From: a virus
IMG/VR virus record: IMGVR_UViG_3300049171_000092
Span: 21,279-85,278 of that record
Length of the DNA: 64,000 bases
Strand: one strand, 5' to 3'
Positions 1-64,000 of the stretch are shown in pieces. Each line of letters opens with the position of its first letter. Position 1 is the stretch's first letter. Position numbers and translations under genes: made by a program. The notes beneath the pieces were generated by a model that was given only the letters and a program-made list of their open reading frames with translations, had not been told where the DNA came from and searched no databases.

Positions 1-66
1 CAGATCGTGTGGAAGGTGCAGGGCCGCGGCACCTACGTGGGTCAGCCGCCAGCCGGCGACTCGTAG
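1..66 (+). CDS. 3' end of an ORF entering from upstream (..QIVWKVQGRGTYVGQPPAGDS*), unknown function
   Basis: Frame 1 is open from the window edge to TAG at 64-66; G/C-rich third codon positions. Confidence 0.3.
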   Translation, partial: QIVWKVQGRGTYVGQPPAGDS

Positions 67-99
67 CCGCTGTCAGACGGCGCGGCTACGCTGATCGCC

Positions 100-279
100 A
101 TGTCCTCTCCTCTCCCGCCTTCGGGCGTCGCGCGGCCTGCCGCGGTGGTGGATGCGGAGATCCGTGCGCTGCTGGTGGCGACGGGCGGCTGGCTGTGGGG
201 GCCGACCCGGGAGCGGTACGAGCGGCTGCGGGACGAGTGGGTGGAGGCCGTGCGCGGGGAGATGGCGACGGCGGCGTAG
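100..279 (+). CDS. hypothetical 59-aa protein (MSSPLPPSGV..GEMATAA)
   Basis: ATG-to-TAG ORF just below the 60-aa track cut-off; high GC3; followed by a strong hairpin. Confidence 0.4.
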   Translation: MSSPLPPSGVARPAAVVDAEIRALLVATGGWLWGPTRERYERLRDEWVEAVRGEMATAA

Positions 280-290
280 GCTGACGTGCG

Positions 291-325
291 AGCGCCCCCG
301 CCTGCTTACCTCAGGCGGGGGCGCT
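291..325. terminator. bidirectional hairpin between convergent genes
   Basis: AGCGCCCCCGCCTG / CAGGCGGGGGCGCT, a 14-bp stem with a 7-nt loop. Confidence 0.6.
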
Positions 326-347
326 TCTGCGTGCGGGGGTCAGGCCC

Positions 348-500
348 TCACTTCTCGCTGTCGCGGTCGGCGGCGGCCTCGTCGATGACCTGTTGCGCTT
401 CGCCCAGGGTCATGGCGTGCTGGTCGCCGGGCTGGGCGATGACGATCTGCGGGCTGGTCTCGTCGGTCCAGTCGACGTCGTAACGACGCTGCTCGGGCAT
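348..500 (-). CDS. hypothetical 50-aa protein ending ..DRDSEK
   Basis: C-terminal part of track ORF 348..800. The ATG at 500 directly follows the conserved junction cassette. High GC3. Confidence 0.5.
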   Translation of the reverse strand: MPEQRRYDVDWTDETSPQIVIAQPGDQHAMTLGEAQQVIDEAAADRDSEK

Positions 501-511
501 GGTTGGTGTCC

Positions 512-682
512 TCACTTCTCGGTGGTGCGGTCGGTGGCTTCGATCTGGTCGGCCTCGGCGCGGAGGGCAGCTGCCTTCTCCAGCCACATCCGCTCGTCGT
601 CGGTGCGCGGGCCGGCGGTGACCGGAGGCACGCGGCTTTCCAGCTCGGCGGCACGGGCGCGGAGATCGGTCGGATTGCTCAT
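512..682 (-). CDS. hypothetical 56-aa protein ending ..DRTTEK
   Basis: C-terminal part of track ORF 512..730; ATG at 682 preceded by the junction cassette. Confidence 0.5.
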   Translation of the reverse strand: MSNPTDLRARAAELESRVPPVTAGPRTDDERMWLEKAAALRAEADQIEATDRTTEK

Positions 683-693
683 GGTGGGTGCCC

Positions 694-873
694 TCACTTC
701 TCGGTGGCGGCCTGGTTGGGGGTGACCCATTCGAGCAGGCTGTGGAGCTTGTCGCTGGGCTGGCTGACCTTGCTGACCCAGATCTGCCCGAGGTCGTCAC
801 GGACGGCTGCCGCCTCCTGGGCAGACATCTTCACGGTCACGGTGCCGTCGCTCTCGATGCTCACGATCTCCAT
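694..873 (-). CDS. hypothetical 59-aa protein ending ..NQAATEK
   Basis: C-terminal part of track ORF 694..951; ATG at 873 preceded by a GAGGAGAG SD. Confidence 0.5.
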   Translation of the reverse strand: MEIVSIESDGTVTVKMSAQEAAAVRDDLGQIWVSKVSQPSDKLHSLLEWVTPNQAATEK

Positions 874-875
874 GC

Positions 876-1058
876 TTAGCTCTCCTCTTCCACGTTCCAC
901 CAGGCGTTGACGTTGTTGGAGACGTGGACGTCGAGCACCTCGTCCGCCCACTGCCTCTGCTCTTCGGGACTCATCCCGTCCCAGTCGTCGGGCAGCGCGA
1001 TGTCGGCCTCATCCTTGGAGCCGCCCATTTCGACGCCAACCTTCAGCACCTTCGCCAT
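876..1058 (-). CDS. hypothetical acidic 60-aa protein (MAKVLKVGVEMGG..)
   Basis: Internal ATG of track ORF 876..1103, preceded by GGGAGGAAAA. Confidence 0.5.
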   Translation of the reverse strand: MAKVLKVGVEMGGSKDEADIALPDDWDGMSPEEQRQWADEVLDVHVSNNVNAWWNVEEES

Positions 1059-1059
1059 T

Positions 1060-1143
1060 TTTCCTCCCTGATCAAAGGTGGTTAACCACCTACATGTTCG
1101 CACTCCGTAGACAGGTGGTCAACCACCCCGGCATGATTGCCCC
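1060..1143. promoter_or_regulatory. divergent promoter/operator region with two GGTGGT-N2-ACCACC palindromes
   Basis: AGGTGGTTAACCACCT (perfect 16-bp palindrome) and AGGTGGTCAACCACC about 35 bp apart, between divergent genes. Confidence 0.55.
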
Positions 1144-1347
1144 ATGGTGAATCAGCACCGGGAGAAGCTGCGCGGAGTACGCGGCGTCGACGACCAGCTC
1201 TGGGCCGACTTTGGAGACGCCTCTGCGCGCGCGGACAGCGACCGGTCAGCCGAGCTTCGTCGCTTCATGGAGTGGTACGTCCGCCGCCACGGAGCCGAAC
1301 ACCCACGTCGCCCAGCCCCGCCTGAGTCGACCGACAACCCGGCGTAG
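1144..1347 (+). CDS. putative ribbon-helix-helix (CopG/Arc-like) DNA-binding protein
   Basis: The N-terminal KLRGVRGVDDQLWADF..DRSAELRRFMEWY pattern is typical of RHH proteins. The gene is adjacent to the palindromic operators. Confidence 0.45.
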   Translation: MVNQHREKLRGVRGVDDQLWADFGDASARADSDRSAELRRFMEWYVRRHGAEHPRRPAPPESTDNPA

Positions 1348-1356
1348 GATCCGCCC

Positions 1357-1560
1357 GTGGCTGACTACGACTTCCCCGACGACCTGCTGGAGCTGGAACG
1401 ATCCGCCTGGGCTGCGATCCAGGATGGCACCCTCACCGTCGACCAAGCCGACGCCGTGCAGGCCGGGATCACCGCCTACGCCGAAGCCGCGCGCCTCGAC
1501 CGGTACAAGGTGGAGATGGCGTTGAAGCGGGCCGTTCGGCACGCGGAGGCGACGGGCTAG
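1357..1560 (+). CDS. hypothetical 67-aa protein
   Basis: Track ORF with high GC3, tightly following the previous gene. Confidence 0.5.
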   Translation: MADYDFPDDLLELERSAWAAIQDGTLTVDQADAVQAGITAYAEAARLDRYKVEMALKRAVRHAEATG

Positions 1561-1940
1561 AGGTCGCGCCAGCTCTCCGGATAGTGCGGGCGCTCACGTC
1601 GGATCTCCCGCCACGCCTCGTCCAGCTCGGCAGTCCGCCGCTCCTCGGCAGCCCGCACCTTCACCCGCTCGCGCGCCAGAACATCCCGCTCCTCGGCAGT
1701 CAGCGGCGCGGCACGATGCTTGTACAGGTAGGCGCCGTCGTCCGCGATCCGCGGTCGACCGTTCTCCCGCAACGGCTCGTACTCAGCTGCCCGCGTCGGC
1801 GTAGGCTCCAACGAGCTGGCGAACAGTTCACTGATTGGCGGCGCGAGCGGGATCAGGTAGAGCGGCGGGGGCACGGCATCGGGGATCGCGTAGGTGCGGC
1901 CATCGGCGGGACCGCCCAAGAACCTGATCTCAATACTCAC
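1557..1940 (-). CDS. hypothetical 127-aa protein
   Basis: Track ORF; 4-nt overlap with the upstream gene. Confidence 0.55.
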   Translation of the reverse strand: MSIEIRFLGGPADGRTYAIPDAVPPPLYLIPLAPPISELFASSLEPTPTRAAEYEPLRENGRPRIADDGAYLYKHRAAPLTAEERDVLARERVKVRAAEERRTAELDEAWREIRRERPHYPESWRDL

Positions 1941-2200
1941 GGCCGCCTCCCAAAGGCACGTTCGACCTCACCGCCGATGTCGATCAAGCCTCGACGCACC
2001 GCCTCCGCGACGGCGTCAGCATCCGTGCTGGCACCCAACGCCACACGCACATTGCCCATGATCTGCCCTACCCGACTACCGGTTACGCCAAGGACGGCGC
2101 CGATCTCGCGGTACGTCCAGCCGTAAGCGCGCCGCTGGAGGATCTCCTCCGATCGCAGCCCGAGACGCACCTCTGGCTCCTCTGCATGTGTCGCGTCCAT
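1937..2200 (-). CDS. LuxR / sigma-70 region-4-type HTH protein
   Basis: SEEILQRRAYGWTYREIGAVLGVTGSRVGQIMGNVRVAL helix-turn-helix. The ORF extends to 2251 but its first 17 codons look non-coding. Confidence 0.5.
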   Translation of the reverse strand: MDATHAEEPEVRLGLRSEEILQRRAYGWTYREIGAVLGVTGSRVGQIMGNVRVALGASTDADAVAEAVRRGLIDIGGEVERAFGRRP

Positions 2201-2398
2201 GAGCCTCCTCTCAGCGGCCCAAGACTGATGCGCGCTGGCCCGAGGGGGCAACCATCCCGCACTTCCGCGGCTCCCTTATAGCCCGACACCTGACAGCAGA
2301 GCGCCCCGCCTGCGTGACCAGACGGGGCGGCCTCAGCACTGCGCCAGCATGGGCTGATAGTGGAACCAGCCTACGACCCGCCGCCGACAACGCCGAGG

Positions 2399-2755
2399 TT
2401 AGACGTACCGGCCGGGACCCCACTCCTGCGACGACCCCGGGCACGGTCCGCCAGCCCACTGCGAGTGCGGATGACGGCAGCGGGTGCAGCGCTGCACTCC
2501 GTCGTCCCCGTACCGGAAGTCGTGCTCATCATCACGCGTCGACAGGCGGTACTCGCCGACGGGATACGGAGTGATCTCCCCGGTTACGCCGTCCATGTGA
2601 AAGTTCGGACGCCACCCCTTCGCGTTCTCCCGAAGCCTCGCGAACGCCTCGCCCATCGGGCGCAGGCACTCCAGCTCCACGACAGGCGGGTCCTGGTAGT
2701 GGCGGCCGGCTTGCCGCAGTGCGCGGTCGACATTCGGGTACGGGCGGTAGCTCAC
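2399..2755 (-). CDS. hypothetical 118-aa protein
   Basis: Track ORF; overlaps the upstream gene by 4 nt. Confidence 0.5.
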   Translation of the reverse strand: MSYRPYPNVDRALRQAGRHYQDPPVVELECLRPMGEAFARLRENAKGWRPNFHMDGVTGEITPYPVGEYRLSTRDDEHDFRYGDDGVQRCTRCRHPHSQWAGGPCPGSSQEWGPGRYV

Positions 2756-2943
2756 AACTGCCCCCCGTAGAGGATGTCCAGTTCGTCGTCGAGCGCCGTC
2801 AGCTCCGGATGGTCGCCGAACAGAATCACGTCCTGGATCTGGTGGACGGCTGCAACGAACTGCCCCTGGATCGCCTGGATACCCCTGAGTCGCTCCGTCA
2901 TCTCCGCCGCCAGCCTTCCCAGGTCCGACTGTTCAGCCGCCAT
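2752..2943 (-). CDS. hypothetical 63-aa protein
   Basis: Track ORF with a GGAGGAGG SD-like sequence upstream. Confidence 0.45.
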   Translation of the reverse strand: MAAEQSDLGRLAAEMTERLRGIQAIQGQFVAAVHQIQDVILFGDHPELTALDDELDILYGGQL

Positions 2944-2979
2944 ACCGCCTCCTCCGCTCCCCGCCAGGATGGCAGAGGC

Positions 2980-3174
2980 TCACGTCCGCTCGGGCCACTC
3001 CGTCAACGTCTCGCCCGTCTCCTCGTCGACGAGGGTGACCCGCGCGCCGGGCTTGCCCCACTCCCCCACCCAGGTCTTGAACTTCCCGCGGGCCACCGCT
3101 TCCGACGCCCACCAGCCTTGTGCGACCGGGCGGCCGGCGGAGGTGAGGGTGAGGTGGAAGCGGGCGGGGTGCAT
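2980..3174 (-). CDS. hypothetical 64-aa protein
   Basis: Track ORF with high GC3. Confidence 0.45.
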   Translation of the reverse strand: MHPARFHLTLTSAGRPVAQGWWASEAVARGKFKTWVGEWGKPGARVTLVDEETGETLTEWPERT

Positions 3175-3394
3175 ACGGTCACCCTACGGGCAGCCGCATG
3201 GCCTCCCGTGGGGAGGAGCCGGGAGGTGCGGCGGGCCCTGCCGCATCGGCGACGCACGGCAGGGCCCGAGAGGGGAGTCATCACCTGGGGGGAGGTGCGT
3301 GATCCCGTGCGCACCACCATGCACCATGATTCAGCCACGCAACAGGGGTCGGCTGGAAATCTTCGCTGTCAGTGCCACCAGGCATGATGCCCGC

Positions 3395-3568
3395 ATGCAG
3401 AACTTCGCCTTGCTCTGGACCGCCCCCGACGGCCGGCCGCGCGCATCCGCCGTCGCCTACGACAAACCCTCCGCTGACGAACGCCGCGCCGAGCTTGAGG
3501 ACGCCGGCTGTACCGACATAGAGGTCGTGCCCGTCAAGCCCGGCCAGCTCCCCGAACCGCGGGCCTGA
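3395..3568 (+). CDS. hypothetical 57-aa protein (MQNFALLWTAPDG..)
   Basis: Internal ATG of track ORF 2774..3568; followed by a hairpin. Confidence 0.4.
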   Translation: MQNFALLWTAPDGRPRASAVAYDKPSADERRAELEDAGCTDIEVVPVKPGQLPEPRA

Positions 3569-3576
3569 ACACGCGC

Positions 3577-3604
3577 GAGCGCCCGGCCGTCTGGCCGGGC
3601 GCTC
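3577..3604. terminator. hairpin terminator
   Basis: GAGCGCCCGGCC gtct GGCCGGGCGCTC, a 12-bp perfect stem. Confidence 0.55.
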
Positions 3605-3793
3605 GGGGTTCGGCGATCGCGTCCTCGAACCATCGCCACTGAGCACCGCGCACGGCGCATCAGGAGGGGCAGCGGCCGTCACCGCCAGGTGTCGCGACAG
3701 GATGCCGCGGAACATGCCGCCCACCCCAGAATGCCAGAGGCCCGCCTCGACGGGGGGCGAGACGGGCCGAAGCCAGTGTGGCACGGGGTACCG

Positions 3794-4123
3794 CTATCGG
3801 CGCCGCCATCCTGGCTTTCCACCCATAGGGATGCTGCCCGTCGTCCAGATGCGGGAGCCCTTGCTCAGCTCCCGCCGCTCGGCGAGGAACTCCTGGTACT
3901 CCTCTCGCGCGTACTCCTGCACCTCCTCCAGCGTGGCGGCGTAACCGGCCCACACCTTGCCGGTCCCCATCACGCTCCAGATGGTGAACTCCCAGGACGG
4001 CACCTCGCCGTCGGCAACCTCCCTTTCGCTGAGCTCTTCCGGATGGATCTCGCCGATCCGGTCGTCGCCGTCGAAGAGGTCGAAGCGCTCCGGATCGTCG
4101 GTGGAGCGGATCTCCAGGGTCAT
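3794..4123 (-). CDS. hypothetical acidic 109-aa protein
   Basis: Track ORF; ATGA overlap with the recombinase stop codon. Confidence 0.55.
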   Translation of the reverse strand: MTLEIRSTDDPERFDLFDGDDRIGEIHPEELSEREVADGEVPSWEFTIWSVMGTGKVWAGYAATLEEVQEYAREEYQEFLAERRELSKGSRIWTTGSIPMGGKPGWRRR

Positions 4124-4689
4124 GCACGCTCCAGGTACCGGTAGATGGTGGTGCGGGCGACGCCGAGCTCGTTGGCGATGTCCTGCACGGTGTGCTTGCG
4201 CTTGCCGTCCTCGCCGAGCTCGTCGTACATCTCCTGCGCGAGCTTCACCTGCCGCGGCTTGAGTGCCTGCTTCCTGCCGCCGACTCGGCCGCGCGCCCGG
4301 GCGGCGGCCAGGCCGTCGTGGGTACGTTCGACCATCATCGAGTGCTCAAACTCGGCGATGGCGCCGAGGATTGTGAAGAACATGACCCCGGCCGGCGTCG
4401 AGGTGTCGATGCCCTGATCCAGGACGACGAGCGTGATGCCGTTGCCGCGGAGGCGTTCGGACAGCTCGAGCAGGTTCTTCGTGGAGCGGCCGAGCCGGTC
4501 CAGCTTGGTGATGACGAACTCGTCGCCTTCGCGCGCGGCGATGAGCGCCTTGTCGAGTTCGGGCCGGGAGGCGAGCTTTCCGGATGCCTTGTCGACGTAG
4601 ATCTGGTCGCAGTTCGCCTTGCGGAGGGCATCCTCCTGGGCTTCGGGGTTCTGGTCTCGGGTCGAGACGCGTCCGTATCCAATCCTCAC
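4120..4689 (-). CDS. small serine recombinase (resolvase/invertase family) with C-terminal HTH
   Basis: (M)RIGYGRVSTRDQ catalytic-serine motif, ..ITKLDRLGRS.., and a C-terminal IANELGVARTTIYRYL HTH. The track ORF extends to a TTG at 4707; I preferred the GTG at 4689 because it gives the canonical N-terminus. Confidence 0.85.
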   Translation of the reverse strand: MRIGYGRVSTRDQNPEAQEDALRKANCDQIYVDKASGKLASRPELDKALIAAREGDEFVITKLDRLGRSTKNLLELSERLRGNGITLVVLDQGIDTSTPAGVMFFTILGAIAEFEHSMMVERTHDGLAAARARGRVGGRKQALKPRQVKLAQEMYDELGEDGKRKHTVQDIANELGVARTTIYRYLERA

Positions 4690-4698
4690 AGACGGAGC

Positions 4699-4774
4699 GT
4701 AGCGCAAACGGGGGTTAGCGCAACATAGTTAAGGACACGAGTTTGCGTCACTTCCGGCCTGCGGTAACGCAGTT
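4699..4774. repeat. four copies of T(A/G)(A/G)CGCA(A/G) at the recombinase 5' end; candidate res/crossover or operator site
   Basis: GTAGCGCAAAC, GTTAGCGCAAC, GTTTGCGTCAC (inverted) and GGTAACGCAGTT lie within 75 bp of locally low-GC DNA. Confidence 0.4.
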
Positions 4775-4838
4775 GAGGCGGAAGTGTCGCCATACGATCG
4801 TTTGTGGACACGACGCCAGCCCGTGCCACACTCCCGCC

Positions 4839-5012
4839 ATGAAGACATGCGCCACCTGCCGCCGGGCCTACGACGAGTCAGACAAGGACGCCGCCGAGGA
4901 GCACACCGAACCTCTCTACTGCTCACGGACGTCGAAACGCTGCAACCGCTGCGATGGCAAGCCGAGCTGCTACACCTGCGGCGACTCGTTCTGCCTTTGC
5001 CACGGCCACTGA
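4839..5012 (+). CDS. hypothetical Cys-rich 57-aa protein (MKTCATCRRAY.., 11 Cys)
   Basis: Internal ATG of track ORF 4743..5012; followed by a hairpin. Confidence 0.4.
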   Translation: MKTCATCRRAYDESDKDAAEEHTEPLYCSRTSKRCNRCDGKPSCYTCGDSFCLCHGH

Positions 5013-5027
5013 CTCCCAACATGGCAA

Positions 5028-5058
5028 GGGGCCCCACTCCTCGATGGGAGCGGGGCCC
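5028..5058. terminator. hairpin terminator
   Basis: GGGGCCCCACTCC tcgat GGGAGCGGGGCCC. Confidence 0.5.
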
Positions 5059-5117
5059 GCGATATGGCATGTTATCGAGAGGCAGACAGCCCAACTGGCC
5101 TATCTGCAAACGACGAA

Positions 5118-5155
5118 GCGCCCCACTCCCCTGCCGAAGCAGGAGAGCGGGGCGC
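5118..5155. terminator. hairpin ending the minus-strand late operon
   Basis: GCGCCCCACTCCCCTGC cgaa GCAGGAGAGCGGGGCGC, a 17-bp stem with 2 mismatches. On the minus strand it is followed by TTCGTCGTTTG. Confidence 0.6.
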
Positions 5156-5161
5156 TGTCGT

Positions 5162-5317
5162 TCACGCGGGTTCGTCGTCGGGCGGCCAGTCCGGCTCGAG
5201 GAACGGGTTCGTGGCCGGCGCGGGGACGGGCGGCGGTTCTTCCTGCCCGAGCTGCACCAGCGACCTGACGTCGGCGGCCGTGTCGTTCCTGCGTGGCCGG
5301 AGGGGGATCGGATCCAT
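5162..5317 (-). CDS. hypothetical 51-aa Pro-rich protein (MDPIPLRPRRND..), last gene of the late operon
   Basis: ATG-to-TGA ORF below the track cut-off, 3 nt after the upstream stop; high GC3. Confidence 0.4.
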   Translation of the reverse strand: MDPIPLRPRRNDTAADVRSLVQLGQEEPPPVPAPATNPFLEPDWPPDDEPA

Positions 5318-5320
5318 GGG

Positions 5321-5647
5321 TCACACTCCAGTTCGGTTGCGGCTTTCCCGCTGGGCCTGCAGCAGGATGCGGATGCGCTGCGCGATCAGCGCACTGATCA
5401 CCAGCGCCAGTGCCGTCCGAACCCCCCGCAGGATGAAGGCGATACAGCCGTCCGGCCACAGCGTGACGAGGACGGTGTACAGGAACAGCAGCCCGATCGC
5501 GGCCGGCAGCCCCATGAGGTTGCGGCCGGTCTGGGACCTCCACCACGTCGTCTTCACGTGGTAGATGACGACGAATGCGGCGCAGACCAGCGTGGCCAGT
5601 GCCGACGCGATCAGGTTGACCCACATGTCGACGCCCATCTCTTTCAC
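5321..5647 (-). CDS. membrane protein (3-4 TM), lysis-cassette associated
   Basis: Hydrophobic segments LIASALATLVCAAFVVIY, LMGLPAAIGLLFLYTVLVTLW and ALALVISALIA. Confidence 0.6.
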   Translation of the reverse strand: MKEMGVDMWVNLIASALATLVCAAFVVIYHVKTTWWRSQTGRNLMGLPAAIGLLFLYTVLVTLWPDGCIAFILRGVRTALALVISALIAQRIRILLQAQRESRNRTGV

Positions 5648-5856
5648 TACGGTGCTCCTCTGAACGCGGCCTCGATCCGCTCCCTGAAATGGTTCTCCTC
5701 GCGGGCGTGCCGGAGCTTCGCGGCCACAGCGGAGACCAAGGGCTGCCGAGCCTCGGCCTGCTGGCGTGCCTCCCGTGCCCGCTCCAGGGCGGCTTCGGCG
5801 TCGCTTGGCTCGGTGCGGTCACATCCGAGGACGAGGCGCCTGACCCATCCGATCAC
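5647..5856 (-). CDS. hypothetical 69-aa protein
   Basis: Track ORF; overlaps the upstream ORF by 38 nt, so the true start may be internal. Confidence 0.35.
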   Translation of the reverse strand: MIGWVRRLVLGCDRTEPSDAEAALERAREARQQAEARQPLVSAVAAKLRHAREENHFRERIEAAFRGAP

Positions 5857-6139
5857 CGGCGTTCACCTCCTCCTCGTCCGCGTGCCCCGGATGGGGCAGG
5901 GCGGTGAGGATGTGACCGCCGAGCTTGGCCATCTCCAGCAGCTCGCCGGTCTGTTCGTGCTCGACCTTGCGGGCCGCCTCGCTTTCGAGGAACGCCTGCC
6001 GCCAGTTGTCTCTGTCGGCGAGGGCGTCCTCGTGGGTCTTCCGGGGCACGAGGCGGCCGGTGAGGACCAGCAGGACGACGACTACGAGGAGCGTGACGGC
6101 TCCAGCGTCGCCTGGGTTGACGCCGAAGACCTCGCTCAC
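5819..6139 (-). CDS. 106-aa protein with one N-terminal TM helix, lysis-cassette associated
   Basis: AVTLLVVVVLLVLTG helix followed by a charged coiled region; located after the holin gene. Confidence 0.5.
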   Translation of the reverse strand: MSEVFGVNPGDAGAVTLLVVVVLLVLTGRLVPRKTHEDALADRDNWRQAFLESEAARKVEHEQTGELLEMAKLGGHILTALPHPGHADEEEVNAGDRMGQAPRPRM

Positions 6140-6181
6140 TGCGCCCTCCCCTTATGTAAGTGGTGCACCGTCGCGTGTCGC

Positions 6182-6553
6182 TCACGCCGCCTTGACAAGG
6201 CTGGACTGCTCGACGCGCAGGGCGGCGATGGGCGCAGTCACCTGTGGACGCACGATGAACAGAGCGACAAGGCTCTCGATGGCCAGCATCCAGTTGGCCT
6301 GCTGCTCGGCGCTCATGTTGAGGCCGAACGCCAGGTACAGGGCGATCGCGGCGTGCCCGAGGTTGACGAGGGCTGCGAACGCGGCACCGGTCTTCAGGAT
6401 GAACGCCTCGGCGACGGCGACGACGCAGGACAGGAACACCATGATGGCGGCCTGCAGTTCGGCGGACACGTCGAGCCCGTAGGCGGAGCTCAGCTTGAGG
6501 GCGACGGCGATGAACGCGAGGATCGTCACCGGCTCTCTGCCGAAGATCTTCAT
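6182..6553 (-). CDS. putative holin (multi-TM, 123 aa)
   Basis: Four hydrophobic helices; immediately downstream of the endolysin gene. Confidence 0.65.
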   Translation of the reverse strand: MKIFGREPVTILAFIAVALKLSSAYGLDVSAELQAAIMVFLSCVVAVAEAFILKTGAAFAALVNLGHAAIALYLAFGLNMSAEQQANWMLAIESLVALFIVRPQVTAPIAALRVEQSSLVKAA

Positions 6554-6556
6554 GGG

Positions 6557-7654
6557 TCAGGATTCCTTCCAGACGAGCGCCGACAGCACGGCGCTGTCGA
6601 CAGTGATCGGCGTCGCCGACTGGTTCAACAGCCGCACGCGCATCCCCCGGCCGGCGGCGAGCCGCTTCGTCAGGGGCACCACGGCGAAGGTGCCGCCCGC
6701 CGTGCCGACCACTTCGGCGATGGGGTGGTCGGCCTTGTGGTCGTCGCCCTGGTACTCCGACATGCGGACCTGGACGACGCCGCCGACGGGGAGGCCCTCG
6801 AGGCGCAGGCTGACGGTGCCGGTGAAGCGGGCCGGGCCACGGGCCCATACGCTGCCGCCGGTCGCGTGATCCCCCGCGGTGTCGTTCCACTCGGCCGTGA
6901 ACTCGACGCTGTCCCACGCGCCGGGCGCCAGGGTGTACGACTTCGCGATGCCCAGGTTCACGTAATCCGGCATGTCGCTGTCCTCCTGCTCGTCGTCGGT
7001 GGGGTTCCAGCTCGCCGGGTGGGCCAGGCGCTCGGCGACATCGGCGCGGAACTGGCGCATCGAGAACACGAACCGCCCGCGGCTGCCGTAGCGCTCGACC
7101 GGACCCTTCGGGTCGATCTTGCCCTCGACGCTCGTTTCGAGGTGACCGGCCACCGACCGCTGCGACCAGCCGTGGAAGCGGCAGATGGCGGCGTTGAACC
7201 GGACCCAGGTGTCGTACTGCTCGGCCGTGTACGGGTCGACGCCGTCGCCGCGGTTCTCCGTCTCGATGGCGTACAGGGCGTCGTTGCCGTCGACGGTGCC
7301 GGACGCCTTCGACGGCGCCGGAAGGTCCCGCTCGTCCACGAGCGCGTCATACACGTTCTTCGCGACCGGGCCCGCGTGGTTGGCGCGGCCGTCAGCAACG
7401 AGCGTCAGCACGCCCGACTTCGGCAGGTAGGCGTGCGCGAGCGGCGGCGGCAGGTTCGGAACGCCGTCGTAGGCGACCGCCCGCAGGGAGTCGACACCGG
7501 CCGTGTGGTGGTTGAGGACCGCGTTCACTGGCCCGAACGTCTTGCCCGTCGCCGCGTCCCGGCCGCGCGTCGTCCAGCCGGGCAGCTCGACGAACCGCAC
7601 TCCCTCGGCCCGGAGCGCCCCACGCCACTGGTCAGGCGTCATCGGTGCCGCCAT
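6557..7654 (-). CDS. endolysin: N-acetylmuramoyl-L-alanine amidase (amidase_2/PGRP type) with a C-terminal extra domain
   Basis: ..VLNHHTAG.., ..ADGRANHAGP.., ..YAIETENRGDG.. and ..GHLETS..KIDPKGP motifs typical of the zinc amidase_2 fold; position before the holin. Confidence 0.8.
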   Translation of the reverse strand: MAAPMTPDQWRGALRAEGVRFVELPGWTTRGRDAATGKTFGPVNAVLNHHTAGVDSLRAVAYDGVPNLPPPLAHAYLPKSGVLTLVADGRANHAGPVAKNVYDALVDERDLPAPSKASGTVDGNDALYAIETENRGDGVDPYTAEQYDTWVRFNAAICRFHGWSQRSVAGHLETSVEGKIDPKGPVERYGSRGRFVFSMRQFRADVAERLAHPASWNPTDDEQEDSDMPDYVNLGIAKSYTLAPGAWDSVEFTAEWNDTAGDHATGGSVWARGPARFTGTVSLRLEGLPVGGVVQVRMSEYQGDDHKADHPIAEVVGTAGGTFAVVPLTKRLAAGRGMRVRLLNQSATPITVDSAVLSALVWKES

Positions 7655-8022
7655 CAGCTGTCCCCTTCCGTGACCGGCGGCACGTCCGCCGGGAGTTCCT
7701 GCGCGGCGTCTGCCGCCGTGTCGGCGAGCACGCCGCCCGTGTAGCCGGACAGGCGCCGCGCGACCGCCTCCGGCAGCAGCACGGCGAGCGCGAGGTACGC
7801 GACCCGCGCTTCGGCGTCCTGCGCCGCCTGCCGCTCGGCCACGTCCTGGGCGTGCTGCTCCGTGATAGCGGCGAGTGCGGCTTCGTACTCCTCGGCGCTC
7901 ACGCCCACCGCGCCGTCCGGCACGGGCACGTCCACGCCCTCGGACACGGTGACTTCCCGCACGCCGCCGTCCGGGAGCTGGTAGTACGTCGTCGTCTGGT
8001 CCACAGCAACCGCCTTACGCAC
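7654..8022 (-). CDS. 122-aa protein, paralog of 20923..21222 (fibre-cassette partner)
   Basis: Shared pattern YY..G..V.V...VP.P.GAV...EY......SGY with the 99-aa protein. Confidence 0.55.
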   Translation of the reverse strand: MRKAVAVDQTTTYYQLPDGGVREVTVSEGVDVPVPDGAVGVSAEEYEAALAAITEQHAQDVAERQAAQDAEARVAYLALAVLLPEAVARRLSGYTGGVLADTAADAAQELPADVPPVTEGDS

Positions 8023-8857
8023 TAAGGGGGATCGAGAACAGCCAGGCCCGCAGCGCCGTCTGAATGCGGTTGTAGGTCGCGCCGCCCGCGCCGCGGCCGA
8101 CCGTCACATCGAGCGTGATCGTCAGCGAACCCCCGGCAGGGATCGTCGCGTTGTGCATGACGCTGTTCTGCGACTGCCACGACGTGATGTCGGAGCTACC
8201 GGTGTTCTTCATGTACGTGAGGTCGTCGCCGTTGATGCCCGCCGCCGCGGCACCGCCACCGGCCGGCAGGTCGAAACTGACGTCGGCCGCACGATGAATG
8301 ATCACGAACGCGGCGCGGCACGGATCCGGGTTCTGCATGGTGATGCTCGCCGTGCGGATGATCGTCTCCGTGGCCGGCACCGCCCGCGCCGTCACCGTGT
8401 CGTTCGCCGCCGCCTCGCGGAACCGGGCCCGGATCGGCGGGTCGGTCTTGAGCTGGCCCGTGGCCGGGTCGCAGTAGACGCCGCCGCCGTTCGCTCCGAT
8501 GGGGCAGGTGTACGGCCAGGCCGCCGTGTTCGCGCGTACCGGGCTCGCGCCCGAGCCGTCGCCGAGCAGACCACACCCCGCCGTCACCGTGGCCGCGCCA
8601 GTCGGCACGAACAGCCCGTTGGGCCGCATCACCGCGTTGTTGCCCGGGTCTTCGGACAGGTCGAGCGAGATCGCGCCCGTCGTCTGGTTGAAATTGATTC
8701 CGGCGCCGTTGGACAGGCAGCCGCGGACCTCCGCGCAGTTGGTGACCGCCGAGACGACGAACGGGTTCGGCGTGCTGCCCGCTCCGCTCACCTCGGCGTT
8801 CTCGCCGGCCACGATGACGCAGTTGCAGCCGGTCCCGCCGCATTGACACCTGGCCAA
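8015..8857 (-). CDS. fibre-like minor tail protein (280 aa), paralog of 21235..22092
   Basis: N-terminus MARCQCGGTGCNCVIVAG..GSTPNPFVVS and C-terminus ..GGATYNRIQTA.. align by eye with the 285-aa paralog. The G-x-G-S-x-x-NP-(Y/F)-V-(I/V)-S motif is common in actinophage tail fibres. TTG start. Confidence 0.65.
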   Translation of the reverse strand: MARCQCGGTGCNCVIVAGENAEVSGAGSTPNPFVVSAVTNCAEVRGCLSNGAGINFNQTTGAISLDLSEDPGNNAVMRPNGLFVPTGAATVTAGCGLLGDGSGASPVRANTAAWPYTCPIGANGGGVYCDPATGQLKTDPPIRARFREAAANDTVTARAVPATETIIRTASITMQNPDPCRAAFVIIHRAADVSFDLPAGGGAAAAGINGDDLTYMKNTGSSDITSWQSQNSVMHNATIPAGGSLTITLDVTVGRGAGGATYNRIQTALRAWLFSIPLSA

Positions 8858-8884
8858 GTCACACCGTCCCGAGGTGGATCCTTG

Positions 8885-8905
8885 GCCCGGCCCAGAACCA
8901 GCGGC
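8885..8905 (-). promoter_or_regulatory. late-gene box copy 1
   Basis: Coding strand GCCGCTGGTTCTGGGCCGGGC, ending 27 nt before the TTG at 8857. Confidence 0.6.
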
Positions 8906-8951
8906 TACCCGTCAGTCTAAGGCGCACAGGGGTACGCCACGTCGCCCCTGC

Positions 8952-9677
8952 TCAACCGTACAATTCGACGATTACTATGCCGTCCCCGCCTTCACCGCCG
9001 TCGACGTCGCCGCCGAAGGACAGGCCGCCGCCCGCGCCCGCGCCCCTGCCGCGCGGTCCGAGCCCGTTCCCCTCGGTGGTGCGGCCCAGTCCGCCCGTGC
9101 CCATGAACGAGTCGCCGCCGTGACCGGCCATGCCGTAATTGCCGTTGAGGCGGATCGCCGAGCCCGAAGCGCCGCCGCCCGCCCGGAAGTCGCCGCCCGT
9201 GCCCGCGTTGGGGCCGGCAATGCCCTGCGCCGTGCTCGGCGTGGCCCCGCTCGGCATGTTTGACGTGCCGCCCGCTCCGCCCGGCGCGAAGACGTGCCCG
9301 CCGAACTGGGACGAGCCGCCGTCGCCGCCGTCGGATCCGGCACCGCCGGCCGAGCCGCCTCGCCCGACGATGATCGTCTCGTTCGTGCCGAGCGCCGACA
9401 CCTGGATCAGGCCCTCGCCGTAGGCGCCGCCCGCTCCCCCAGGCCGCGCGATCGCCTCGTTCGTGTCGGCGTTCGCGCCCGCCGAACCGCCGCCCGCTCC
9501 CTGCACGCGGACCCTGACCCGCGCGAGCCACGGGTACGACGCCTTGCGGAACGTGAACGTGCCGGGGTCGGCGTACTCGAGGACCTGCCGCAGGCCCATC
9601 GTGCCCGGCTTCAGGCACAACTCCCCGTTGTCCGGGTCGACTACGAAAAAATCATCGCATACGCAAGCCCTTGCCAC
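8952..9677 (-). CDS. glycine-rich tail fibre-type protein (241 aa)
   Basis: Long GGxGG-type glycine-rich tracts; N-terminus MARACVCDD; GTG start. Confidence 0.6.
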   Translation of the reverse strand: MARACVCDDFFVVDPDNGELCLKPGTMGLRQVLEYADPGTFTFRKASYPWLARVRVRVQGAGGGSAGANADTNEAIARPGGAGGAYGEGLIQVSALGTNETIIVGRGGSAGGAGSDGGDGGSSQFGGHVFAPGGAGGTSNMPSGATPSTAQGIAGPNAGTGGDFRAGGGASGSAIRLNGNYGMAGHGGDSFMGTGGLGRTTEGNGLGPRGRGAGAGGGLSFGGDVDGGEGGDGIVIVELYG

Positions 9678-9703
9678 GGTTATCCCCAGATGTCCGAAAT
9701 GAC

Positions 9704-9724
9704 GCCCGGCCCAAAACCAGCGGC
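9704..9724 (-). promoter_or_regulatory. late-gene box copy 2
   Basis: GCCGCTGGTTTTGGGCCGGGC, ending 26 nt before the GTG at 9677. Confidence 0.6.
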
Positions 9725-9734
9725 TACGCAGAGG

Positions 9735-10259
9735 TTAGACCGCCGGGGCGCCGCTCGCCGTCATGTGCACCGGCACCCCGGCGCCGGACGGGACCAGCGG
9801 CAGCAGGCCCAGGCCGAGCAGCGCCTGAGTGCGCCACACCCGCACGACGGCCTGCGTCGTGGTGACCTGCTCCAGCGACACCGTCACCGTGCGGTCGTCG
9901 GCCGGCGTCGTGTCGACGGCGAGTGCTGTGATGACGGGCGGCGCGGTGAACGCCTTGGGGAACACCCACGTTGCGCGGCTGTCGGCGGCCGTAGTGACGA
10001 CCGCCGCGGCAGGCGGTGCGCCAGGCGGGCCGGGAGGGCCCGACTCGCCGGGCGCACCGGGCGCACCGGGCGCACCTGGCGATCCGGGCTCGCCGGGCGG
10101 CCCCGGGCGGCCGGGCTCGCCCTGCGGACCGCGCTCTCCTTGCTCGCCGCGCGGGCCGGGCCTGCGCGAGCCTGCACGCGCCGCCCGGCCGACCTCGCGC
10201 ATCACGCCACCCATCGGGTCACCCGGCAGCCGCCGGGCCGCTGATCCTCGTACCGCCAT
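9735..10259 (-). CDS. collagen-like repeat tail fibre protein (174 aa)
   Basis: About 16 uninterrupted G-X-Y triplets ([31 protein letters not shown]..) followed by a globular C-terminal domain. Confidence 0.75.
10014..10160 (-). repeat. G-X-Y collagen triplet repeat region within the CDS
   Basis: Residues about 34-82 of the 174-aa protein. Confidence 0.75.
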
Positions 10260-10263
10260 GCCG

Positions 10264-11289
10264 TCAGTCCTCCACGTCGCTCGTGACCGGCGCCAGTTGT
10301 ACCTTCACGCTCTCGCCGTCGCCGTCTTCTTCCACCTTCAGTCCCGCGATCTTGAGCCGCTGTGTCAGCGGCCGGCACGTCACTTGCGTGGCCACGTCGA
10401 CGCACCAGCCCGGCACGAGCGTCGCCACGTCGACCGCGGCTTCGGGCGACAAGGTCACCTCGTCCGACGACAGGAACACCGGCACCGGGTAGTTCGCCGC
10501 CCGGCGCGAGCGGGCCGCCGCCAGCGCCGACGCGTCCGTCTTGACCGACGTCTGCTCGACGCTGACCTCGAGCAGCCCGTAATAGCCATCAGCGCCGCCC
10601 GAGACGCCCTTCACGCCGCTGGCCTGGTCGCCGTGCACGATGACCCGCGTCGCGAGCTGCGAACCGTCCTCCGCCACGATTAGACCCTCAGGAAGATCCG
10701 CGTCGGTCAGCGTGCCCACCGACGCCGACCAGTCCTCGGGCATGAGCACGATCGTGTTGCCGACGGCCGTGTAGTCCAGCCCGGTGTCCGCGAGGTCGCG
10801 CAAGTGGTCGCCGGTCTGCCCGTCATCGCGCGTATAGGCGCGTCCGCCCTCGACGCCGGTCGGGCCGAGGATCCGCACCTCGTGCCCGGGGTCGTCGGGG
10901 GCGAAGCCGTCCTCGATGAGCCATGCCCCGATGTCCGCGAGGTCGGCGCCGGCGAACGTGACCGACTCGTGCGGCACGCGCCGGTCGAGCCAGACGAGAA
11001 TGTCGCTCGCCCACAGCTCGACCTTCCCCAAGGACCACTCGGCCTGGATGATGGGCCCCTCCCACACCGTCACCCCGTCGCGGGCAATGACGAGCTTGTG
11101 CCGCCAGGTGCGCACCCGGCCGAGCTGGGCGCAGCAGTCCCCGTCGGGGTTGATGATGACGTGAGCCGTCGACACGTCATCGAGGACGCGGGACCACTCC
11201 ACGGAAACGAGGACGTCGGCGTGGGAGACGACCGCGCCGTCCCGGTCGACGATCAGGGCCGAGTGAACCCCGCAGCCGGCTGACGACAT
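10264..11289 (-). CDS. minor tail protein (341 aa)
   Basis: Position after the tape measure gene and first minor tail gene. The ATG at 11289 ([10 protein letters not shown]..) lies 23 nt after a late-gene box. The track start at 11325 would translate the box. Confidence 0.6.
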
Positions 11290-11312
11290 GGGCACCCCTG
11301 TGTGAGGAGGTA

Positions 11313-11333
11313 GCCCGGCCCACAACCAGCGGC
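11313..11333 (-). promoter_or_regulatory. late-gene box copy 3
   Basis: GCCGCTGGTTGTGGGCCGGGC, preceded by CCTAACC. Confidence 0.6.
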
Positions 11334-11369
11334 ACCATCAGGTTAGGCGGGATGGATCCCCTGGGGTGG

Positions 11370-12713
11370 TCAGTAGCCGCGCCCGGACACGGCGACCGTC
11401 ACCGTGGCGTCCTCCGCAGGCGGCACCATCTCATCCGTCTCCAGGCACACGACGAGCGTGCCGCACTCGATCTCCGGCCAGGACGGTGGCGCCCCGTCGC
11501 GGCCCCACACATTCGTCGCCGTCTCGCAGGTGCCGCCGCACTCCACGGTCGCGCGCCCGATCTGCCCGTCGAGCGTCAGCGTGCCACTCGCGGGCACGAA
11601 CCCCACCTCGTACACGGCGAGCGGGTCGCAGCGTTTCTTGTCGGCCACCTGCGCCGCGGTCAGGCCCGCGTCGGCATCGCCCCGCTCGTAGAAGCTGATC
11701 GTGAGTCGGCGCAGGTCCTCGCTGCCCGCGTACACGGTGATGACCGGCACGTCCGACGACCAGGCGGGCCGCCCCGTCAGGTCGAGGTCGTAGCACTCCC
11801 GGTTGGTGGCGAGCGCTTGGCAGAAGCAGGAGGCGGGCGATGTCGGCTGCGGCGGCGACGGCGGAGCGCACGACGGGTCGGCGCACGCGGCGCCCGCGTC
11901 GGGGCAGCCGCGCAGCCGGCACCCGCCGGGCAGGCACTGCGGGAACCAGATCGGCCGGTCGTTGCGGTGCACACACCACTGGATGCAGTCGGTGTCGTCG
12001 TCGGTGGGGACGTTCACGCTCAGCACGGGCGTCTCGTCGGTCCATCCCCACGGCGTGGCGGCGATCAGCACGAACTCGACCGTGAGGATGTCCGCGCCGC
12101 GGCTGCACTGCCCTGCCGTACAGTTTCCGTCGCCGTTCCGCGCGGTCACGGTGGGCCCCTGCACGAGCGCCACACGCCGGTAGGTGCGCCGGTAGCGGGC
12201 GAGGAACTCGGCGGGCGTCTGCTCGTCGCCGGGGCAGCACTTGAGCATCTGCACGCAGTCACCGCCGCACGCGCTGCCCGTGCAGCCCTGCAACGCCTCG
12301 CCGAGCCAGTGAAGCCCGTACTCGACGGCGCAGCACGTCGCGCCGAGGAGAATGCCCGTCACGGTGATCGTGCGGGGCTGCACCCGAGCCGGGCCGAGCG
12401 CGCCGCCCCCGGCGACGGAGTTCGTCACCGTGCGGCGTACCGGGTAGTCGTCGATGCCGTCGAAGTCCAGCGGCAGGAACCCGACGAAGTCGGCGCTCTC
12501 GGGCACGTCGGGGTCGTACCAGGGCGCTGGGCTGTCGGGGTCGTCCGGGGTGGTGTAGGGGGCGTGGTCGAGCGTCTCGGCTGTGAGTGTCTCGCAGCCG
12601 CAGATGTCGTCGGCTCCCGACGTCAGCGGTGATCCGACCGTCGCCAGGTAGGCGCGCAGACGGGCCGTGTTGACCACTTCTATGCCGCCCACGGAAAGGA
12701 AGTCGGAGAGCAC
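11370..12713 (-). CDS. minor tail protein (about 447 aa, Cys-rich)
   Basis: First minus-strand gene after the tape measure gene. I preferred the GTG at 12713 (..LSDFLSVGGIEVVNTARLRAYL) with a GGGGG SD. The track start at 12776 would translate the box. Confidence 0.6.
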   Translation of the reverse strand: MLSDFLSVGGIEVVNTARLRAYLATVGSPLTSGADDICGCETLTAETLDHAPYTTPDDPDSPAPWYDPDVPESADFVGFLPLDFDGIDDYPVRRTVTNSVAGGGALGPARVQPRTITVTGILLGATCCAVEYGLHWLGEALQGCTGSACGGDCVQMLKCCPGDEQTPAEFLARYRRTYRRVALVQGPTVTARNGDGNCTAGQCSRGADILTVEFVLIAATPWGWTDETPVLSVNVPTDDDTDCIQWCVHRNDRPIWFPQCLPGGCRLRGCPDAGAACADPSCAPPSPPQPTSPASCFCQALATNRECYDLDLTGRPAWSSDVPVITVYAGSEDLRRLTISFYERGDADAGLTAAQVADKKRCDPLAVYEVGFVPASGTLTLDGQIGRATVECGGTCETATNVWGRDGAPPSWPEIECGTLVVCLETDEMVPPAEDATVTVAVSGRGY

Positions 12714-12737
12714 GAGCGAACCCCCAGAACGCAGAAC

Positions 12738-12758
12738 GCCCGGCCCACAACCAGCAGC
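12738..12758 (-). promoter_or_regulatory. late-gene box copy 4 (variant)
   Basis: GCTGCTGGTTGTGGGCCGGGC, ending 24 nt before the GTG at 12713. Confidence 0.5.
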
Positions 12759-12939
12759 GTGTGAAAAGTCTGTCACACCTCACGGAGCATGCTCTGAACT
12801 GGCACTTTGCCGGTAAGTACTGCAACTTTCAGGGTCGTTGGAACGTCGTTATACGTGAGCGGGCCGCCCCGGTGTTGCGACCACCGGAACGGCCCTGACC
12901 GACACCCCTTGTGGCTCTTGGACCTGAAGGAGTACGGCT

Positions 12940-14046
12940 GTGCCCGAAGATACGGCACCACGCGCGGGTAGACCCCGCTCGAAGCGTTCCATCCGCGCCG
13001 AGGCAGCGTTCCACGCCCGCCTCGACGATCTAGGCGCGACGCTCCTGGAACCCGTTTGGTTGGGGGCCCTCAAGCCGCACCGCGTGTTGTGTGCCGAGGG
13101 ACACGAGTGCGCCCCCTGGCCCTCTTCCGTCGTCCGTGGTCAAGGGATCTGCCCAACCTGCGCCCACACGAAGCGGAACGCGGACCGATCCCGCCGTGTT
13201 GAGGCCGCGTTCCGTGCTCGCCTTGAAGAGCTCGGCGCCACCCTGCTTGAGCCCTCTTGGCTCGGTACGGAGACGCCGCACCGCGTCCTGTGCGCCGCGG
13301 GCCATAAGTGTGCGCCCTGGCCACAGAGCGTGCTGAGAGGGCAGGGCATCTGCTTGACGTGCGTCGGCCACGACCCGAAGGCTGCCGAGGCCAAGTTTCG
13401 CGCCCGTCTCGCCGAGGTCGGCGCCGAACTGCTCGAAGTGGCGTGGCTCGGGGTCAACACGCCCCACCGCATCCGGTGCAACAGCGGACACGAGACGTCC
13501 CCGCGACCGGGTCACGTGGCGAAAGGGCGCGCGATCTGTTGGACGTGTTCCGGCCGGAATCCGGAAGTACCCGAGACAGCGTTCCGCGCTCGTCTCGCCG
13601 AAGTCGGCGCAGCTCTGCTAGAGGAGCGCTGGTTGGGCTCACTGAAACCGCATCGCATCCGATGCGTGGAAGGCCACGATGTCACGACGAGGCCCTCCCA
13701 CGTTCTCCAGGGACGCGGCGTGTGCCGCGTCTGCGCGGGCAAGACGTGGGATGCCCTGTACGTCGTCCATGACGCCCTCAACGGGATCGTGAAGCCGGGC
13801 ATTACGTCTGGCGACCCCCGCCCGCGTCTTGCCGACCACGAGCGCGACGGGTTCGACGAGGTGATTCGTGTTCACGCCAATCTGCCCGATGGCGTCGCGC
13901 TGGAGCTTGAGAGCACGGTCCTTGCCGCCCTTGAAGACGCAAAGATTCCGCCCATACGCGGGCGCGAGTACTTCCCAGAAGGAGCGCTTCCCGTGATCCT
14001 CGACCTCGTCGACAACCACCCGGCCATACGAGCCGCTGCCGACTGA
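12940..14046 (+). CDS. four zinc-ribbon-like repeats plus a C-terminal GIY-YIG-like (T5orf172-type) domain; candidate homing endonuclease or moron
   Basis: The only plus-strand gene inside the late operon, preceded by low-GC DNA. It has four 56-aa repeats with C-x2-GH..C-x2-C. The C-terminus reads ALYVVHDALNGIVKPGITSGDPRPRLADHE... Confidence 0.6.
   Translation: MPEDTAPRAGRPRSKRSIRAEAAFHARLDDLGATLLEPVWLGALKPHRVLCAEGHECAPWPSSVVRGQGICPTCAHTKRNADRSRRVEAAFRARLEELGATLLEPSWLGTETPHRVLCAAGHKCAPWPQSVLRGQGICLTCVGHDPKAAEAKFRARLAEVGAELLEVAWLGVNTPHRIRCNSGHETSPRPGHVAKGRAICWTCSGRNPEVPETAFRARLAEVGAALLEERWLGSLKPHRIRCVEGHDVTTRPSHVLQGRGVCRVCAGKTWDALYVVHDALNGIVKPGITSGDPRPRLADHERDGFDEVIRVHANLPDGVALELESTVLAALEDAKIPPIRGREYFPEGALPVILDLVDNHPAIRAAAD
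12997..13737 (+). repeat. four tandem intragenic repeats of about 56 aa (period 62-67 aa)
   Basis: AEAAFHARLDDLGATLLEPVWLGALKPHRVLCAEGHECAPWPSSVVRGQGICPTCA and three close variants. Confidence 0.8.
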
Positions 14047-14091
14047 CACGATGCGCAGGCCCTCGCTCCCCAGTGACAGGGGCCCGCGCGG

Positions 14092-17000
14092 TCACATGGT
14101 GTACGTCAACGCCATGCGGTGCATGACGCGCGCCGCGGTCGCCTCCCCGTCGCCCACCTCGGAGATGTTGAAGACGGGGGCGATGGTGACCGCGGAGTCG
14201 CTGCTGGAGGCGGCGCCGTCACCACCGAGCATCTCCGTCAGCCCGGACTGCGCGGCGAGCTGCTTCGCCCGCTTCGGCTTCGTCAGCGGGATGATGACCT
14301 CAGGACCAGCCTCGCCCACCAGGGCGTGCGTCGGCCCGAGGACTATGCCGCCTTCCGCAAAGGGCAAGTATTTCCGGACAGCACTAGGCAAACCGGATTT
14401 TATGGATGCCATTATTCGGCTTCCGATATTGCCGAGCGCGCCGACGATCCTGCCCGGCAGACCGGTGAACAGGGACACGATGCCGGAGATCAGCGACGAC
14501 ACCGCCGACCGGGCGCGGCCGGCGGCGCTGGAGAACACGCCCGCGATCCGGCCTCCCAGCCCGGACAGCGCGGAGGCGATCCGACCGGGCAGCGCCGAGA
14601 AGAACGACGCGACCGACGACCCGAACGACCGTGCCTGCGCCAGCGCGCTGGTGCCGGCCGACCGGAACATCGCCGACAGCCGGCCCGGCAGGGAGGCGAC
14701 CGCGGACGCCACCCGGCCGGGCAGCTGGGAGAAAAACGTTGCCGCAGACGACAGGAACGACGAGATCGCCGCGCGCGCCGAGTTGAACGCCGACGTGAAC
14801 ACCGCCAGCAGCCGTGACCCGAGCGAGGACAGGGCCGCGACGATCCGGCCGGGCAGTTCGGTGAAGACGAACACGATGCCGGCGATCGCCGTCAGGATGG
14901 CGATCGCGACACCCGAGACGGCCATGACGAACAAGTTGACGAGCAGGCCGGGCAGCGCGGCGAGCGCCGACATGATCATCCCTGGCAGGGAGACGAAGAA
15001 GTTCACGACGGCCTGGAAGCCCGTGGTGATCCAGATGACGAGGTTCGCTGCCAGAGTGGTGAAGAACCCGCCGATCGCCGAGCCGAGCGCGGACAACCCG
15101 GCAGTGATCATCGACGGCAGGTTCGTGATGAACGTGACGACCGACGTGATTCCCGTGATCAGGCCGGTCAGCGCGCCGACGACGCTCTGAATGATCGGGA
15201 CGACGAGGTTGATCGCCGCCCACGACGCGAACGCCGCGGCGACCTGGAGGACGGGCGCGAGCAGCTGGATCATCTGAACGACGAGCGGCGCGAGCGCGGC
15301 GACCAGACCGGCGATCGACGGCAGAAGCGGGATGAGCGCCTGCAAGATCGCGTTGATCGCCTGGACGACCGGCGGCAGCACTGGCAGGAGCGCGCTCGCG
15401 AAGGCCGTGTAGACGGGAACGAGCGCGGTCGCGACCTGGAGCAGGGCGCCCGCCAGGGTCGACAGGATCGGGGCGAGGCCGGCGAGGAGCTGCGCGACCG
15501 CCTGTCCGACGCCGGCTGCGAGCGGGGCCATCGCCCCGGCGAGTTGTGCGAACGCTTGCGCGATGGGCGGGAGGATCGGCAGCAGCGCCGCCGACAAGGC
15601 GGAGATGATCGGCGTGAACAGCGTTGCGAGGTTCTGCAGGACCGGCGCGAGCATCGTCGCCAAGGTCGCGACGAGTTGACCGGCGAGCGGCAGCAGTGGG
15701 GCCAGGGCGGAAACGATCTGCCCGACTGCGGCACCGACGGGGCCGAGACTGGGGCCGATGATCGCGAGCCCCTCGGCGAGGGCCGAGCCGATGGTCGCCA
15801 GGCTCGGGGCGATTGCGGCGAGCGCAGGCCCGAGCGAGCTGATCAGAGAGACGATCGCCGGGCCGAGTGCGGTGAACAGCGGCGCGAGGGCGGGGGCGAT
15901 CGCGCCGACCTGCTGCACCAGCGCGGCGAAGATCGGCCCCAACTGGGCGGCGATCGTGCCCAGGGTCGAGAAGATGTTCCCGAGCGCCTCCTGGCCGGCG
16001 ACGCTGTTGGCGAAGTCGGCGAGCGACTGGGTGATCCGCTGGATGTTCGCCAGGAATCCGGCCCCGGAGGCGTCGGCGGCGGCGAAAACGCCCGAAACGA
16101 TTTCGCCGAGGTTGCCGAGGATGTCTCCGAGTTGGGCGAAGACGTTCAGCGCGTTGTCGACCCAGGCGACGGCCTGTCCGCTGCTCGCCGCGCGCTGGAG
16201 GAACTCGCCGAGCCGCTGCCCCGCGTTCGATATGCCGCCGGCCAGCTCGGCGCCGAACGCGTCACTGATGGACGCCGCGAGCTGGAGGACGCCCGCGGTG
16301 AGCTTGTTCGTCGTCTGCGACAGGCCCTCGACCCCAAGGCCGGTCGCGTCAAGGATCGAGCGGACGTTCGCGACGCCCTCAGCGCCCTTGATGTACCCGA
16401 GCGCGCTGTTCAGGGCGTTACCCCACGCCGTGGAGATCCGGGTCAGCCCGGACATGAGGGGGCCGTCGAGCGCGTTCGCGACGGCGGTGATCTGCCCCTC
16501 GAATTGCGCGAAGAAGGCGTCCTGCACCGCTGTGCGCAGCTCGTCGAAAGCGGGCTTAAGGGCGCGAACTTCCTGAGCGGCGGCACGCGCGGCCGGCGAG
16601 AGGTTCTCGAGGCTCTCGGTAAACTCCTCCGAGGTGCCCGTCAGCGCGGCCGAGAAGGCGTCGCTGACGCCCATGAGGGCGAGCTTCAGTGTGCCGATCG
16701 CCGTCTGTACGCCGATCAGTAGCGCCGGATAGGCAGCCAGGATGCCGGCCGCTGGCGCGAGCGCTGCGACAAGCAGCCCGACCCCTTGCGCGGCGCCGGC
16801 CGCGGCGATTCCGATCGCGCCGAAGCGCAGCAGCGAGCCGAGCATGGAGCCGACGCGGCCCGCGATGCCGCCGAGACCAGCGAGTGCCTGCGACAGCCGA
16901 CCTGTGTCGGCGTCGGCGTTGACCGTGACGTCCGGCGGCGAATGGCCGCGGACCCGCGCGTCGAAGTCGTCGAAGTCCGGGACGACGCGGATGCTGACCT

Positions 17001-17334
17001 CTTCGCCGGCGAGCGCGGCGCGCAGCCGCGTCATGAACTCGTCGAGATCCGGCGCGACGGGGATGTTCAGCGAGCCGATCCCGCTCAGCCCGTCGAGGAG
17101 CTGCGCGTCGAAACGCGAAAGGTCCGGGTCGACACGAATACTCACCGACGCCGCAGTGAGTCCTCGCTGGATGTTGCGGCGGATCTGATTGCCGACGTCA
17201 CGGGTCGCGCGGACAAGCGCCCGCTGGATCCGAAGACCGAGATCGCGTGACTCCTGAACGACCCCGCTGTCATCGAGCGTGATCGTGATGCGGGCGGATC
17301 CGTAGTCCTCGCTGTCGCCGGCCGGAGTGGTCAC
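14092..17334 (-). CDS. tape measure protein (1080 aa)
   Basis: Size and position after the chaperones; long Ala/Leu-rich helical repeats. About five LPGRI(V/A)xAL repeats near the C-terminus, and the ..FAEGGIVLGPTHALVGEAGPEVIIPL.. motif common in actinophage tape measure proteins. Confidence 0.9.
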   Translation of the reverse strand: MTTPAGDSEDYGSARITITLDDSGVVQESRDLGLRIQRALVRATRDVGNQIRRNIQRGLTAASVSIRVDPDLSRFDAQLLDGLSGIGSLNIPVAPDLDEFMTRLRAALAGEEVSIRVVPDFDDFDARVRGHSPPDVTVNADADTGRLSQALAGLGGIAGRVGSMLGSLLRFGAIGIAAAGAAQGVGLLVAALAPAAGILAAYPALLIGVQTAIGTLKLALMGVSDAFSAALTGTSEEFTESLENLSPAARAAAQEVRALKPAFDELRTAVQDAFFAQFEGQITAVANALDGPLMSGLTRISTAWGNALNSALGYIKGAEGVANVRSILDATGLGVEGLSQTTNKLTAGVLQLAASISDAFGAELAGGISNAGQRLGEFLQRAASSGQAVAWVDNALNVFAQLGDILGNLGEIVSGVFAAADASGAGFLANIQRITQSLADFANSVAGQEALGNIFSTLGTIAAQLGPIFAALVQQVGAIAPALAPLFTALGPAIVSLISSLGPALAAIAPSLATIGSALAEGLAIIGPSLGPVGAAVGQIVSALAPLLPLAGQLVATLATMLAPVLQNLATLFTPIISALSAALLPILPPIAQAFAQLAGAMAPLAAGVGQAVAQLLAGLAPILSTLAGALLQVATALVPVYTAFASALLPVLPPVVQAINAILQALIPLLPSIAGLVAALAPLVVQMIQLLAPVLQVAAAFASWAAINLVVPIIQSVVGALTGLITGITSVVTFITNLPSMITAGLSALGSAIGGFFTTLAANLVIWITTGFQAVVNFFVSLPGMIMSALAALPGLLVNLFVMAVSGVAIAILTAIAGIVFVFTELPGRIVAALSSLGSRLLAVFTSAFNSARAAISSFLSSAATFFSQLPGRVASAVASLPGRLSAMFRSAGTSALAQARSFGSSVASFFSALPGRIASALSGLGGRIAGVFSSAAGRARSAVSSLISGIVSLFTGLPGRIVGALGNIGSRIMASIKSGLPSAVRKYLPFAEGGIVLGPTHALVGEAGPEVIIPLTKPKRAKQLAAQSGLTEMLGGDGAASSSDSAVTIAPVFNISEVGDGEATAARVMHRMALTYTM

Positions 17335-17362
17335 CGGGCACCCTCACGTGATCGTGAATGGT

Positions 17363-17384
17363 GCCCGGCCCAGAACCAGACGGC
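17363..17384 (-). promoter_or_regulatory. late-gene box copy 5 (1-nt insertion)
   Basis: GCCGTCTGGTTCTGGGCCGGGC, ending 28 nt before the GTG at 17334. Confidence 0.5.
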
Positions 17385-17420
17385 GTCGGCAGCACGCGCG
17401 GCGCTGCCTCGAATCTCAGG

Positions 17421-17783
17421 TTAGCCGCTGCGACGGCTTGCGAGCTGTGCGTCTTCCGCCGCGACCTGCGCCATCAGTGCCCGTGCCTGGCCCGCGTCGA
17501 CGCGTGCTGCGGCCGGCCGGCCGCGAGCTCCTCGAGCTCGTTCACCGCGAGGCGGCGCGTACAGCTTCGCCCGGATGCGCTGCCGCTCGGCGTCGTCTTC
17601 CGCCGCCATGTCCATCGCGGCCTCGGCAGCGGCGAGCATCGTTTTCAGCGGCCACGCGTGCGGGTCGGTCCCATTGAGGGCGAGTTGCCCGAGCCACGAG
17701 TCCCAGCTGGCTTCGATGCTTTCGCAGATCCGGAAGACGACATAGTAGGGCGCGAGCCGCCTCCGAAGAGCTCGACGACCCAC
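17421..17783 (-). CDS. tail assembly chaperone -1 frame extension (T part of the G-T fusion)
   Basis: The ORF is open in the -1 frame relative to the upstream chaperone, overlaps it by at least 139 nt, and has no SD of its own. The fusion product would span 17421..18184. Confidence 0.55.
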   Translation of the reverse strand: MGRRALRRRLAPYYVVFRICESIEASWDSWLGQLALNGTDPHAWPLKTMLAAAEAAMDMAAEDDAERQRIRAKLYAPPRGERARGARGRPAAARVDAGQARALMAQVAAEDAQLASRRSG

Positions 17784-18184
17784 TCGAGGAGCTCGACGAC
17801 GACGCGTGTCGGCAGCCGGAAGTGGTCGACGACGCGCGCTCCGTCGTACTGCTCGGCGTACTCCTCGGCCTCGTCGAAGTCGTGGAACGACTCGAGGACG
17901 TCGCCGGCACCGTTGACGACGTCGAGGCGGGTGAAGAGGGCGGCGCTCTCGGGGAGCATCTGCCGCGCGAGGAAGAGGCGCAGCGAGCGCATGGTGCGGC
18001 GGATGTCCTTCGGGTCTGCCTCGGCGAGGTTCTCGAGGTCGACGCCCTTCGCGTGCTGGGCTTCGCGGAGTTCGGCGTAGGCGTCCATGAACTCGTCGCC
18101 CATGACCTCGGGCTCGAACTTCAGCTCTGTGCCGCCGATGTCGGCGATGTGGGGTTCGGTGTTGAGGGCGAAGGATTTACGCAC
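17645..18184 (-). CDS. tail assembly chaperone (G-like)
   Basis: Position immediately before the tape measure gene. The ..IADIGGTELKFEPEVMGDEFMDAY.. pattern is typical of actinophage chaperones. The GTG at 18184 lies 26 nt after a box; the track start at 18223 would translate the box. Confidence 0.65.
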   Translation of the reverse strand: MRKSFALNTEPHIADIGGTELKFEPEVMGDEFMDAYAELREAQHAKGVDLENLAEADPKDIRRTMRSLRLFLARQMLPESAALFTRLDVVNGAGDVLESFHDFDEAEEYAEQYDGARVVDHFRLPTRVVVELLEWVVELFGGGSRPTMSSSGSAKASKPAGTRGSGNSPSMGPTRTRGR

Positions 18185-18210
18185 AGGTCTTTCCCTGTCT
18201 CCCGTTCCTC

Positions 18211-18232
18211 GCCCGGCCCACAACCAGTCGGC
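18211..18232 (-). promoter_or_regulatory. late-gene box copy 6 (1-nt insertion)
   Basis: GCCGACTGGTTGTGGGCCGGGC. Confidence 0.5.
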
Positions 18233-18259
18233 GCACTACGAAGGGTACTGGCCGTGCCG

Positions 18260-18637
18260 CTATCGCCCGAGTCGCAGCGCTCTCTGCAGCCACGGATTGG
18301 CACGGGTTCCCGGGTGCCTCACGAGCTTGGTGAACACCACGTCGCCACCTGCCTCGAACCGGAGTGCCTTCGCCCGGCGGGGGCGGATCAAGTGCGGCCT
18401 CGTACCGTCCAAGGAAAATCGAACAGCAGGGTGGTCGCAGGTGATGACGCCTTGCAGGCCGCGCGGTCCTTCAGTGATCTTCCAGTCGATGTACTGGCCC
18501 ATGCTGCCCGGCGCCTCAGCCTCCGCAATGCGAGCCACCCGCTCCGTGCGGGCACTCACCCGGCGGTGCGCAATGCTGCCGCGGGCGCGGATAAGACGCA
18601 GCAGCCGACCCGGCTCGATAGTCACTTCGACGCTCAC
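18260..18637 (-). CDS. head-tail joining protein (HK97 gp10-like, tentative)
   Basis: Last 125 codons of track ORF 18260..19441. GTG start with an AAGGAG SD and a GTGA overlap with the upstream stop. Confidence 0.5.
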   Translation of the reverse strand: MSVEVTIEPGRLLRLIRARGSIAHRRVSARTERVARIAEAEAPGSMGQYIDWKITEGPRGLQGVITCDHPAVRFSLDGTRPHLIRPRRAKALRFEAGGDVVFTKLVRHPGTRANPWLQRALRLGR

Positions 18638-19218
18638 GGCGTGACTCCTTCCGTGGGGCAGGCGCAACCGGGCAGCGCCACGATGACGCGCTGTTCGACG
18701 CCGACGCAGCCCCCTTCGGGGCCGAGGATGCGCGAGCCACCGAGGACGAACTTGCGGCCCCGCCGGCTGGTGCTCGTCGCCGGGAGGCAGCACAGAAGCG
18801 CGTTCGTGATGACCGCCGAGTCGATGTGGACGGTGCGGGCTACGGCGGCCTGCTCGTCGCACGACGGCGGGCAGCCACGATCGTTGGGCAGCGGCGCGCA
18901 CCGCAGCAGCGTCACCACGTACTCGACCGCGGTGATCGGCGGCGGGGTGCAGCCCCGCAGCCCTTGCACCTCCGCGTCCTGCGCCGGAAAGTTCGACGAG
19001 GGGTACATGCGGGCCACGGACACCGACAGCTGCCCGCCGGTCTCCCCCGTGCACGGGTCGGCGCACGAATCCCACGCCGGCTGGCCAGGCACGACACACG
19101 TTCGGCAAGGGCAGCCGGGGAAGTCGTCTACCTCGCTCGCGGTTTCGTCGAGGGCGGCGCACACGCAGCCGAGGATGGCCTGGGCAAGGTCGTGGACGGC
19201 GAGCGCCTGCAGCGCCAT
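18634..19218 (-). CDS. Cys-rich head-tail connector-type protein (194 aa, tentative)
   Basis: The ..GCPCRTCVVPGQPAWDSC..GQLSVSVARMYPSSNFP.. pattern recalls actinophage connector proteins; position. Confidence 0.5.
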   Translation of the reverse strand: MALQALAVHDLAQAILGCVCAALDETASEVDDFPGCPCRTCVVPGQPAWDSCADPCTGETGGQLSVSVARMYPSSNFPAQDAEVQGLRGCTPPPITAVEYVVTLLRCAPLPNDRGCPPSCDEQAAVARTVHIDSAVITNALLCCLPATSTSRRGRKFVLGGSRILGPEGGCVGVEQRVIVALPGCACPTEGVTP

Positions 19219-19227
19219 GAGGGCTCC

Positions 19228-20037
19228 TTACGGCCAGACCTGGGTGCGGGACCGCCGGTGGTCTGGGCTGTAGACGCGGCTGGGGGACGTGAGGCGGTGG
19301 GGGTTGACCGTGGTGAGCCAGAGGTCGACGAGGGGTAGACCGGTGCGCATCTCGGTGTAGAGCAGCGTCGGGTCGGCGAACTCCTGGTCGACGCCCTGCC
19401 GCGACAGACGGGTGACGTTCGCGGGCAGCTTGCAGCCGCACGCACCACCTCCGTTGCAGCCTTTGAGTAGGTGGCAGACGAGTTCGCTGTAGGCGGCGAT
19501 CGCGGCGTCGTCGAGAGGCAAGCCGATCCGGTAGTGCACAGCGAACGTGCCCGGTTCACCGGCGGGCGCGGCGAGGTCCTGGCAGTCGGGCCAGCAGCCG
19601 CCGTCGGTACGCACCAGCAGCCCGGGTGAGTCGACCCGGTACGCCGACGTCGGCAGCGTCACGCCGTCGACTTCAACGCCGAGGATGTCGTAGACGGGGC
19701 CTTCGAGGCGGACTTCGCACAGCTCGGTGCAGGAGCAATCCGTGGCGCAGCCGCACACGGAGGCGTTGCGCCACTGCCCGTCGCGGCCGATGTACGGGAT
19801 CCACGGGGAGCCGCCAGTCCAGGAAGAAGCGAGCGGCAGGGAGTCGAGGCAGCTGCGCCGGCAGGGCCGCACCGTGTACGGGCAGGACGGGCCCCAGCGT
19901 CGGCCGGACAGGTTGAACAGGATGGTGGTGGCGACCCGCTTCCAGCGTTCCAGGACCGCCTCGTCGGCGTCGTCGGCGGCGGGGCAGCACGACAAATCGA
20001 GTGGCCAGGGCTCACACAACGGCCGTTGCAGGGCCAC
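19228..20037 (-). CDS. head-to-tail adaptor-like protein (269 aa, Cys-rich)
   Basis: MALQRPLCEPWPLDLSCCP..ILFNLSGRRWGPSCPYTVRPC.. resembles N-termini of actinophage adaptor proteins; GAGGAG SD. Confidence 0.55.
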   Translation of the reverse strand: MALQRPLCEPWPLDLSCCPAADDADEAVLERWKRVATTILFNLSGRRWGPSCPYTVRPCRRSCLDSLPLASSWTGGSPWIPYIGRDGQWRNASVCGCATDCSCTELCEVRLEGPVYDILGVEVDGVTLPTSAYRVDSPGLLVRTDGGCWPDCQDLAAPAGEPGTFAVHYRIGLPLDDAAIAAYSELVCHLLKGCNGGGACGCKLPANVTRLSRQGVDQEFADPTLLYTEMRTGLPLVDLWLTTVNPHRLTSPSRVYSPDHRRSRTQVWP

Positions 20038-20064
20038 GACGTCTCCTCATGGGCAGATGGGGGT

Positions 20065-20108
20065 GTGCGGTGGCCGGACGGGGAACGGGGTCCGTGCGGC
20101 CACCGCAC
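20065..20108 (-). terminator. strong hairpin (attenuator/terminator) after the putative tail tube gene
   Basis: GTGCGGTGGCCG ... CGGCCACCGCAC, a 12-bp stem with an inner GGAC/GTCC pairing. Confidence 0.55.
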
Positions 20109-20135
20109 GATCAGGGGCGCCGACAGCCGGGGCTG

Positions 20136-20822
20136 TTACGGCACCGGGACGGGTACCGCCGCGTAGTCACACGACGGCACCGGAGGCGGCGTCGTCGTTA
20201 TGAACGTGCGGCGGTGGCAAGAGCTGTCGAGCGGGGTGAGCATCGGACCCGGCGTGCCCGCGGCGTCGATCGGCATGACGTCGTAGGGGCCGACGCCCCA
20301 CGAGCCGCCGGCCCGGGTAGAGCCGGTGATCTGGAGCGTGACGGCCTCCGAGCCGATCTCCAGGTCCCCGAGGAGCCCGTTCGTGACCCACGGCAGCAGG
20401 AAGTAAATCCACTGCCCCTCGGCGCCCTCAGCGCACTCCTCGCCCAAGACTTCGGCCCACAGTTCCAAGGCGAAGCCGGTGTCGCAGCGCACGCTGCAGG
20501 TGTCAAAGCCGATCGGGGCGCCGTCGTAGCCGAGGACGACCGGGTTGCCGGTGAGGATTTCGATCAGCTCCGGGCTGACGGAGAACACGTTCATCTCGAT
20601 GTCGAAACCGCGGAACGTGGGACAACCCCGTTTGAATCCGCAGATTCGGCCGTTCGATGCCTTGTATTCGATGTCTTCGCCGTCGTCGGAGTTGTTGTTC
20701 ATCGCCAGGCTGGCGAAGCAGTCGAAGACGAAGCCGTTGTCGGGGCCGGGGATCGGGTTCCCGCAGCGGTCCAACCTGGTGACGCGCATGACGTCAGCGT
20801 TTGCAATCAGAGGGCAGGACAA
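20136..20822 (-). CDS. putative major tail (tube) protein, 228 aa (tentative)
   Basis: It has its own box, an AGGAGG SD and a strong downstream hairpin, as expected for an abundant structural protein. ..VTNGLLGDLEIGSEAVTLQITGSTRAGGSWGVGPY.. is reminiscent of actinophage tail tube proteins. TTG start. Confidence 0.4.
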   Translation of the reverse strand: MSCPLIANADVMRVTRLDRCGNPIPGPDNGFVFDCFASLAMNNNSDDGEDIEYKASNGRICGFKRGCPTFRGFDIEMNVFSVSPELIEILTGNPVVLGYDGAPIGFDTCSVRCDTGFALELWAEVLGEECAEGAEGQWIYFLLPWVTNGLLGDLEIGSEAVTLQITGSTRAGGSWGVGPYDVMPIDAAGTPGPMLTPLDSSCHRRTFITTTPPPVPSCDYAAVPVPVP

Positions 20823-20846
20823 GCCGAAACCTCCTACTAGCAGGAG

Positions 20847-20867
20847 GCCCGGCCCAAAACCAGCGGC
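20847..20867 (-). promoter_or_regulatory. late-gene box copy 7, followed by an SD-sequestering hairpin
   Basis: GCCGCTGGTTTTGGGCCGGGC, then CCTCCT gctagt AGGAGG, then a TTG start 24 nt after the box. Confidence 0.6.
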
Positions 20868-20922
20868 TCAATATGCGAGTTTAGCTGCGGCGCTGTGCTG
20901 CACGGCTGCCGCTTTCGGCTGC

Positions 20923-21222
20923 TCAGGCGGCCGGTTCCTGGGGCGGCCGGTAGCCGGAGATCTGCTGCGCTGCGGCGTCGGGGATCCCTGCGGTGAGGAG
21001 CGCTTCGTAGGCGTCTTGTTTCGCTGCGGTCTCGGCGGCGCGCCGGTCGGTGACGAGCTGCGCGTTGTTCGCTTCGAGGGTGGCGCGCTCCTGCTGGTAC
21101 TCGGCTTCGGTGATCTCGACGGCGCCAGCCGGGGGCGGTACTTGCTCGTTCTCGTCGGTGACGGTCACTGTCACGGCGCGCAGGGCGCCGGTGTCGAACC
21201 GGTAGTACAGGGTTTTGTCCAC
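20923..21222 (-). CDS. 99-aa protein, paralog of 7654..8022
   Basis: Shared YY..G..V.V..VP.P.GAVE..EY....SGY pattern; follows the fibre-like paralog. Confidence 0.55.
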   Translation of the reverse strand: MDKTLYYRFDTGALRAVTVTVTDENEQVPPPAGAVEITEAEYQQERATLEANNAQLVTDRRAAETAAKQDAYEALLTAGIPDAAAQQISGYRPPQEPAA

Positions 21223-21234
21223 GATGGGCCCGCC

Positions 21235-22092
21235 TTACAGGACGAAGATGAAGCAGCGCTGGGCTGTCTGGATGCGGTCGAAGGTGGCGCCGCCGCTGCC
21301 GCGGCCCATGCGCACGGAGAACGGCAGAGAGAGGGTTCCGCCGGGCGGAATGGTGCGGTTGAAGACCTTGCAGCCCTGGGCGTGGACCTTGTTCATGGTC
21401 GTCGTGCCGGTGTTCTCGAAGTAGTACATGTCGTCGTCGCCGAGCGCGGCCATGGCGCCACCGCCCGGCGGGATGTCGAAGTCGACGTCGAGTTCCATCT
21501 CGTAGACCACGAAGGCGGGCCGGCAGGGGTCGGGGTTGGTGATGGTGAAGTCGCGGACTTCGATCTCTGCCTCGGCGGTGGTCGGTACGGGGGTCGCCGG
21601 GTAGGTGTCGTCGATGACTTGCTGCTGGAAGTCTGTTACCGGGCGGGGTTCGCTGCGGAGTTGTCCGGTGCTGTCGCAGTAGACGTTTCCGGCGTAGGTG
21701 TCGGGGGTGCAGCCGGTGTAGGGCCAGGTGCCGACGGCTGCGGCGAGGGGGGCGGTGGTGGTGCCGTCGCCGGTGAGGCCGCATGCGGTGTCGAGTTCGG
21801 CGTAGAGCCCTTCGGGTCCGGCTTGGATGAGGTTGGTGCCGCCGCCGGGCGGGGTGGCGTCGAGGCGGACGGTGGAGCTGACGACGACCGGATCGGCGGT
21901 CGTTCCGGTGCCGGTGATGGTGGTGTCGACGGTGGGGGTGTCGCCGGCCTGGATGACGGTCGGGGTACCGCTGCCGCCGCCGGGTGCGGAGATGACGTAG
22001 GGGTTGGTGGTCGAGCCGCCGCCGTCGATCTCGACGCCGGGGCCGGCGACGAGCGTGCAGGTGCAACGCTTCGCGCCGCAGCAGTCGGCCAT
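21235..22092 (-). CDS. fibre-like protein (285 aa), paralog of 8015..8857
   Basis: MADCCGAKRCTCTLVAGPGVEIDGGGSTTNPYVISA.. and ..GGATFDRIQTA... The ATG at 22092 lies 28 nt after a box; the track start at 22131 would translate the box. Confidence 0.65.
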   Translation of the reverse strand: MADCCGAKRCTCTLVAGPGVEIDGGGSTTNPYVISAPGGGSGTPTVIQAGDTPTVDTTITGTGTTADPVVVSSTVRLDATPPGGGTNLIQAGPEGLYAELDTACGLTGDGTTTAPLAAAVGTWPYTGCTPDTYAGNVYCDSTGQLRSEPRPVTDFQQQVIDDTYPATPVPTTAEAEIEVRDFTITNPDPCRPAFVVYEMELDVDFDIPPGGGAMAALGDDDMYYFENTGTTTMNKVHAQGCKVFNRTIPPGGTLSLPFSVRMGRGSGGATFDRIQTAQRCFIFVL

Positions 22093-22120
22093 GGGAGCAC
22101 TCCTCAGGAGGTGAGAGAGT

Positions 22121-22141
22121 GCCCGGCCCAAAACCAGCGGC
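22121..22141 (-). promoter_or_regulatory. late-gene box copy 8
   Basis: GCCGCTGGTTTTGGGCCGGGC; the spacer contains a CTCCTGAGGAG self-complementary SD region. Confidence 0.6.
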
Positions 22142-22224
22142 TCATTGGTGAGTTTATCGATCCGGGGTCGCCGTGAAGGTGGCCCCGGTGCCGCGCCCGG
22201 CGGACGACCGGGCGCGGCGTCGAG

Positions 22225-25200
22225 TCAGCCGTTCGCCGACGACGGCGGCAGGAAGCAGGGGGCGACGCGCCAGCCGTCCGGCGGGGCGTCCTGGCGCTGC
22301 CCGTCCTCGTCGAGGTAGTAGATCGAGTCGTCGCAGCACACCATCCGCGTCCACGACCGCGTCTCCGGGATCACCTGGTAGAAGACCTTCAGGTGCACCA
22401 TGAGGCCGGCGCCGCCGCCCACGGTCTCCTCGACGTCGAGGTAGAGCGCGTTACGGCCGGCCTTGGCGCCGGGGATGGCGTCCGGCCCGAAGGTGTAAGT
22501 CGTGCCGTTGTGCGTGGCCGACGCCGGGAGGGTTTGCCAGGCGCCGTCGTTGAGCCTGAAGGCCCTTCCGGCCTGGTCCGCGTTGAAAACCGTCGCCTGC
22601 ACCCGAATGCTGCTGGGATCAGCGTTGTCCGGCAGATCGAAGAACGCCCGCGGGTACCAGTGGACGTTGAGCAACGACGGGCCCTCGTTGGGCCGTGGCG
22701 GGCTCGACTGCGCCGACCGGCCATCCGGGTGCGGGCTCACCCACCACGCCGGCCGCGCCGTGTCGGAGTCCCGCACCGTCCAGTCAGCGGAGAACTGGAA
22801 CTGGTACATGTCGTACCAGACGGGGCTCGCGGCGTTGAGGTCCGTGGTCCACTTCCACACCGGGTCGACAGTGTTGTCGTTGCGATGCGCTTCGTTGGAG
22901 ATGAACTCGCGGGTCTGCGTCGGGATCTGCTGGATGCACACCTGCACGGGCTGGCAGCAGTTGTCGCCGCACGTGAGCGTCGCCCGAGCAGGGATCGCCG
23001 AGCCGGTGACCGCGTCGACGACCTTGATGCGGCCCTGGCAGTCGGCGAGCTTGACGGCCGGCCACGGCACGGTGTCGACGACGACGCCGCAGAACCGCTC
23101 GAAGTGCGGCGCGGGCGGGTCGCCGAAACCGGTGGTCGTCAGCGTCAGGCGCACCGGCTTGGAGAACTCGATCCGGTACCGGTCGCCGTTGTCGACGTTG
23201 AGCTTCGTCGGGTCGTCGTTGCGCGCGACGCCGTTACCGGCGAGCGCCCGCAGCGTCACCACCACGCCGTTGAACGTCGCCGTGCCGACGTAGCCGGCGG
23301 GCGACTGCGTCGGGTGGATCGGGATGGCCGGGTTGAACGCGGCCCAGTTGATGTCTCCGCCGAGGTCGCCGCTGGTGAACCCGAACGCCGAGATGGCGCC
23401 CGTGCTCGACTCGTAGGTGCCTTCCCAGGCGGTGACCCTGTCGCCGTAGCCGTAGCGGGGGTTCGTCGCCGTAGCGAGCATGCAGTCCGGGTAGGAGGCG
23501 CTGTTCAGGTCGAACCCGACCGCACCGTCTGGCATGGAGTAGGTGCACTCTTCCACTACCGACAGGTCGCACGGCGGCTCCTGCTGGCACTGGCCGACGT
23601 CGCCGACCGGCACGTATGGGGTGACGCCGTCCATCAGCGTGTCCGTGACGCTGGTGACCTGCCCGTCGCAGTCCCGGCAGATCCGGCGCAGGAACTGCCC
23701 GCCCGGAGCCACGCTGAAAGCGCCGACGTAGTACGTGAAGAACGTCGTGCACGCCGCGATCCTGCTGCCCTGGCCGGGCTGGGTCGTGAGGCTCGTGACC
23801 GGGCCCGGGGTGCGGAACCGGGCCATGTGCTCGGGCTGCGGGTCCGTCACGTAAGTGCAGCTGTCCGTGGTGCCGTCCCAGGTGCGGGTGAGCACACCCG
23901 TCGCCGGGTCGTAGGTGTAGTTCTCCGGCAGGCTCAGGACCTCCAGCCCGACGGGGAGCTGCGCCTGGTTGCTCGGCGGGTTCGTCGGGCTGCCGATCAG
24001 ATAGACGGAGAACTCCACGACGGACGGCAGCGAGAACGTCCACCGTGTCGGCGCATCAGCCAGGTTGGGGAACGAGTGCAGCCCCCAGAACGCGATGCCG
24101 TCGCTGTTGGCGATGCGCGCGGGCATCGCCGTTCCCGTGCTGAGCGGGCCGGGGTTGCGTGCAGTGTAGGCGACACCGTTCGCCAGGGTGCCTTGCGCGG
24201 CGGTGCCCGTGATGGTGGCAGGGCTGCCCGAGTCGCACAGGATCAGCGTCTCGCAGTCCGCGCAGGGCGAGGAGGTGGAGGGCGGCTCGGGGCAGGTGCC
24301 CGCCTCGCCCTGCACCTCGTACAGGGTGACGCCGTCGAGGGTGGTGTCCGCCGTCGTCACGCCGCCGGCGTCCCGGCACAGAGTGCGTAGGAACGGGACC
24401 GCGACGTCGGCCGCCACGGTGATCTGCCCGTACTGGCTGGTCTGCCCGGCCGTCTGCGCGCCGGTGAGAACGGGCGCGAACATGGTCTGCGCGGTCAGGG
24501 CGTCGGTCTTGAAGACGGACTCCCCGACCTGCGTGGCGGAAGCGGTCGGGGAGATCGTCCGCGTGGCCGCGTTCCAGGTGTGCTGCACGGTGTTGATGCT
24601 GTCGAGGTACCAGCCCGCGGGGATCCGCAGCGGCGTGGCGGTGGGCCCGGAGAACCTGACGGTGTAGCGGATGGACACCGGCCGGTCGAAGTCGAACCGC
24701 TCGGGCGCGTTGTCGGCGGCGAGGTACCAGCCGTCTCCGGAGGCCATGTCCAGGCCGCGCTTCATCCAGCGCACGCCGTTGGCGGCGAGGGTTTGCCACT
24801 GCTCGTCCGGTGTGCCGAACGACGGGAGGACGGCCGGCACCTGGTGCTGGACGTCGCAGAGCTGGACGATCTCGCAGTCCGTACCGGGCGGGGTTTCGCA
24901 GGCGCCCGTGGTGCCGAGCACCTGGTAGGCGGTGGTCCCGTCGAGGGTGGTGTCCGTGACGGTCGTCTCGCCGGTGGCACAGTCGCGGCACAGGGTCCGC
25001 AGGAACGGCACCGGGCCGGGGTTGAGGACGAACCCGCCGACACGGGTGGCACCGACCTGGCCGCAGATCGGCACTGCCTGCGGGGTGGTGATGACCATCG
25101 ACGAGACCGGTGCCGCGGTGAGGAACGTCGCGGACGTGGCGACCGCCGGCGTGCGCAGCGACGGGCAGTCGTCGCTGGTGCTGCTCAGGGTTCGGGTGGC

Positions 25201-25989
25201 CGCGTCGTAGCTGTACCCCTCCGGCAGGTGCAGCGGGATGACGTCGGTCGAGAACGTCACCGATCCGGGCCCGACCTGCACCACACTGAACTGGACGGTG
25301 GAGGGCTGCCCGAATTCCCACGTCTGCGGTCCGGCGCTGTCGCGCGGGTAGGTCTGGATGCCGTACCAGTAGCCGGTTCCGTCGGCCGAGGCGACGTTGG
25401 CCTCCAGCTCCATCGGGCCGTTGTTACCGTCCCCGGTCACGGACCAGGAGACCCCGCTGGATGCGGTCCCCGATCCCGCGTTCTCCGCCGGGGCGATGAC
25501 CCCCTGGGGGCCGGTAGTGGCGGACAGGACGTCGCAGAGTTGCAACGTCTCGCAGCCGGCGCACTGCGGCGGGGTGCAGACGCCGACGGTGCCCGTGACG
25601 GTGTACGGGGTGCCGTCGAGGGTGAGGTCGGTGTGCCCGTCCGGCTCGCCGGTCGCGCAGTCGTAGGAGTAGCGGCGCAGAAACCGGACGGGCTCGCCGC
25701 CACCGGCCGGGGCGTCGCACAGCAGCTCCGTGTGGCTGTCGCAGCCGCCCTCGGTGGGGCACTGCGTCAGCTCACCCTGCACCGTGTACGCCTCGCCCGT
25801 GACGGGGTCGACGGTGCGCGTCGCGACGCGCTGGCCCGTGGAGGCGTCGTAGACCGGCTCGACGGCCACCAGGGCGGCGACGGTGCCGTCTGGCAGCACG
25901 TCGCACATGACGAGCGTTTCGACGTCGAGCCGCTGCGAGGCGGCGGGGTTGTTGAAAACGACGGGCTGGCCGCAGCCGCATCCGCTCAC
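22225..25989 (-). CDS. giant Cys-rich modular repeat protein (1254 aa), unknown family
   Basis: GTG start with a GTGA overlap on the upstream stop. Five FLR..C.D..TG..TD.LDG.PY..G..G.C modules are separated by three paralogous domains of about 170 aa, plus a C-terminal domain of about 350 aa. The first 136 codons of the track ORF overlap the upstream gene and were rejected. Confidence 0.75.
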   Translation of the reverse strand: MSGCGCGQPVVFNNPAASQRLDVETLVMCDVLPDGTVAALVAVEPVYDASTGQRVATRTVDPVTGEAYTVQGELTQCPTEGGCDSHTELLCDAPAGGGEPVRFLRRYSYDCATGEPDGHTDLTLDGTPYTVTGTVGVCTPPQCAGCETLQLCDVLSATTGPQGVIAPAENAGSGTASSGVSWSVTGDGNNGPMELEANVASADGTGYWYGIQTYPRDSAGPQTWEFGQPSTVQFSVVQVGPGSVTFSTDVIPLHLPEGYSYDAATRTLSSTSDDCPSLRTPAVATSATFLTAAPVSSMVITTPQAVPICGQVGATRVGGFVLNPGPVPFLRTLCRDCATGETTVTDTTLDGTTAYQVLGTTGACETPPGTDCEIVQLCDVQHQVPAVLPSFGTPDEQWQTLAANGVRWMKRGLDMASGDGWYLAADNAPERFDFDRPVSIRYTVRFSGPTATPLRIPAGWYLDSINTVQHTWNAATRTISPTASATQVGESVFKTDALTAQTMFAPVLTGAQTAGQTSQYGQITVAADVAVPFLRTLCRDAGGVTTADTTLDGVTLYEVQGEAGTCPEPPSTSSPCADCETLILCDSGSPATITGTAAQGTLANGVAYTARNPGPLSTGTAMPARIANSDGIAFWGLHSFPNLADAPTRWTFSLPSVVEFSVYLIGSPTNPPSNQAQLPVGLEVLSLPENYTYDPATGVLTRTWDGTTDSCTYVTDPQPEHMARFRTPGPVTSLTTQPGQGSRIAACTTFFTYYVGAFSVAPGGQFLRRICRDCDGQVTSVTDTLMDGVTPYVPVGDVGQCQQEPPCDLSVVEECTYSMPDGAVGFDLNSASYPDCMLATATNPRYGYGDRVTAWEGTYESSTGAISAFGFTSGDLGGDINWAAFNPAIPIHPTQSPAGYVGTATFNGVVVTLRALAGNGVARNDDPTKLNVDNGDRYRIEFSKPVRLTLTTTGFGDPPAPHFERFCGVVVDTVPWPAVKLADCQGRIKVVDAVTGSAIPARATLTCGDNCCQPVQVCIQQIPTQTREFISNEAHRNDNTVDPVWKWTTDLNAASPVWYDMYQFQFSADWTVRDSDTARPAWWVSPHPDGRSAQSSPPRPNEGPSLLNVHWYPRAFFDLPDNADPSSIRVQATVFNADQAGRAFRLNDGAWQTLPASATHNGTTYTFGPDAIPGAKAGRNALYLDVEETVGGGAGLMVHLKVFYQVIPETRSWTRMVCCDDSIYYLDEDGQRQDAPPDGWRVAPCFLPPSSANG

Positions 25990-28535
25990 GTCGTGACTCC
26001 TGTCGTGAAGTTGATCGTTACCGTTCCGGTCTGGGCTGCGATCCGCAGCGGACCGACGAGCCTGGCGTCGATGTCTTTGCTGATCGCCCACCGGGCTGTC
26101 TCGCCGTCGTGCAGGGTCGAGGTGCCGTCGGCGGTGGTCACCTGGCCCGTGCCGGTGCGCGCGGTCGCCTCGACGGTGCGCAGCAGCGGCCAGGCGTCGG
26201 CGTCCCACGTCTCGCCGGGGTCGAGCTGCACGCGCCGCGCCTGCACCACGACGGCGGGTTCGGCGTCGCCGGTGTTCGTGTCGGCGTCGCACGGGATCGG
26301 TGCGATCGGCGTGTAGGGGGCGGAGAGGTCGGGCGTGTACGTGCCGAGCGGTGTGAGCGTGCCGGAGGTGTCGGCGAGGAGCAGCTCGGCGTAGCACGTA
26401 TCGGCGGTGCCGTCGCCGTCGGTGTCGTCGCAGCGTTCGGCGCGGATGATGCTCGAGCCGGCCGGCGTGCTGCTCGCCGGACAGAGGCCGACGGTGCCGG
26501 CGGGCGTGTACGGGGTGACGCCGTCGAGAGCGAGATCCGTGACGTCGAGGACGGCGCCGGTGCAGGTGAACGCGACGCGGCGTAGGAACGGCGTCACCGT
26601 GCCGTCTATGGCCGTGTCGCAGAGCGTCATGACGGCCGTGTCGCAGGGCTCGGCCGGTGGTGCGTCACCGTCGGCGTCGCAGTCGACGGGCGAGACTGGC
26701 GCGTAGGCCGCGGACAGGTCGGGCAGGTAGTCGCCGAGTGGGCTGATCAAGCCGTCGCAGTCGACGGCGAGGAGCGCGACGTAGTCCGTATCGGCGACGC
26801 CGTCGCCGTCGGTGTCGTCGCAGCGGCAGACGCGGAGCACGTTCGTCGTCGTGCACGGCTGGGGCGGGACGGGTGGGGATCCGGTGCCGCTGCCGGGTAC
26901 GCACTGCCGGACGTCGCCGCCGACGGTGTACGGGGCGCCGTCGAGCGTCGTGTCCGTGATCTCGGTGACCTGGCCGGTCTCGCAGTCGGTGACGATCGTC
27001 CGTAGGAACTGGACGGCGCAGCCGTCGAGGGTGGCGCCGATGTCGACTTGATCGACGGTCCATGCCTTCGGCCCGAGGTGGTGCGTCTCGAGGATGAGGA
27101 TGACGTACAGGTCGCCGGAGGTGAGATCGGCGGCCGTGATCGGGGCGATCGCGTTCAGTGTCTGCTGGTAGCCGACGGGCGGATTCGAGAGGACGCCTTC
27201 GCCGAGGAGTCCGGTCGTGCCCCGGTAGATGCCCATGCGGCCGACGTAGGCGATGCCGTCCGTCGGCCCGTTCAGGGTGACCCGCATGGAGACGGAGAGG
27301 CTGCCTTCGCCGCCCTCGCAGGGCTGGCCGGTGATCCGGCCGACAGCGACGCGGTAGACCTGCGAGCCGTCGCCGGCGGAGGCGTCGGCGTCTGCGGGGA
27401 ACGTGAACGGTCCGCCTGCCCACAGGTCGGCGAACGAGCCGGGCAGCGTCGCGAACGGGGTGGTGAGGCCGACGTCTTGGATCGTCGCGTCGCTGATCGT
27501 CAGCGGTATAGGAGTCGCCGTGAGCGTGGTGTCGCACAGGACAACGGCTGTCGTGTCGCGGCACGGCTGCGCGTCGCATGAGGTGATCGTGCCGGTCGGC
27601 ACGTAGGCGGCGCCGTCGAGCGTGTAGTCCGAGTGCCCGACGATCGCACCCGTTTCGTTGCGCCGGTAGTCGCGCAGGAACGGCGTCACGGTGCCGTCGG
27701 CGGCGACTTCACACAAGACCGCGAGGTCCTGCTCGGGCTGGTCTATGCCGGTGGGGCAGGTCGTGATCTCGCCCTGCGGCGTGTACGGCTGGCCGGTGGT
27801 GGCGTCGACGAGCTGAACGCCGCCGACGCTGCCGTCGGGGTTGTAGGTGTACTGCACGAGGACAAGGCCGAGGACGTCGCCGGTCGCCGGGTCCGTGTCG
27901 CAGAACGTGCCGGTGGTCGAGATGTTCCGCGGCGTACCGCAGGCGGTGACTCCGGTGGGGGGCTGCCCGGCGGAGTAGGCGCCCGTCGCAAGGTTGAGCC
28001 AGCCTTCCTGCCGGATCACGCCGTCGCAGTCGCGGGTGACGAGGACGGCGATGGGTGTGCCGTCGGCGAGGCACAGGCCGAGCGTCGCCAGGGGTGCGCG
28101 CTGCTCGAGGCAGTCGGAGCCGCCGTCGCAGGATCGTACTTGGCCGATGACGACGTGCGGGGTCTCGCCGTCGATCTCGACGTCGACGTAGGCGGCGGTG
28201 CCGTTGGAGAGGAAGGTGAACTTCCGCAGGAACGGGCGGCCGGAGTCGTCGCAGAGCATCTCGGTGTGGCACTGCATGGTGCCGTGCTCGCAGTCGACCG
28301 GCGAGATGGGCGTGTACGGCTCCGAGGGGTCGCCCTGGTAGGTGAGGACGAGCTGGCTGGTGCCGTCCTGCTCGATGCACCAGAGTTCGCTGTAGGTGGT
28401 GTCGGGCAGGCCGTCACCGGTCGTGTCGTCGCAGCGCAGGACGCAGGTGGTGGTGACGCACGTGGGGGGGCATTCGCATTCGCCTCCGCCGCCTCCCCCG
28501 GCGCCGCAGGTGCAGCCGCTGTAGGAGATGGCCAT
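25986..28535 (-). CDS. giant Cys-rich modular repeat protein (849 aa), unknown family
   Basis: N-terminus MAISYSGCTCGAGGGGGGECECPPTC. Four FLR..LDG.PY modules and three RCDDTDGDGxADTxY..PDLSxxYxP..CDAD modules. Coupled to both neighbouring genes. Confidence 0.75.
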   Translation of the reverse strand: MAISYSGCTCGAGGGGGGECECPPTCVTTTCVLRCDDTTGDGLPDTTYSELWCIEQDGTSQLVLTYQGDPSEPYTPISPVDCEHGTMQCHTEMLCDDSGRPFLRKFTFLSNGTAAYVDVEIDGETPHVVIGQVRSCDGGSDCLEQRAPLATLGLCLADGTPIAVLVTRDCDGVIRQEGWLNLATGAYSAGQPPTGVTACGTPRNISTTGTFCDTDPATGDVLGLVLVQYTYNPDGSVGGVQLVDATTGQPYTPQGEITTCPTGIDQPEQDLAVLCEVAADGTVTPFLRDYRRNETGAIVGHSDYTLDGAAYVPTGTITSCDAQPCRDTTAVVLCDTTLTATPIPLTISDATIQDVGLTTPFATLPGSFADLWAGGPFTFPADADASAGDGSQVYRVAVGRITGQPCEGGEGSLSVSMRVTLNGPTDGIAYVGRMGIYRGTTGLLGEGVLSNPPVGYQQTLNAIAPITAADLTSGDLYVILILETHHLGPKAWTVDQVDIGATLDGCAVQFLRTIVTDCETGQVTEITDTTLDGAPYTVGGDVRQCVPGSGTGSPPVPPQPCTTTNVLRVCRCDDTDGDGVADTDYVALLAVDCDGLISPLGDYLPDLSAAYAPVSPVDCDADGDAPPAEPCDTAVMTLCDTAIDGTVTPFLRRVAFTCTGAVLDVTDLALDGVTPYTPAGTVGLCPASSTPAGSSIIRAERCDDTDGDGTADTCYAELLLADTSGTLTPLGTYTPDLSAPYTPIAPIPCDADTNTGDAEPAVVVQARRVQLDPGETWDADAWPLLRTVEATARTGTGQVTTADGTSTLHDGETARWAISKDIDARLVGPLRIAAQTGTVTINFTTGVTT

Positions 28536-28939
28536 CAGCTATCCCCCTCGGGGTGGGCCTGGCGGCGGTGGGTGTTCCGGCCGCGTTCGGTCGCGAAGGT
28601 GCGCGGGCACCGATCGCAGGCGTAGGCGTCGTCGGCGTCGTCGCTGGGGGCGTCCTCCAGCGGCGCGAAGTCCGAACCCGGCCCGGTCTCGCTGAAGGCC
28701 TCGGGGGTGGCGACACCCAGGAGTTCCTGGTCAGCGTCCTCTTCGGGTGAGCGGTAGCGGTGGCCGTCGACGAGGGAGCCGATCAGCAGCTCTTCCGGCA
28801 TGTGCGTGAACAGGTCCGGGGGGACGGCGAACTCGCTGTGGGAGCAGGTTTCTACCTGCGGGGTCTGGGCGGTCGCCCACCGGGCGAACGCTGCACGCCG
28901 CTCGGGCGCGGGCCGCACTTTGATCATCGTCAGCAGCAC
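28535..28939 (-). CDS. 134-aa acidic protein with a C-terminal classical C2H2 zinc finger
   Basis: YACDRCPRTFATERGRNTHRRQAH fits C-x2-C-x12-H-x4-H; overlaps both neighbouring genes. Confidence 0.6.
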   Translation of the reverse strand: MLLTMIKVRPAPERRAAFARWATAQTPQVETCSHSEFAVPPDLFTHMPEELLIGSLVDGHRYRSPEEDADQELLGVATPEAFSETGPGSDFAPLEDAPSDDADDAYACDRCPRTFATERGRNTHRRQAHPEGDS

Positions 28940-29766
28940 GTCGAGATCCTCACTGCCGCCGCCTCACAGCACGCCACCTCGATCACGGAAGTGCGCTCGG
29001 CGAGGACGTACCGGTCATTCAGGCGGGTGTCGATGCTCCCGGCCTCGGTGGGCGGGATGATGTCGAGCGGTCCGCGCCGCACCCGCACGGGCCCGGTGAT
29101 GTAGAGCCACGCTTCGCCGTCGGGTGCCTGCGTGCAGGTCGGCCCGCCGACGTTCGTGGCGTAGCCGGCGCCCATCACCACGCCGTTACCCATGAGCGTT
29201 TCGGGGCATTGGGTGTCGCGGGTGCGGGTGACGACGTTGCAGCAGCCCAGCAGCGCTGCCGCGCCGGCAGGGATGTGCAGGATGCCTTCGCCGCCGTAGT
29301 GCTCGGCCAGCCAGCCCTCCAGCGCGGCGATGCCCTGCGCGGCCGGCAACGCCCCCGACGCGGGGGTGAGGTCGTTGTCGGCGGCCATCGTGCACAGGGC
29401 GTTCATCATGAACCAGGATTCGAGGGCGCGCTGCTCGCCCATGCGGAGAGTTTCCGCAGCGTGCTCGACGGCCTCGTCGTAGGTCATGCCGAACGTGCTG
29501 CACGTGGACCCTGCGTATGTAGTCACCGGGTCGAACTCGCACACCCCGGGCCGGTCGAAGATCTTCGATGCCGGGTTGGGCACGGTGGGGGGCGGGCAGT
29601 CCCGCTCCCACGTGTGGGTCTCCGCGCACGACAGCGGCACGAACTGGGTGCCGTTCATCTCGTGCAGATCGGTGACGTCTACGACCTCTACGCACCCGCC
29701 GAGGAGGCCGTAGGGGCTCGGGTTGCCGCGGATGGGGGCTACGGTCTTGCGCATCCCTCCCGCCAT
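28930..29766 (-). CDS. Cys-rich 278-aa structural protein; possible second HK97-fold (capsid-like) protein
   Basis: I preferred the ATG at 29766 (MAGGMRKTVAPIRGN..). The patterns ..EAVEHAAETLRMGEQRALESWFMMNAL.. and ..LNDRYVLAERTSVIEV recall the spine helix and C-terminus of HK97-like capsid proteins. This is only a weak visual argument. Confidence 0.5.
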   Translation of the reverse strand: MAGGMRKTVAPIRGNPSPYGLLGGCVEVVDVTDLHEMNGTQFVPLSCAETHTWERDCPPPTVPNPASKIFDRPGVCEFDPVTTYAGSTCSTFGMTYDEAVEHAAETLRMGEQRALESWFMMNALCTMAADNDLTPASGALPAAQGIAALEGWLAEHYGGEGILHIPAGAAALLGCCNVVTRTRDTQCPETLMGNGVVMGAGYATNVGGPTCTQAPDGEAWLYITGPVRVRRGPLDIIPPTEAGSIDTRLNDRYVLAERTSVIEVACCEAAAVRISTCC

Positions 29767-29842
29767 CTGCCTCACGCCCTCTCGTGGTTCGGGCGCAGCC
29801 CCGGCCGGGCAGATGGCCGAGGCTGCGCGCAAAGGGGGTGGG

Positions 29843-31489
29843 TTAGGCGGTCGGGCAGGCGACGGCGGCGCGCGGGCCGACGGAGCCGTCGGCGCAGACC
29901 GGGATGGTGATGGCGCGGGCCTGCGGGCCGCGGTAGATGAGGGCGTTGCAGGACTCGAAGAACAGGGCGGTCATGTCGTTGGTGCGCAGCAGGGTGCTGT
30001 CGTGGACGACGCCGAGGTTGATCTCGGGGCCGCGGCCCATCTGGAAGGCGCCGGCCGGGTAGAGCAGGGCCTGCACGGTGGCGGGCCAGGCGGTGGCGGG
30101 GGTGGTGTTGCCGATCTGGGTGGGGACGGCCGGGGGCAGGCCCTTGACCCACTGGACGCGGACGCCGAGGTCGGCGAAGGCCTGCTCGACGCAGTTCTGG
30201 TTGAGGTCGCAGACGTTGACGCCGTCACGGCGGGCGATGTCGGCGAGGAACATGTTGCGCGCCCAGTACGGCAGGACCAGCTCGAGGCCGATCCGCTCGC
30301 AGAGGTTGAACCGTTCGGTCATGTCGGCGATCTGCAGGGCGAGCGCCCCGTACACCGCCGAGAAGGACGCGAAGCTGGTGGCGGTGGTGACGGGCGTGGC
30401 CCGGGTGAGGGCCTGCTGGTACATGGCGGCCTTGAGACGCATCTCGTAGGCAACCATGGCGCGGCGGATGTAGAAGGTGGTCAGTTCCGGGAAGAACCGC
30501 TGGGAGAGGATGCCGGCCTGGATGCAGGCGCCGTAGGCGGTGCAGCGGACCTCGACCGGGTCCACACAGGGGATCTTGAAGCAGGGCTTGGTGGGGTCGC
30601 CGTCGACCGCGCTGATGTCGTCGGCTTCGGTCCAGACCCACGACATGGCGGTGACGTCCAGCTCGGGTGTCATGTAGTAGCGCAGCCCGCCCCGGGACAG
30701 GTTGAGCTCGGGCAGGTCCCACAGGTTGTCCGGGCAGGAGATCTCGGTGAAGTCGTACACCGTCTCTGAGGGGGCGCACCAGCCGCCCGAGGCGACGAGG
30801 TCACCGCCCTTCAGGCGCCGCTGGTCGGCGGCCTTCAGGACCTTGGTGGTGCCCTCCTCTGGGGAGCCGGCGTCGTTGATGACGAGGTCCTGCGGGAAGG
30901 GCAGCTGGTACGAGGCGGCGATGGCCTTGCCGCCGTTGGTGACGAGCTGCGCGACCTTGGTGACGGACTCGGTCAGCCCGTCCATGTCCAGCGGTGCGCC
31001 GAGGCTGGCGCCGGGGACCTCGGCGGAGGCGACGATCGTGACGGCCGGGGTGCCGGACTGCGGCATCGGCTGCCGCGGCTGCCGCTCCCGCACGGTGGCG
31101 AGGCTGATGATCGGGCGCCGCACGACGGCGGACGACGCGGCGACCTCCTCGACGACCGGCTCCTCCTCGGCGGCGGGCTCGGCCGGCTCGTCCGTCTCGG
31201 CGGCCGGGTGGTCGTCGGTGTCGGTGGCGGCTTCCTCGCCGAGGACCTGGGCGGCGAGTTCGTCGAGTTCAGCGACGGCAGCCTGCGCGGCTTCGACGCG
31301 CTGGGTCTGCTCGGCGCGCAGCGCCTCGATTCCGGTGGCCAGCTCCCGCAGGACGGGCAGGTCTTCGGTGGTGAGGTTGGGGTCCTGACGCCGGGCGTTG
31401 AACGCCTCGACGGCGGCGGCGAGGGTGGCGTCGAGGTCCTCGCTGCTGAGGCTGGTGACGTCGTCGGGAAGCTGGAAGGGCTCGGACAT
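29843..31489 (-). CDS. major capsid protein with an N-terminal acidic/coiled scaffold-like region (548 aa)
   Basis: Position after the MuF/protease gene. The first 150 or so residues are acidic coiled coil. ..LVASGGWCAPSETVYD.. is a motif seen in actinophage capsid proteins. The gene has its own box. Confidence 0.75.
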   Translation of the reverse strand: MSEPFQLPDDVTSLSSEDLDATLAAAVEAFNARRQDPNLTTEDLPVLRELATGIEALRAEQTQRVEAAQAAVAELDELAAQVLGEEAATDTDDHPAAETDEPAEPAAEEEPVVEEVAASSAVVRRPIISLATVRERQPRQPMPQSGTPAVTIVASAEVPGASLGAPLDMDGLTESVTKVAQLVTNGGKAIAASYQLPFPQDLVINDAGSPEEGTTKVLKAADQRRLKGGDLVASGGWCAPSETVYDFTEISCPDNLWDLPELNLSRGGLRYYMTPELDVTAMSWVWTEADDISAVDGDPTKPCFKIPCVDPVEVRCTAYGACIQAGILSQRFFPELTTFYIRRAMVAYEMRLKAAMYQQALTRATPVTTATSFASFSAVYGALALQIADMTERFNLCERIGLELVLPYWARNMFLADIARRDGVNVCDLNQNCVEQAFADLGVRVQWVKGLPPAVPTQIGNTTPATAWPATVQALLYPAGAFQMGRGPEINLGVVHDSTLLRTNDMTALFFESCNALIYRGPQARAITIPVCADGSVGPRAAVACPTA

Positions 31490-31518
31490 TGCCGTTGACT
31501 CCTGGTGTGATCACAGGA

Positions 31519-31539
31519 GCCCGGCCCAAAACCAGCGGC
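31519..31539 (-). promoter_or_regulatory. late-gene box copy 9, followed by an SD-sequestering hairpin
   Basis: GCCGCTGGTTTTGGGCCGGGC, then CTCCTGTGATCACACCAGGAG, then an ATG 29 nt after the box. Confidence 0.6.
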
Positions 31540-31617
31540 GTATTCGATTGTGATGAAAGGAATCTTAGCTGCATGGGCGGGCGGTGAGCTGTGTCAAGCC
31601 GCCCGCCCTTGCAGCGG

Positions 31618-31881
31618 TTAGGACGTGGTGGTCGGTTCGGTGTCGGTGGTATCGGCTTGCTCGACGGTGGTGGGGTCCGGCGTTGCGGCCGGCTTTGTTG
31701 AGGCGTCGGGATCAGGGTCGATGCGGCTGCCGGAGTAGTTACGGGCGACGGTCTTCGCCAGGGCGGGGTCGTGGGTCTGGAAGGCGACCCGTTCCGGGTT
31801 GCTGTTGACCATGACCTTGTACAGGGTCTGCTGTGTGCCGCTGCGTGCCCGGACGCGGCTGGAGCAGGCGCCGCACGCCAT
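31618..31881 (-). CDS. 87-aa protein (MACGACSS..), paralog of the upstream 50-aa protein
   Basis: Track ORF; TGATG overlap with the upstream gene; Thr/Pro/Asp-rich tail. Confidence 0.55.
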   Translation of the reverse strand: MACGACSSRVRARSGTQQTLYKVMVNSNPERVAFQTHDPALAKTVARNYSGSRIDPDPDASTKPAATPDPTTVEQADTTDTEPTTTS

Positions 31882-32033
31882 CAGGCGCCGTCCTTCGGGA
31901 CTTCGCGGACCTCGCCCTGGTGCCGAGTGGCCATGGCGTCAGCGGTCGTCTTGTAGGGGGTGGGCCCGAACACGCGGGTGCCGTCCTTGACGACCTCGTA
32001 CTGCGTCCGGTTTTTCCCGCAGTTGCATCCCAT
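31881..32033 (-). CDS. 50-aa protein (MGCNCGKNRTQYEVVKDGTRVF..)
   Basis: ATG-to-TGA ORF below the track cut-off; GGAAGGAG SD inside the end of the upstream gene; high GC3. Confidence 0.5.
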   Translation of the reverse strand: MGCNCGKNRTQYEVVKDGTRVFGPTPYKTTADAMATRHQGEVREVPKDGA

Positions 32034-32036
32034 GGT

Positions 32037-35000
32037 TCAGGCTCCTTCCTGCTGCGGTGCAGCACTGGCGGTCAGGGCGAGGTCGGTCGGTTCGACCAGC
32101 GCGGAGAGGGCTTCGAGTTCGGCGCGCATTCGGGCGCGTTCGGTCTGCCGCTGCTCGAACGCGTCGACGAACCGGTCGAGGAAGGCGGGGCTGGTCAACA
32201 GGTCGGCCGCGGCCTGCACAACGTCGGTGGCGGGAGCGGTGTCGGCTGCCCGCCTATGCGACGGCTCGGGCTCGACCTCCGGCTCGGCGGTGGTCTCGTG
32301 CTCGGCGTCCAGGGTCGCTGCGGCAGCCGTGAGCGCGAGGTTCGCCCGCTCGACCACGGCGGTCGCGGCCAAGTGCGCGGCAGCGGCCAGCCGGTATCCC
32401 GGCTTGAGCGGCGATGAATGCCCCGGCACTGGGACAGTGAGGACCGCGCGTAGTTCATACTGGCCGCTGCTGCTCTGCGTGAGGTGGTAGCTGGGTTGGC
32501 AGCTTCTGAATACCCGAAGATCCCACTCGCTGATCCAAGGGGCCGCCGCCCCTGAAAACCACAGGCCGCCCTTGTTCTGTCCGACCGTGACGATGGCCGC
32601 CACGGTGCCAGAATCGTCGAATTGGCAAGCTGCGGTCTCGCACTGCCACCCGTCGCGATGGTGGCCAACGTTCATCGTGAACGCGCCGACCGCGATCATC
32701 GTGCCGTCGTCGAGCTCGAACTCCGCGCGCAGGAAGTGCGAGAAGTCCAGCGGCCCTAGTTTGTCGATCATCACCTTGCGGCCGTAGACAGCGTGCGGCA
32801 CGCCCGCCTGTGCAACCCAGCCGTATACGCGGCCGTCCTTGTAGTGGACACCCCCGCTACCGGGCGGCAGTTCCTCCTCGGTCGGCTCACGGAACCACTC
32901 GGCAGGCATCGGCGGCTGCTCTTGCATCACCCGCCAGGCGGAGGCTTCCAGCTCGCTCATGTCGCCGTCGTCGTCGCTGGTGTCGTCGTCCCACGGTGGC
33001 CGGATGCTCGGGTCGTCGAATGCGGTGGCCAGGCTTTCGTACAGGTCGTCGACGTGTTCGCGGATCTGTTCCTGTTCGTTCTCGGGGATGTCGACGCCGC
33101 CGCGCGCACCGGACAGGGCACCGGCGACGGCGTACACGCCGCTCGCGACGATCTCCAGCCGCGGGCCGTCACCGGTGTCGAAGACGTCGGCGAAGCCCAG
33201 CTTGTAGGCGGTGAGGGTCGCCGGGTCGGCGTCCGGATCGCGGTAGAGGAAGGCCCGGCCGAGGGCGTCGGCGTCGACGGTGCCGTCGTCGCCGGTGGCC
33301 CAGTCGAGGACGCGGGAGGCTGCGGCGTCGCCGTCCCACTCGGCGTCACGCTTCGCGTGTACGGGCAGGCCGAGGTCGCCGGAGGCCGCCGCGATCATCT
33401 CCCCTTCAGGGATCGACGAGGGGGCGGTGTACAGGCCGCGGCCGATCCGCAGAACCCGGCCGTCGCGGACGGCAGTGCGCAGGTGCCGCTTGGTCGTCGA
33501 CACGGTCAGGCCGAGCGCGTCGGCGACCTCACGGGCGCCGACCGGTACCGGTGACGTGCAGACGTGCCCGATGACCCGCTCGAGGTCGTCGCCCGCCGCC
33601 GCGGCCACTTCCGTGACCGGCTCTTCCTCGTCGACCGGCTGCTCGGCAGTGGGGTCGAGGACGATGCGGGCCTTGTCGTAGGCCGGCATGGCGACCAGGG
33701 TGGCGCCCCTGACCCGGGCGCGGGTGATCCGCACGAGAAGGTCGCCCGAGTTCTCAGTGTGGACGACGGTCCCGGACTGAGGGTTGTCGGGGTCACCGGC
33801 TGCTGCGGTGAGCGCGCCGGGGAACAGGGCGCGGGCGGCGTCGGCGGGGATGCGTCCGCCGGGCCCGGAGATGACCGACGCTGTCCGGGTGCTGCTCTGC
33901 ATCGCGGCGCCGGACGCGGTCCACTCGGGGGTGCTGCTCGCGGTGATCATCCATCCGCCGTCGTGCAGGGGCAGGACGGATGCGCGGGCGTAGGAGGCGG
34001 CGGCGAGGACAAGGTCGTTGTCCTCGCCCTCGTTCTCTCCGCTGCTCGTGTTGTCGACCAGTTCGATGTCGACGTCGTCGAGGTCGACGGACACGCCGAG
34101 CGGGGCGCCCTGCCGCAGCAGCATCGCGGCCTCGGCGCCTGCGCGCTGCATCAGGTACAGGACGCCCGTGCCGGTGAGGCGCGGGCCGTCGATGTCCATC
34201 TCCTGGATGGCGCCGGCGAGTTCCGCGCCGTCGTGGCCGGCTCCCATCTCGTCGGCGTACTGCAGGGGCCACGGCCCGCCCTCCCAGTAGAGGGAGCCCT
34301 CGGCGAAGACTCGGCCGTCGCCGGTCTGCTGGCCGATGAACGCGAGGGCGGCGTCCCCGGGGGTGGACCAGGTGAGGATCGGTGGCGGGTCGTCCGCCGC
34401 GGCGGCTGTGGTGTGGGATTCACGCACGAGGTTTCCCTCTCCTGCTGGGCTGGTGGCGGCGCTCTGCTCGGTGTCGGCCCGCGCGAGGGCGAGGACGCAG
34501 CGGCAGTTGACGGTTAGGGCTGCTGAGGCGGTGGGGTCGCCGGGGTAGGCCATGTCGACGCCGCCCACTCGGAAGGGCTCGTCGAGGAGTTGCAGTTGGG
34601 CGTCGGCGTCGGCGTGGGTTTCGCGGACGCGCTGGTCGTGGCGGGTGATCCACTGTTTGACGAGGGGCCGGTCCGGGCCGGTGAGCGCCTGCGCGGCTGC
34701 CAGGGTCGCGGCGTTCCAGACGCGCGTGGACTCGGTGCGGGCGATGCGTTCCTCGCGGGTCTCCCCCAGCTGGGCGCCGTCGGCGGAGAACAGGGCACGC
34801 AGCCGGGTGCGCAGGGCCTCGGTGTCTTCGCCGGCGTCGAGGCCTTCGGCGAGCGCGGTGATGGCGGCTTCGGTGAGCCGGTCGCCGACGGCGCGCAGCA
34901 GGTGCTCGGTGGCCTCGGCGTAGTCGCCGAGAGACGGGGGGAGGGTGTCGTCGTCGTACCGGCCGGGCAGGTCGGTCCAGTCGTCGGGCAGTTCACCGTC

Positions 35001-35243
35001 TACATCGGCCGCGGCCTGCTGGCCTGCGGTTTGGGCGACGCGGAAGAGGCGCCGCATGATGCGCGGCACTCGCTGCGCCCACATGCTGGTGATGCGGCTG
35101 AGGGAGAACCGGGCGGCGACGATCTCCGTCGCGTCCTCCAGTTCCGCGGCGATCTCGTCGGCGAGTTCGTCGAGGACGACCCGGACTTCGTCGGTTACCT
35201 GCTGCTCGGCGGTCTGGAGGAGCTGCTCCAGGTCGTCATCCAC
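32037..35243 (-). CDS. MuF-like head morphogenesis / capsid maturation protease fusion polyprotein with an embedded wHTH and a scaffold-like C-terminus (1068 aa)
   Basis: MuF motif ..RTESTRVWNAA..WITRHDQRVRETHADADAQ..TVNCRC... Protease-like segments ..GATLVAMPAYDKARI.. and ..GAFTMNVGHHRDGW... wHTH REVADALGLTVSTTKRHLRTAVRDGRVLRIGRGLYT. GTG at 35243 with a GGAGG SD. Confidence 0.75.
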   Translation of the reverse strand: MDDDLEQLLQTAEQQVTDEVRVVLDELADEIAAELEDATEIVAARFSLSRITSMWAQRVPRIMRRLFRVAQTAGQQAAADVDGELPDDWTDLPGRYDDDTLPPSLGDYAEATEHLLRAVGDRLTEAAITALAEGLDAGEDTEALRTRLRALFSADGAQLGETREERIARTESTRVWNAATLAAAQALTGPDRPLVKQWITRHDQRVRETHADADAQLQLLDEPFRVGGVDMAYPGDPTASAALTVNCRCVLALARADTEQSAATSPAGEGNLVRESHTTAAAADDPPPILTWSTPGDAALAFIGQQTGDGRVFAEGSLYWEGGPWPLQYADEMGAGHDGAELAGAIQEMDIDGPRLTGTGVLYLMQRAGAEAAMLLRQGAPLGVSVDLDDVDIELVDNTSSGENEGEDNDLVLAAASYARASVLPLHDGGWMITASSTPEWTASGAAMQSSTRTASVISGPGGRIPADAARALFPGALTAAAGDPDNPQSGTVVHTENSGDLLVRITRARVRGATLVAMPAYDKARIVLDPTAEQPVDEEEPVTEVAAAAGDDLERVIGHVCTSPVPVGAREVADALGLTVSTTKRHLRTAVRDGRVLRIGRGLYTAPSSIPEGEMIAAASGDLGLPVHAKRDAEWDGDAAASRVLDWATGDDGTVDADALGRAFLYRDPDADPATLTAYKLGFADVFDTGDGPRLEIVASGVYAVAGALSGARGGVDIPENEQEQIREHVDDLYESLATAFDDPSIRPPWDDDTSDDDGDMSELEASAWRVMQEQPPMPAEWFREPTEEELPPGSGGVHYKDGRVYGWVAQAGVPHAVYGRKVMIDKLGPLDFSHFLRAEFELDDGTMIAVGAFTMNVGHHRDGWQCETAACQFDDSGTVAAIVTVGQNKGGLWFSGAAAPWISEWDLRVFRSCQPSYHLTQSSSGQYELRAVLTVPVPGHSSPLKPGYRLAAAAHLAATAVVERANLALTAAAATLDAEHETTAEPEVEPEPSHRRAADTAPATDVVQAAADLLTSPAFLDRFVDAFEQRQTERARMRAELEALSALVEPTDLALTASAAPQQEGA

Positions 35244-35436
35244 GGCGGGCCTCCGGGTCGTCGGGGTCGTCGCAGATGATGCAGCCGGTGACGGTGCCGA
35301 CGACCGTGACACCGTCCGTCCCGATGGTCACCAGGTCGGCGGTGAAGGCGGTGTACGCCTTGCAGACGGCGCACCACAGGTCGCCGTGGACGTTGGCTAC
35401 GTCCAGGCGGAGTGTCGCGGTCTGTCGCCTGTTCAT
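35236..35436 (-). CDS. 66-aa Cys-containing protein (MNRRQTATLRLDV..)
   Basis: ATGA overlap with the portal stop codon; overlaps the MuF gene start. Confidence 0.5.
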   Translation of the reverse strand: MNRRQTATLRLDVANVHGDLWCAVCKAYTAFTADLVTIGTDGVTVVGTVTGCIICDDPDDPEARRG

Positions 35437-37145
35437 GCCGCGTTCGCCTGGCAGGGGTGTCGCATGATGCGGGCGGTGTCCTCGAAGCTGTGGGGCATGC
35501 GGGCGGCGATCAGGGCGCGGGCGTAGTCGTCGAGCTGCCGTGTCAGACAGTCCGGGTCGAGCCCATAGCGCTTCGCAATCTCCGGGACCCGCGTCCACGC
35601 CCCGTCGAACAGACGCCACTCGTCGACAAGCTCGGGGTCGACGGGGTAGGCGGTGTGGAGTTCGGCGGGCGCGATCTCGCGGGCGCGGGCACGCTCCGGG
35701 CGCGGGCACACCGGCCGGTTCCGCAGGCGCGTGCCGGCGGCGTAGAGGGCGTTGTAGATGATGCCGTCGACGGCGGCGAGAACCTCGGCCGGAAGGTTCA
35801 GCGAGGTGGGGGCCGCGGCGGCGGGCAGGGTGTCGGGCAGGTCCTGGGTTTCGCTCACGGGCAGAGTGGTCACGGTGTTGTCGCCTTCGTTGTCGGTCGC
35901 CTCGTCGTCGGCGTCGCTGGCTGGTGCGGTGGGGGCGTCGGACTCGTCGAAACCGGTCTCGCGGCGGGCCGCGGCAGCCGAGATCAGACCGGCCTGGAAC
36001 GCCTCAAGGGCGGTGGCGGCGCGGTTGGCCTGGACACGGAGCTGACTGGTGTCGTGCCAGACGAGCCACTCGGCGGCGTCGGTGGCGCCTTGGGCCTCAA
36101 GGAGGGGGCGCAGCCACTGAGTGGTGAGCGCATTCGAGACGAGGGTGAGGCGCGGCTCGACGCCGAGACGGACGCCCTCGGCGGACGCGAGCCAGGCGCC
36201 CCAATGGTTGAGGCCGCCCATACCAAGAAGCACTTCGGGCGGGGTCTCCAGGCCCGTGGCGAAGCGGCGGATGCACTCGTCCCGCAGCTTGATGGCGATC
36301 TCGTCGAAGTCGCTCTCGAACTTCAGGTGCTGGATCTGCCCGATCATCTCCCCGGGGACTTGCAGGATGATCGGCACCGTGCCCGCTGCGGACTCGGGTT
36401 CGCGGTAGGCCGTGGAGGCGACTTCCATGAACACGTCGACGAGGTCGTCTTGCGCTTCTTGGCCGGGCGCGGTGGGGAAGGTGACGCCGGTCGGGAAGAG
36501 GAGGACGCCGCGGCCGACGAGCCGGGAGCGGGCAGCGGCAGCTACGGCGGCGTTGAGGAGGCGGAGTTCCTCGAGGACGACCAGCGACGATCGCACGGGG
36601 CTGTCGGCTTCGATGTGCCGGCGGGGGTGGGGGTCCCATACGCGGATCGCGACTGGAGTGTCGGGGTCGGCTGTCGCGTCGGGGTCGTAGGGCGGGATCT
36701 CGACTTCGTCTCCGTCGATCTCCGCGGTCATGGTGCCCTGCTGCTGCTTGACCTCGGCGACGGACAGCACCCGCCAGTCCGCGTCGCCGGTCTCGGTCGG
36801 GCGGATGATGATCCATGCTTCGCCCGCGACGACGAGGTGCGGGCCGAACTCGGCGAGGAACTGGGACTGCCCTCCGGGGCCGCCCGCGATCTGGGAGACG
36901 ATCTCTGCGGCCGGGTGCCCGTCGGGGGCTTTCTCGATGGTGCCGTCTTCGAGGCGCCGGCCGGCGTAGAGGCGGGCGCCTCCCATGGCGTTGCCGATCC
37001 AGGTGGCGGCGAATCGGACTTCGGGGATGACGCTGAAGAGGTCCCAGGCTTCGTCCTGCCAGCCGCCGCCGTTGTTGGTCGTCTTCTGTCTGCCGAGTTT
37101 GCGGGTGGTGAACCGTGAGGCGGCGGCGGTGAGTTGGCGGATCAC
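35433..37145 (-). CDS. portal protein (570 aa)
   Basis: Size and position after the large terminase gene. GTG at 37145 abuts the upstream stop. The track ORF extends to 37253 but overlaps the membrane-protein gene. Confidence 0.8.
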   Translation of the reverse strand: MIRQLTAAASRFTTRKLGRQKTTNNGGGWQDEAWDLFSVIPEVRFAATWIGNAMGGARLYAGRRLEDGTIEKAPDGHPAAEIVSQIAGGPGGQSQFLAEFGPHLVVAGEAWIIIRPTETGDADWRVLSVAEVKQQQGTMTAEIDGDEVEIPPYDPDATADPDTPVAIRVWDPHPRRHIEADSPVRSSLVVLEELRLLNAAVAAAARSRLVGRGVLLFPTGVTFPTAPGQEAQDDLVDVFMEVASTAYREPESAAGTVPIILQVPGEMIGQIQHLKFESDFDEIAIKLRDECIRRFATGLETPPEVLLGMGGLNHWGAWLASAEGVRLGVEPRLTLVSNALTTQWLRPLLEAQGATDAAEWLVWHDTSQLRVQANRAATALEAFQAGLISAAAARRETGFDESDAPTAPASDADDEATDNEGDNTVTTLPVSETQDLPDTLPAAAAPTSLNLPAEVLAAVDGIIYNALYAAGTRLRNRPVCPRPERARAREIAPAELHTAYPVDPELVDEWRLFDGAWTRVPEIAKRYGLDPDCLTRQLDDYARALIAARMPHSFEDTARIMRHPCQANAA

Positions 37146-37465
37146 TACGCGGTCCAGGTGTCGTCGCGTCGGTTGAGTAGCGCCTGGATGCCGGAGATCG
37201 CGAACCAGAGGAGACCGAACTGGACGAGCAGGTTGTCGCGCCAGAACCACCACGCGGTGAGGACGGCGCCGGACAGCCAGAAGCCGAGGCAGTAGATGCA
37301 GGAGATCAGCTGCATGAGGAACTTACGGGGTCGGCTGTCGAGTTTGTTGGCGTGCCAGGTGGCGAGGCGTTCGCGTGCGGGGTCGAGGATCGTGTCGTGG
37401 ACGCCGAGTTGGGTGGCGCGGTAGGCCGCGGCGCCGAGGAGCGCGAGTTCCGGGAGTGATATCAA
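37145..37465 (-). CDS. small membrane protein resembling the DUF1360 family
   Basis: ..LISCIYCLGFWLSGAVL.. (the C-x2-C-x-x-F-W signature of that family) plus 3 hydrophobic helices. Confidence 0.55.
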   Translation of the reverse strand: MISLPELALLGAAAYRATQLGVHDTILDPARERLATWHANKLDSRPRKFLMQLISCIYCLGFWLSGAVLTAWWFWRDNLLVQFGLLWFAISGIQALLNRRDDTWTA

Positions 37466-37583
37466 GGCCGCCCCCTGCTGAAGATCCTGCGGTATCGGCG
37501 ACCACTATAAGCCTATGGCCGGAAAATCTTCCGTTGGAGACTCTTCGGGCCGGAGTATCTACAGATCGAGGGTGGAGGGACGG

Positions 37584-38960
37584 TTACTTCCCGAAGATGG
37601 GCCGCGCGTACCGGGACCCGCCCGCCGTCTGCCGGGACGGGCCTCGCCGCGTAGGCGACTGCACCTGGGCCGCCCCCACCAGATCCACCGCGGCGACCAT
37701 GTACCGCATCGCGTCCATGCCGTGGTCGTCCTGCTTCAGCGGCTGCTCCTTCAGCCCTCCAGCCGCGCCCGGCTTGACCGCCCACACATAGCTGTTGATC
37801 TCCTCGGCGGTGGACGTCGGCTTGCCCGCGTCGGCGAGGTCCTGGTCCCGGTCGACCACGGAGTCCCGCAGGATGAACAGGCGCGGCTTGCCGTCGCCGG
37901 CCGGGCGGATCCGGGTCTGCACGGCTTGAATGCCTGGGGAGACCGTCTTCTTTGCGGCAGTCGTAACGAGGCCGGAGTGCCTTTCGAAGGTGGCCCGGTC
38001 TTCGGCGTCGTGGTCGCAGACCACCGCGGCTGGGTGCGGTTCGCCGGTCTCGCCGATGATCCGCTTTGCCTGCTTGGCGTGATCCTCGGCGAGCACCCGT
38101 GTCCTGTAGATCTCCCGGTACAGGTACAGGCGCCCGTCCCCGTCCTGTGCCCACCACTGGATCACCATGGGGTTCGTGAAGCCGAAGTCGATCGACATGT
38201 ACCGCTGCCAGGCATCTGGGACGTCGAACCGGTCGACCACGTGGACGGCGTCCTGCCACTCGTCGTAGATGATCCCCTCGGCGCTGACCCACTTGCCCCA
38301 CCGCAGACGCTGGTAGCGCGGCCCGGTGAGGCTGTCCAGGCGCGCCAGGTAGGCCTTGCCGTAGTCGGTCCATTCGCCGTTTTGGTAGAGGCGGGGGTTG
38401 TCTTCGTGGCGGCTGTAGAGGATGCGGCACCGGCCGGCGTCCGCCCGCAGTTTCAGGTGGTGGGAGGGTGGGCCGGGGTTGGTGCACATGATCAGCCGCT
38501 GGAGTGGGAGCACTCCGTTGCGGAGGCGGGACACGATCGTGTCGAGGTCTTCGGCTGTCACTTCGATCGCTTCGTCGACCAGGACGAGGTCGAATTCGGT
38601 GGACAGCAGCTTGGTGGGTCGGTCGAGGCCGCCGACGACGATGACGCTGCCGTTGGCGTACCGGTAGCTGGCGGGCTCCTGCGCCGACCCACCGAAGAAG
38701 TGCAGCAGGCCCGCAGCGATGGCTTCCTTCGCGACTTTCTCCCGGAAGCTGACCAGGGTCGACGACGTGAGTGAAGCATGGGTTTTACGGACGATCAGCG
38801 CGCGGGTGTGCGGGTTGTCGAGGCACTGGAGGTGCACGTACATGAGCGCGCCCACGCTCTTGCCCGTGCCTGCCGCACCGGAGAGGAGGATTTCGGTGTC
38901 CGTGGACCGGAAGAGTTCGCGGACGGCGCCGCGGGCTTCGAACGTGACGGTGTCAGGCAT
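37584..38960 (-). CDS. terminase large subunit
   Basis: Walker A GAAGTGKS, Walker B LVLVDEA, nuclease motifs ..SIDFGFTNP.. and ..DHGMDAMRY.. Confidence 0.92.
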   Translation of the reverse strand: MPDTVTFEARGAVRELFRSTDTEILLSGAAGTGKSVGALMYVHLQCLDNPHTRALIVRKTHASLTSSTLVSFREKVAKEAIAAGLLHFFGGSAQEPASYRYANGSVIVVGGLDRPTKLLSTEFDLVLVDEAIEVTAEDLDTIVSRLRNGVLPLQRLIMCTNPGPPSHHLKLRADAGRCRILYSRHEDNPRLYQNGEWTDYGKAYLARLDSLTGPRYQRLRWGKWVSAEGIIYDEWQDAVHVVDRFDVPDAWQRYMSIDFGFTNPMVIQWWAQDGDGRLYLYREIYRTRVLAEDHAKQAKRIIGETGEPHPAAVVCDHDAEDRATFERHSGLVTTAAKKTVSPGIQAVQTRIRPAGDGKPRLFILRDSVVDRDQDLADAGKPTSTAEEINSYVWAVKPGAAGGLKEQPLKQDDHGMDAMRYMVAAVDLVGAAQVQSPTRRGPSRQTAGGSRYARPIFGK

Positions 38961-39447
38961 CGGGTGCGTCGTTTGCGAGGCCGATGATTTCGTATCGGAC
39001 GCCGCCGGCTACGTCGATTTTCTGGCGTGCGTCGAGGCCGAAGAGGCGCCGGTAGCTTTCGCGGACCTTGACGAGCCGGTCGATCGCGGCGAGCTTCGGC
39101 CCGTCGTCCGGGAGCGGGTTGCCGTCGTCGTCTGTGACGATCCGGCCGTGGGACACCATGACGTGGTCGCGGTGGAGGACGTCCAGGGCTTCCTCGTAGA
39201 GGCTGTCGAGGCGTGCGGCTTCCTGCCGGATCAGGGCTTCGGCGGGGCCTTGGACGATTTCGCGGAGGGCGCGTTGGATGGCTTGGCGGGCGTTGGATTT
39301 GTCGGTGTAGCCGAGTTCGTCGGCGATCTGCTGGAGTGTCCAGCCTTCGGCGCGGAGTTGGGCGGCGCGGGCGTCACGTTCCGCGGTTTCGGGGGTGCGT
39401 ATGTAGCGACCTTTGCCGTCTCGGGCGTTGTCGGGCGGTGAACTCAC
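38953..39447 (-). CDS. terminase small subunit
   Basis: HTH ..GWTLQQIADELGYTDKSNARQAIQRAL.. followed by an oligomerisation-type helical region; overlaps the large terminase start. Confidence 0.8.
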   Translation of the reverse strand: MSSPPDNARDGKGRYIRTPETAERDARAAQLRAEGWTLQQIADELGYTDKSNARQAIQRALREIVQGPAEALIRQEAARLDSLYEEALDVLHRDHVMVSHGRIVTDDDGNPLPDDGPKLAAIDRLVKVRESYRRLFGLDARQKIDVAGGVRYEIIGLANDAPDA

Positions 39448-39530
39448 GGGTGCCGCCTCCGCTCACGGGGTTACTGACTGATCACATCAGATGGTAACGA
39501 TCCGCGGCGTGGCTGGTGGGCGGGCATGTG
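39448..39530. other. candidate packaging (cos/pac) or late-promoter region upstream of the small terminase gene
   Basis: Locally low GC. Imperfect palindrome GTTACTGACTGAT C ATCAGATGGTAAC. Lies between a hairpin and the small terminase gene. Confidence 0.3.
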
Positions 39531-39562
39531 TGTGGGCCCGCACCAGACGGCGCGGGCCCACA
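39531..39562 (-). terminator. hairpin separating the early genes from the late operon
   Basis: GTGGGCCCGC ... GCGGGCCCAC, a 10-11 bp perfect stem; no clear U-tract. Confidence 0.5.
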
Positions 39563-39582
39563 GGGGGTGGTCAGGCTGCTTC

Positions 39583-39732
39583 TCATTTCTCAGTAGCGCA
39601 GTCGGGGGTCTGCGGCGGCTTGATGCAGGGGTGGGGTTCGGTGGCCTCGTACACGCCGGGCCGAACCTGGACGGCGGGGGCAAGGTGGCAGTGGCAGGGG
39701 ATCACGGTGCGGCAGTCTCGGCAGAGGGCCAT
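39583..39732 (-). CDS. 49-aa Cys-rich protein (MALCRDCRTVIPCHCH..CATEK)
   Basis: ORF below the track cut-off; the ATG follows a junction cassette copy; high GC3. Confidence 0.45.
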   Translation of the reverse strand: MALCRDCRTVIPCHCHLAPAVQVRPGVYEATEPHPCIKPPQTPDCATEK

Positions 39733-39739
39733 GACGTGC

Positions 39740-40012
39740 TCACTTCTCGGTGGCGCGGCCGGCGTCGATGTCCCGCTCGGTCTCGTACAGTTCGACGGCT
39801 TCCCGTGTCGCGGTCAGGCGCACTGCGCTGTCGGCGATCTGCCGGACTTGCTCGACGATCTGGCGCAGGCCGGGCGCGTCGACGCGCCCAGCTGATACGT
39901 CCTGTGCGAAGCGGGTGAGGGCGTCGCCGGTGTCCTGTGCTTGGAGGGCGAGGCGGGCCTGCTCGTCGCTCATCCTCTTGGTGAGCATGCGGTACGCCAT
40001 GGACTCGGTCAT
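39740..40012 (-). CDS. hypothetical 90-aa protein ending ..GRATEK
   Basis: Internal ATG of track ORF 39740..40135; ATGA overlap with the upstream stop. Confidence 0.55.
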   Translation of the reverse strand: MTESMAYRMLTKRMSDEQARLALQAQDTGDALTRFAQDVSAGRVDAPGLRQIVEQVRQIADSAVRLTATREAVELYETERDIDAGRATEK

Positions 40013-40311
40013 CGGTTCTCCTTCGCAGTGGCCCATCGTTGCCATGCGGCAAGTCCGCGGGCGGCGGCCTGCTCGATGGTGGTCTCGCGCCGGCTGCTGC
40101 CGGATGGGCCGAGAGCGGCGAGCCACCACGTCCACCCGTTGCGGCCCGTGCGGGAGGTGCCGCTGTAGGACGGGGCGATCACGACGAGCACCTCCCCGTC
40201 GCCGGTGACGACGTGCCAGTGCCGGGTGTCCCGCCAGTCCGGAGCCTTCACCAGGTCGGCGGCTTCGATCACCTCGCGGGCCCGGCGGGCAGACATCGGG
40301 CGGCGGGTCAC
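40009..40311 (-). CDS. hypothetical 100-aa protein
   Basis: Track ORF; 4-nt overlaps on both sides. Confidence 0.55.
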   Translation of the reverse strand: MTRRPMSARRAREVIEAADLVKAPDWRDTRHWHVVTGDGEVLVVIAPSYSGTSRTGRNGWTWWLAALGPSGSSRRETTIEQAAARGLAAWQRWATAKENR

Positions 40312-40577
40312 GGCGCGGGGAACTCGTCGTTGGCCTTGGCGTTGGCGAGGGCCATGATCCCGGTGAGGATGTGGCCGACCATGGGTGGCGTGTCGTCTCG
40401 GTTGATGTAGTCGACGAGGCTGGTCTCCAGCAGTTGCAGGCGGCGCAGTTCCCGCTGCTGGTCGATGCTCCCGGCGGCCCGGGCTTCGTTCTCGACGCGG
40501 TCGAGGAGTCCGTCGAGGTAGTCGCCTCCGAGGTGGGCGTCGTCGGCGTAGTTGTACAGCTCGTCGCGGGCGTTCAT
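40308..40577 (-). CDS. hypothetical 89-aa protein
   Basis: Internal ATG (MNARDELYNY..) of track ORF 40308..40643. Confidence 0.5.
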   Translation of the reverse strand: MNARDELYNYADDAHLGGDYLDGLLDRVENEARAAGSIDQQRELRRLQLLETSLVDYINRDDTPPMVGHILTGIMALANAKANDEFPAP

Positions 40578-40714
40578 GAGTCCTCGTCTCTCGTCCAGTA
40601 GAGGCGGTCGTAGCGGGCGGCTTCGGCGGGAGTTTCCTCCCACCAGCCGGGTGCGGGGCCGGGCTCGATGAGCGGCGCTTCGTCCGTGGCCGGGGCCGGG
40701 ATCGGGGTTACCAC
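40574..40714 (-). CDS. 46-aa protein (..GWWEETPAEAARYDRLYWTRDEDS)
   Basis: GTG start overlapping the upstream stop; intact paralog of the disrupted ORF at 41352..41468. Confidence 0.4.
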   Translation of the reverse strand: MVTPIPAPATDEAPLIEPGPAPGWWEETPAEAARYDRLYWTRDEDS

Positions 40715-41112
40715 GGCTCGTCTCCTCCCCACCCGCCGGCCGTCGGGCGTGGGTTGCGGGGGATGCCCCACCGCTGCTCGTCGAGCCGGGCCTGGATCCG
40801 CATCCATGGGCGGCATGCGTCGGTTTTGCAGTCGGCGCAGTACGGTTCGCCGCTCTCGCCGGTGTGGTCGGCCGCCCATCCGGTGACGGCGTGGTACTTG
40901 GCCGGCTCGGCGGTCAGTCGGGCGGCCCGACGGCGTCGCATCCGTTCCAGAATTATCGCCTGGCTGGGCTTCACCCACTGGTGCAGGCCGATGATCGGTG
41001 TCCACTGGGTGCCGTGGTGGTGCTGTTCGTCGCCGCACCAGCGGCATCCGAACGGCGGCTCGGAGGCGATGCCCCGAGCGGCCATCTGGGCGCGGATCGT
41101 AGCGGTGCTCAT
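40708..41112 (-). CDS. 134-aa Cys/His-rich protein (..FGCRWCGDEQHHHG..YCADCKTDAC..)
   Basis: Internal ATG of track ORF 40708..41190; ATGA overlap with the upstream stop. Confidence 0.55.
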   Translation of the reverse strand: MSTATIRAQMAARGIASEPPFGCRWCGDEQHHHGTQWTPIIGLHQWVKPSQAIILERMRRRRAARLTAEPAKYHAVTGWAADHTGESGEPYCADCKTDACRPWMRIQARLDEQRWGIPRNPRPTAGGWGGDEPW

Positions 41113-41348
41113 GCGGTCTCCTTGGTGATGTCGGTCCAGGCGCCACCGCTCCAGTCGTCGAGCGTTCGACTGTTCTGCACCCACGTCCACTCGTCCGCGC
41201 GTCGCCTGCCGTGCCAGCCTTTCGCTCGGGGCGTTCCCGTCTCCGAATCGGCGGTGACGGACTCGCAGTAGAAGCGGAAGCGCTCACGGCCGCCGGGCCA
41301 ACCGGCACGGGCCGCGTAGGTGTGTCCGGGCTGGAAGAAGGTGCTCAT
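41109..41348 (-). CDS. hypothetical 79-aa protein
   Basis: Track ORF. Confidence 0.5.
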   Translation of the reverse strand: MSTFFQPGHTYAARAGWPGGRERFRFYCESVTADSETGTPRAKGWHGRRRADEWTWVQNSRTLDDWSGGAWTDITKETA

Positions 41349-41351
41349 GCG

Positions 41352-41468
41352 TTAGTCCTCGTCTCGGTCGTTGTCGTAGTCGCGGTCGCCCCACCAGCGG
41401 TCCCAGGTGGCGACTTCGGCGGGAGTTTCCTCTCACCACGGGGCCGGCGGCAGGGGCGGGGCGGTCAC
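41352..41468 (-). pseudogene. paralog of 40574..40714 interrupted by an in-frame TGA (TGG to TGA)
   Basis: VTAPPLPPAPW*EETPAEVATWDRWWGDRDYDNDRDED. The DNA GAGGAAACTCCCGCCGAAG is shared with the intact copy. Confidence 0.4.
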
Positions 41469-41668
41469 CGGGAGTCGTCCGGCGCAGGCTCCCCGATGGG
41501 GGCGAGTTCGTCTCCGCCGTAGGTGCCCTTCGCTCCTTCCGGGGTGTCCATGAGGACGTGGTAGTCGTCGTATGCCGGGTCGTATCCGATGACGGTTCCG
41601 GTCGTGCCAGCCGGGATGCCAGCCCGGACGACGGTGGCACGGACGGGCTGTTCGACATGGAATTTCAT
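41465..41668 (-). CDS. hypothetical 67-aa protein (MKFHVEQPVRATVV..)
   Basis: C-terminal part of the spurious 487-aa track ORF; clear ATG. Confidence 0.5.
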   Translation of the reverse strand: MKFHVEQPVRATVVRAGIPAGTTGTVIGYDPAYDDYHVLMDTPEGAKGTYGGDELAPIGEPAPDDSR

Positions 41669-41721
41669 GAAGGTTCCTATCGGTTCAAGCCGGGCAGGAC
41701 AGCCCGGCAGACGGGGCGGGT

Positions 41722-42126
41722 TCAGGCGAGTTCGCGAGGTACGACGAGGAGGAGGCTGTCGGGCCGGTAGGTGGTACAGCCGTCGACGGTCCAGTGCCCG
41801 GGACCGGCGACACGGATTTCCGCGTTGTGGGCGCACAGCCAGCAGTGCGCGGGGTTGAACGGGCGAGCGTCCGCCAGCTGCGGCTGGCTGGCGTGGGAGA
41901 AGTACGACACCCACTGCGCCTGGTCGAGCGGTTCGAGGAGGGCCCCGTAGTGGGGCTGGATGGTGCCGATGATCGTGTCGCCGGCCCGTACCTCGGCGAC
42001 GGGGGCGACGCGGACCGCGGCCGGGTCGAAGGCGTCGTCGGGCGGGGTGACCATGCGGGCGCCCGACGCGGTACGGGAAGACGGGGCGCGGACGATCACG
42101 CGGTGGAAGGCGACGGGGACGGGCAC
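41722..42126 (-). CDS. hypothetical 134-aa protein
   Basis: Track ORF. Confidence 0.5.
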   Translation of the reverse strand: MPVPVAFHRVIVRAPSSRTASGARMVTPPDDAFDPAAVRVAPVAEVRAGDTIIGTIQPHYGALLEPLDQAQWVSYFSHASQPQLADARPFNPAHCWLCAHNAEIRVAGPGHWTVDGCTTYRPDSLLLVVPRELA

Positions 42127-42177
42127 AGCGGGCTCCTTGCAGGCGGTCTGGGTCGTCTGCTGCGTCGTGGAGTTGGT

Positions 42178-42600
42178 CTAGGCGACCTCCGTGAAGTCGG
42201 CCTGGGCGAGGTGGCGGGTGGCCTTGTACGTGGTGAGCGCGACGTAGAGGGCGGGGTCGGTGGGCTTGTAGACGTGGACGTGGATCCACTTGCCGGTCGT
42301 GCGGTGCTGCGCCCAGACCTTGATGGCGTCGGTGCCGAGGTTCATGGCGCGGTAGGCCTTGGCGGTGTGCCGGCCGTACCAGGAGCGCTGTCCGTCCTTC
42401 AGTTCGTCGGCGCCGAGGCGGTCGAGGAGGTCGCCGGTGCGGATGAGCCGGCCCTGGTCGACGGCGACGGCGATGTCGCCGGACAGGCAGCGGTAGTAGA
42501 GGGCCTTCGGCATGGTCATCGCGGTGTGGTGGGTGCGGCGGATGACGGTGAGGGCGCGGGCCTTCAGGTTGCTGCGACGGGTGCGGCTGGTGCGGATCAT
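42178..42600 (-). CDS. hypothetical 140-aa basic protein, first gene of the leftward early operon
   Basis: Internal ATG (MIRTSRTRRS..) of track ORF 42178..42783, next to the operator region. Confidence 0.5.
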   Translation of the reverse strand: MIRTSRTRRSNLKARALTVIRRTHHTAMTMPKALYYRCLSGDIAVAVDQGRLIRTGDLLDRLGADELKDGQRSWYGRHTAKAYRAMNLGTDAIKVWAQHRTTGKWIHVHVYKPTDPALYVALTTYKATRHLAQADFTEVA

Positions 42601-42627
42601 GTGCGGGTCCCCCTCGATGCAACTTAC

Positions 42628-42749
42628 TGCCAACTTTCTTGGCACTTCGATAGTGACATGACCACCCGCCAGAGTGCAACATAGTTGGCATGACAAATCC
42701 GCGAACCGATGCCCATTCAGTTGGCAGCGAGGTGCATACCGACTTGGCA
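42628..42749. promoter_or_regulatory. divergent switch region with four TGCCAA-N5-TTGGCA-type operators
   Basis: O1 42628-42644 is perfect (TGCCAACTTTCTTGGCA). O2 42674-42690, O3 42710-42726 and O4 42733-42749 keep the TTGGCA half-site. Locally low GC. Confidence 0.6.
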
Positions 42750-42773
42750 CCCGCCCGTGAGACCATCTGGGAC

Positions 42774-43022
42774 ATGACGCCACGCCCCGACCCGCAGACC
42801 GAAGCCGCTTGGCTGCGCAAGCTCGACCGAGCCACCACCGCCCACGAGAAGGCCAGGACCACCCTCGACGAGCTGATCGCCGACGCTCGCGCCGCTGGCG
42901 TCCCCCTCATGACCATCGCCAAGCACACGCCCTACAGCCGCGAGTGGGCACGGAAGATCGCCGACCGCATCGACAAGGAACGCACCACAGAAGCAGCAGC
43001 CAAGGAGGCGCAGGATGGATGA
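42774..43022 (+). CDS. putative HTH regulator (82 aa)
   Basis: ..AGVPLMTIAKHTPYSREWARKIADRI.. helix-turn-helix. I preferred the ATG at 42774 because codons 1-28 of the track ORF have low GC3 and contain operators O3 and O4. Confidence 0.5.
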   Translation: MTPRPDPQTEAAWLRKLDRATTAHEKARTTLDELIADARAAGVPLMTIAKHTPYSREWARKIADRIDKERTTEAAAKEAQDG

Positions 43023-43434
43023 GCTGGTGCGGTGGCTGGAGGTGCAGCTCAACTGGGATGCGGCTGTGGCGCGCTGCGCCTGCCACCTGGACGAGGGCCA
43101 GTGGCGGCAGGACGATCCACAGCGTTACCAGGGCCGGATCGTGGATGATCGCGGCGAGATGGTGGTGAAGGACGAGGGGATGTTGTCGGAGCAGCGTGCC
43201 CGCCACATCGCCGAGCATGATCCGGCGCGGGTGCTGCGCGAGATCGACGCCAAGCGGCAGCTGGTGGAGCTGCACCACCCCGAGCTGATCGAAGTTACCA
43301 ACGCGGACCGCGATGAGCGGTCCGGGTACTGGTGCTTTGAGTGCGACAGCGAGCCGTTCCCCTGCCGCACGCTGCGCCTGCTCGCCCTGCCCTACGCGGG
43401 CCGGCCCGGCTACCGCGAGGCGTGGCGGCCGTAG
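43015..43434 (+). CDS. 139-aa conserved actinobacterial protein of unknown function
   Basis: Track ORF; ..ARHIAEHDPARVLREIDAKRQLVELH.. pattern. Confidence 0.55.
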   Translation: MDELVRWLEVQLNWDAAVARCACHLDEGQWRQDDPQRYQGRIVDDRGEMVVKDEGMLSEQRARHIAEHDPARVLREIDAKRQLVELHHPELIEVTNADRDERSGYWCFECDSEPFPCRTLRLLALPYAGRPGYREAWRP

Positions 43435-43527
43435 CCCGCCCCCTCGAAGCGTCCTGCTGGATGGCTCCGGTGGGGCGCTTCGTCGATTCCGCCCCTTCTC
43501 CCCCGCGGCCGGCGTCAGACTGCTGTC

Positions 43528-43728
43528 ATGGCGATTCGGGCGAGCATTCAGGCGGACACCGAAGACGAGTGCGTCGAGGGCTTGGCGAAGCTGGTGGATG
43601 CCGGCTTCCGGCCGACTCTGCCGCCGCGGTACATGACGGATGGCCGGTGGCTGGCCCGCGCCGTACCCGCACCCAACGCGAAGGCCCCGACCGCGGGTGA
43701 CGGCCGGGGCCCTGTCGTAGCTGGCTGA
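43528..43728 (+). CDS. hypothetical 66-aa protein
   Basis: Track ORF. Confidence 0.45.
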   Translation: MAIRASIQADTEDECVEGLAKLVDAGFRPTLPPRYMTDGRWLARAVPAPNAKAPTAGDGRGPVVAG

Positions 43729-44124
43729 TCAGGCCGCGGCCATTCCGAGGGCTGCTACGGCCAGGACGATGACGTGTGCTGTCTGGTCGACGTGGGCCGC
43801 TCCCCCGTGCTGGGCGAATCCGGCCTGCCGGGTGTGTTCCATCCACCAGCGGACCGGCCACCTGCGGTCGATGACGGCATGGGTGCCACCGATCCAGACC
43901 AGGGCCGCCACGCTCGCCCAGATGCCGGCGCTCTGGTCAAGGACGACGGACGCGACCGTGAGCGCGACCGCGCAGGTAGCGACGTGGATTCCGGCGTGGA
44001 CCAAGTTGGCCCGCCATCCCTTCGCGGAGCAATCCGCCTTGTGTGCGGCCTGGTGGTCGGTCTGCAGCGGGTAGTCCGCGGCGAGGTGCGCGACGTACAG
44101 CAGGGCGAACAACTCTGCGAACAT
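43729..44124 (-). CDS. membrane protein resembling the DUF3307 family
   Basis: ..YVAHLAADYPLQTDHQA.. (H-x3-D-x-x-x-Q signature) plus 4 hydrophobic helices. Confidence 0.6.
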   Translation of the reverse strand: MFAELFALLYVAHLAADYPLQTDHQAAHKADCSAKGWRANLVHAGIHVATCAVALTVASVVLDQSAGIWASVAALVWIGGTHAVIDRRWPVRWWMEHTRQAGFAQHGGAAHVDQTAHVIVLAVAALGMAAA

Positions 44125-44159
44125 GATGGGTCTCCGGGTCTCGTGACGGGGTTCGGGGT

Positions 44160-44195
44160 GGGGCGGCCGTGCGCCTGGTAGTGGACGGCCGCCCC
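44160..44195 (-). terminator. hairpin terminator
   Basis: GGGGCGGCCGT ... ACGGCCGCCCC, an 11-bp stem. Confidence 0.5.
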
Positions 44196-44202
44196 GGCAG
44201 GG

Positions 44203-44415
44203 TTAGCGGCTGCTCTGGTCGCCGTAGACGTCGCCGTTGATGACGCGTCCGGCGACGTAGTCCCCGGCGTGAGACTCTCCGCGAACGGTGATGTTCGTGG
44301 TGGTCTGGCTGCCGTAGTGGGTGCCGGTGTTGACGTTCTGCCTGGTGGCGGCGAGTGCGTCGTTGACGACCTCGTTGGCGACCTGCTGCGCGAGTTCCTT
44401 GGGGCTGCGTGCCAT
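44203..44415 (-). CDS. hypothetical 70-aa protein (MARSPKELAQQ..)
   Basis: C-terminal part of track ORF 44203..44682; AGGAGGACACC SD region. Confidence 0.5.
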   Translation of the reverse strand: MARSPKELAQQVANEVVNDALAATRQNVNTGTHYGSQTTTNITVRGESHAGDYVAGRVINGDVYGDQSSR

Positions 44416-44509
44416 GGTGTCCTCCTGGTGGGTTCGGGTTAGTGGTTCTACTGTCTCGGTGCTGCGGTTGGCTGTCGGCACTGAGAGTGCAGACGGGGCG
44501 TGACGGGCG

Positions 44510-44941
44510 TCACTTCCGGTTGATGGTCTTGGCCCACACGCCGCGGGTCTCGGTGTTGCGCTGGTCCTGGTAGACGTTGCCGTGGAAGTGCTGGTGTACC
44601 TCCGGCTCGGGCCGGGCCCGCTTGACGAGCCGGCCGAGGGCGAGGACGAGGGCGGTCGGCGCACCGAACACGCAGGCGACAACCGCCGGGTTGGCGTATC
44701 CGGACGCCCACAGGACCGCGGTGGTCGCTCCGCCGGAGGTGGCGATGAGGACGCTGGCGCCGAGCATGCGCGCGGTGTCGTCGACGGCCTTGGGGCTCAT
44801 CGGCGGCCGGCCGGGCTGCGGTACGGGCGGGGTCGGCCCGACGGCGGGCACGGGGGTGTGGTCGCGGAAGGCGGTGGCGATGATGCGGTCGGCTTCCTCC
44901 TTGGCGGCCTCCTCGCTCATCGGGGTGATCTGCTCGGTCAT
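44510..44941 (-). CDS. membrane protein (143 aa, 2 TM)
   Basis: Track ORF; hydrophobic segments GASVLIATSGGATTAVLWA and AVVACVFGAPTALVLAL. Confidence 0.55.
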   Translation of the reverse strand: MTEQITPMSEEAAKEEADRIIATAFRDHTPVPAVGPTPPVPQPGRPPMSPKAVDDTARMLGASVLIATSGGATTAVLWASGYANPAVVACVFGAPTALVLALGRLVKRARPEPEVHQHFHGNVYQDQRNTETRGVWAKTINRK

Positions 44942-44950
44942 GTGGGTCTC

Positions 44951-45133
44951 CTAGCTGAGGGTGATGTGGGTGGCGGTCCAGGTGCGGTTCTTGCGGGCGC
45001 TGTTCTCGCGGATCCAGTCGGCGACGAGTCGGCGGGCTTCGGTTTCGCTGGCGGCTTGGACGGTTCCGTCGGCGCGGCCGTCGTGGTGCTTGCCGTCGCT
45101 CACCTGGGCGGTCCAGCGGTAGGTGCGGGTCAT
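44951..45133 (-). CDS. hypothetical 60-aa protein
   Basis: Internal ATG; ATGA-type overlap with the upstream gene. Confidence 0.45.
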   Translation of the reverse strand: MTRTYRWTAQVSDGKHHDGRADGTVQAASETEARRLVADWIRENSARKNRTWTATHITLS

Positions 45134-45318
45134 TCGGCGTCCTCCACGCAGTGGCCGAGGATCCGCATGGCGGTCTCCTGGCGGTGGTCGCCGGAGTGGG
45201 CGGTGAGGTCGTAGGCGGCGTGGTGGCTGCCAGCGTTGAGCTGGGCGGCGGCCTCCTGCACTTCGGTCTCGGTGGGCCGGTAGCCCTTGGGTTCGTGGGT
45301 GCGTCGGATGCGGGGCAT
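45130..45318 (-). CDS. hypothetical 62-aa protein
   Basis: Track ORF. Confidence 0.45.
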   Translation of the reverse strand: MPRIRRTHEPKGYRPTETEVQEAAAQLNAGSHHAAYDLTAHSGDHRQETAMRILGHCVEDAE

Positions 45319-45327
45319 GTGGGTCTC

Positions 45328-45945
45328 CTAGTCGATGTCGCCGGTGCCGTGGCACACGGAGCAGCGGATGCTGGTGGTGTCGTGCAGGCGGGTTTCGATG
45401 GCGTGGCGGCCTTTGCCGCGGCAGGCGGGGCACGGGTTGATCGGCTGGGGCTGGTGGTCGGGGTCGGGCTGGTAGCCGCCGGCCTGGACGGTCCAGGCGG
45501 CCTCGAGCGCCCCGGCTTTCGCGGCGGCGACGCCGTTGCGGGCGGCCTGCTTGATCGGGCGGGTGACGGCGCGGACCGCCTTCCGCTTCTGCTTCCGTAG
45601 GGCGGGTTTGATGAGGCGCCGCCAGTAGATGCGGACCGCGGCCTTCACGTCCTCCGGCGTCACCTCCGGGTACAGCACCCCGGCCAGGACGGCACCGCCA
45701 ATGGTGACCTCAAACGTGTCCTCATCCTCCGGGCGCTGCCGGCCGGTGGACGCGGCCTTGATCTGCTTCAGACCGCCGACGGTGATGAGCGGGTCTTCCC
45801 AGCTGTGGGACTGCCAGCAGTTGCCGTGGACCGGCATCGCGTCGATGAAGCTGCCGCCGTCGAGGGTGAATGCCTCGCTGAGGCATTCAGGGCACGTGTA
45901 GGGGGCGCCGTCGATCGTCATCTGCTGGATCTTCAGGGTGAGCAT
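45328..45945 (-). CDS. 205-aa protein with a C-terminal DnaJ-type zinc finger (CPACRGKGRH..CSVCHGTGD)
   Basis: ATG at 45945 with a GGAGGAG SD; two CxxCxGxG motifs. Confidence 0.55.
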   Translation of the reverse strand: MLTLKIQQMTIDGAPYTCPECLSEAFTLDGGSFIDAMPVHGNCWQSHSWEDPLITVGGLKQIKAASTGRQRPEDEDTFEVTIGGAVLAGVLYPEVTPEDVKAAVRIYWRRLIKPALRKQKRKAVRAVTRPIKQAARNGVAAAKAGALEAAWTVQAGGYQPDPDHQPQPINPCPACRGKGRHAIETRLHDTTSIRCSVCHGTGDID

Positions 45946-45985
45946 GGACTCCTCCGGGGGTGGCGTTTTGTGGTGGTATGCCACC

Positions 45986-46130
45986 CGTGATGAGCGGCAT
46001 CGGTGCAGGTCAGGAGGCGTGATGGGGGCGTGATGCGGCGACCTGCCCCCGCGATGGGTTGCGGGGGTATCACGCCCCCATCACGGGAGGCGTCACGGGC
46101 CTGACCTGCGACGTCATGGGCGCGTCACGG
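45986..46130. repeat. array of nine CGTGAYG-type 8-bp repeats (4 direct, 5 inverted) including a 17-bp perfect inverted repeat; clt-, ori- or operator-like
   Basis: Direct copies: CGTGATGA 45986, CGTGATGG 46018, CGTGATGC 46029, CGCGATGG 46050. Inverted copies at 46068, 46078, 46091, 46112 and 46123. CGTGATGGGGGCGTGAT (46018-46034) is inverted against ATCACGCCCCCATCACG (46069-46085). Confidence 0.6.
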
Positions 46131-48266
46131 GCGCTCCCCTGTCAGAGACAAGATCGTTGCCAGGTAGTAGCCTCGGCCTCCCGACCACTGTTTGACGCGC
46201 ATGTCCACGCCCGGCGCAACCTCATTGGCTACCTCCCGGAGAGCCTTCAGGAACCGGTCGCGTGCCTGGTCGAAGTCCCCGTCCTCCTCGGGGGCCCAGT
46301 CGCTGGACGCTGCAGCGACGAGCTTGTACAACTCGGTGCTGGTCATCCGGTCCGGGTCACCGACGGAAGCGAACGCGGCACGGGCGAGGGCGATCGGCTC
46401 GGGGACCTTCGGCGCCGGGGCGCCAATGCGCCCCTTGCCGCCCTCACCGCCGGCCGCCGACGACACACCGGTCTCGGCGACGAGCTGCTCCTCGATCAGG
46501 TCCCGCCACTGTCCCGGCAAGCGCCCGGCGGCCTTGCGGATCTCGTAGGCCTCGGCGGCGACCCGCTTCTTGTCCTCGGGCTTCACCAGGTAGGAGCGGA
46601 CCTCGATCACGCCGGTCTCCGGGGTCGACAGCCAGGCGCGACCCGGCTGGTCGATCGGGATCTTCGACGCGTCGTAGCCCTGCCCGGTCATGCCGTCGCC
46701 GAGGATCGTGTTCGACGCGGTGCCGGACTCGGTCTTCATCGCCGCCCGGGCGACGTGGTTCTGCCGGAGCCGGCCGCGGATGACGTCGACCTCGGGCACC
46801 TGGGTGAGGCTGATGAGGGTGACACCGAGCGCGGCACCGACGGCGGCAATCTGTGACAGGTTCTCGGTGATCTCGTCCGCGTGGGGGCTGGTTCCCTTCG
46901 GGGTGTAGGTGGCGAGTTCGTCGACGATGAAGACCTCACGGCCGCCGAGGAGGCGCATGCACTCCTCGTAGTTGTCGTCGTCAATCTTTTCGTAGCCGTA
47001 CTCGTCGAGGAGGTCGGAGCGCCGGTCGATCTCCTCCTTGATCAGGCGGGTGATGACGGCGAGACGCTCCGGGCTGCGCTTCACGAACGTGGCCATGATC
47101 GGCGCGTAGGGGTTGTGCTCGGCGGTGCCCTTGCCGTCGAAGACGCGGACGTTCACCCACGGGTCCTTGGCAATGCCGAGCAGGATGTTCGCCAGCAGCA
47201 TGCCTTTACCGCGGCGGGTGGCGCCGCCGACGATGATGCTGCTGTCGCGGATCCACAGAGTGATCGGCTCACCGTGCTTACCGAACGCGACAGTGACGCC
47301 GTCGCGGAAGGTGTTCACGGGCCCGTCGTGGTCGATCAGCGGGGACCGGCGGACGATAGCGAACGGGTCGCTGCTGGACACCCACACCTTCAGCCGGGAT
47401 TCGCTGCTGCCGGGGCTGCGGTCGACGTCGAGGTCGATCCAGTCGCGGTGCACGGCGAGCGCGGACGCGATCTTCTGCTGCTGTTCCTTGCCGAGGGCGG
47501 CGGAGGCGGGGATGCCGGAGGGCAGGTCGACGGCGTAGGCGATGCCGGGGCCGTCGCTGTGGGGGATGCCGACGCCGCGGATCTCGGCCGCCCGCCGCTC
47601 GGGGACGACGCCGGCTTCGACGAGGACGCGCCGCATGGTGTCCTCGCCCAGGTGGCTGGTCCGGGTTGGCGCCTGCGCCGGGGCGGCGACGGGCTCTTCG
47701 GGCCGGCCGAACCAGGCGCCGGTGAGGATGACGGCGATGGCCATGAGGATCTGCACCCACAGCCCGCCAGCCACGGCGGCGATCGTGCCGCCGCCGACGA
47801 GGACCAGGCCGCTGATGCCGGTGCGAATCCAGTGCCGCGTCTTGTGGGCCTTGAACTCGGCGCGGCGCACGTTCAGCACGGCGCGGGCGCTCGACTCGGC
47901 GGCGGCCCGGTCCTTGCCCCGCGGCAGGTCCTTCGCTTCGCGGATCATCTGCTTGGCGGTGGCGATCTGCTGCCGGTAGTCGTCGTGCCGTGCCTCCCAC
48001 CACCTAAGGCACAGGCGCCGGTAGCCGCGCACCGACCAACCCAGGTAGTACGGCGAGTGGGTGGCGTGGAAGCGGACCGCATCGATCGCGTTGTCCCGGG
48101 CGTACACGGCCCACTGGCGGAGCTGCTCGCCGGACATCATCCATGCCGGGCGGGGGCGCTTCTCGAACTCGTAGACGGGGGCCGGCTCGGGGTCCTTGGT
48201 GAGCGTGGCGGTGATCTGCTCCCACTCCGGATCCGGGGTGCTGCTGGGGGTCGTCTCGATGCTCAC
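46125..48266 (-). CDS. FtsK/SpoIIIE-family DNA translocase (TraB-like), 713 aa
   Basis: Two N-terminal TM helices, Walker A GGATRRGKG, Walker B VFIVDE, ..LISLTQ.., and a C-terminal HTH-like ..RMTSTELYKLVAA.. Confidence 0.85.
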   Translation of the reverse strand: MSIETTPSSTPDPEWEQITATLTKDPEPAPVYEFEKRPRPAWMMSGEQLRQWAVYARDNAIDAVRFHATHSPYYLGWSVRGYRRLCLRWWEARHDDYRQQIATAKQMIREAKDLPRGKDRAAAESSARAVLNVRRAEFKAHKTRHWIRTGISGLVLVGGGTIAAVAGGLWVQILMAIAVILTGAWFGRPEEPVAAPAQAPTRTSHLGEDTMRRVLVEAGVVPERRAAEIRGVGIPHSDGPGIAYAVDLPSGIPASAALGKEQQQKIASALAVHRDWIDLDVDRSPGSSESRLKVWVSSSDPFAIVRRSPLIDHDGPVNTFRDGVTVAFGKHGEPITLWIRDSSIIVGGATRRGKGMLLANILLGIAKDPWVNVRVFDGKGTAEHNPYAPIMATFVKRSPERLAVITRLIKEEIDRRSDLLDEYGYEKIDDDNYEECMRLLGGREVFIVDELATYTPKGTSPHADEITENLSQIAAVGAALGVTLISLTQVPEVDVIRGRLRQNHVARAAMKTESGTASNTILGDGMTGQGYDASKIPIDQPGRAWLSTPETGVIEVRSYLVKPEDKKRVAAEAYEIRKAAGRLPGQWRDLIEEQLVAETGVSSAAGGEGGKGRIGAPAPKVPEPIALARAAFASVGDPDRMTSTELYKLVAAASSDWAPEEDGDFDQARDRFLKALREVANEVAPGVDMRVKQWSGGRGYYLATILSLTGERP

Positions 48267-48733
48267 TTCGCGTCCTTTTCAACGGTGCGCTCGAGGCGCG
48301 CTTGGGTGCGGGCGATGGGGTGATAGGGCGCGGTCTGGCCCGGACGGCGGATGGGTGGGGTGCCGCCATTGCGGCGCCGCCGGTCGGCGACTCGGCCGAT
48401 CGTTGGGCTCAGGACGAGGGCGGCAGCCTGTTCGCAGACCACGTCCCAAACCTCACGGGCAGTAATCAGGCCCAGGCTTGAGGTCTCGCTCCAGCCGCTG
48501 TACCGCATCTCGGTTCCGGTGAGGTAGTGCGGCACGTAGAGGTGGAACCTGATCTCGAAGAGAGTTGCCTGTTCGATCTGCCGGGCGAGGCTCCGGGTGG
48601 CAACGGTGAGGCTTCGATAGGGCTCCCACCCGCGCCGGCCGAAGTACTCCAGCCGGCGCGAGTTGGAGGTGGTGCAACCGACCTTTACCGCCCGGAATTC
48701 AGGGTGCGTCAGCACGTAGGCGAGGCCCGTCAT
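48263..48733 (-). CDS. GIY-YIG-like (T5orf172-type) domain protein with an Arg-rich C-terminal tail
   Basis: ..AYVLTHPEFRAVKVGCTTSNSRRLEYF..; tail RRRRNGGTPPIRRPGQTAPY shared with the upstream protein; 4-nt overlaps. Confidence 0.55.
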   Translation of the reverse strand: MTGLAYVLTHPEFRAVKVGCTTSNSRRLEYFGRRGWEPYRSLTVATRSLARQIEQATLFEIRFHLYVPHYLTGTEMRYSGWSETSSLGLITAREVWDVVCEQAAALVLSPTIGRVADRRRRNGGTPPIRRPGQTAPYHPIARTQARLERTVEKDAK

Positions 48734-50034
48734 TCGGGCTTCTCCCCTACCTTCCGAGCGGCCGTCTCGCGGCCGATCTGACGCCTAGCCCCTTCGCTAT
48801 ACGGCCGGGTGTCTCCTGCGCGACGGACGGGAGGCGTGCCGCCGTTGTTGCGGCGCCCGTCGGGCGCTTCGGGATCCCTCTTCTGGCGACGCTTGATTTG
48901 GGATTCGATCAGCGACAACGGTCCCTCTATGGGCAGCTCGGTGACCGTCTGCATGCGGGCCTGCGCGGCACGCGACTTGGCCTCGATTTCGGGGGTGATG
49001 CCGACCGTCTTGCAGCCCGTCACCCGGTACCAGGCTTCGGCCCAAATCTGCTCGGTCACGTACTGCGAGCCGCGCGCCGCGCGCATCGCGTCGGCGACCT
49101 CCCACACCTCGAAGTGGCTCGCCTTGCGGTCCTCGTCGCGGCGCCGCTGCTCCTCCTCCGCCCGGGCCTGCGCAGCGGCCTTCTCTCGGGCGGCCTTTTC
49201 CTCGGCAGCCTTCCGCTCCTCGCGTGCCTTGCGCTTCGCCGCCTCCTCCTCGCGGCGCTCCCGCTCGGCGGCGCGCCGCTCCCGGAAGGAGGGGATGCCG
49301 TCGGCTTTCTGAGCGATGCCGTGCTCGTAGGCCATGAGGACGATCGGCCCGCCGAGGGAGGCGATGGCGCCGATGAGGCCGGCGTTCAAGCCGATGGCGG
49401 GATCGGTGAGTCCGTGCCACAGGTTGATCCCGGCGGCGATAAGCGCGCCGGCCATGATGCCGATCCGGTACGGGAGAACGTCCCGCCGGTGGGCGACCGC
49501 CCAGGCGGCACCGCAGGCGAGGACCAGGGCGAGGCCTTCGAGGAGCGCCGGGGCGGCGATCATGAACGGGCGCTTCTCGTCCCAGAACGCGAGGAACTGC
49601 ACCGGCGCGGCGATGATCAGACCGACGAGGTAGATGCCGCGGGCGCCCCACTTCCACAGGTTCTCGCTGCGCTTCTGCTCGGCGGCCCGCTCGTCTTCGG
49701 CGGCCTTCTCCTCTGCGGCGGCCTGCTGAGCCTTCTCTTCCTCGGCCTTCGCCTTGGCGGTCTCCGCGCGCTTCTTCGCGAGGTGCGCCTGGTGATCGGC
49801 GCGCTCCTTCTCCAGCCGCATCGCCGCACGCTCGTTGGCGATGCGCAGCTTCTCAGCCTCCTCGGCGGCCTTGAGCTTCTCGGCTTCGGCCTCGGTCTCG
49901 GCCTTGATGCGGGCGGCGTCGGCCTTGGCGGCGGCTTCGGTCCGGATCGCCTCCGCCTTGGCCAGCGCGACAGCGTCGAAGCCGGGCTCGGCCATGGCGC
50001 GGCCGTTGACCTTCTCAATCGACGTGGCGGTCAC
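48730..50034 (-). CDS. coiled-coil plus multi-TM membrane protein (434 aa), DUF2637-like / Spd-like
   Basis: Ala/Glu/Lys-rich coiled regions flank 4-5 TM helices; tail GRRNNGGTPPVRRAGDTRPY. Confidence 0.6.
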   Translation of the reverse strand: MTATSIEKVNGRAMAEPGFDAVALAKAEAIRTEAAAKADAARIKAETEAEAEKLKAAEEAEKLRIANERAAMRLEKERADHQAHLAKKRAETAKAKAEEEKAQQAAAEEKAAEDERAAEQKRSENLWKWGARGIYLVGLIIAAPVQFLAFWDEKRPFMIAAPALLEGLALVLACGAAWAVAHRRDVLPYRIGIMAGALIAAGINLWHGLTDPAIGLNAGLIGAIASLGGPIVLMAYEHGIAQKADGIPSFRERRAAERERREEEAAKRKAREERKAAEEKAAREKAAAQARAEEEQRRRDEDRKASHFEVWEVADAMRAARGSQYVTEQIWAEAWYRVTGCKTVGITPEIEAKSRAAQARMQTVTELPIEGPLSLIESQIKRRQKRDPEAPDGRRNNGGTPPVRRAGDTRPYSEGARRQIGRETAARKVGEKPE

Positions 50035-50056
50035 GGTGGATCAGTCCCTTCGGTCT

Positions 50057-50245
50057 CTAGCTGGCGGTGACGCGGGCGCGTCGGTACAGGCGGGTGGATT
50101 CGCCCTGGCGGGCGGACGGTTGGGGGGTGAGGCCGTTGAAGTGGTTCTCGCCGGGGCTGGTCGGCTGCCAGGCGCGGGCGGGCTTGGGTCCGCGGCTGTC
50201 GTCGGTGCGGGCGGCCCCGCCTTCGGTCTCGTTGCGCCAGGCCAT
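50057..50245 (-). CDS. hypothetical 62-aa protein
   Basis: Internal ATG; TGATG overlap with the upstream stop. Confidence 0.4.
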   Translation of the reverse strand: MAWRNETEGGAARTDDSRGPKPARAWQPTSPGENHFNGLTPQPSARQGESTRLYRRARVTAS

Positions 50246-50445
50246 CAGGCGACCGCCTTCGCGGGTGCGGGCTTGTGCTTCAGCCAGCCGACGGCGGCGG
50301 CCAGCAGCAGGACGGGGCCGGGGATCGCGGCGAGGATCACGGCGGCGCCGGTCGCGGCGAGGGTGATCGGGGCGGCGGCGGCCGGCCACAGGCCGACGAG
50401 GACGAGGAACAGGGCCAGCAGCAGCCAGCGGACGGAACGGAGCAT
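50245..50445 (-). CDS. small membrane protein (66 aa, 2 TM)
   Basis: MLRSVRWLLLALFLVLVGLWPAAAAP.. hydrophobic. Confidence 0.5.
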   Translation of the reverse strand: MLRSVRWLLLALFLVLVGLWPAAAAPITLAATGAAVILAAIPGPVLLLAAAVGWLKHKPAPAKAVA

Positions 50446-50545
50446 GGCGACCTCTTCGGGGATCGGGACGGATGGGGGTGGTCTGGTTGGCGCCCCGGGC
50501 CGGATCCGATCCGGCAGCGTCACGCCGGGTCCGGGGCTGGGTGGG

Positions 50546-50719
50546 TCAGCTGAGGCGCTCGACCTTGACGTCGAGGTCCCGCGGGTCGTTCTTCGCTGCC
50601 TCCAGCCGCCGGTCGAGGTCGGCCTGGCTGTAGACGTTCACGCTGTCGGTCGAGGCGCCGGTGACCGTGTTGACCTTCTGGCCGGTGCGGCTGGTGGCAG
50701 TGAGGGCCCACTTCGGCAT
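50546..50719 (-). CDS. hypothetical 57-aa protein
   Basis: Internal ATG (MPKWALTATS..) of track ORF 50546..50884. Confidence 0.45.
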   Translation of the reverse strand: MPKWALTATSRTGQKVNTVTGASTDSVNVYSQADLDRRLEAAKNDPRDLDVKVERLS

Positions 50720-50802
50720 TGCGTTGTTCCTCTCGGTTGGGTTGGAAGCGCTGGCGCGGTTCCCCTCACCGCCGGTACTGGACCGGCGGATCGGGGAGCC
50801 GG

Positions 50803-50976
50803 TCAGCGGGCTTCGCGGACCTCGACCTGGTCGACGTCGTAGCCGTCCCTGCTGAGCGTTTCCTTCGTGCCGAGGCGCGCCCACGCCTCCGAGTCGGCGC
50901 TGATGGTGCCCTCGACCTGCTGCTTCTCGAAGGTCCAGCGGTTGGTGGCCTCGGCCTTGATGTGGAACTTCTTCAT
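50803..50976 (-). CDS. hypothetical 57-aa protein
   Basis: Internal ATG (MKKFHIKAEA..) with an AAGAAAGG SD region. Confidence 0.45.
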   Translation of the reverse strand: MKKFHIKAEATNRWTFEKQQVEGTISADSEAWARLGTKETLSRDGYDVDQVEVREAR

Positions 50977-51113
50977 GGGACTGCCTTTCTTCTGGGTGGT
51001 CGGTTGGTGGTGGTGCGTGCCCCGGGCCCGAGTCGATCCGGCGCCCTCACGGCTGGATGCCGGGGCTGGTGCCGGGCGGCGGCGGGGGTGTCCGCCGCCC
51101 GGCGGTCGGTGGG

Positions 51114-51338
51114 TTAGGCGGCGGCCGGGTAGTGGAGGTGCAGCTCGGTGCAGCTGGTCACCCAGTCCAGGTGGATCGGGCACGTGGTCCGCTGGTCGAG
51201 CGGCACCGCGTACACGGCCTCCCGGTGCAGCGCCCGGTCGAGGGCGTCACCGAACAGGTCGGCGATCGTCGTCGTGGAGCGGACGCGCTGGCCCCGGTCG
51301 GTGCGGGCGAGGTCGGCGTTGGAGATGTACGGAGACAT
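51114..51338 (-). CDS. hypothetical 74-aa protein
   Basis: Track ORF. Confidence 0.45.
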   Translation of the reverse strand: MSPYISNADLARTDRGQRVRSTTTIADLFGDALDRALHREAVYAVPLDQRTTCPIHLDWVTSCTELHLHYPAAA

Positions 51339-51385
51339 GGGTGGTCAGCCCTTTCAGGTCAGTGGGATGGGGCGGGGTGGGGTGG

Positions 51386-51691
51386 TCAGGCGGTGGGGCG
51401 GAGCAAGGCGCGGCACTTCTCCGCGTGGGACTGGGCCCAGTAGCGGGCGTCGTCGCAGAGGCTGCTGGTGAAGAAGTCGTCGCCGAGCGTGTTGGCGTCC
51501 ATCCCGAGGTGCGTGTAGACGTCCTTCTGCCTGCATCCCTGGCAGTAGGCGGTGATCGTGATGTCGGTGATCGTGCCGACGCTGGTCTGGCGGTCGATGC
51601 CGATGGCCTTGATGTCGGCGGTGGCGCCCACGATGGTCAGGTAGCGGGCGATGACACCCTCGGGCCAGACGGCCTGGGTGGAAGAAGGCAT
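51386..51691 (-). CDS. hypothetical 101-aa protein
   Basis: Internal ATG (MPSSTQAVWPEG..) of track ORF 51386..51739. Confidence 0.5.
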   Translation of the reverse strand: MPSSTQAVWPEGVIARYLTIVGATADIKAIGIDRQTSVGTITDITITAYCQGCRQKDVYTHLGMDANTLGDDFFTSSLCDDARYWAQSHAEKCRALLRPTA

Positions 51692-51800
51692 GGCTGATCT
51701 CCTCGGTTGGTCATGCCGGGATGGGATGGGGTGGCGCAATGGTGGGAAGCCGCGGGTGGCGGGACGGGGGCGGACACGCCACCCGCGGCGGTCAGGTGGT

Positions 51801-51941
51801 TTAGCGGGACTGCTGGGCGGCGGCCAGTCGGGCGGCCTCGGCAGCGGCAGCGGCTTCGGCGGCCTGCTTCGCCGCCTCCATGTGCTGGCGGGCCTGCTCG
51901 GCGAGCGCCTTCGCGGCGGCGCCCTGCTCGGCGGGACTCAT
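51801..51941 (-). CDS. 46-aa Ala-rich helical protein
   Basis: ATGA overlap with the upstream stop. Confidence 0.35.
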   Translation of the reverse strand: MSPAEQGAAAKALAEQARQHMEAAKQAAEAAAAAEAARLAAAQQSR

Positions 51942-52150
51942 GACGCCTCCCCGACGAGGTGCAGGTGCGGGGTGGCCGGCTCGGGTCGGCCGGTGGTGAC
52001 GGGCACGAACCGGTGTCCGAGCCGGGTGCGGGTGACGGGGTCGATCGCCACCAGCTCCACGTAGGGCGACTCGCCATCCCAGCCGGGCCACCCGGCGAGA
52101 ACCTCGTCGGCCAGCGTCTGCAGCGGCTCCAGCCGCTCCCGCTCGGTCAC
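51938..52150 (-). CDS. hypothetical 70-aa protein
   Basis: Track ORF; GTGA overlap upstream. Confidence 0.45.
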   Translation of the reverse strand: MTERERLEPLQTLADEVLAGWPGWDGESPYVELVAIDPVTRTRLGHRFVPVTTGRPEPATPHLHLVGEAS

Positions 52151-52323
52151 GACTCACGCTCCGGCAGGTAGGCGCCGTTGTCACGGTGGGCGTAGGCAGC
52201 GATGGCGCCCGGTTCGTAGGGCTGGCGGACGATGGCCATCAGGTCGTCCGGCCACCAGCCGAGGAAAACCTCGTCGACCGCGGCTTCCAGTTCCGGGCTG
52301 GGCTCGGGAACCTGCACGGTCAC
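52147..52323 (-). CDS. hypothetical 58-aa protein, weak paralog of 51938..52150
   Basis: GTGA overlaps at both ends; ..AVDEVFLGWWPDD.. compares with ..LADEVLAGWPGWDG.. Confidence 0.35.
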   Translation of the reverse strand: MTVQVPEPSPELEAAVDEVFLGWWPDDLMAIVRQPYEPGAIAAYAHRDNGAYLPERES

Positions 52324-52442
52324 CACCCCCGGACCTTCAGCGCGCGGCGGCGGGCGGTGGTCTCGCGGGGCAGCGGCGGCAGGTCCGGCGTCGGCTCCGG
52401 CCGGCGAACGTCCCGCGTCGGCATCTCGTCGGCGGCGCTCAC
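52320..52442 (-). CDS. hypothetical 40-aa protein
   Basis: GTGA overlaps at both ends. Confidence 0.3.
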   Translation of the reverse strand: MSAADEMPTRDVRRPEPTPDLPPLPRETTARRRALKVRGW

Positions 52443-52678
52443 CAGTCCTCCCCCGGGATGCGGCCCTCGCGGAACGCCTGGGCTTCCTCGCGGTACTCCG
52501 CCGCGTGGCGCAGAGCGATCGGCACGGTGGCCGCGGCCTGCTTGCGGGTGGTGTCGGAGAGGGTGGGGTCGTTGGCGGCAGCCTTGGCGGATTCGGCGTT
52601 CCGCTCGGAGCGGGCGGCGCACTTCTCGCGGTCGACGGCGAGCTCGTTCATCTCGCGGCGTGACATGCGGGCCATCAC
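52439..52678 (-). CDS. hypothetical 79-aa protein
   Basis: Track ORF; 4-nt overlap upstream. Confidence 0.45.
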   Translation of the reverse strand: MMARMSRREMNELAVDREKCAARSERNAESAKAAANDPTLSDTTRKQAAATVPIALRHAAEYREEAQAFREGRIPGEDW

Positions 52679-52947
52679 GCACCGCCGATCAGGTCGAGGC
52701 GGCCGGCGTCGGCGAGCTGGGCGCGGGCGGCGTCCTTCATGGCCTCGGCGGCGGCCAGGCTGTCGGCGTCGAGGTCCGTGAGCCGGCCAGCCTCGGCGAG
52801 CGCCGCCAGCTGCACCGCGTGCTCGGCCGCCGTCTCGTACTGGGCGACCGCACGAATCAGCGGGAACTCGGACTGCAGACGAGCCAGCATCTCGGCCGCG
52901 GCCGGCGGCAGCGGGGCGGTCAGGACGGGGGTGGGGGTGGACATCAC
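52675..52947 (-). CDS. hypothetical 90-aa protein
   Basis: Track ORF; 4-nt overlaps. Confidence 0.45.
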   Translation of the reverse strand: MMSTPTPVLTAPLPPAAAEMLARLQSEFPLIRAVAQYETAAEHAVQLAALAEAGRLTDLDADSLAAAEAMKDAARAQLADAGRLDLIGGA

Positions 52948-53195
52948 GCGGCCTCCTCGGCAGCGGTGGGGGTAATCAGCGAACCGTTCAGGTAGGCCTC
53001 GACGGCCGACTCCGGGATACGGACACCGCGCGGACGGACCTTGCCGCCTCCGTTGCGGTGGGCGGTGAGTCGGCCAGAGGAGATGAGGTTGTAGACGGTG
53101 GAACGGGAGACGCGGAGGCGGCGGGCGACCTCCATTGCGTTCAGGAACTTCGGGACGTCGGCCACGTTGTCCGCGGCCGGGGCTTCGTGGCTCAA
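52944..53195 (-). CDS. excisionase-type (MerR-like HTH_17) DNA-binding protein, first gene of the leftward operon
   Basis: ..MEVARRLRVSRSTVYNLISSGRLTAHR..VRIPESAVEAYL... I preferred the TTG at 53195 with a GGGAG SD. The track ORF extends to 53240 and would overlap the operator. ATG 53135 is also possible. Confidence 0.6.
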   Translation of the reverse strand: MSHEAPAADNVADVPKFLNAMEVARRLRVSRSTVYNLISSGRLTAHRNGGGKVRPRGVRIPESAVEAYLNGSLITPTAAEEAA

Positions 53196-53237
53196 GGCTG
53201 CTCCCGGGTCGTTTGGGCAGGTGTGGGAAACCACCTC

Positions 53238-53292
53238 CACTTAGACGTGTAGGTGGCGTGTTCCAAGAGTGCTCCCACTTAGACGTCTAAGT
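53238..53292. promoter_or_regulatory. operators: half-palindromic CACTTAGACGTGTAGG and a perfect 16-bp palindrome ACTTAGACGTCTAAGT
   Basis: Same core as the 18-bp palindrome at 54172-54189; located just upstream of the Xis-type gene. Confidence 0.65.
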
Positions 53293-53321
53293 CAAGCGCT
53301 GCGAGTTACACACTGCCCAGG

Positions 53322-53356
53322 GACACAAAAAGGCCCCCACCGAAGGGCGGGGGCCT
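53322..53356 (-). terminator. rho-independent terminator of the GntR gene
   Basis: AGGCCCCCACC gaag GGCGGGGGCCT hairpin, followed on the minus strand by TTTTTGTGT. Confidence 0.7.
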
Positions 53357-53372
53357 AAGAGGAGCGTTGCCG

Positions 53373-54119
53373 TTATGCGTCGATCACGTAGTCCAGGATG
53401 TAGCTGCCGCCGTCCAAGCTCATCTCATTGACCTCCACGGCACGCCCGCTCTCTTCGAAAGCCGTGCGAACCACGCAGGCGACGGGCGTACCAGGACCCA
53501 GCTTCATGACGGCCAGCTCTCTCGAGTTGGGCATGCGCACGCGGACCTCCTCCTTGAAGCGAACCGGCCCATGCCCGGCCTCTTCCAAGCGCCTGTAGAT
53601 GCCCCCCTCGCCCGTGTCCTGCTCCATGATCTGCGTACCCTCGGCCAGGTCGAGAGGGATGTACGAGTCCGACATCAGCACCGGTCGACCATCCAGCACG
53701 TAGTGCCGACGGCGGCGAAGCACGGCCTGACCTCGCGGAATACCCAGCGCTTCCGCTACCCGTGCAGACGCCTCGAAGGTGTCGATCTCAAGCCCCTCCA
53801 CCTTCGGCTTAGCGTTGCGCACATCGATCGACCACATCGAAGTGCCAGCCCCCCAGACCTCACGCGACAGTCGATCATTGGCCAAACGCCGAATGGGCTT
53901 GAAGTCGCGGACTATGGCCTGCTTGCCCTGCCCTCCAACTGTGAGCCCTTGGTCTCGGAGGAGGCGCAGCGCCTTCGTGACAGTCTCACGGCCGGCCTTG
54001 AACTCCGCCATCACCTCGGACTCGCTGGGGATCGGGTCACCCGGTCGGTACTGGCCTCGCTCGATGCGAGCACGTAGCTCCTCAGCGATCTCCTTGTAGC
54101 CCATCTTGATCCCAGCCAA
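53373..54119 (-). CDS. GntR-family (HutC/UTRA-type) transcriptional repressor, Kor-like
   Basis: N-terminal wHTH ..YKEIAEELRARIERGQYRPGDPIPSESEVMAEFKAGRETVTKALRLLRDQGL.. and a C-terminal UTRA-like domain of about 160 aa; TTG start. Confidence 0.8.
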   Translation of the reverse strand: MAGIKMGYKEIAEELRARIERGQYRPGDPIPSESEVMAEFKAGRETVTKALRLLRDQGLTVGGQGKQAIVRDFKPIRRLANDRLSREVWGAGTSMWSIDVRNAKPKVEGLEIDTFEASARVAEALGIPRGQAVLRRRRHYVLDGRPVLMSDSYIPLDLAEGTQIMEQDTGEGGIYRRLEEAGHGPVRFKEEVRVRMPNSRELAVMKLGPGTPVACVVRTAFEESGRAVEVNEMSLDGGSYILDYVIDA

Positions 54120-54171
54120 GTCCGTCCCTCCACGAGTTCGGCTCCGGCGAACGACTTCTGTCGACCCGCTT

Positions 54172-54189
54172 GACTTAGACGTCTAAGTC
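54172..54189. promoter_or_regulatory. perfect 18-bp palindromic operator GACTTAGACGTCTAAGTC
   Basis: Lies 53 nt upstream of the GntR start, in the divergent intergenic region. Confidence 0.7.
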
Positions 54190-54304
54190 GCCGAATGTTG
54201 TCCAGTAGTTCCACGAGTACGCAACGCCACGGCCTGCGGCTACACAAGCCTCTCCTTGCCGCCAGGCCATGCCAACGTGCCCACGCGTCAACTGTACGCA
54301 TCGC

Positions 54305-54316
54305 TTCCACGTGGAA
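54305..54316. promoter_or_regulatory. perfect 12-bp palindrome TTCCACGTGGAA upstream of the GIY-YIG-GntR gene
   Basis: Lies 24 nt before the ATG at 54340; a GTTCCACG half-site is also at about 54209. Confidence 0.4.
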
Positions 54317-54339
54317 CGCCAGCAAGGCGAAGGGACATC

Positions 54340-54933
54340 ATGCCTGACCTCATCCAGCGAACAGCTCTATACCGCTTCTTCGACGCGAAGGGGAACTTGC
54401 TCTACGTCGGGATCGCCAAGGACCCGAAGCGGCGCTGGCGCCAGCACGCCATAGACAGCTCTGACACCTGGTGGCCGGACGTCCACCGGAAGGAAGTCGA
54501 GTGGCACGAGAATCGCGCGGAGGCCGAGGAGGCGGAAAAGCGGGCGATTCGCACTGAAGGACCCTCGTACAACACCGCGCACACGGCGACCGGCATCGAG
54601 AGACGGCCGGGATGGGTGAAGCCAGCACCAGCGCCTTCAGCTCGGGCTGAAGCCGCGCGCCACTCTCAGCAACAGCGCGGAATTTCGTTCAGCATGCAGA
54701 GTCGGAGCGCCAAGATGTCGATGCCTGATCTGGTGGCGCAGACGCTCCGCGACGAGATCAGTGCGGGCCAGTACACGCCCGACGTCCGTCTCCCTAGGGT
54801 CGCCGATCTCGCCAAAAGGTTCGGGATCAGTCGACCGACTGCGTCACTCGGCCTCCAGATCCTCAAGGATGAAGGAATCCTCGAGAGCCGCCCCGGTGTC
54901 GGGACCTTCGTCATCCGCGCTCCAGCTCGGTGA
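54340..54933 (+). CDS. GIY-YIG nuclease-like domain fused to a GntR-type winged HTH (197 aa)
   Basis: N-terminus ..LYRFFDAKGNLLYVGIAKDPKRRWRQH..EAEKRAIRTEGPSYN. C-terminus ..LRDEISAGQYTPDVRLPRVADLAKRFGISRPTASLGLQILKDEGILESRPGVGTFV. Confidence 0.7.
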   Translation: MPDLIQRTALYRFFDAKGNLLYVGIAKDPKRRWRQHAIDSSDTWWPDVHRKEVEWHENRAEAEEAEKRAIRTEGPSYNTAHTATGIERRPGWVKPAPAPSARAEAARHSQQQRGISFSMQSRSAKMSMPDLVAQTLRDEISAGQYTPDVRLPRVADLAKRFGISRPTASLGLQILKDEGILESRPGVGTFVIRAPAR

Positions 54934-55251
54934 CGCGGCCGGCGCATGCCGGTTGGCCTGTCTGTTTCGTGTTTGATTTGCGGCCTATTGTTCGCTTGCA
55001 TGGGTGATCGACCGAGCGAGCGGGGGGGCGCGGTCAACGCTCGGCCAGTGGGTCGGCGTGTTCCGGCCATTCCAAAATCGTCGTTCTCGGTTTCGTTGAA
55101 TCGGGGTGAAGTGCGCATTGTTGAAAATCCGCGCAGGTCGCCTCGGCTGGCATGCTCACGAAAGTGAGAATATGTCACTCCGCCGCAGGTCAGGGGCCTA
55201 CTGGATCCGTCCGGGCCCCGCGTGAGTGGCAGTAGGTTCGTCACGTCGCGC

Positions 55252-55341
55252 CCAGGACGGTCATCACCCGTCCTGGAACGCGAACGGCCGGGCGGTCATC
55301 ACCCGCCCGGCCAGCGCGACCAGCGAGTCATCACCTCGCTG
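55252..55341. other. three tandem stem-loops with an identical 7-nt loop TCATCAC and unrelated stems
   Basis: H1 55252-55276 (9-bp stem), H2 55286-55312 (10-bp stem), H3 55321-55341 (7-bp stem). They lie at the end of a 450-bp low-GC non-coding region. Confidence 0.7.
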
Positions 55342-55380
55342 ATCAGTCAACCCATCACTCGCTAGAGAGAAGGTCTCGCC

Positions 55381-55845
55381 GTGAGCGTAACGCACTCCGC
55401 CGTTGCAACGTCAGGTTGCTATGGCAGTGGGTCGTCGCCCGCTATTCCGTTGGGGCATCGTCTGGTGCCGGCGTCGATCGGTCGTCCGGGTCGTGTGCAG
55501 ACGGTCTACGTGCCGTGCCCCAGCTGGTGCCACGTCGACCATGTCGAGAACCGTGAGGTCGCCGTGGAAGACATCACGCACTACGGGCCGGGCGGTGGTG
55601 TGCAGGTGCCGGACATGAGTGATGACTCGACGGCTGTCCTGGAGTGGTACGTGAACATCATTGCGGATCCGGCGGCGTCGGACCCGCGGTTGCGGGTCGC
55701 TCATCTGGTCGTCGCGGACGGTGCCGGCGCGAATGACGCGCACCTATCGGAGGTGCAGGCGGAGGAGTTGGCGGGCGACCTGGAGCGTCTGGCGTCGGAC
55801 ATCCGGCGGGCGCTGGTGGTCTGCCGGGCAACCAACGCCGCGTAG
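55381..55845 (+). CDS. 154-aa protein with a CPSWC..H motif, of a type common on actinobacterial mobile elements
   Basis: Track ORF; GTG start. Confidence 0.55.
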   Translation: MSVTHSAVATSGCYGSGSSPAIPLGHRLVPASIGRPGRVQTVYVPCPSWCHVDHVENREVAVEDITHYGPGGGVQVPDMSDDSTAVLEWYVNIIADPAASDPRLRVAHLVVADGAGANDAHLSEVQAEELAGDLERLASDIRRALVVCRATNAA

Positions 55846-55931
55846 TCCCGCCGGTGTCGACGCGCTTGAGGTGGCGCGGGCCCGAGTGCGCCTGAAGGCC
55901 CCGCCCGGAAACCGGGCGGGGCCTTCACTGT

Positions 55932-56186
55932 TCAGCCGAGGTAGTCGATGTGTCTGATGTAGACCCGGCGGACGGGTGGCCCCTCGATGATCAGTAAGGC
56001 TGTGGAGGTGAGCCGCAGGAGCAGGAGCCGGCGGACGTCTCGGGGGTCGTCTTCGTCGCGGGGCTTGGTTCGCGCCCAGGGGTCTTCACAGACGGCAACG
56101 AGGGCACGCTCGAATTCGTCGCGTGCCTGTTCCGGGAGGGAGTCCCAGACAGCTTCGGCTGCCTCTGTGTAGCGCAGTTTGTACAC
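55932..56186 (-). CDS. RelE/ParE-like type II toxin (tentative)
   Basis: 84 aa. The pattern MYKLRYTEAAEAVWDSLPEQARDEF..RRVYIRHIDYLG and the small upstream partner gene fit a toxin-antitoxin pair. Confidence 0.5.
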   Translation of the reverse strand: MYKLRYTEAAEAVWDSLPEQARDEFERALVAVCEDPWARTKPRDEDDPRDVRRLLLLRLTSTALLIIEGPPVRRVYIRHIDYLG

Positions 56187-56204
56187 AGGGTAGAGACTGC
56201 CAGG

Positions 56205-56483
56205 TCAGGCTGCTCCGTGTGAGTGGAATCGTTCAGTTGCTCGCTGTAGTCGTTCGCTGCCGTCGATCCACTGGCCGGGGGGTTCCTCGCCGCGCCGCAC
56301 TGCCGCGACCGTGTCGTCGTCGAACGCCGTGTCCAGGTTGCTGGCGATGCGCTGCCATCGTGCGAAGACCGCGAGTAGCTGGTGGGCGGGTGCTCGATTG
56401 ATTTCGGCAAGGAAGCGCTGGGCGAGGTCAGGGCTCCCTAGGGCGTCGCGGATGGACTCGATCGTCCAGGGCTGCTCGCTCAT
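56205..56483 (-). CDS. putative antitoxin (92 aa)
   Basis: Internal ATG (MSEQPWTIES..); lies 18 nt upstream of the toxin gene; palindromic operators upstream. Confidence 0.45.
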   Translation of the reverse strand: MSEQPWTIESIRDALGSPDLAQRFLAEINRAPAHQLLAVFARWQRIASNLDTAFDDDTVAAVRRGEEPPGQWIDGSERLQRATERFHSHGAA

Positions 56484-56552
56484 GGTCGCCTCCGGCCGCG
56501 CCACTTTCACATCTCTCCCGCGCCCACGGTAGCGCACGGCCTAGGCCGCAGT

Positions 56553-56602
56553 GGTGGTACCACCTAGGAACGCTCCTAGGTGGCATCACCTGGCATATGC
56601 CA
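56553..56602. promoter_or_regulatory. operator cluster upstream of the toxin-antitoxin pair
   Basis: GGTGGTACCACC (12-bp palindrome), CCACCTAGG-N6-CCTAGGTGG inverted repeat, and TGGCATATGCCA (12-bp palindrome). Confidence 0.5.
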
Positions 56603-56674
56603 GAGGTCCGCTATCGGTCGAGGGCCCGACGACGATACCCCCGGCCCTCAAATGAGGGGCGGGGCATCGCGTTG

Positions 56675-57463
56675 TCAGCTGTCGCCGTCTGCTTCGACTG
56701 CAGCTCGGTCGTCGATGACGATGCGGACGGGTGTTCCGTCGCCGTGGCCGCGGTGAGGCCGGTCGATGATCTCTTGTACGGCGGTGGTGATCTTCTGGTG
56801 GATGTGGTCGGCGATGGCGCGGGTGACGGGGCTGTCGGCGTTGTGGGCGACGTGGTCGAGGCTGGTGATGGCGGCGACGAGGCTGGGCCCGGAGAAGCGG
56901 ACCTGGACGAACCCGTCGTCGTCGTGGACTTTGCCGGGGATGTGGAAGTGTTGTTCTCGTCCGGCGGTTTGGATGAGGAAGGCCCAGGTGTCGCGGTGGG
57001 CTTCGACGGTGGCGTGGGCGATGCCGGCGGCGGCGCGGAGGATGTCCGGATCGGGTCCGGATGCGGGTTCGGGCGTGGGTTCGGGTGTCGGCTGCTTGAC
57101 GGGCTGCGGCTCGGGTTCGGCGGGCTCCTCTCTGGCGGCCTGCACTTCCGGTGTCGGGGCCGGCGTCTCGCGTAGCCGGGTGTCCAGCTGGCCGAGGGCG
57201 CCGCGGATGGCGAGGAGTTCGCTGCCGATGTTGGCGAGGTGCCCGGTGGCGACGTCGCTGGTGCGATCCAGTGCCCTGCGGGCGACCTCCCGGACCTCGG
57301 CGAGGCCGCTGCTGATGGCCCTCGTGGCGTCCTGGCAGGCCTGGTCGATCATGTGTTGCTGGTCGTTGACCTGCTGCTTTAGAGCGGCGAGGTCTTTACT
57401 GATCTCGCCCAGCTGCTCCGCGATCCGCCCGAGCGTTTCCCGGTCTCCACTACCAAAAGGCAC
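56675..57463 (-). CDS. hypothetical 262-aa protein (N-terminal coiled coil, Pro/Glu-rich linker, C-terminal globular domain)
   Basis: Track ORF. Confidence 0.55.
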   Translation of the reverse strand: MPFGSGDRETLGRIAEQLGEISKDLAALKQQVNDQQHMIDQACQDATRAISSGLAEVREVARRALDRTSDVATGHLANIGSELLAIRGALGQLDTRLRETPAPTPEVQAAREEPAEPEPQPVKQPTPEPTPEPASGPDPDILRAAAGIAHATVEAHRDTWAFLIQTAGREQHFHIPGKVHDDDGFVQVRFSGPSLVAAITSLDHVAHNADSPVTRAIADHIHQKITTAVQEIIDRPHRGHGDGTPVRIVIDDRAAVEADGDS

Positions 57464-57753
57464 GCTTTCCCCCTCATGGTCACGAGTGACCTGGACAGGG
57501 TGATGCGGGGGGAATCCGTCGACAAGAACGCGATCCGGTCAGCGGGTGTGTCGGCCTCCTGGGTTGCCCGCTGATGGTGTCAGGGCTTGGGGTCGGCATG
57601 CTGTCTCCGGTCCGGCCGAGGGGCCGGTGTTGGGGTATTGCGCCCGTATCACGGTGGTGACGGTTCGTGTCGTGCTGGTGACGTGTGCGTGATAGTTGTA
57701 CTCGTGCGGGTGATCACCGCTTCTTTCCATCTGTGGTCCTTACGGGGGTTCTT

Positions 57754-58347
57754 ATGCGTAGGTTCGTTGTGTCTGCTGTCGTTGTCGCTGCGGTCGGTCT
57801 GCTCGCCGGGTGCGGTGGTGAGGAAAGTTCCGACGCGAAGGGTGGCGGCTCGGCCGGGAAGTCGGACATCGATGCCTGCGAGAAGGCGGTGGTCGAGCAG
57901 GTGAAGAAGTCGATGGGCGGGGACAAGGCGGCAAGGGACGCGGAGGAGTTGCCGGCGTCGTGTGCGGGGTTGGATGAGGCGACGAAGGAGAAGATCGCGG
58001 AGAGGGCTGCGAGTGCGGCCATCGCGGACGCCCTGGGCGGGGATGAGAAGGAGTCGTCTCAGGAGCCGGACGCGAAAGCCGACGTGAAGATCACCGGCTG
58101 CAGCAAGGACGAGTTCGGCTATCCGGTGGCGAAGCTCGAGGTCGTCAACTCCACCGATAAGAAGCAGGACATGAACGTGCAGGTGTCCTTCAACGGTGCG
58201 GACGGTACGCGTCTCGCGGAGGGCGGCACGGTCGTGTCCGCGCTGGAGCCGGGGCAGAAGGCGAAGGAGGACGCGATGGGGTTGAAGGAGATCTCGGGCA
58301 AGTTCACGTGCAAGGTCAGCAACGTGGACCGCTGGGAATCCCGGTAA
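57754..58347 (+). CDS. lipoprotein (197 aa)
   Basis: MRRFVVSAVVVAAVGLLAGC signal peptide with an LAGC lipobox; internal ATG of track ORF 57685..58347. Confidence 0.7.
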   Translation: MRRFVVSAVVVAAVGLLAGCGGEESSDAKGGGSAGKSDIDACEKAVVEQVKKSMGGDKAARDAEELPASCAGLDEATKEKIAERAASAAIADALGGDEKESSQEPDAKADVKITGCSKDEFGYPVAKLEVVNSTDKKQDMNVQVSFNGADGTRLAEGGTVVSALEPGQKAKEDAMGLKEISGKFTCKVSNVDRWESR

Positions 58348-58521
58348 CCGGACTGCGGTCCGCATGACTGCTTCGGTGCCGGCGCGCTCGAGGCCGCGTC
58401 ACCCCGCCTCTCGCCCCCGCGCCTGCCGTTCGGCGCGGGGGTTTCGCGTGCGCCTGGTTCGCGCCCTTGTAGCACTGTCGCCCGCCGTCGACCGTGATTG
58501 CGCCGGACGGAGCTGCACTGA

Positions 58522-58779
58522 TTGGGGGCGTGGGTGCGACGCAGGTTGGACGACATGGCGGGGCGATTGCTGCTGCAGCTGGCGGTGGTAGTGCACCGCG
58601 GTATCGCGAATAGGACCGCGGTGAGGGCGTGGAAGCTCCGCCGGAATGAGGTGTTGCGGGCAGCGCACCGGCGGGGCGTGCCGGTCGATGTCCTCGCGGC
58701 CCGGGTGGGGTCGAAGCAGTCGTGGGTGCGGTACGTGATCAAGAATCCGCGGAGGGCTGCGGTTGAGGAGGCCGCGTAG
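58522..58779 (+). CDS. hypothetical basic 85-aa protein (possible HTH)
   Basis: Track ORF. Confidence 0.4.
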   Translation: MGAWVRRRLDDMAGRLLLQLAVVVHRGIANRTAVRAWKLRRNEVLRAAHRRGVPVDVLAARVGSKQSWVRYVIKNPRRAAVEEAA

Positions 58780-58841
58780 ATAGGTGAGCTGGAAGCGTGG
58801 TGCCCCGGCCGTGGGAGTCGGCCGGGGCACTGTGCGTTGTG

Positions 58842-59075
58842 TTATCGGCGGATATTGATGGCGATGCGGATGCCGATGCCGCTGAGGCCTGCGCCGGCGA
58901 GGGTGCTTCCTAGTTCGGTGGAGTGGGTGAGGCCGATGATGGTGCCTGCGATGACGCTTGTGGTGCAGACGGCGAGTTGGGTCCAGGTGAGGGCTTGGGA
59001 TGGTTGGGGCGGGGGTGCGGGCTGTGGTGTTGGTGGGGTGGGTAATTGTGGTGGGGTAGTTTCGGAGGTGGTCAT
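58842..59075 (-). CDS. small Pro-rich membrane protein (77 aa)
   Basis: Internal ATG (MTTSETTPPQL..) with AGAAGGA upstream; C-terminal TM segment. Confidence 0.4.
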   Translation of the reverse strand: MTTSETTPPQLPTPPTPQPAPPPQPSQALTWTQLAVCTTSVIAGTIIGLTHSTELGSTLAGAGLSGIGIRIAINIRR

Positions 59076-59270
59076 GGGTTTCGCTGTCCTTCTGGTTGTT
59101 GTAATTGGTTGGGCGCGTGGCCGTGGCACGGCAGGGGAGTTCTCGACATATGGCTCGTGAGGGTGCCGTCGAGAGCTTCCCTTTGTCGTGTCCGCATTGG
59201 TGGTCACGTTTCGAGACTAGGCCAGTTTTGGGAGCTCTTGGGGAGGGCTGGGCGCTGCATTGATGCTGGT

Positions 59271-59400
59271 CGTGATGGGGTCGCGGGTATCGGTGACGGC
59301 GTCGCGGGGATCTGCGATTTAATCGCAGGGTATTTTTCGTTTCTACAGGTCAGGGCTTTTCGATTTTTCTGATAACGGATTGGTAAAGCTTTTACGTTCT
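59271..59400. other. iteron-like repeats plus an AT-rich tract (ori-like, or a junction of acquired DNA)
   Basis: CGTGATGG; GTCGCGGGTATC and GTCGCGGGGATC 21 bp apart; palindrome CTGCGATTTAATCGCAG; then about 80 bp of unusually AT-rich DNA. Confidence 0.35.
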
Positions 59401-59545
59401 TGCTCGGCGTAGCGGCTGGGCGACAGGGATCGGTGCAGTCGGGGGGCTTCTGCGCGTCCGGGTGGTCTTGGTGTCTTCCGGTTCGGGTGGGGCTGCAGGG
59501 TCAGTAGGGTGCGGTCGTTGTGTCGTCAACCCTGGGGGATCGTTG

Positions 59546-60508
59546 ATGTCTTGGGCTACGCCTGTTACGCCGAGACCTGTACGCCGTTGGTGGCAGCATC
59601 CGGCTCTGGTGATCACGTTGCTGGTGGTGTTACCGCCGGCGGGAATCTTGCTGGTGTGGTTCACGAAGTGGTCGGCGCGGGCGAAGGTGATCGCGTCGGT
59701 GCTGTCGTTGCTGTGGTTCATTCTGATCTTGACGGCGGATCCGGAGGAGCAGGAGCCGGCCGGGGATGCGCGGCCCGCCGCGTCGGCGCCGGTGAGCGCG
59801 TCACCTTCGGCGCCGTCGCCGAGCGGGGCGGGTGTGCCGGATTACACGGGCCGGACGCTGAGGGTGGCGAAGTCCGCGGCCTACGAGGACGGTTACAACG
59901 CGGTGTCGCACGACGCGTCCGATGGGGACGCCGGGCAGTGGGACGACGACAACTGGACCGTGTGTTTCCAGGCGGTGACCGGCGCGTCGAAGACGATCGA
60001 CTTCGGTGTGGTGCGCACGGGCCAGCCGTGCCCGAAGCGGGACGGAGATCCGATCCCGTGGCCAGAGATGCCGGACGTGGTCGGCCTGACGTTCGACAAG
60101 GCGTCGGCGAAGGTCGAGGAACTCGACGTGAAGGAGATCACCGCTGAGGGCGCGTACACGGACGTGACGCCGCCGACCGACCCCGGCTCGTGGAAGGTGT
60201 GCTTCCAGGACCCGGAGGCGGGTGAGCGGGTGGAGTACCCGAAGAACGCGACCGTGACGTTGAAGGTGACGGAGCCGGGGACGGCGTGCCCGAGCGAGGA
60301 GTTCACCGAGTTGCACCCGGACCCGGTAGTGACGGAGGACAGCGATCCGGACTCGGACGGATCGGGTTCTGTCTCGGGTGGCGGGTCGGCGTTCTACCCG
60401 AACTGTGCTGCGGCCAAGGCTGCGAATGCTGCTCCGCTGTATCGGGGGCAGCCGGGTTACCGGTCGGCGCTGGACCGGGATGGTGACGGGATCGCCTGCG
60501 ACCGCTAA
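59546..60508 (+). CDS. membrane-anchored secreted protein with a C-terminal Excalibur Ca-binding domain (320 aa)
   Basis: Two N-terminal TM helices and two repeated ..W.VCFQ.. domains. C-terminus ..NCAAAKAANAAPLYRGQPGYRSALDRDGDGIACDR. Confidence 0.7.
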   Translation: MSWATPVTPRPVRRWWQHPALVITLLVVLPPAGILLVWFTKWSARAKVIASVLSLLWFILILTADPEEQEPAGDARPAASAPVSASPSAPSPSGAGVPDYTGRTLRVAKSAAYEDGYNAVSHDASDGDAGQWDDDNWTVCFQAVTGASKTIDFGVVRTGQPCPKRDGDPIPWPEMPDVVGLTFDKASAKVEELDVKEITAEGAYTDVTPPTDPGSWKVCFQDPEAGERVEYPKNATVTLKVTEPGTACPSEEFTELHPDPVVTEDSDPDSDGSGSVSGGGSAFYPNCAAAKAANAAPLYRGQPGYRSALDRDGDGIACDR

Positions 60509-60530
60509 CCGGACCAAGGTCCGCATAGTC

Positions 60531-60565
60531 GCGCCCCCGCACCTCAATCCGAGGTGCGGGGGCGC
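60531..60565 (+). terminator. strong hairpin terminator
   Basis: GCGCCCCCGCACCTC aatcc GAGGTGCGGGGGCGC, a 15-bp perfect stem. Confidence 0.7.
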
Positions 60566-60695
60566 TGTCGTGTCGGTGGCGTCCGGGTTGTTGAGCCGCT
60601 ATGTTGGCTTCGCCGCCCGCGCCGCAGCGCCGGGCAGGCGCTTCTACGCCGCTGGTCATGGGCCGGGCGAGAGACAACTTCCCTTTGGAGCTGTC

Positions 60696-61154
60696 ATGCC
60701 CGTTGAGACGACCCTGCAGGAATCCCACCGCGCCTACATTCGCGCCGTTGCCGCCGCGCTCACGCAGGCCGGTATCACCGTCACAGACGTCGACTTCTTT
60801 GACGACCTGTGGAACGACACCGATCCTCACCGACGCTGCGGCGTTCACATCGACGTCGTCTCCACGGCCGCCGCATACTCGGGCCGCGAGCTGTGGGTGG
60901 CCTGGAGCGATGAATGCGGCTGGACCCTCTACGTCTTCGCCCCGGCCGCAGACCGTATCGAGTCCGCGCACCCGCTGTGCGCTGAGGTTCTGCCGGCTCC
61001 TGCTGACCTGGTGGCCGCTGTCGTGCCCGCGCTTAGCCAGCGCCCTGCCCCGGTTGGACGCCAGCACCCTGTCCGTCGCTCTAGCGCCGGATTCGACGAG
61101 GCCCTTGAGGATGGGCTCGACACCTACACTCGCAAGTCGGGGCCCACGACTTGA
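60696..61154 (+). CDS. hypothetical 152-aa protein
   Basis: Internal ATG (MPVETTLQES..) of track ORF 60378..61154. Confidence 0.5.
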   Translation: MPVETTLQESHRAYIRAVAAALTQAGITVTDVDFFDDLWNDTDPHRRCGVHIDVVSTAAAYSGRELWVAWSDECGWTLYVFAPAADRIESAHPLCAEVLPAPADLVAAVVPALSQRPAPVGRQHPVRRSSAGFDEALEDGLDTYTRKSGPTT

Positions 61155-61298
61155 CGGCGTGCCTGCAGTAGACGGCGAGCCCCCACCTGCCGGGGCGGCT
61201 CGCCACCCTGGCCGCCGAGAACTGCACCCCGGACGCCTGGGGTGCCTGATGCCCGCCGTCTGGACTGGTCCAGGCGGCGGGCGCTTTGTCGTGCGCGG

Positions 61299-61646
61299 TT
61301 ACAGGTAGGCGCGGCCGGGAAGCGCCGCAGCTTCCTTGCCGGGCCGCATCTCAATCCAGGTGAGGATCGCGGCGACGACGGCGAGGACGGTGATGTACAC
61401 GCCGCCGAAAAAGTCGGGGATGCCTTCGATGGTGTCGTTGCCGACGAGGGCCAGCATCACGACTTCGACGACGACGGCGGCGATGCTGCCGGCGAGGAGA
61501 CCGGTGTCTTTGCGGGTACGGCGGGTGAGCCTCAGGTAGAGGAAGGGGGCGAAGGCGAGGAGGCCGGCGCTGGCGAGGGGGACGAGGGTCCAGGCGATGC
61601 GTTTGATCACGACGTGTTTCCTGTTGATCGGTGGCTGTGAGGGCAT
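61299..61646 (-). CDS. membrane protein (115 aa, 3 TM)
   Basis: Track ORF; hydrophobic helices. Confidence 0.55.
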   Translation of the reverse strand: MPSQPPINRKHVVIKRIAWTLVPLASAGLLAFAPFLYLRLTRRTRKDTGLLAGSIAAVVVEVVMLALVGNDTIEGIPDFFGGVYITVLAVVAAILTWIEMRPGKEAAALPGRAYL

Positions 61647-61718
61647 CTTGTCGTGTGGGCCGCCACCGCGAACGCACGGTGATCATTCTGTTACAGGGGT
61701 GGGCAACTCCCCCACTCG

Positions 61719-61880
61719 TCAGGGCTGTCGGCCTGACCGTCGGCGGTGGCCGGCGCGTGCGGCGGTGAGGTACCGGTACATCTCAGTCTGCCGCTGCATC
61801 CTGCGGGTCACGTGCCCGCTCCACAGGACGTAGATCAGGGCAATGACGCTGACGGCGAGGGCGATGAAGGACAGGATCAC
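61719..61880 (-). CDS. 53-aa single-TM protein
   Basis: GTG with an AAGGAG SD; GTGA overlap with the upstream stop. Confidence 0.45.
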   Translation of the reverse strand: MILSFIALAVSVIALIYVLWSGHVTRRMQRQTEMYRYLTAARAGHRRRSGRQP

Positions 61881-62071
61881 GACGGCTTCTCCTTGGTGCG
61901 GGGCAGGTGGTCGGTGAGGTGCTGGCTGTAGGCGGCGAGGCCGCGGGCGAAGAGGACGCCCCAGCCGTCGGGGTCGGCGGCGTCCCATTCCTCGCCGAGG
62001 TCTTGCAGGACTGACCAGTAGGCACGGCAGGAGTCGCACCGGCTGGTGGACTCCTTCCGCTGCCATGTCAC
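61877..62071 (-). CDS. hypothetical 64-aa protein
   Basis: GTGA overlaps at both ends. Confidence 0.45.
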   Translation of the reverse strand: MTWQRKESTSRCDSCRAYWSVLQDLGEEWDAADPDGWGVLFARGLAAYSQHLTDHLPRTKEKPS

Positions 62072-62349
62072 GGCTGCTCCTTGCTGCGGGGCTTCTTGGT
62101 GCGGAGGAGCCGGACGGGCCGCACGTCCCGGCTGCCGTCCGCCCTCTCGACGAGGACGTTCCGCGGCGCGTCCCGGCCGAGGGTGAGATGCGGGAAGGGA
62201 ACGTCCGGCGGCGGGCCGGGGACCGCGTACCGGGTGCGGACGACGACCGGCTCCCAGATGCCAGGGCCGCGGTTCTCCCAGTAGGTGCGCGGCTCCGGTT
62301 CCGGTTCGGCGGCGGGAATGTCGAGGAGGGCGAGCTGCTCGGCGGTCAT
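62068..62349 (-). CDS. hypothetical 93-aa protein
   Basis: ATGA overlap with the upstream stop. Confidence 0.5.
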   Translation of the reverse strand: MTAEQLALLDIPAAEPEPEPRTYWENRGPGIWEPVVVRTRYAVPGPPPDVPFPHLTLGRDAPRNVLVERADGSRDVRPVRLLRTKKPRSKEQP

Positions 62350-62771
62350 GCGGTCCACCTCCGGACCGGGATGCCGGCCTGCTCGGCGAGGTGGGCGCAG
62401 TGGCTTGCCCCGTGGCTGGGGTGCGGGTCGGGGCGGTGGCAACGCGGCCTGGTGCAGGAGCCGATGAAGGCGAAGCACGCGTCCGCCCCGAGGCTGACCA
62501 TGTGTTTGTTCCGGAACGGCCCGCAGGCTGGCCAGGGTCCGAAGTCCCGTGCTGGATGACGTTCGATGGTGACGCCGGTGGTGAACTGTCCGGTGATCGC
62601 GGCCCAGTCGGCTGCCTGAGCGTCGGCCCCGGTCGGGCAGGCACCATGCACGACGACCAGCGGCCGACCGGAGGGGAGGAGCTCGGCGCGGACGTCGTTG
62701 AGCGCCGCCCACACCACGCCCGAGGTCGGCCAATCCCGGCTGCCGGTGACGAGAACCCGGTAGGGCGTCAC
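62346..62771 (-). CDS. SLOG-fold (DUF2493/YspA-like) protein
   Basis: MTPYRVLVTGSRDW..VVVHGACPTGADAQAADWA.. signature. Confidence 0.6.
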   Translation of the reverse strand: MTPYRVLVTGSRDWPTSGVVWAALNDVRAELLPSGRPLVVVHGACPTGADAQAADWAAITGQFTTGVTIERHPARDFGPWPACGPFRNKHMVSLGADACFAFIGSCTRPRCHRPDPHPSHGASHCAHLAEQAGIPVRRWTA

Positions 62772-63361
62772 GCTGCCTCCTCAAGGTGGATGGCGAGCTT
62801 CTGCCCAACAAGGGCGAGGAGTTGTTCGGCTCGCTGCAGGCTGAGGGTGGATCCGCCGGACAGCATCATGTGCAGGTGTTTGGTGCTGAGACCGAGGCGT
62901 CGGGCGGCTTCGGCTTGGGTGAGGCCGGCGGTGGTGAGGGCGTGGCGGGTGAGGTGGCGTAGCTGGTCCTCGAGACCACTCGCTGGTTCCGGCAGAGGGC
63001 TGCCGTGCGGGGTCGCGGGCTGGTGGCGTCCGCGTTCGGTGAGCTGGTAGAAGCGGCGTGGCGGCCGGCCGGGGTGGGGGCTGTCCTCGAGCCAGGCTTC
63101 GACCCAGCCGTGCCCGTGGAGCCGGTTCAGGATCGGGTAGATCGTGCCGGACTTCAGGCCGGTAATGCGGCAAATCTCGAACCCCCAGACAGGCTGGCCT
63201 GCGTCGCGGAGAGCGGCGAGGACCAGCCGGGTCGGAGTCGTGAGACGGAACGGGGCGGGCTCGGTCGCTTCGGGCGCTGCCGGGGTCGCCGTCTGCCGGG
63301 CCTCCCGCTCGGTCTGCTGCCGGCGGGCCCAGTCGATGGGCCCGCGGGGCTGGTCGTTCAT
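62768..63361 (-). CDS. PadR-type wHTH fused to an XRE-type HTH regulator (197 aa)
   Basis: ..GFEICRITGLKSGTIYPILNRLHGHGWVEAW..RRFYQLTERG.. then ..LTQAEAARRLGLSTKHLHMMLSG... ATGA overlap upstream. Confidence 0.65.
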   Translation of the reverse strand: MNDQPRGPIDWARRQQTEREARQTATPAAPEATEPAPFRLTTPTRLVLAALRDAGQPVWGFEICRITGLKSGTIYPILNRLHGHGWVEAWLEDSPHPGRPPRRFYQLTERGRHQPATPHGSPLPEPASGLEDQLRHLTRHALTTAGLTQAEAARRLGLSTKHLHMMLSGGSTLSLQRAEQLLALVGQKLAIHLEEAA

Positions 63362-63684
63362 GCGGCTTCCTTCCGGGAGTTGCGGCGTTCGTTGCGGTAG
63401 GCGCGCTCCCCCGCCTTGCACAGGTCGCAGGGGCCCTCGCCGCGGTACAGGTGGGCGGCGTAGCCGGCGTGATCGCCGTGGCGTTCCCGGCGGAGGATCC
63501 CGGCCTGCCAGGCGAGGTGCACGGCGTTGGTGATGTTGACGGCGTCTAGGCGGTGGCAAATGACCCGCTCGTGGTAGTCGACGGTGCTGACCGCGATGTT
63601 CAGCTTCGCGGCGATCTGTGGGCCGCTGTGGCCGTCGGCGCGCAGACGCAGAATCGCGAGCTGCCGGTCAGAAAACGTGGTCAC
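63358..63684 (-). CDS. LuxR/GerE-type HTH protein (108 aa)
   Basis: ..LSDRQLAILRLRADGHSGPQIAAKLNIAVSTVDYHERVICHRL.. Confidence 0.65.
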   Translation of the reverse strand: MTTFSDRQLAILRLRADGHSGPQIAAKLNIAVSTVDYHERVICHRLDAVNITNAVHLAWQAGILRRERHGDHAGYAAHLYRGEGPCDLCKAGERAYRNERRNSRKEAA

Positions 63685-63881
63685 AACGTCCTCCCGGGCT
63701 GCTTGCGGGGGGCGGCGAGTCGCCCTTCACGGATGGCTTTCTGCCTCAGGGCTTCCTCGATGACCCGGGCAGGGACCAGGCCGGGGAAGCAGTCACGCAG
63801 GAGGCGTTCGGTGGTCGGGCTCAGGTAGCGGCGGCGGCCCGGCTTCTTCGGCAGATTCGCGGCCGGCTTCGCAGGGTTCAC
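63681..63881 (-). CDS. hypothetical basic 66-aa protein
   Basis: Track ORF; 4-nt overlap with the downstream gene. Confidence 0.4.
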   Translation of the reverse strand: MNPAKPAANLPKKPGRRRYLSPTTERLLRDCFPGLVPARVIEEALRQKAIREGRLAAPRKQPGRTL

Positions 63882-64000
63882 GGCTGGTGCCTTTCGGGTG
63901 GGCCGCCGCCCCGACAGCAGGGCGGCGGCGAGCGGTTCAGGGGCGGGTAATGCCGGGAGAGAAGCGCTGTACGCCCCTGTGAGGCTTCAAAGCGGGCCCA

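Follow-up and report, generated by a model that had tools for sequence, protein, structure and literature searches.

In phage P22, the immI region reportedly encodes sar, an antisense RNA of ~69 nt whose target is said to be the antirepressor gene ant, a system reportedly described by Liao, Wu, Susskind and McClure in 1987. Plasmid copy number is regulated by countertranscripts, including RNA I of ColE1 (partner RNA II) and CopA of R1 (partner CopT), which control replication primers or rep mRNA. In both plasmids recognition begins by loop-loop kissing, and loop changes lead to new incompatibility groups while the stems are kept. In the immI regions of P1 and P7, a few base changes in the recognition sequences of the c4 antisense RNA, which acts on ant, define heteroimmune phages. 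In lambdoid phages, boxB occurs together with boxA in two separate operons downstream of early promoters, and the N gene is needed. Many antisense promoters of bacteria are transcriptional noise.

Here, a 64,000-nt stretch of DNA from a Streptomyces prophage (the window, in which all coordinates are given) was analysed, with a focus on three tandem hairpins, H1 to H3, upstream of position 55381. Comparison with related loci suggests that these hairpins are part of a conserved regulatory module of ~100-135 nt in Streptomyces prophage-like elements, which was found at ~36-38 related loci altogether; these counts do not represent independent events, because the loci are akin and were partly collected with patterns derived from the element itself. 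The module probably encodes a cis-antisense RNA that acts as a translational repressor of the first rightward gene, its specificity and the initial kissing contact being set by the hairpin loops. The RNA family is new, and the kind of regulator is already known. No description of the element turned up in the literature searched on DUF6907, on AICE/Nudix stem-loops and on Streptomyces antisense RNAs.

Judged by analogy, the closest described systems are P22 sar/ant and ColE1 RNA I. As in P22, the predicted antisense promoter lies at the very start of the target gene, and transcription would proceed backward over the ribosome-binding site (RBS) of the target and the intercistronic region after the upstream gene; both belong to temperate phages and lie near repressor genes, and the silencing of one early or switch gene is proposed here as well. 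However, sar has no sequence in common with the module and no conserved-stem, variable-loop hairpin pair, and the module's proposed target, which encodes a DUF6907 protein or a member of a ~95-aa family, is of unassigned function and resides in an actinomycete host. The module resembles ColE1 RNA I and R1 CopA in the predicted ~100-nt antisense RNA with two or three stem-loops and loops of 6-7 nt, in which a loop change alters both partners at once and the stems are kept. It differs in that no replication gene follows it, no Rom-like gene was seen nearby, and its loops are often identical, whereas those within one plasmid RNA differ. As in c4 of P1 and P7, one small RNA would show two short recognition sequences, the role proposed for the module loops; unlike the predicted RNA, c4 is encoded upstream on the same strand, acts downstream after processing, and is not a convergent cis-antisense RNA.

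The lambdoid boxB/N system shares with the module the repetition of one loop within a phage and its difference between phages, whereas boxA, an N gene and the two-operon layout were not found here. A lambdoid nut site with N was rejected: the window contains a single full module copy, the neighbours scanned against Pfam or PHROGs have no N-like or RNA-binding hit, and in two-copy relatives each copy stands before a small gene of its own. Type I toxin-antitoxin systems (hok/sok, and those of Clostridioides prophages; PMC7699646) also combine a gene with a convergent antisense RNA over its translation start, and they too occur on mobile elements, sometimes in more than one copy. In contrast to their hydrophobic peptides of <60 aa, the proteins downstream of the module are soluble-looking and of 90-154 aa. 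This class was likewise rejected, as no small hydrophobic toxin is present and the downstream proteins in the family are either 154-aa DUF6907 proteins or acidic proteins of 90-104 aa.

Hairpins in the Non-coding Region

Three perfect hairpins with a common TCATCAC loop had been described in the initial annotation, and they were recovered with the same letters and coordinates:

H1, 55252-55276, plus strand: CCAGGACGG TCATCAC CCGTCCTGG, an extra hairpin with the same loop
H2, 55286-55312: GGCCGGGCGG TCATCAC CCGCCCGGCC
H3, 55321-55341: CAGCGAG TCATCAC CTCGCTG

All of them were predicted by RNA folding of each strand, and as a set they exceed chance. Perfect Watson-Crick hairpins with a stem of at least 9 bp and a loop of 3-9 nt number just 17 in the 64-kb window, and H1 and H2 are two adjacent members of this group. 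TCATCAC itself occurs in 18 copies (5.5 expected); only the copies in H1-H3 are enclosed by a stem of at least 7 bp, the other 15 having 0-2 bp. The surrounding region, from the stop codon at 54933 to the GTG at 55381, was confirmed as non-coding by GC3 frame analysis, its G+C content is indeed low (0.63-0.66 vs. ~0.70 for the window), and H3 ends 39 nt upstream of the GTG.

Two further elements of this region had been listed as hairpins. The GGGGCC/GGCCCC hairpin exists, and two relatives have compensatory changes in its stem (AGAGCG/CGCTCT in locus L154 and GGCCG/CGGCC in locus L134). The other, CTCAC-GAAA-GTGAG, is present within a block almost unchanged across three loci, but its pairing is doubtful; because the fourth pair is not kept in relatives, the element resembles a motif acting at the DNA level more than a hairpin.

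Conservation of the Module Among Related Elements

The core alignment comprised 26 loci, and a hold-out set of 12 new loci, fetched with a different anchor, gave 13 hits, seven of them strong. In the 26-sequence alignment, 99% of the cells are paired, eight pairs show double-sided changes, and none of 500 shuffles matched the observed pairing values, which supports the original proposal of selection for pairing. That proposal had also taken the loop to be conserved, the stems divergent, and the loop to be what is recognized. Within one element the description often holds, as both loops are identical on differing stems in 13 of the 26 loci and an identical loop pair was also found in three of the seven strong hold-out hits. 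Family-wide, the pairing is selected and the loops matter, but conservation resides in the stems of H2 and H3, which are near invariant with compensatory changes, whereas the loops are the most variable part of the module, at least six sequences being in use (TCATCAC, TCGCCA, TTCGCAC, TGGCGA, GTGCAA, CGCGAA, CTACCAA, and others).

The same three-hairpin architecture, with an anti-Shine-Dalgarno sequence in the 5' hairpin SL1 (see below), is present in 26/26 loci, and the H2 stem is near invariant even between elements whose neighbouring proteins share as little as 18-33% identity. The module begins right after the upstream ORF's stop codon in several loci, and its end always lies ~45 nt ahead of the next RBS; its position thus ties it to the start downstream of it rather than to genes for replication or transfer. 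In the window it is placed immediately before the gene at 55381, in keeping with the structured non-coding RNA or 5' leader that had been suggested among its roles. Some elements carry a second, diverged module copy before a second gene. The loops of these second copies are unlike those of the first, and three of four have their own TANNNT followed by CAT within a few bases, L260b having none.

The Infernal/Rfam scan that had been proposed at the outset did not match a known RNA family: Rfam 15 gave zero matches at the gathering score over the 64-kb window, and permissive E-values over 54900-55450 gave chance-level matches only (at most 16.6 bits, E of at least 0.9). DNA and protein searches for the module and DUF6907 in 50,697 phage and 72,556 plasmid records gave no match, the plasmid-record matches to the DNA being only GntR genes and a few unrelated pieces.

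A Predicted Antisense RNA on the Minus Strand

Sequence analysis directly shows the conserved architecture, the loop pattern and three independent strand-specific signals (the -10 element, the G·U pairs and the T-rich tail). These signals point to a minus-strand antisense transcript, the predicted parts and target of which are as follows:

55275..55377, minus strand: predicted cis-antisense RNA of ~103 nt, both ends predicted
55384..55389, minus strand: predicted -10 hexamer TACGCT, within codons 2-3 of the DUF6907 ORF
55349..55375, minus strand: SL1, 5' hairpin; its 5' arm bears CCUUCUCUC, complementary to the DUF6907 Shine-Dalgarno sequence
55318..55344, minus strand: H3' (SL2), H3 extended to a 10-bp stem via U·G and A-U/G·U pairs
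55286..55312, minus strand: H2' (SL3), 10-bp G+C-rich hairpin, proposed intrinsic terminator
55276..55285, minus strand: T-rich tail GTTCGCGTTC after H2'; on the plus strand, the conserved AACGCGAAC motif 5' of H2
55365..55373, plus strand: Shine-Dalgarno region GAGAGAAGG, proposed target of the antisense RNA
55381..55845, plus strand: DUF6907 gene, 154 aa, CPSWC...H motif (Pfam PF21848, E = 3.4e-18)

The transcript would start at ~55377, 7 nt after the -10 hexamer, and its 3' end would lie at ~55275, after the T-rich tail. A covariance model built from the 26 loci gave a single full-length hit in the window, at 55274-55377 on the minus strand (98 bits). In the window, the minimum free energy is -57.0 kcal/mol (minus strand) vs. 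-46.6 kcal/mol (plus strand). Averaged over the 26 loci, the values are -54.9 and -47.4 kcal/mol; the minus strand gives the more stable fold in every one of these loci and in 10 of the 13 hold-out hits. Together with the eight compensated pairs and with module G·U pairs restricted to the minus strand, this agrees with a folded RNA whose structure is selected on the antisense strand, as expected of a cis-antisense regulator. An antisense minus-strand transcript was absent from the options listed in the initial annotation.

A 5' hairpin of the SL1 type is predicted in 26/26 loci despite very different sequences, and its minus strand is stabler than the plus complement in 23/26 (mean -9.7 vs. 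-5.8 kcal/mol); the window copy includes G·U pairs. The 5' arm fully covers the Shine-Dalgarno region, and every aligned locus has a purine-rich GAAGG/GGAG block 6-9 nt ahead of its start codon. In minus-strand RNA the H3' loop has the sequence GUGAUGA, in plus-strand RNA UCAUCAC. At the base of its stem, alignment A3 contains U·G in 25/26 loci, A-U in 19 with G·U in 6, and G-C in 12 with G·U in 12, as well as a compensatory A-U to G-C change (19/7). No change that keeps pairing on the plus strand only was seen at the H3' base in the 26-locus alignment. In H2', seven pairs show double (compensatory) changes across the family, and the plus-strand leader folds into this hairpin as well.

The 10 nt after H2 contain on average 4.5 T on the minus strand vs. 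1.8 on the plus strand, the minus strand being higher in 26/26 loci. Counted from the tails, at least three U are found in the first 8 nt in 25/26 minus-strand vs. 8/26 plus-strand cases, a threshold that served as the criterion for U-rich intrinsic terminators in Term-seq of S. clavuligerus (PMC8269248). The U-tract of H2' is weak (3-5 U), lies below the consensus terminator scan, and is T-rich on the minus strand only.

It was also considered that the element acts on the plus strand only, H1-H3 being mRNA structures and the minus-strand signals incidental, which we regard as unlikely. The hairpins would then be tandem U-less ('I-shaped') terminators or attenuators, RNase-processing or stabilising hairpins, or a put-like antitermination element. 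As far as the Watson-Crick cores of H1-H3 are concerned, the plus strand folds just as well; however, the three outer pairs of H3' are C·A or A·C mismatches there, and much of SL1 is mismatched as well. For the 467-nt intergenic region as a whole, the z-score favours the plus strand (-4.39 vs. -2.54 for the minus strand), which indicates that the plus-strand leader is likewise structured and may itself be functional. A terminator is suggested by the position of H2 directly after the upstream stop codon in several loci and by the fact that U-poor structured 3' ends are common in Streptomyces (PMC8269248), but the plus-strand tail after H2 is T-poor (0 T in the window), and in the window the upstream gene is already followed by a terminator-like hairpin at 54937-54958, ~320 nt before H1. 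Nor does a plus-strand element explain the loop pattern or the invariant TANNNT motif in the downstream ORF. A canonical intrinsic terminator on the plus strand was rejected on its T-poor tails, H1-H3 being uncalled by the scanner.

H1 may be viewed separately. A third hairpin with a matching loop was found only in the window and in L122, and H1 is probably a diverged duplicate of H2 (GGACGG/CCGTCC vs. GGGCGG/CCGCCC). Because it lies beyond the predicted antisense terminator, it most likely belongs to the plus-strand mRNA leader only; H1 of L122 has one G·U pair that fits the plus strand and is an A·C mismatch on the minus strand, a point in favour of a plus-strand element.

Putative Promoter Signal Within the Downstream ORF

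On the minus strand, T-A-NNN-T is invariant in 26/26 loci. Its position is within codons 2-5 of the ORF that follows, 58-70 nt away from H3, whatever the downstream protein family, start position or frame, and the TANNNT background in the window is 0.6 per kb per strand. In the hold-out set, the motif was found at the predicted place in 10 of 13 hits, including all seven strong ones, mostly with CAT, the complement of the start codon, within a few bases after it. Rare GTA or TTA codons are forced by the motif at codon 3-5 in 22/26 ORFs, and in the other four its TA is out of frame; GTA accounts for 3.2% of the Val codons here, and TTA for 0.14% of the Leu codons. At the sequence level, a putative promoter opposite the target and near its 5' region, as in cis-antisense systems, is present.

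A conserved -35 element was not found in the aligned loci, and both the minus-strand promoter and H2' were uncalled by a consensus promoter/terminator scanner. Conservation across ~36 loci argues against reading the putative promoter as noise. A plus-strand promoter within the module was ruled out, there being no plus-strand TANNNT from H2 to the start codon. The leftward ORF at 54666-55244, the sole minus-strand ORF, was rejected as the promoter's client, as it fails the GC3 test and overlaps a Pfam-supported gene; upstream genes elsewhere are on the plus strand.

Proposed Target Gene and Neighbouring Genes

The DUF6907 gene is proposed to be the gene under translational control. Its protein gave no hit in PHROGs, NCBIfam, PADLOC or PDB sequences beyond the DUF assignment of Pfam. 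Two GntR-family genes adjoin the module, and no replication, Rep or relaxase gene is located next to it. Pfam, PHROGs and related scans detected no RNA-binding domain among the neighbouring genes.

The last result bears on the view of the hairpins as a protein-binding array, in which an element-specific RNA- (or hairpin-DNA-) binding protein, probably a dimer, reads the identical loops displayed on invariant stems, as N reads boxB in lambdoid phages. Such a protein could act alongside or in place of RNA-RNA pairing, and this is held to be decidedly improbable. Identical loops on differing stems in half of the core alignment and in three strong hold-out hits would suit it, as would the use of at least six loop sequences, since concerted change is expected from co-evolution with a trans-acting factor, but the loops are non-identical in about half of the elements. 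In the close relative L154, whose DUF6907 protein is 95% identical, both the loops and the upstream regulator cassette differ. However, none of the candidate proteins follows the loop in its variation: DUF6907, GntR/UTRA and GIY-YIG-GntR neighbours showed no co-variation with it, the TCATCAC loop being common to DUF6907 proteins of 18-66% identity, the 95% identical one having TCGCCA instead, and GntR/UTRA homologues at 27-55% identity accompanying one same loop.

A DNA-level signal (a single-strand origin or primosome site, an extruded-hairpin recombination or packaging site, or tandem double-stranded operators) is very improbable. Three tandem hairpins are indeed arranged as in G4-type origins, but the origin or primosome role suggested earlier found no support, since no replication initiator or relaxase gene is adjacent, the module directly follows the upstream stop in several loci, and module and DUF6907 are absent from the plasmid and phage records. 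Operators would suit the two GntR-family genes next door and the pseudo-palindromic GGTCATCACC, which resembles the GntR-type site GT-N-AT-N-AC; against this, the pseudo-palindrome and the stem do not share a centre, conservation is lowest in the putative operator core while the flanking inverted repeats are conserved and compensated, for which a double-stranded operator has no need, and the G·U asymmetry and U-rich tail are features of RNA.

Display of a 16S rRNA 3'-tail sequence by the plus-strand loops, speculated on at first, was ruled out, as it applies to the TCATCAC allele only and is lost in relatives with other loops; the actual anti-Shine-Dalgarno, CCUUCUC, belongs to the predicted minus-strand RNA and simply follows from its antisense orientation to the RBS. 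Of the link once drawn to the repeat array at 46 kb, the common hexamer CATCAC/GTGATG stands, but nothing more is shared: the hairpins bear GGTGATGA, the array unit is CGTGAYG, and the loops vary among relatives, and the shared hexamer is probably a coincidence. A tRNA or attP remnant was dismissed (ARAGORN found none, and the stems and loops are unlike a T-arm or anticodon arm), as were the RNA-based prophage origins of mycobacteriophages, which are a different system.

Proposed Mode of Action

For the favoured cis-antisense regulator, we infer the production of the RNA, its ends, the loop kissing and the repression from the sequence features above. The minus-strand promoter, with its -10 in DUF6907 codons 2-3, would give a small antisense RNA from ~55377 to ~55275, in which SL1 carries the Shine-Dalgarno complement, SL2 is the complement of H3 and SL3 that of H2, and SL3 with the U-rich tail would end the transcript. 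The plus-strand mRNA leader would present the mirror hairpins H3 and H2, plus the extra copy H1 in the window. The complementary loops may make the first RNA-RNA contact by loop-loop kissing, and pairing would then extend across the RBS, so that translation of the first rightward gene is blocked or the duplex is opened to RNase III. Because both RNAs come from one DNA, a loop mutation preserves their complementarity; the two RNAs therefore stay complementary, and the loops, carried on fixed stems, would be free to diverge and may set element-specific specificity.

The frequent identity of loops within one element is unaccounted for by this plain antisense model. A tentative extension, which we consider doubtful, is that the matched hypervariable loops form an address code for cross-regulation, an RNA-based heteroimmunity among Streptomyces prophages. 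Each prophage may carry two or three copies of one 6-7-nt loop on invariant stems, with the loop sequence changing in concert in both hairpins, and this may decide between which relatives, whether co-resident or superinfecting, the switch genes are cross-regulated. Readers of the code might be the complementary RNA and also a putative loop-specific factor. If true, it would be a class of specificity determinant new for actinomycete phages.

If the antisense RNA is real, it represents a conserved regulator absent from Rfam 15 across a family of Streptomyces prophage-like elements, located at the regulatory region of elements that are absent from sequenced phage and plasmid collections. It would offer a handle on the silencing of one early gene in these elements and, for DUF6907 proteins, a first feature related to function that can be tested. 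The loops could serve as immunity or compatibility determinants, and the stem scaffold with exchangeable loops is a possible orthogonal RNA repressor set for high-G+C hosts. The TTA codons that arise from the promoter motif would add dependence on the bldA tRNA in some elements.

Flanking Elements

Upstream of the hairpins, a further block is shared with two relatives:

55103..55200, no strand assigned: upstream block with the invariant core CACGAAAGTGAGAATATGTCA between CGCAGGTC direct repeats

The block is almost invariant among the window, L154 and L134, and the CGCAGGTC repeats begin at 55132 and 55184. It is a candidate for the promoter and operator of the plus-strand target mRNA, in which TG-A-GAATAT may, on its sequence, be an extended -10. 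On the other side, 3' of the DUF6907 gene, a 16-bp bidirectional terminator-like hairpin is located at 55893-55927.

The Hairpins and Their Genomic Setting

The three hairpins H1, H2 and H3 lie in a non-coding region just upstream of the DUF6907 gene, and their coordinates, perfect stems and common loop TCATCAC are exactly as given in the initial annotation. Perfect hairpins whose stem reaches 9 bp or more number only 17 over the 64 kb, with H1 and H2 as adjacent members of this set. The heptamer TCATCAC occurs 18 times in the window against 5.5 expected, and the only stem-borne copies are the loops of H1-H3. The principal features are as follows:

~10 kb to 53 kb, minus strand: siphovirus-type prophage, including minor tail proteins, a MuF-like protein and the large terminase
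46125-48266, minus strand: FtsK-like protein
also among the prophage genes: HTH_17 protein
53373-54119: GntR/UTRA regulator
54256-54933, plus strand: GIY-YIG and GntR-wHTH fusion gene
447 bp between the fusion gene and the DUF6907 gene: non-coding region with the hairpins
55252-55276, plus strand: H1, stem of 9 bp
55286-55312, plus strand: H2, stem of 10 bp
55321-55341, plus strand: H3, stem of 7 bp
55381-55845, plus strand: DUF6907 gene
55893-55927: terminator-like hairpin with 16 perfect base pairs, TGAAGGCCCCGCCCGG AAA CCGGGCGGGGCCTTCA, between the DUF6907 gene and convergent minus-strand genes

The G+C content of the window (~0.70) is that of actinomycete DNA, and every one of its nearest matches, at DNA and protein level, comes from Streptomyces. 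The large terminase reaches no more than 55% identity to its counterparts in Thermobifida phage P1312 and Streptomyces phages, and no nucleotide-level relative of the 5 kb around the hairpins (53000-58000) was found among 50,697 sequenced phages. The hairpin at 55893-55927 is likely a bidirectional terminator, and DUF6907 would then be monocistronic in the window. The fusion protein encoded at 54256-54933 combines a GIY-YIG nuclease-type domain (residues 38-106) with a C-terminal GntR winged helix (160-219), which is unusual. The prophage pairs an FtsK/SpoIIIE-like translocase gene with standard head and tail genes (46125-48266 and 37584-38960). A gene for a serine resolvase with Resolvase and HTH_7 domains (4120-4707), at the window's far end, suggests a separate Tn3-type element outside the prophage.

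Distribution of the H2-H3 Module

DNA-pattern and protein searches of IMG/VR and GTDB genomes yielded 25 further loci with the H2-H3 unit (the module), and 12 hold-out loci came from a subsequent search that used another anchor; the loci are mutually related, and part of the collection was made with patterns taken from the element itself. All named genomes among the relatives are Streptomyces, and sequenced phage and plasmid collections contained no copy of the module. The related loci are syntenic with 49-63 kb of the window, which places the module inside a family of prophage-like elements as one of their integral parts. Upstream it is flanked either by GIY-YIG/GntR genes or by an HTH-NUDIX gene and then a NUDIX gene; the downstream neighbour is DUF6907 or an unrelated family of ~95 aa. 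The module start coincides with the stop codon of the upstream ORF in several loci, and its end always lies ~45 nt 5' of the RBS and start codon. H1 with a matching loop was found only in the window and L122. Small GIY-YIG-like ORFs were observed immediately upstream of the module in six loci (L014, L125, L134, L154, L169 and L215).

In some relatives a second small gene, in L275 a second DUF6907 paralogue, is preceded by a diverged further copy of the module:

L275: 13832-13933
L163: 6149-6259
L260: 2150-2248
L158: 1781-1895

The loops of these copies are unlike the first-copy loops of the same element, and three of the four copies (those of L275, L163 and L158, not L260) have their own TANNNT with CAT within a few bases. 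The unit therefore behaves as a gene-plus-antisense cassette.

Conserved Stems and Variable Loops

The loop was originally regarded as the conserved part and the stems as the free part; across the family the situation is reversed, the stems being conserved and the loops the most variable segment. The H2 stem is GGCCGGGCGG/CCGCCCGGCC, with the compensated variants GGGTGG/CCACCC and GGACGG/CCGTCC, and is entirely different in L169 only; H2 is identical even among elements whose DUF6907 proteins share just 18-33% identity. For H3 the stem reads CAGCGRG/CYCGCTG, and here A-U is replaced by G-C in a compensated manner. The proposed stem compensation was borne out by the 26-sequence alignment, in which 99% of cells are paired, eight pairs show double changes, and none of 500 shuffles matched this result.

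The loop variants include TCATCAC, TCGCCA, TTCGCAC, TGGCGA, GTGCAA, CGCGAA, CTACCAA and TACCAC. H2 and H3 nevertheless have the same loop in 13/26 loci, with six different sequences, in 9 of the 20 loci not gathered by the TCATCAC pattern, and in three of the seven strong hold-out matches. L154, a close relative with a 95% identical DUF6907, has TCGCCA in both hairpins. This concerted loop identity within an element is an unusual feature.

Signals on the Minus Strand

Three independent features of the aligned sequences, namely a -10 element, folding with G·U pairs, and a U-rich tail, point to the minus strand. Firstly, three invariant alignment positions just inside the downstream ORF read T-A-N-N-N-T on the minus strand, a -10 hexamer. 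Exactly one TANNNT is present per locus, 58-70 nt from H3 (26/26), independent of protein family, start-codon position and frame, whereas the background frequency is 0.6 per kb and strand. A -35 element was not found in the aligned loci. The hexamer imposes a rare codon, GTA or TTA, at codon 3-5 in 22 of the 26 downstream ORFs, although GTA accounts for 3.2% of the window's Val codons and TTA for 0.14% of its Leu codons; the remaining four have the TA in another frame, which puts the constraint on nucleotides and not on protein. Among the hold-out loci, TANNNT stands at the predicted position in all seven strong matches and in 10/13 of all matches, mostly with CAT, the start-codon complement, a few bases on. 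The window has GTA (55387-55389), and seven loci have TTA (L134, L163, L207, L249, L260, L266 and L267). As the TTA codon is read by the developmentally regulated bldA tRNA, the target gene in those seven elements may also be bldA-dependent.

Secondly, the minus-strand RNA folds better in 26/26 loci (-54.9 vs -47.4 kcal/mol for the plus strand). On this strand three further pairs, U·G (25/26), A-U or G·U (19 and 6) and G-C or G·U (12 and 12), lengthen the H3 stem to 10 bp; all of these are mismatches on the plus strand. Thirdly, T accounts for 4.5 of the 10 nt that follow H2 on the minus strand vs 1.8 on the plus strand, with minus exceeding plus in 26/26. Counted from the printed tails, at least three U in the first 8 nt were found in 25/26 minus-strand and 8/26 plus-strand tails, a threshold applied to U-rich intrinsic terminators in S. 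clavuligerus (PMC8269248). The U-tract after the minus-strand counterpart of H2 is weak, and a consensus scan makes no terminator call there.

The Predicted Antisense RNA

Based on these alignments, we lean towards reading the module as the gene of an antisense RNA. In the window, its predicted parts are as follows:

55389-55384, minus strand: -10 element TACGCT
55375-55349, minus strand: 5' hairpin SL1, with a 5' arm complementary to the Shine-Dalgarno sequence
55344-55318, minus strand: hairpin H3', counterpart of H3
55312-55286, minus strand: hairpin H2', counterpart of H2, followed by the tail

The RNA would start at ~55377, 7 nt past the -10 element, and read 5'-GAGACCUUCUCUCUAGCGAGUGAUGGGUUGACUGAUCAGCGAGGUGAUGACUCGCUGGUCGCGCUGGCCGGGCGGGUGAUGACCGCCCGGCCGUUCGCGUUCC. 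A fourth CATCAC, at 55352, belongs to the 3' arm of SL1. The three-hairpin layout is predicted in 26/26 loci despite widely different SL1 sequences, and a covariance model detects a single complete copy in the window (98 bits). Cis-antisense RNAs that owe their specificity to the loops of their stem-loops are a well-known kind; the family is new, with no match in Rfam and no account of it in the publications searched. Neither Rfam nor tRNA scans gave a hit anywhere in the window.

Such an RNA would start, convergently, within the first codons of the target ORF, and its loops would make contact with their complements in the mRNA leader, namely the loops of H3 and H2 and, in the window element, also of H1. 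Pairing would then extend across the RBS, and translation of the first rightward gene would be blocked or the duplex cleaved. Because a loop mutation alters both RNA partners together, the loops would be free to drift or be driven apart, setting element-specific recognition, while stems, promoter and terminator stay fixed. The module adjoins repressor-type genes, and by analogy with P22 sar/ant and P1 c4/ant it may be speculated that the controlled gene is a switch gene such as an antirepressor; domain, protein-family and structure-sequence searches assigned no function to DUF6907.

Identical loops within one element are not required by a plain antisense model; with them, any of the target loops, H1 included, could be contacted by either loop of the RNA. 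Alternatively, they may signal a dimeric loop-binding factor. A protein-binding hairpin array, which the matched loops fit, could coexist with the antisense RNA, but there is no candidate protein, and no neighbouring protein tracking the loop sequence was found. A terminator or leader acting on the plus strand only would suit the position after stop codons, yet this explanation fails against the tail, the G·U pattern and the invariant -10 element. The poorest fit is that of DNA-level signals (ssi, operator): conservation is lowest in the supposed operator core, and it is the stems that show compensation.

The Remaining Intergenic Region

The whole intergenic region has a better folding z-score on the plus strand than on the minus strand. 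The window, L154 and L134 share a nearly invariant block at 55103-55200, with a partly palindromic core CACGAAAGTGAGAATATGTCA between direct repeats CGCAGGTC at 55132 and 55184. The block holds TG-A-GAATAT on the plus strand and, on the minus strand, TATTCT; it is a candidate for the promoter and operator of the target mRNA. The GNRA-type hairpin noted initially lies inside this block, and its structure is not kept in relatives. The GGGGCC...GGCCCC hairpin (55193-55220) fared better, being fully compensated in L154 (AGAGCG/CGCTCT) and L134 (GGCCG/CGGCC) with a partly conserved loop (three sequences in all), and may be a further structured leader element. The plus-strand structure, the block and this hairpin are probably components of the target mRNA's promoter, operator and leader. 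Directly past the terminator-like hairpin of the upstream gene (54937-54958), a 75-bp block (54948-55022) is 93% identical to L154 and holds TATTGT (54986-54991), the region's only other plus-strand TANNNT within a conserved block.

The Array at 46 kb

The hexamer CATCAC is indeed common to the hairpin loops and the 46-kb array, as initially noted; the supposed link is probably coincidental. The array is a dense set of CGTGAYG heptamers (45985-46130) that fills the gap separating the minus-strand FtsK-like gene (46125-48266), past its stop, from the gene that follows; three copies on one strand and at least three inverted ones form a 17-nt perfect inverted repeat (46018-46034/46069-46085). In position and make-up it is reminiscent of clt/TRS sites, which are bound by Streptomyces TraB-type translocases.
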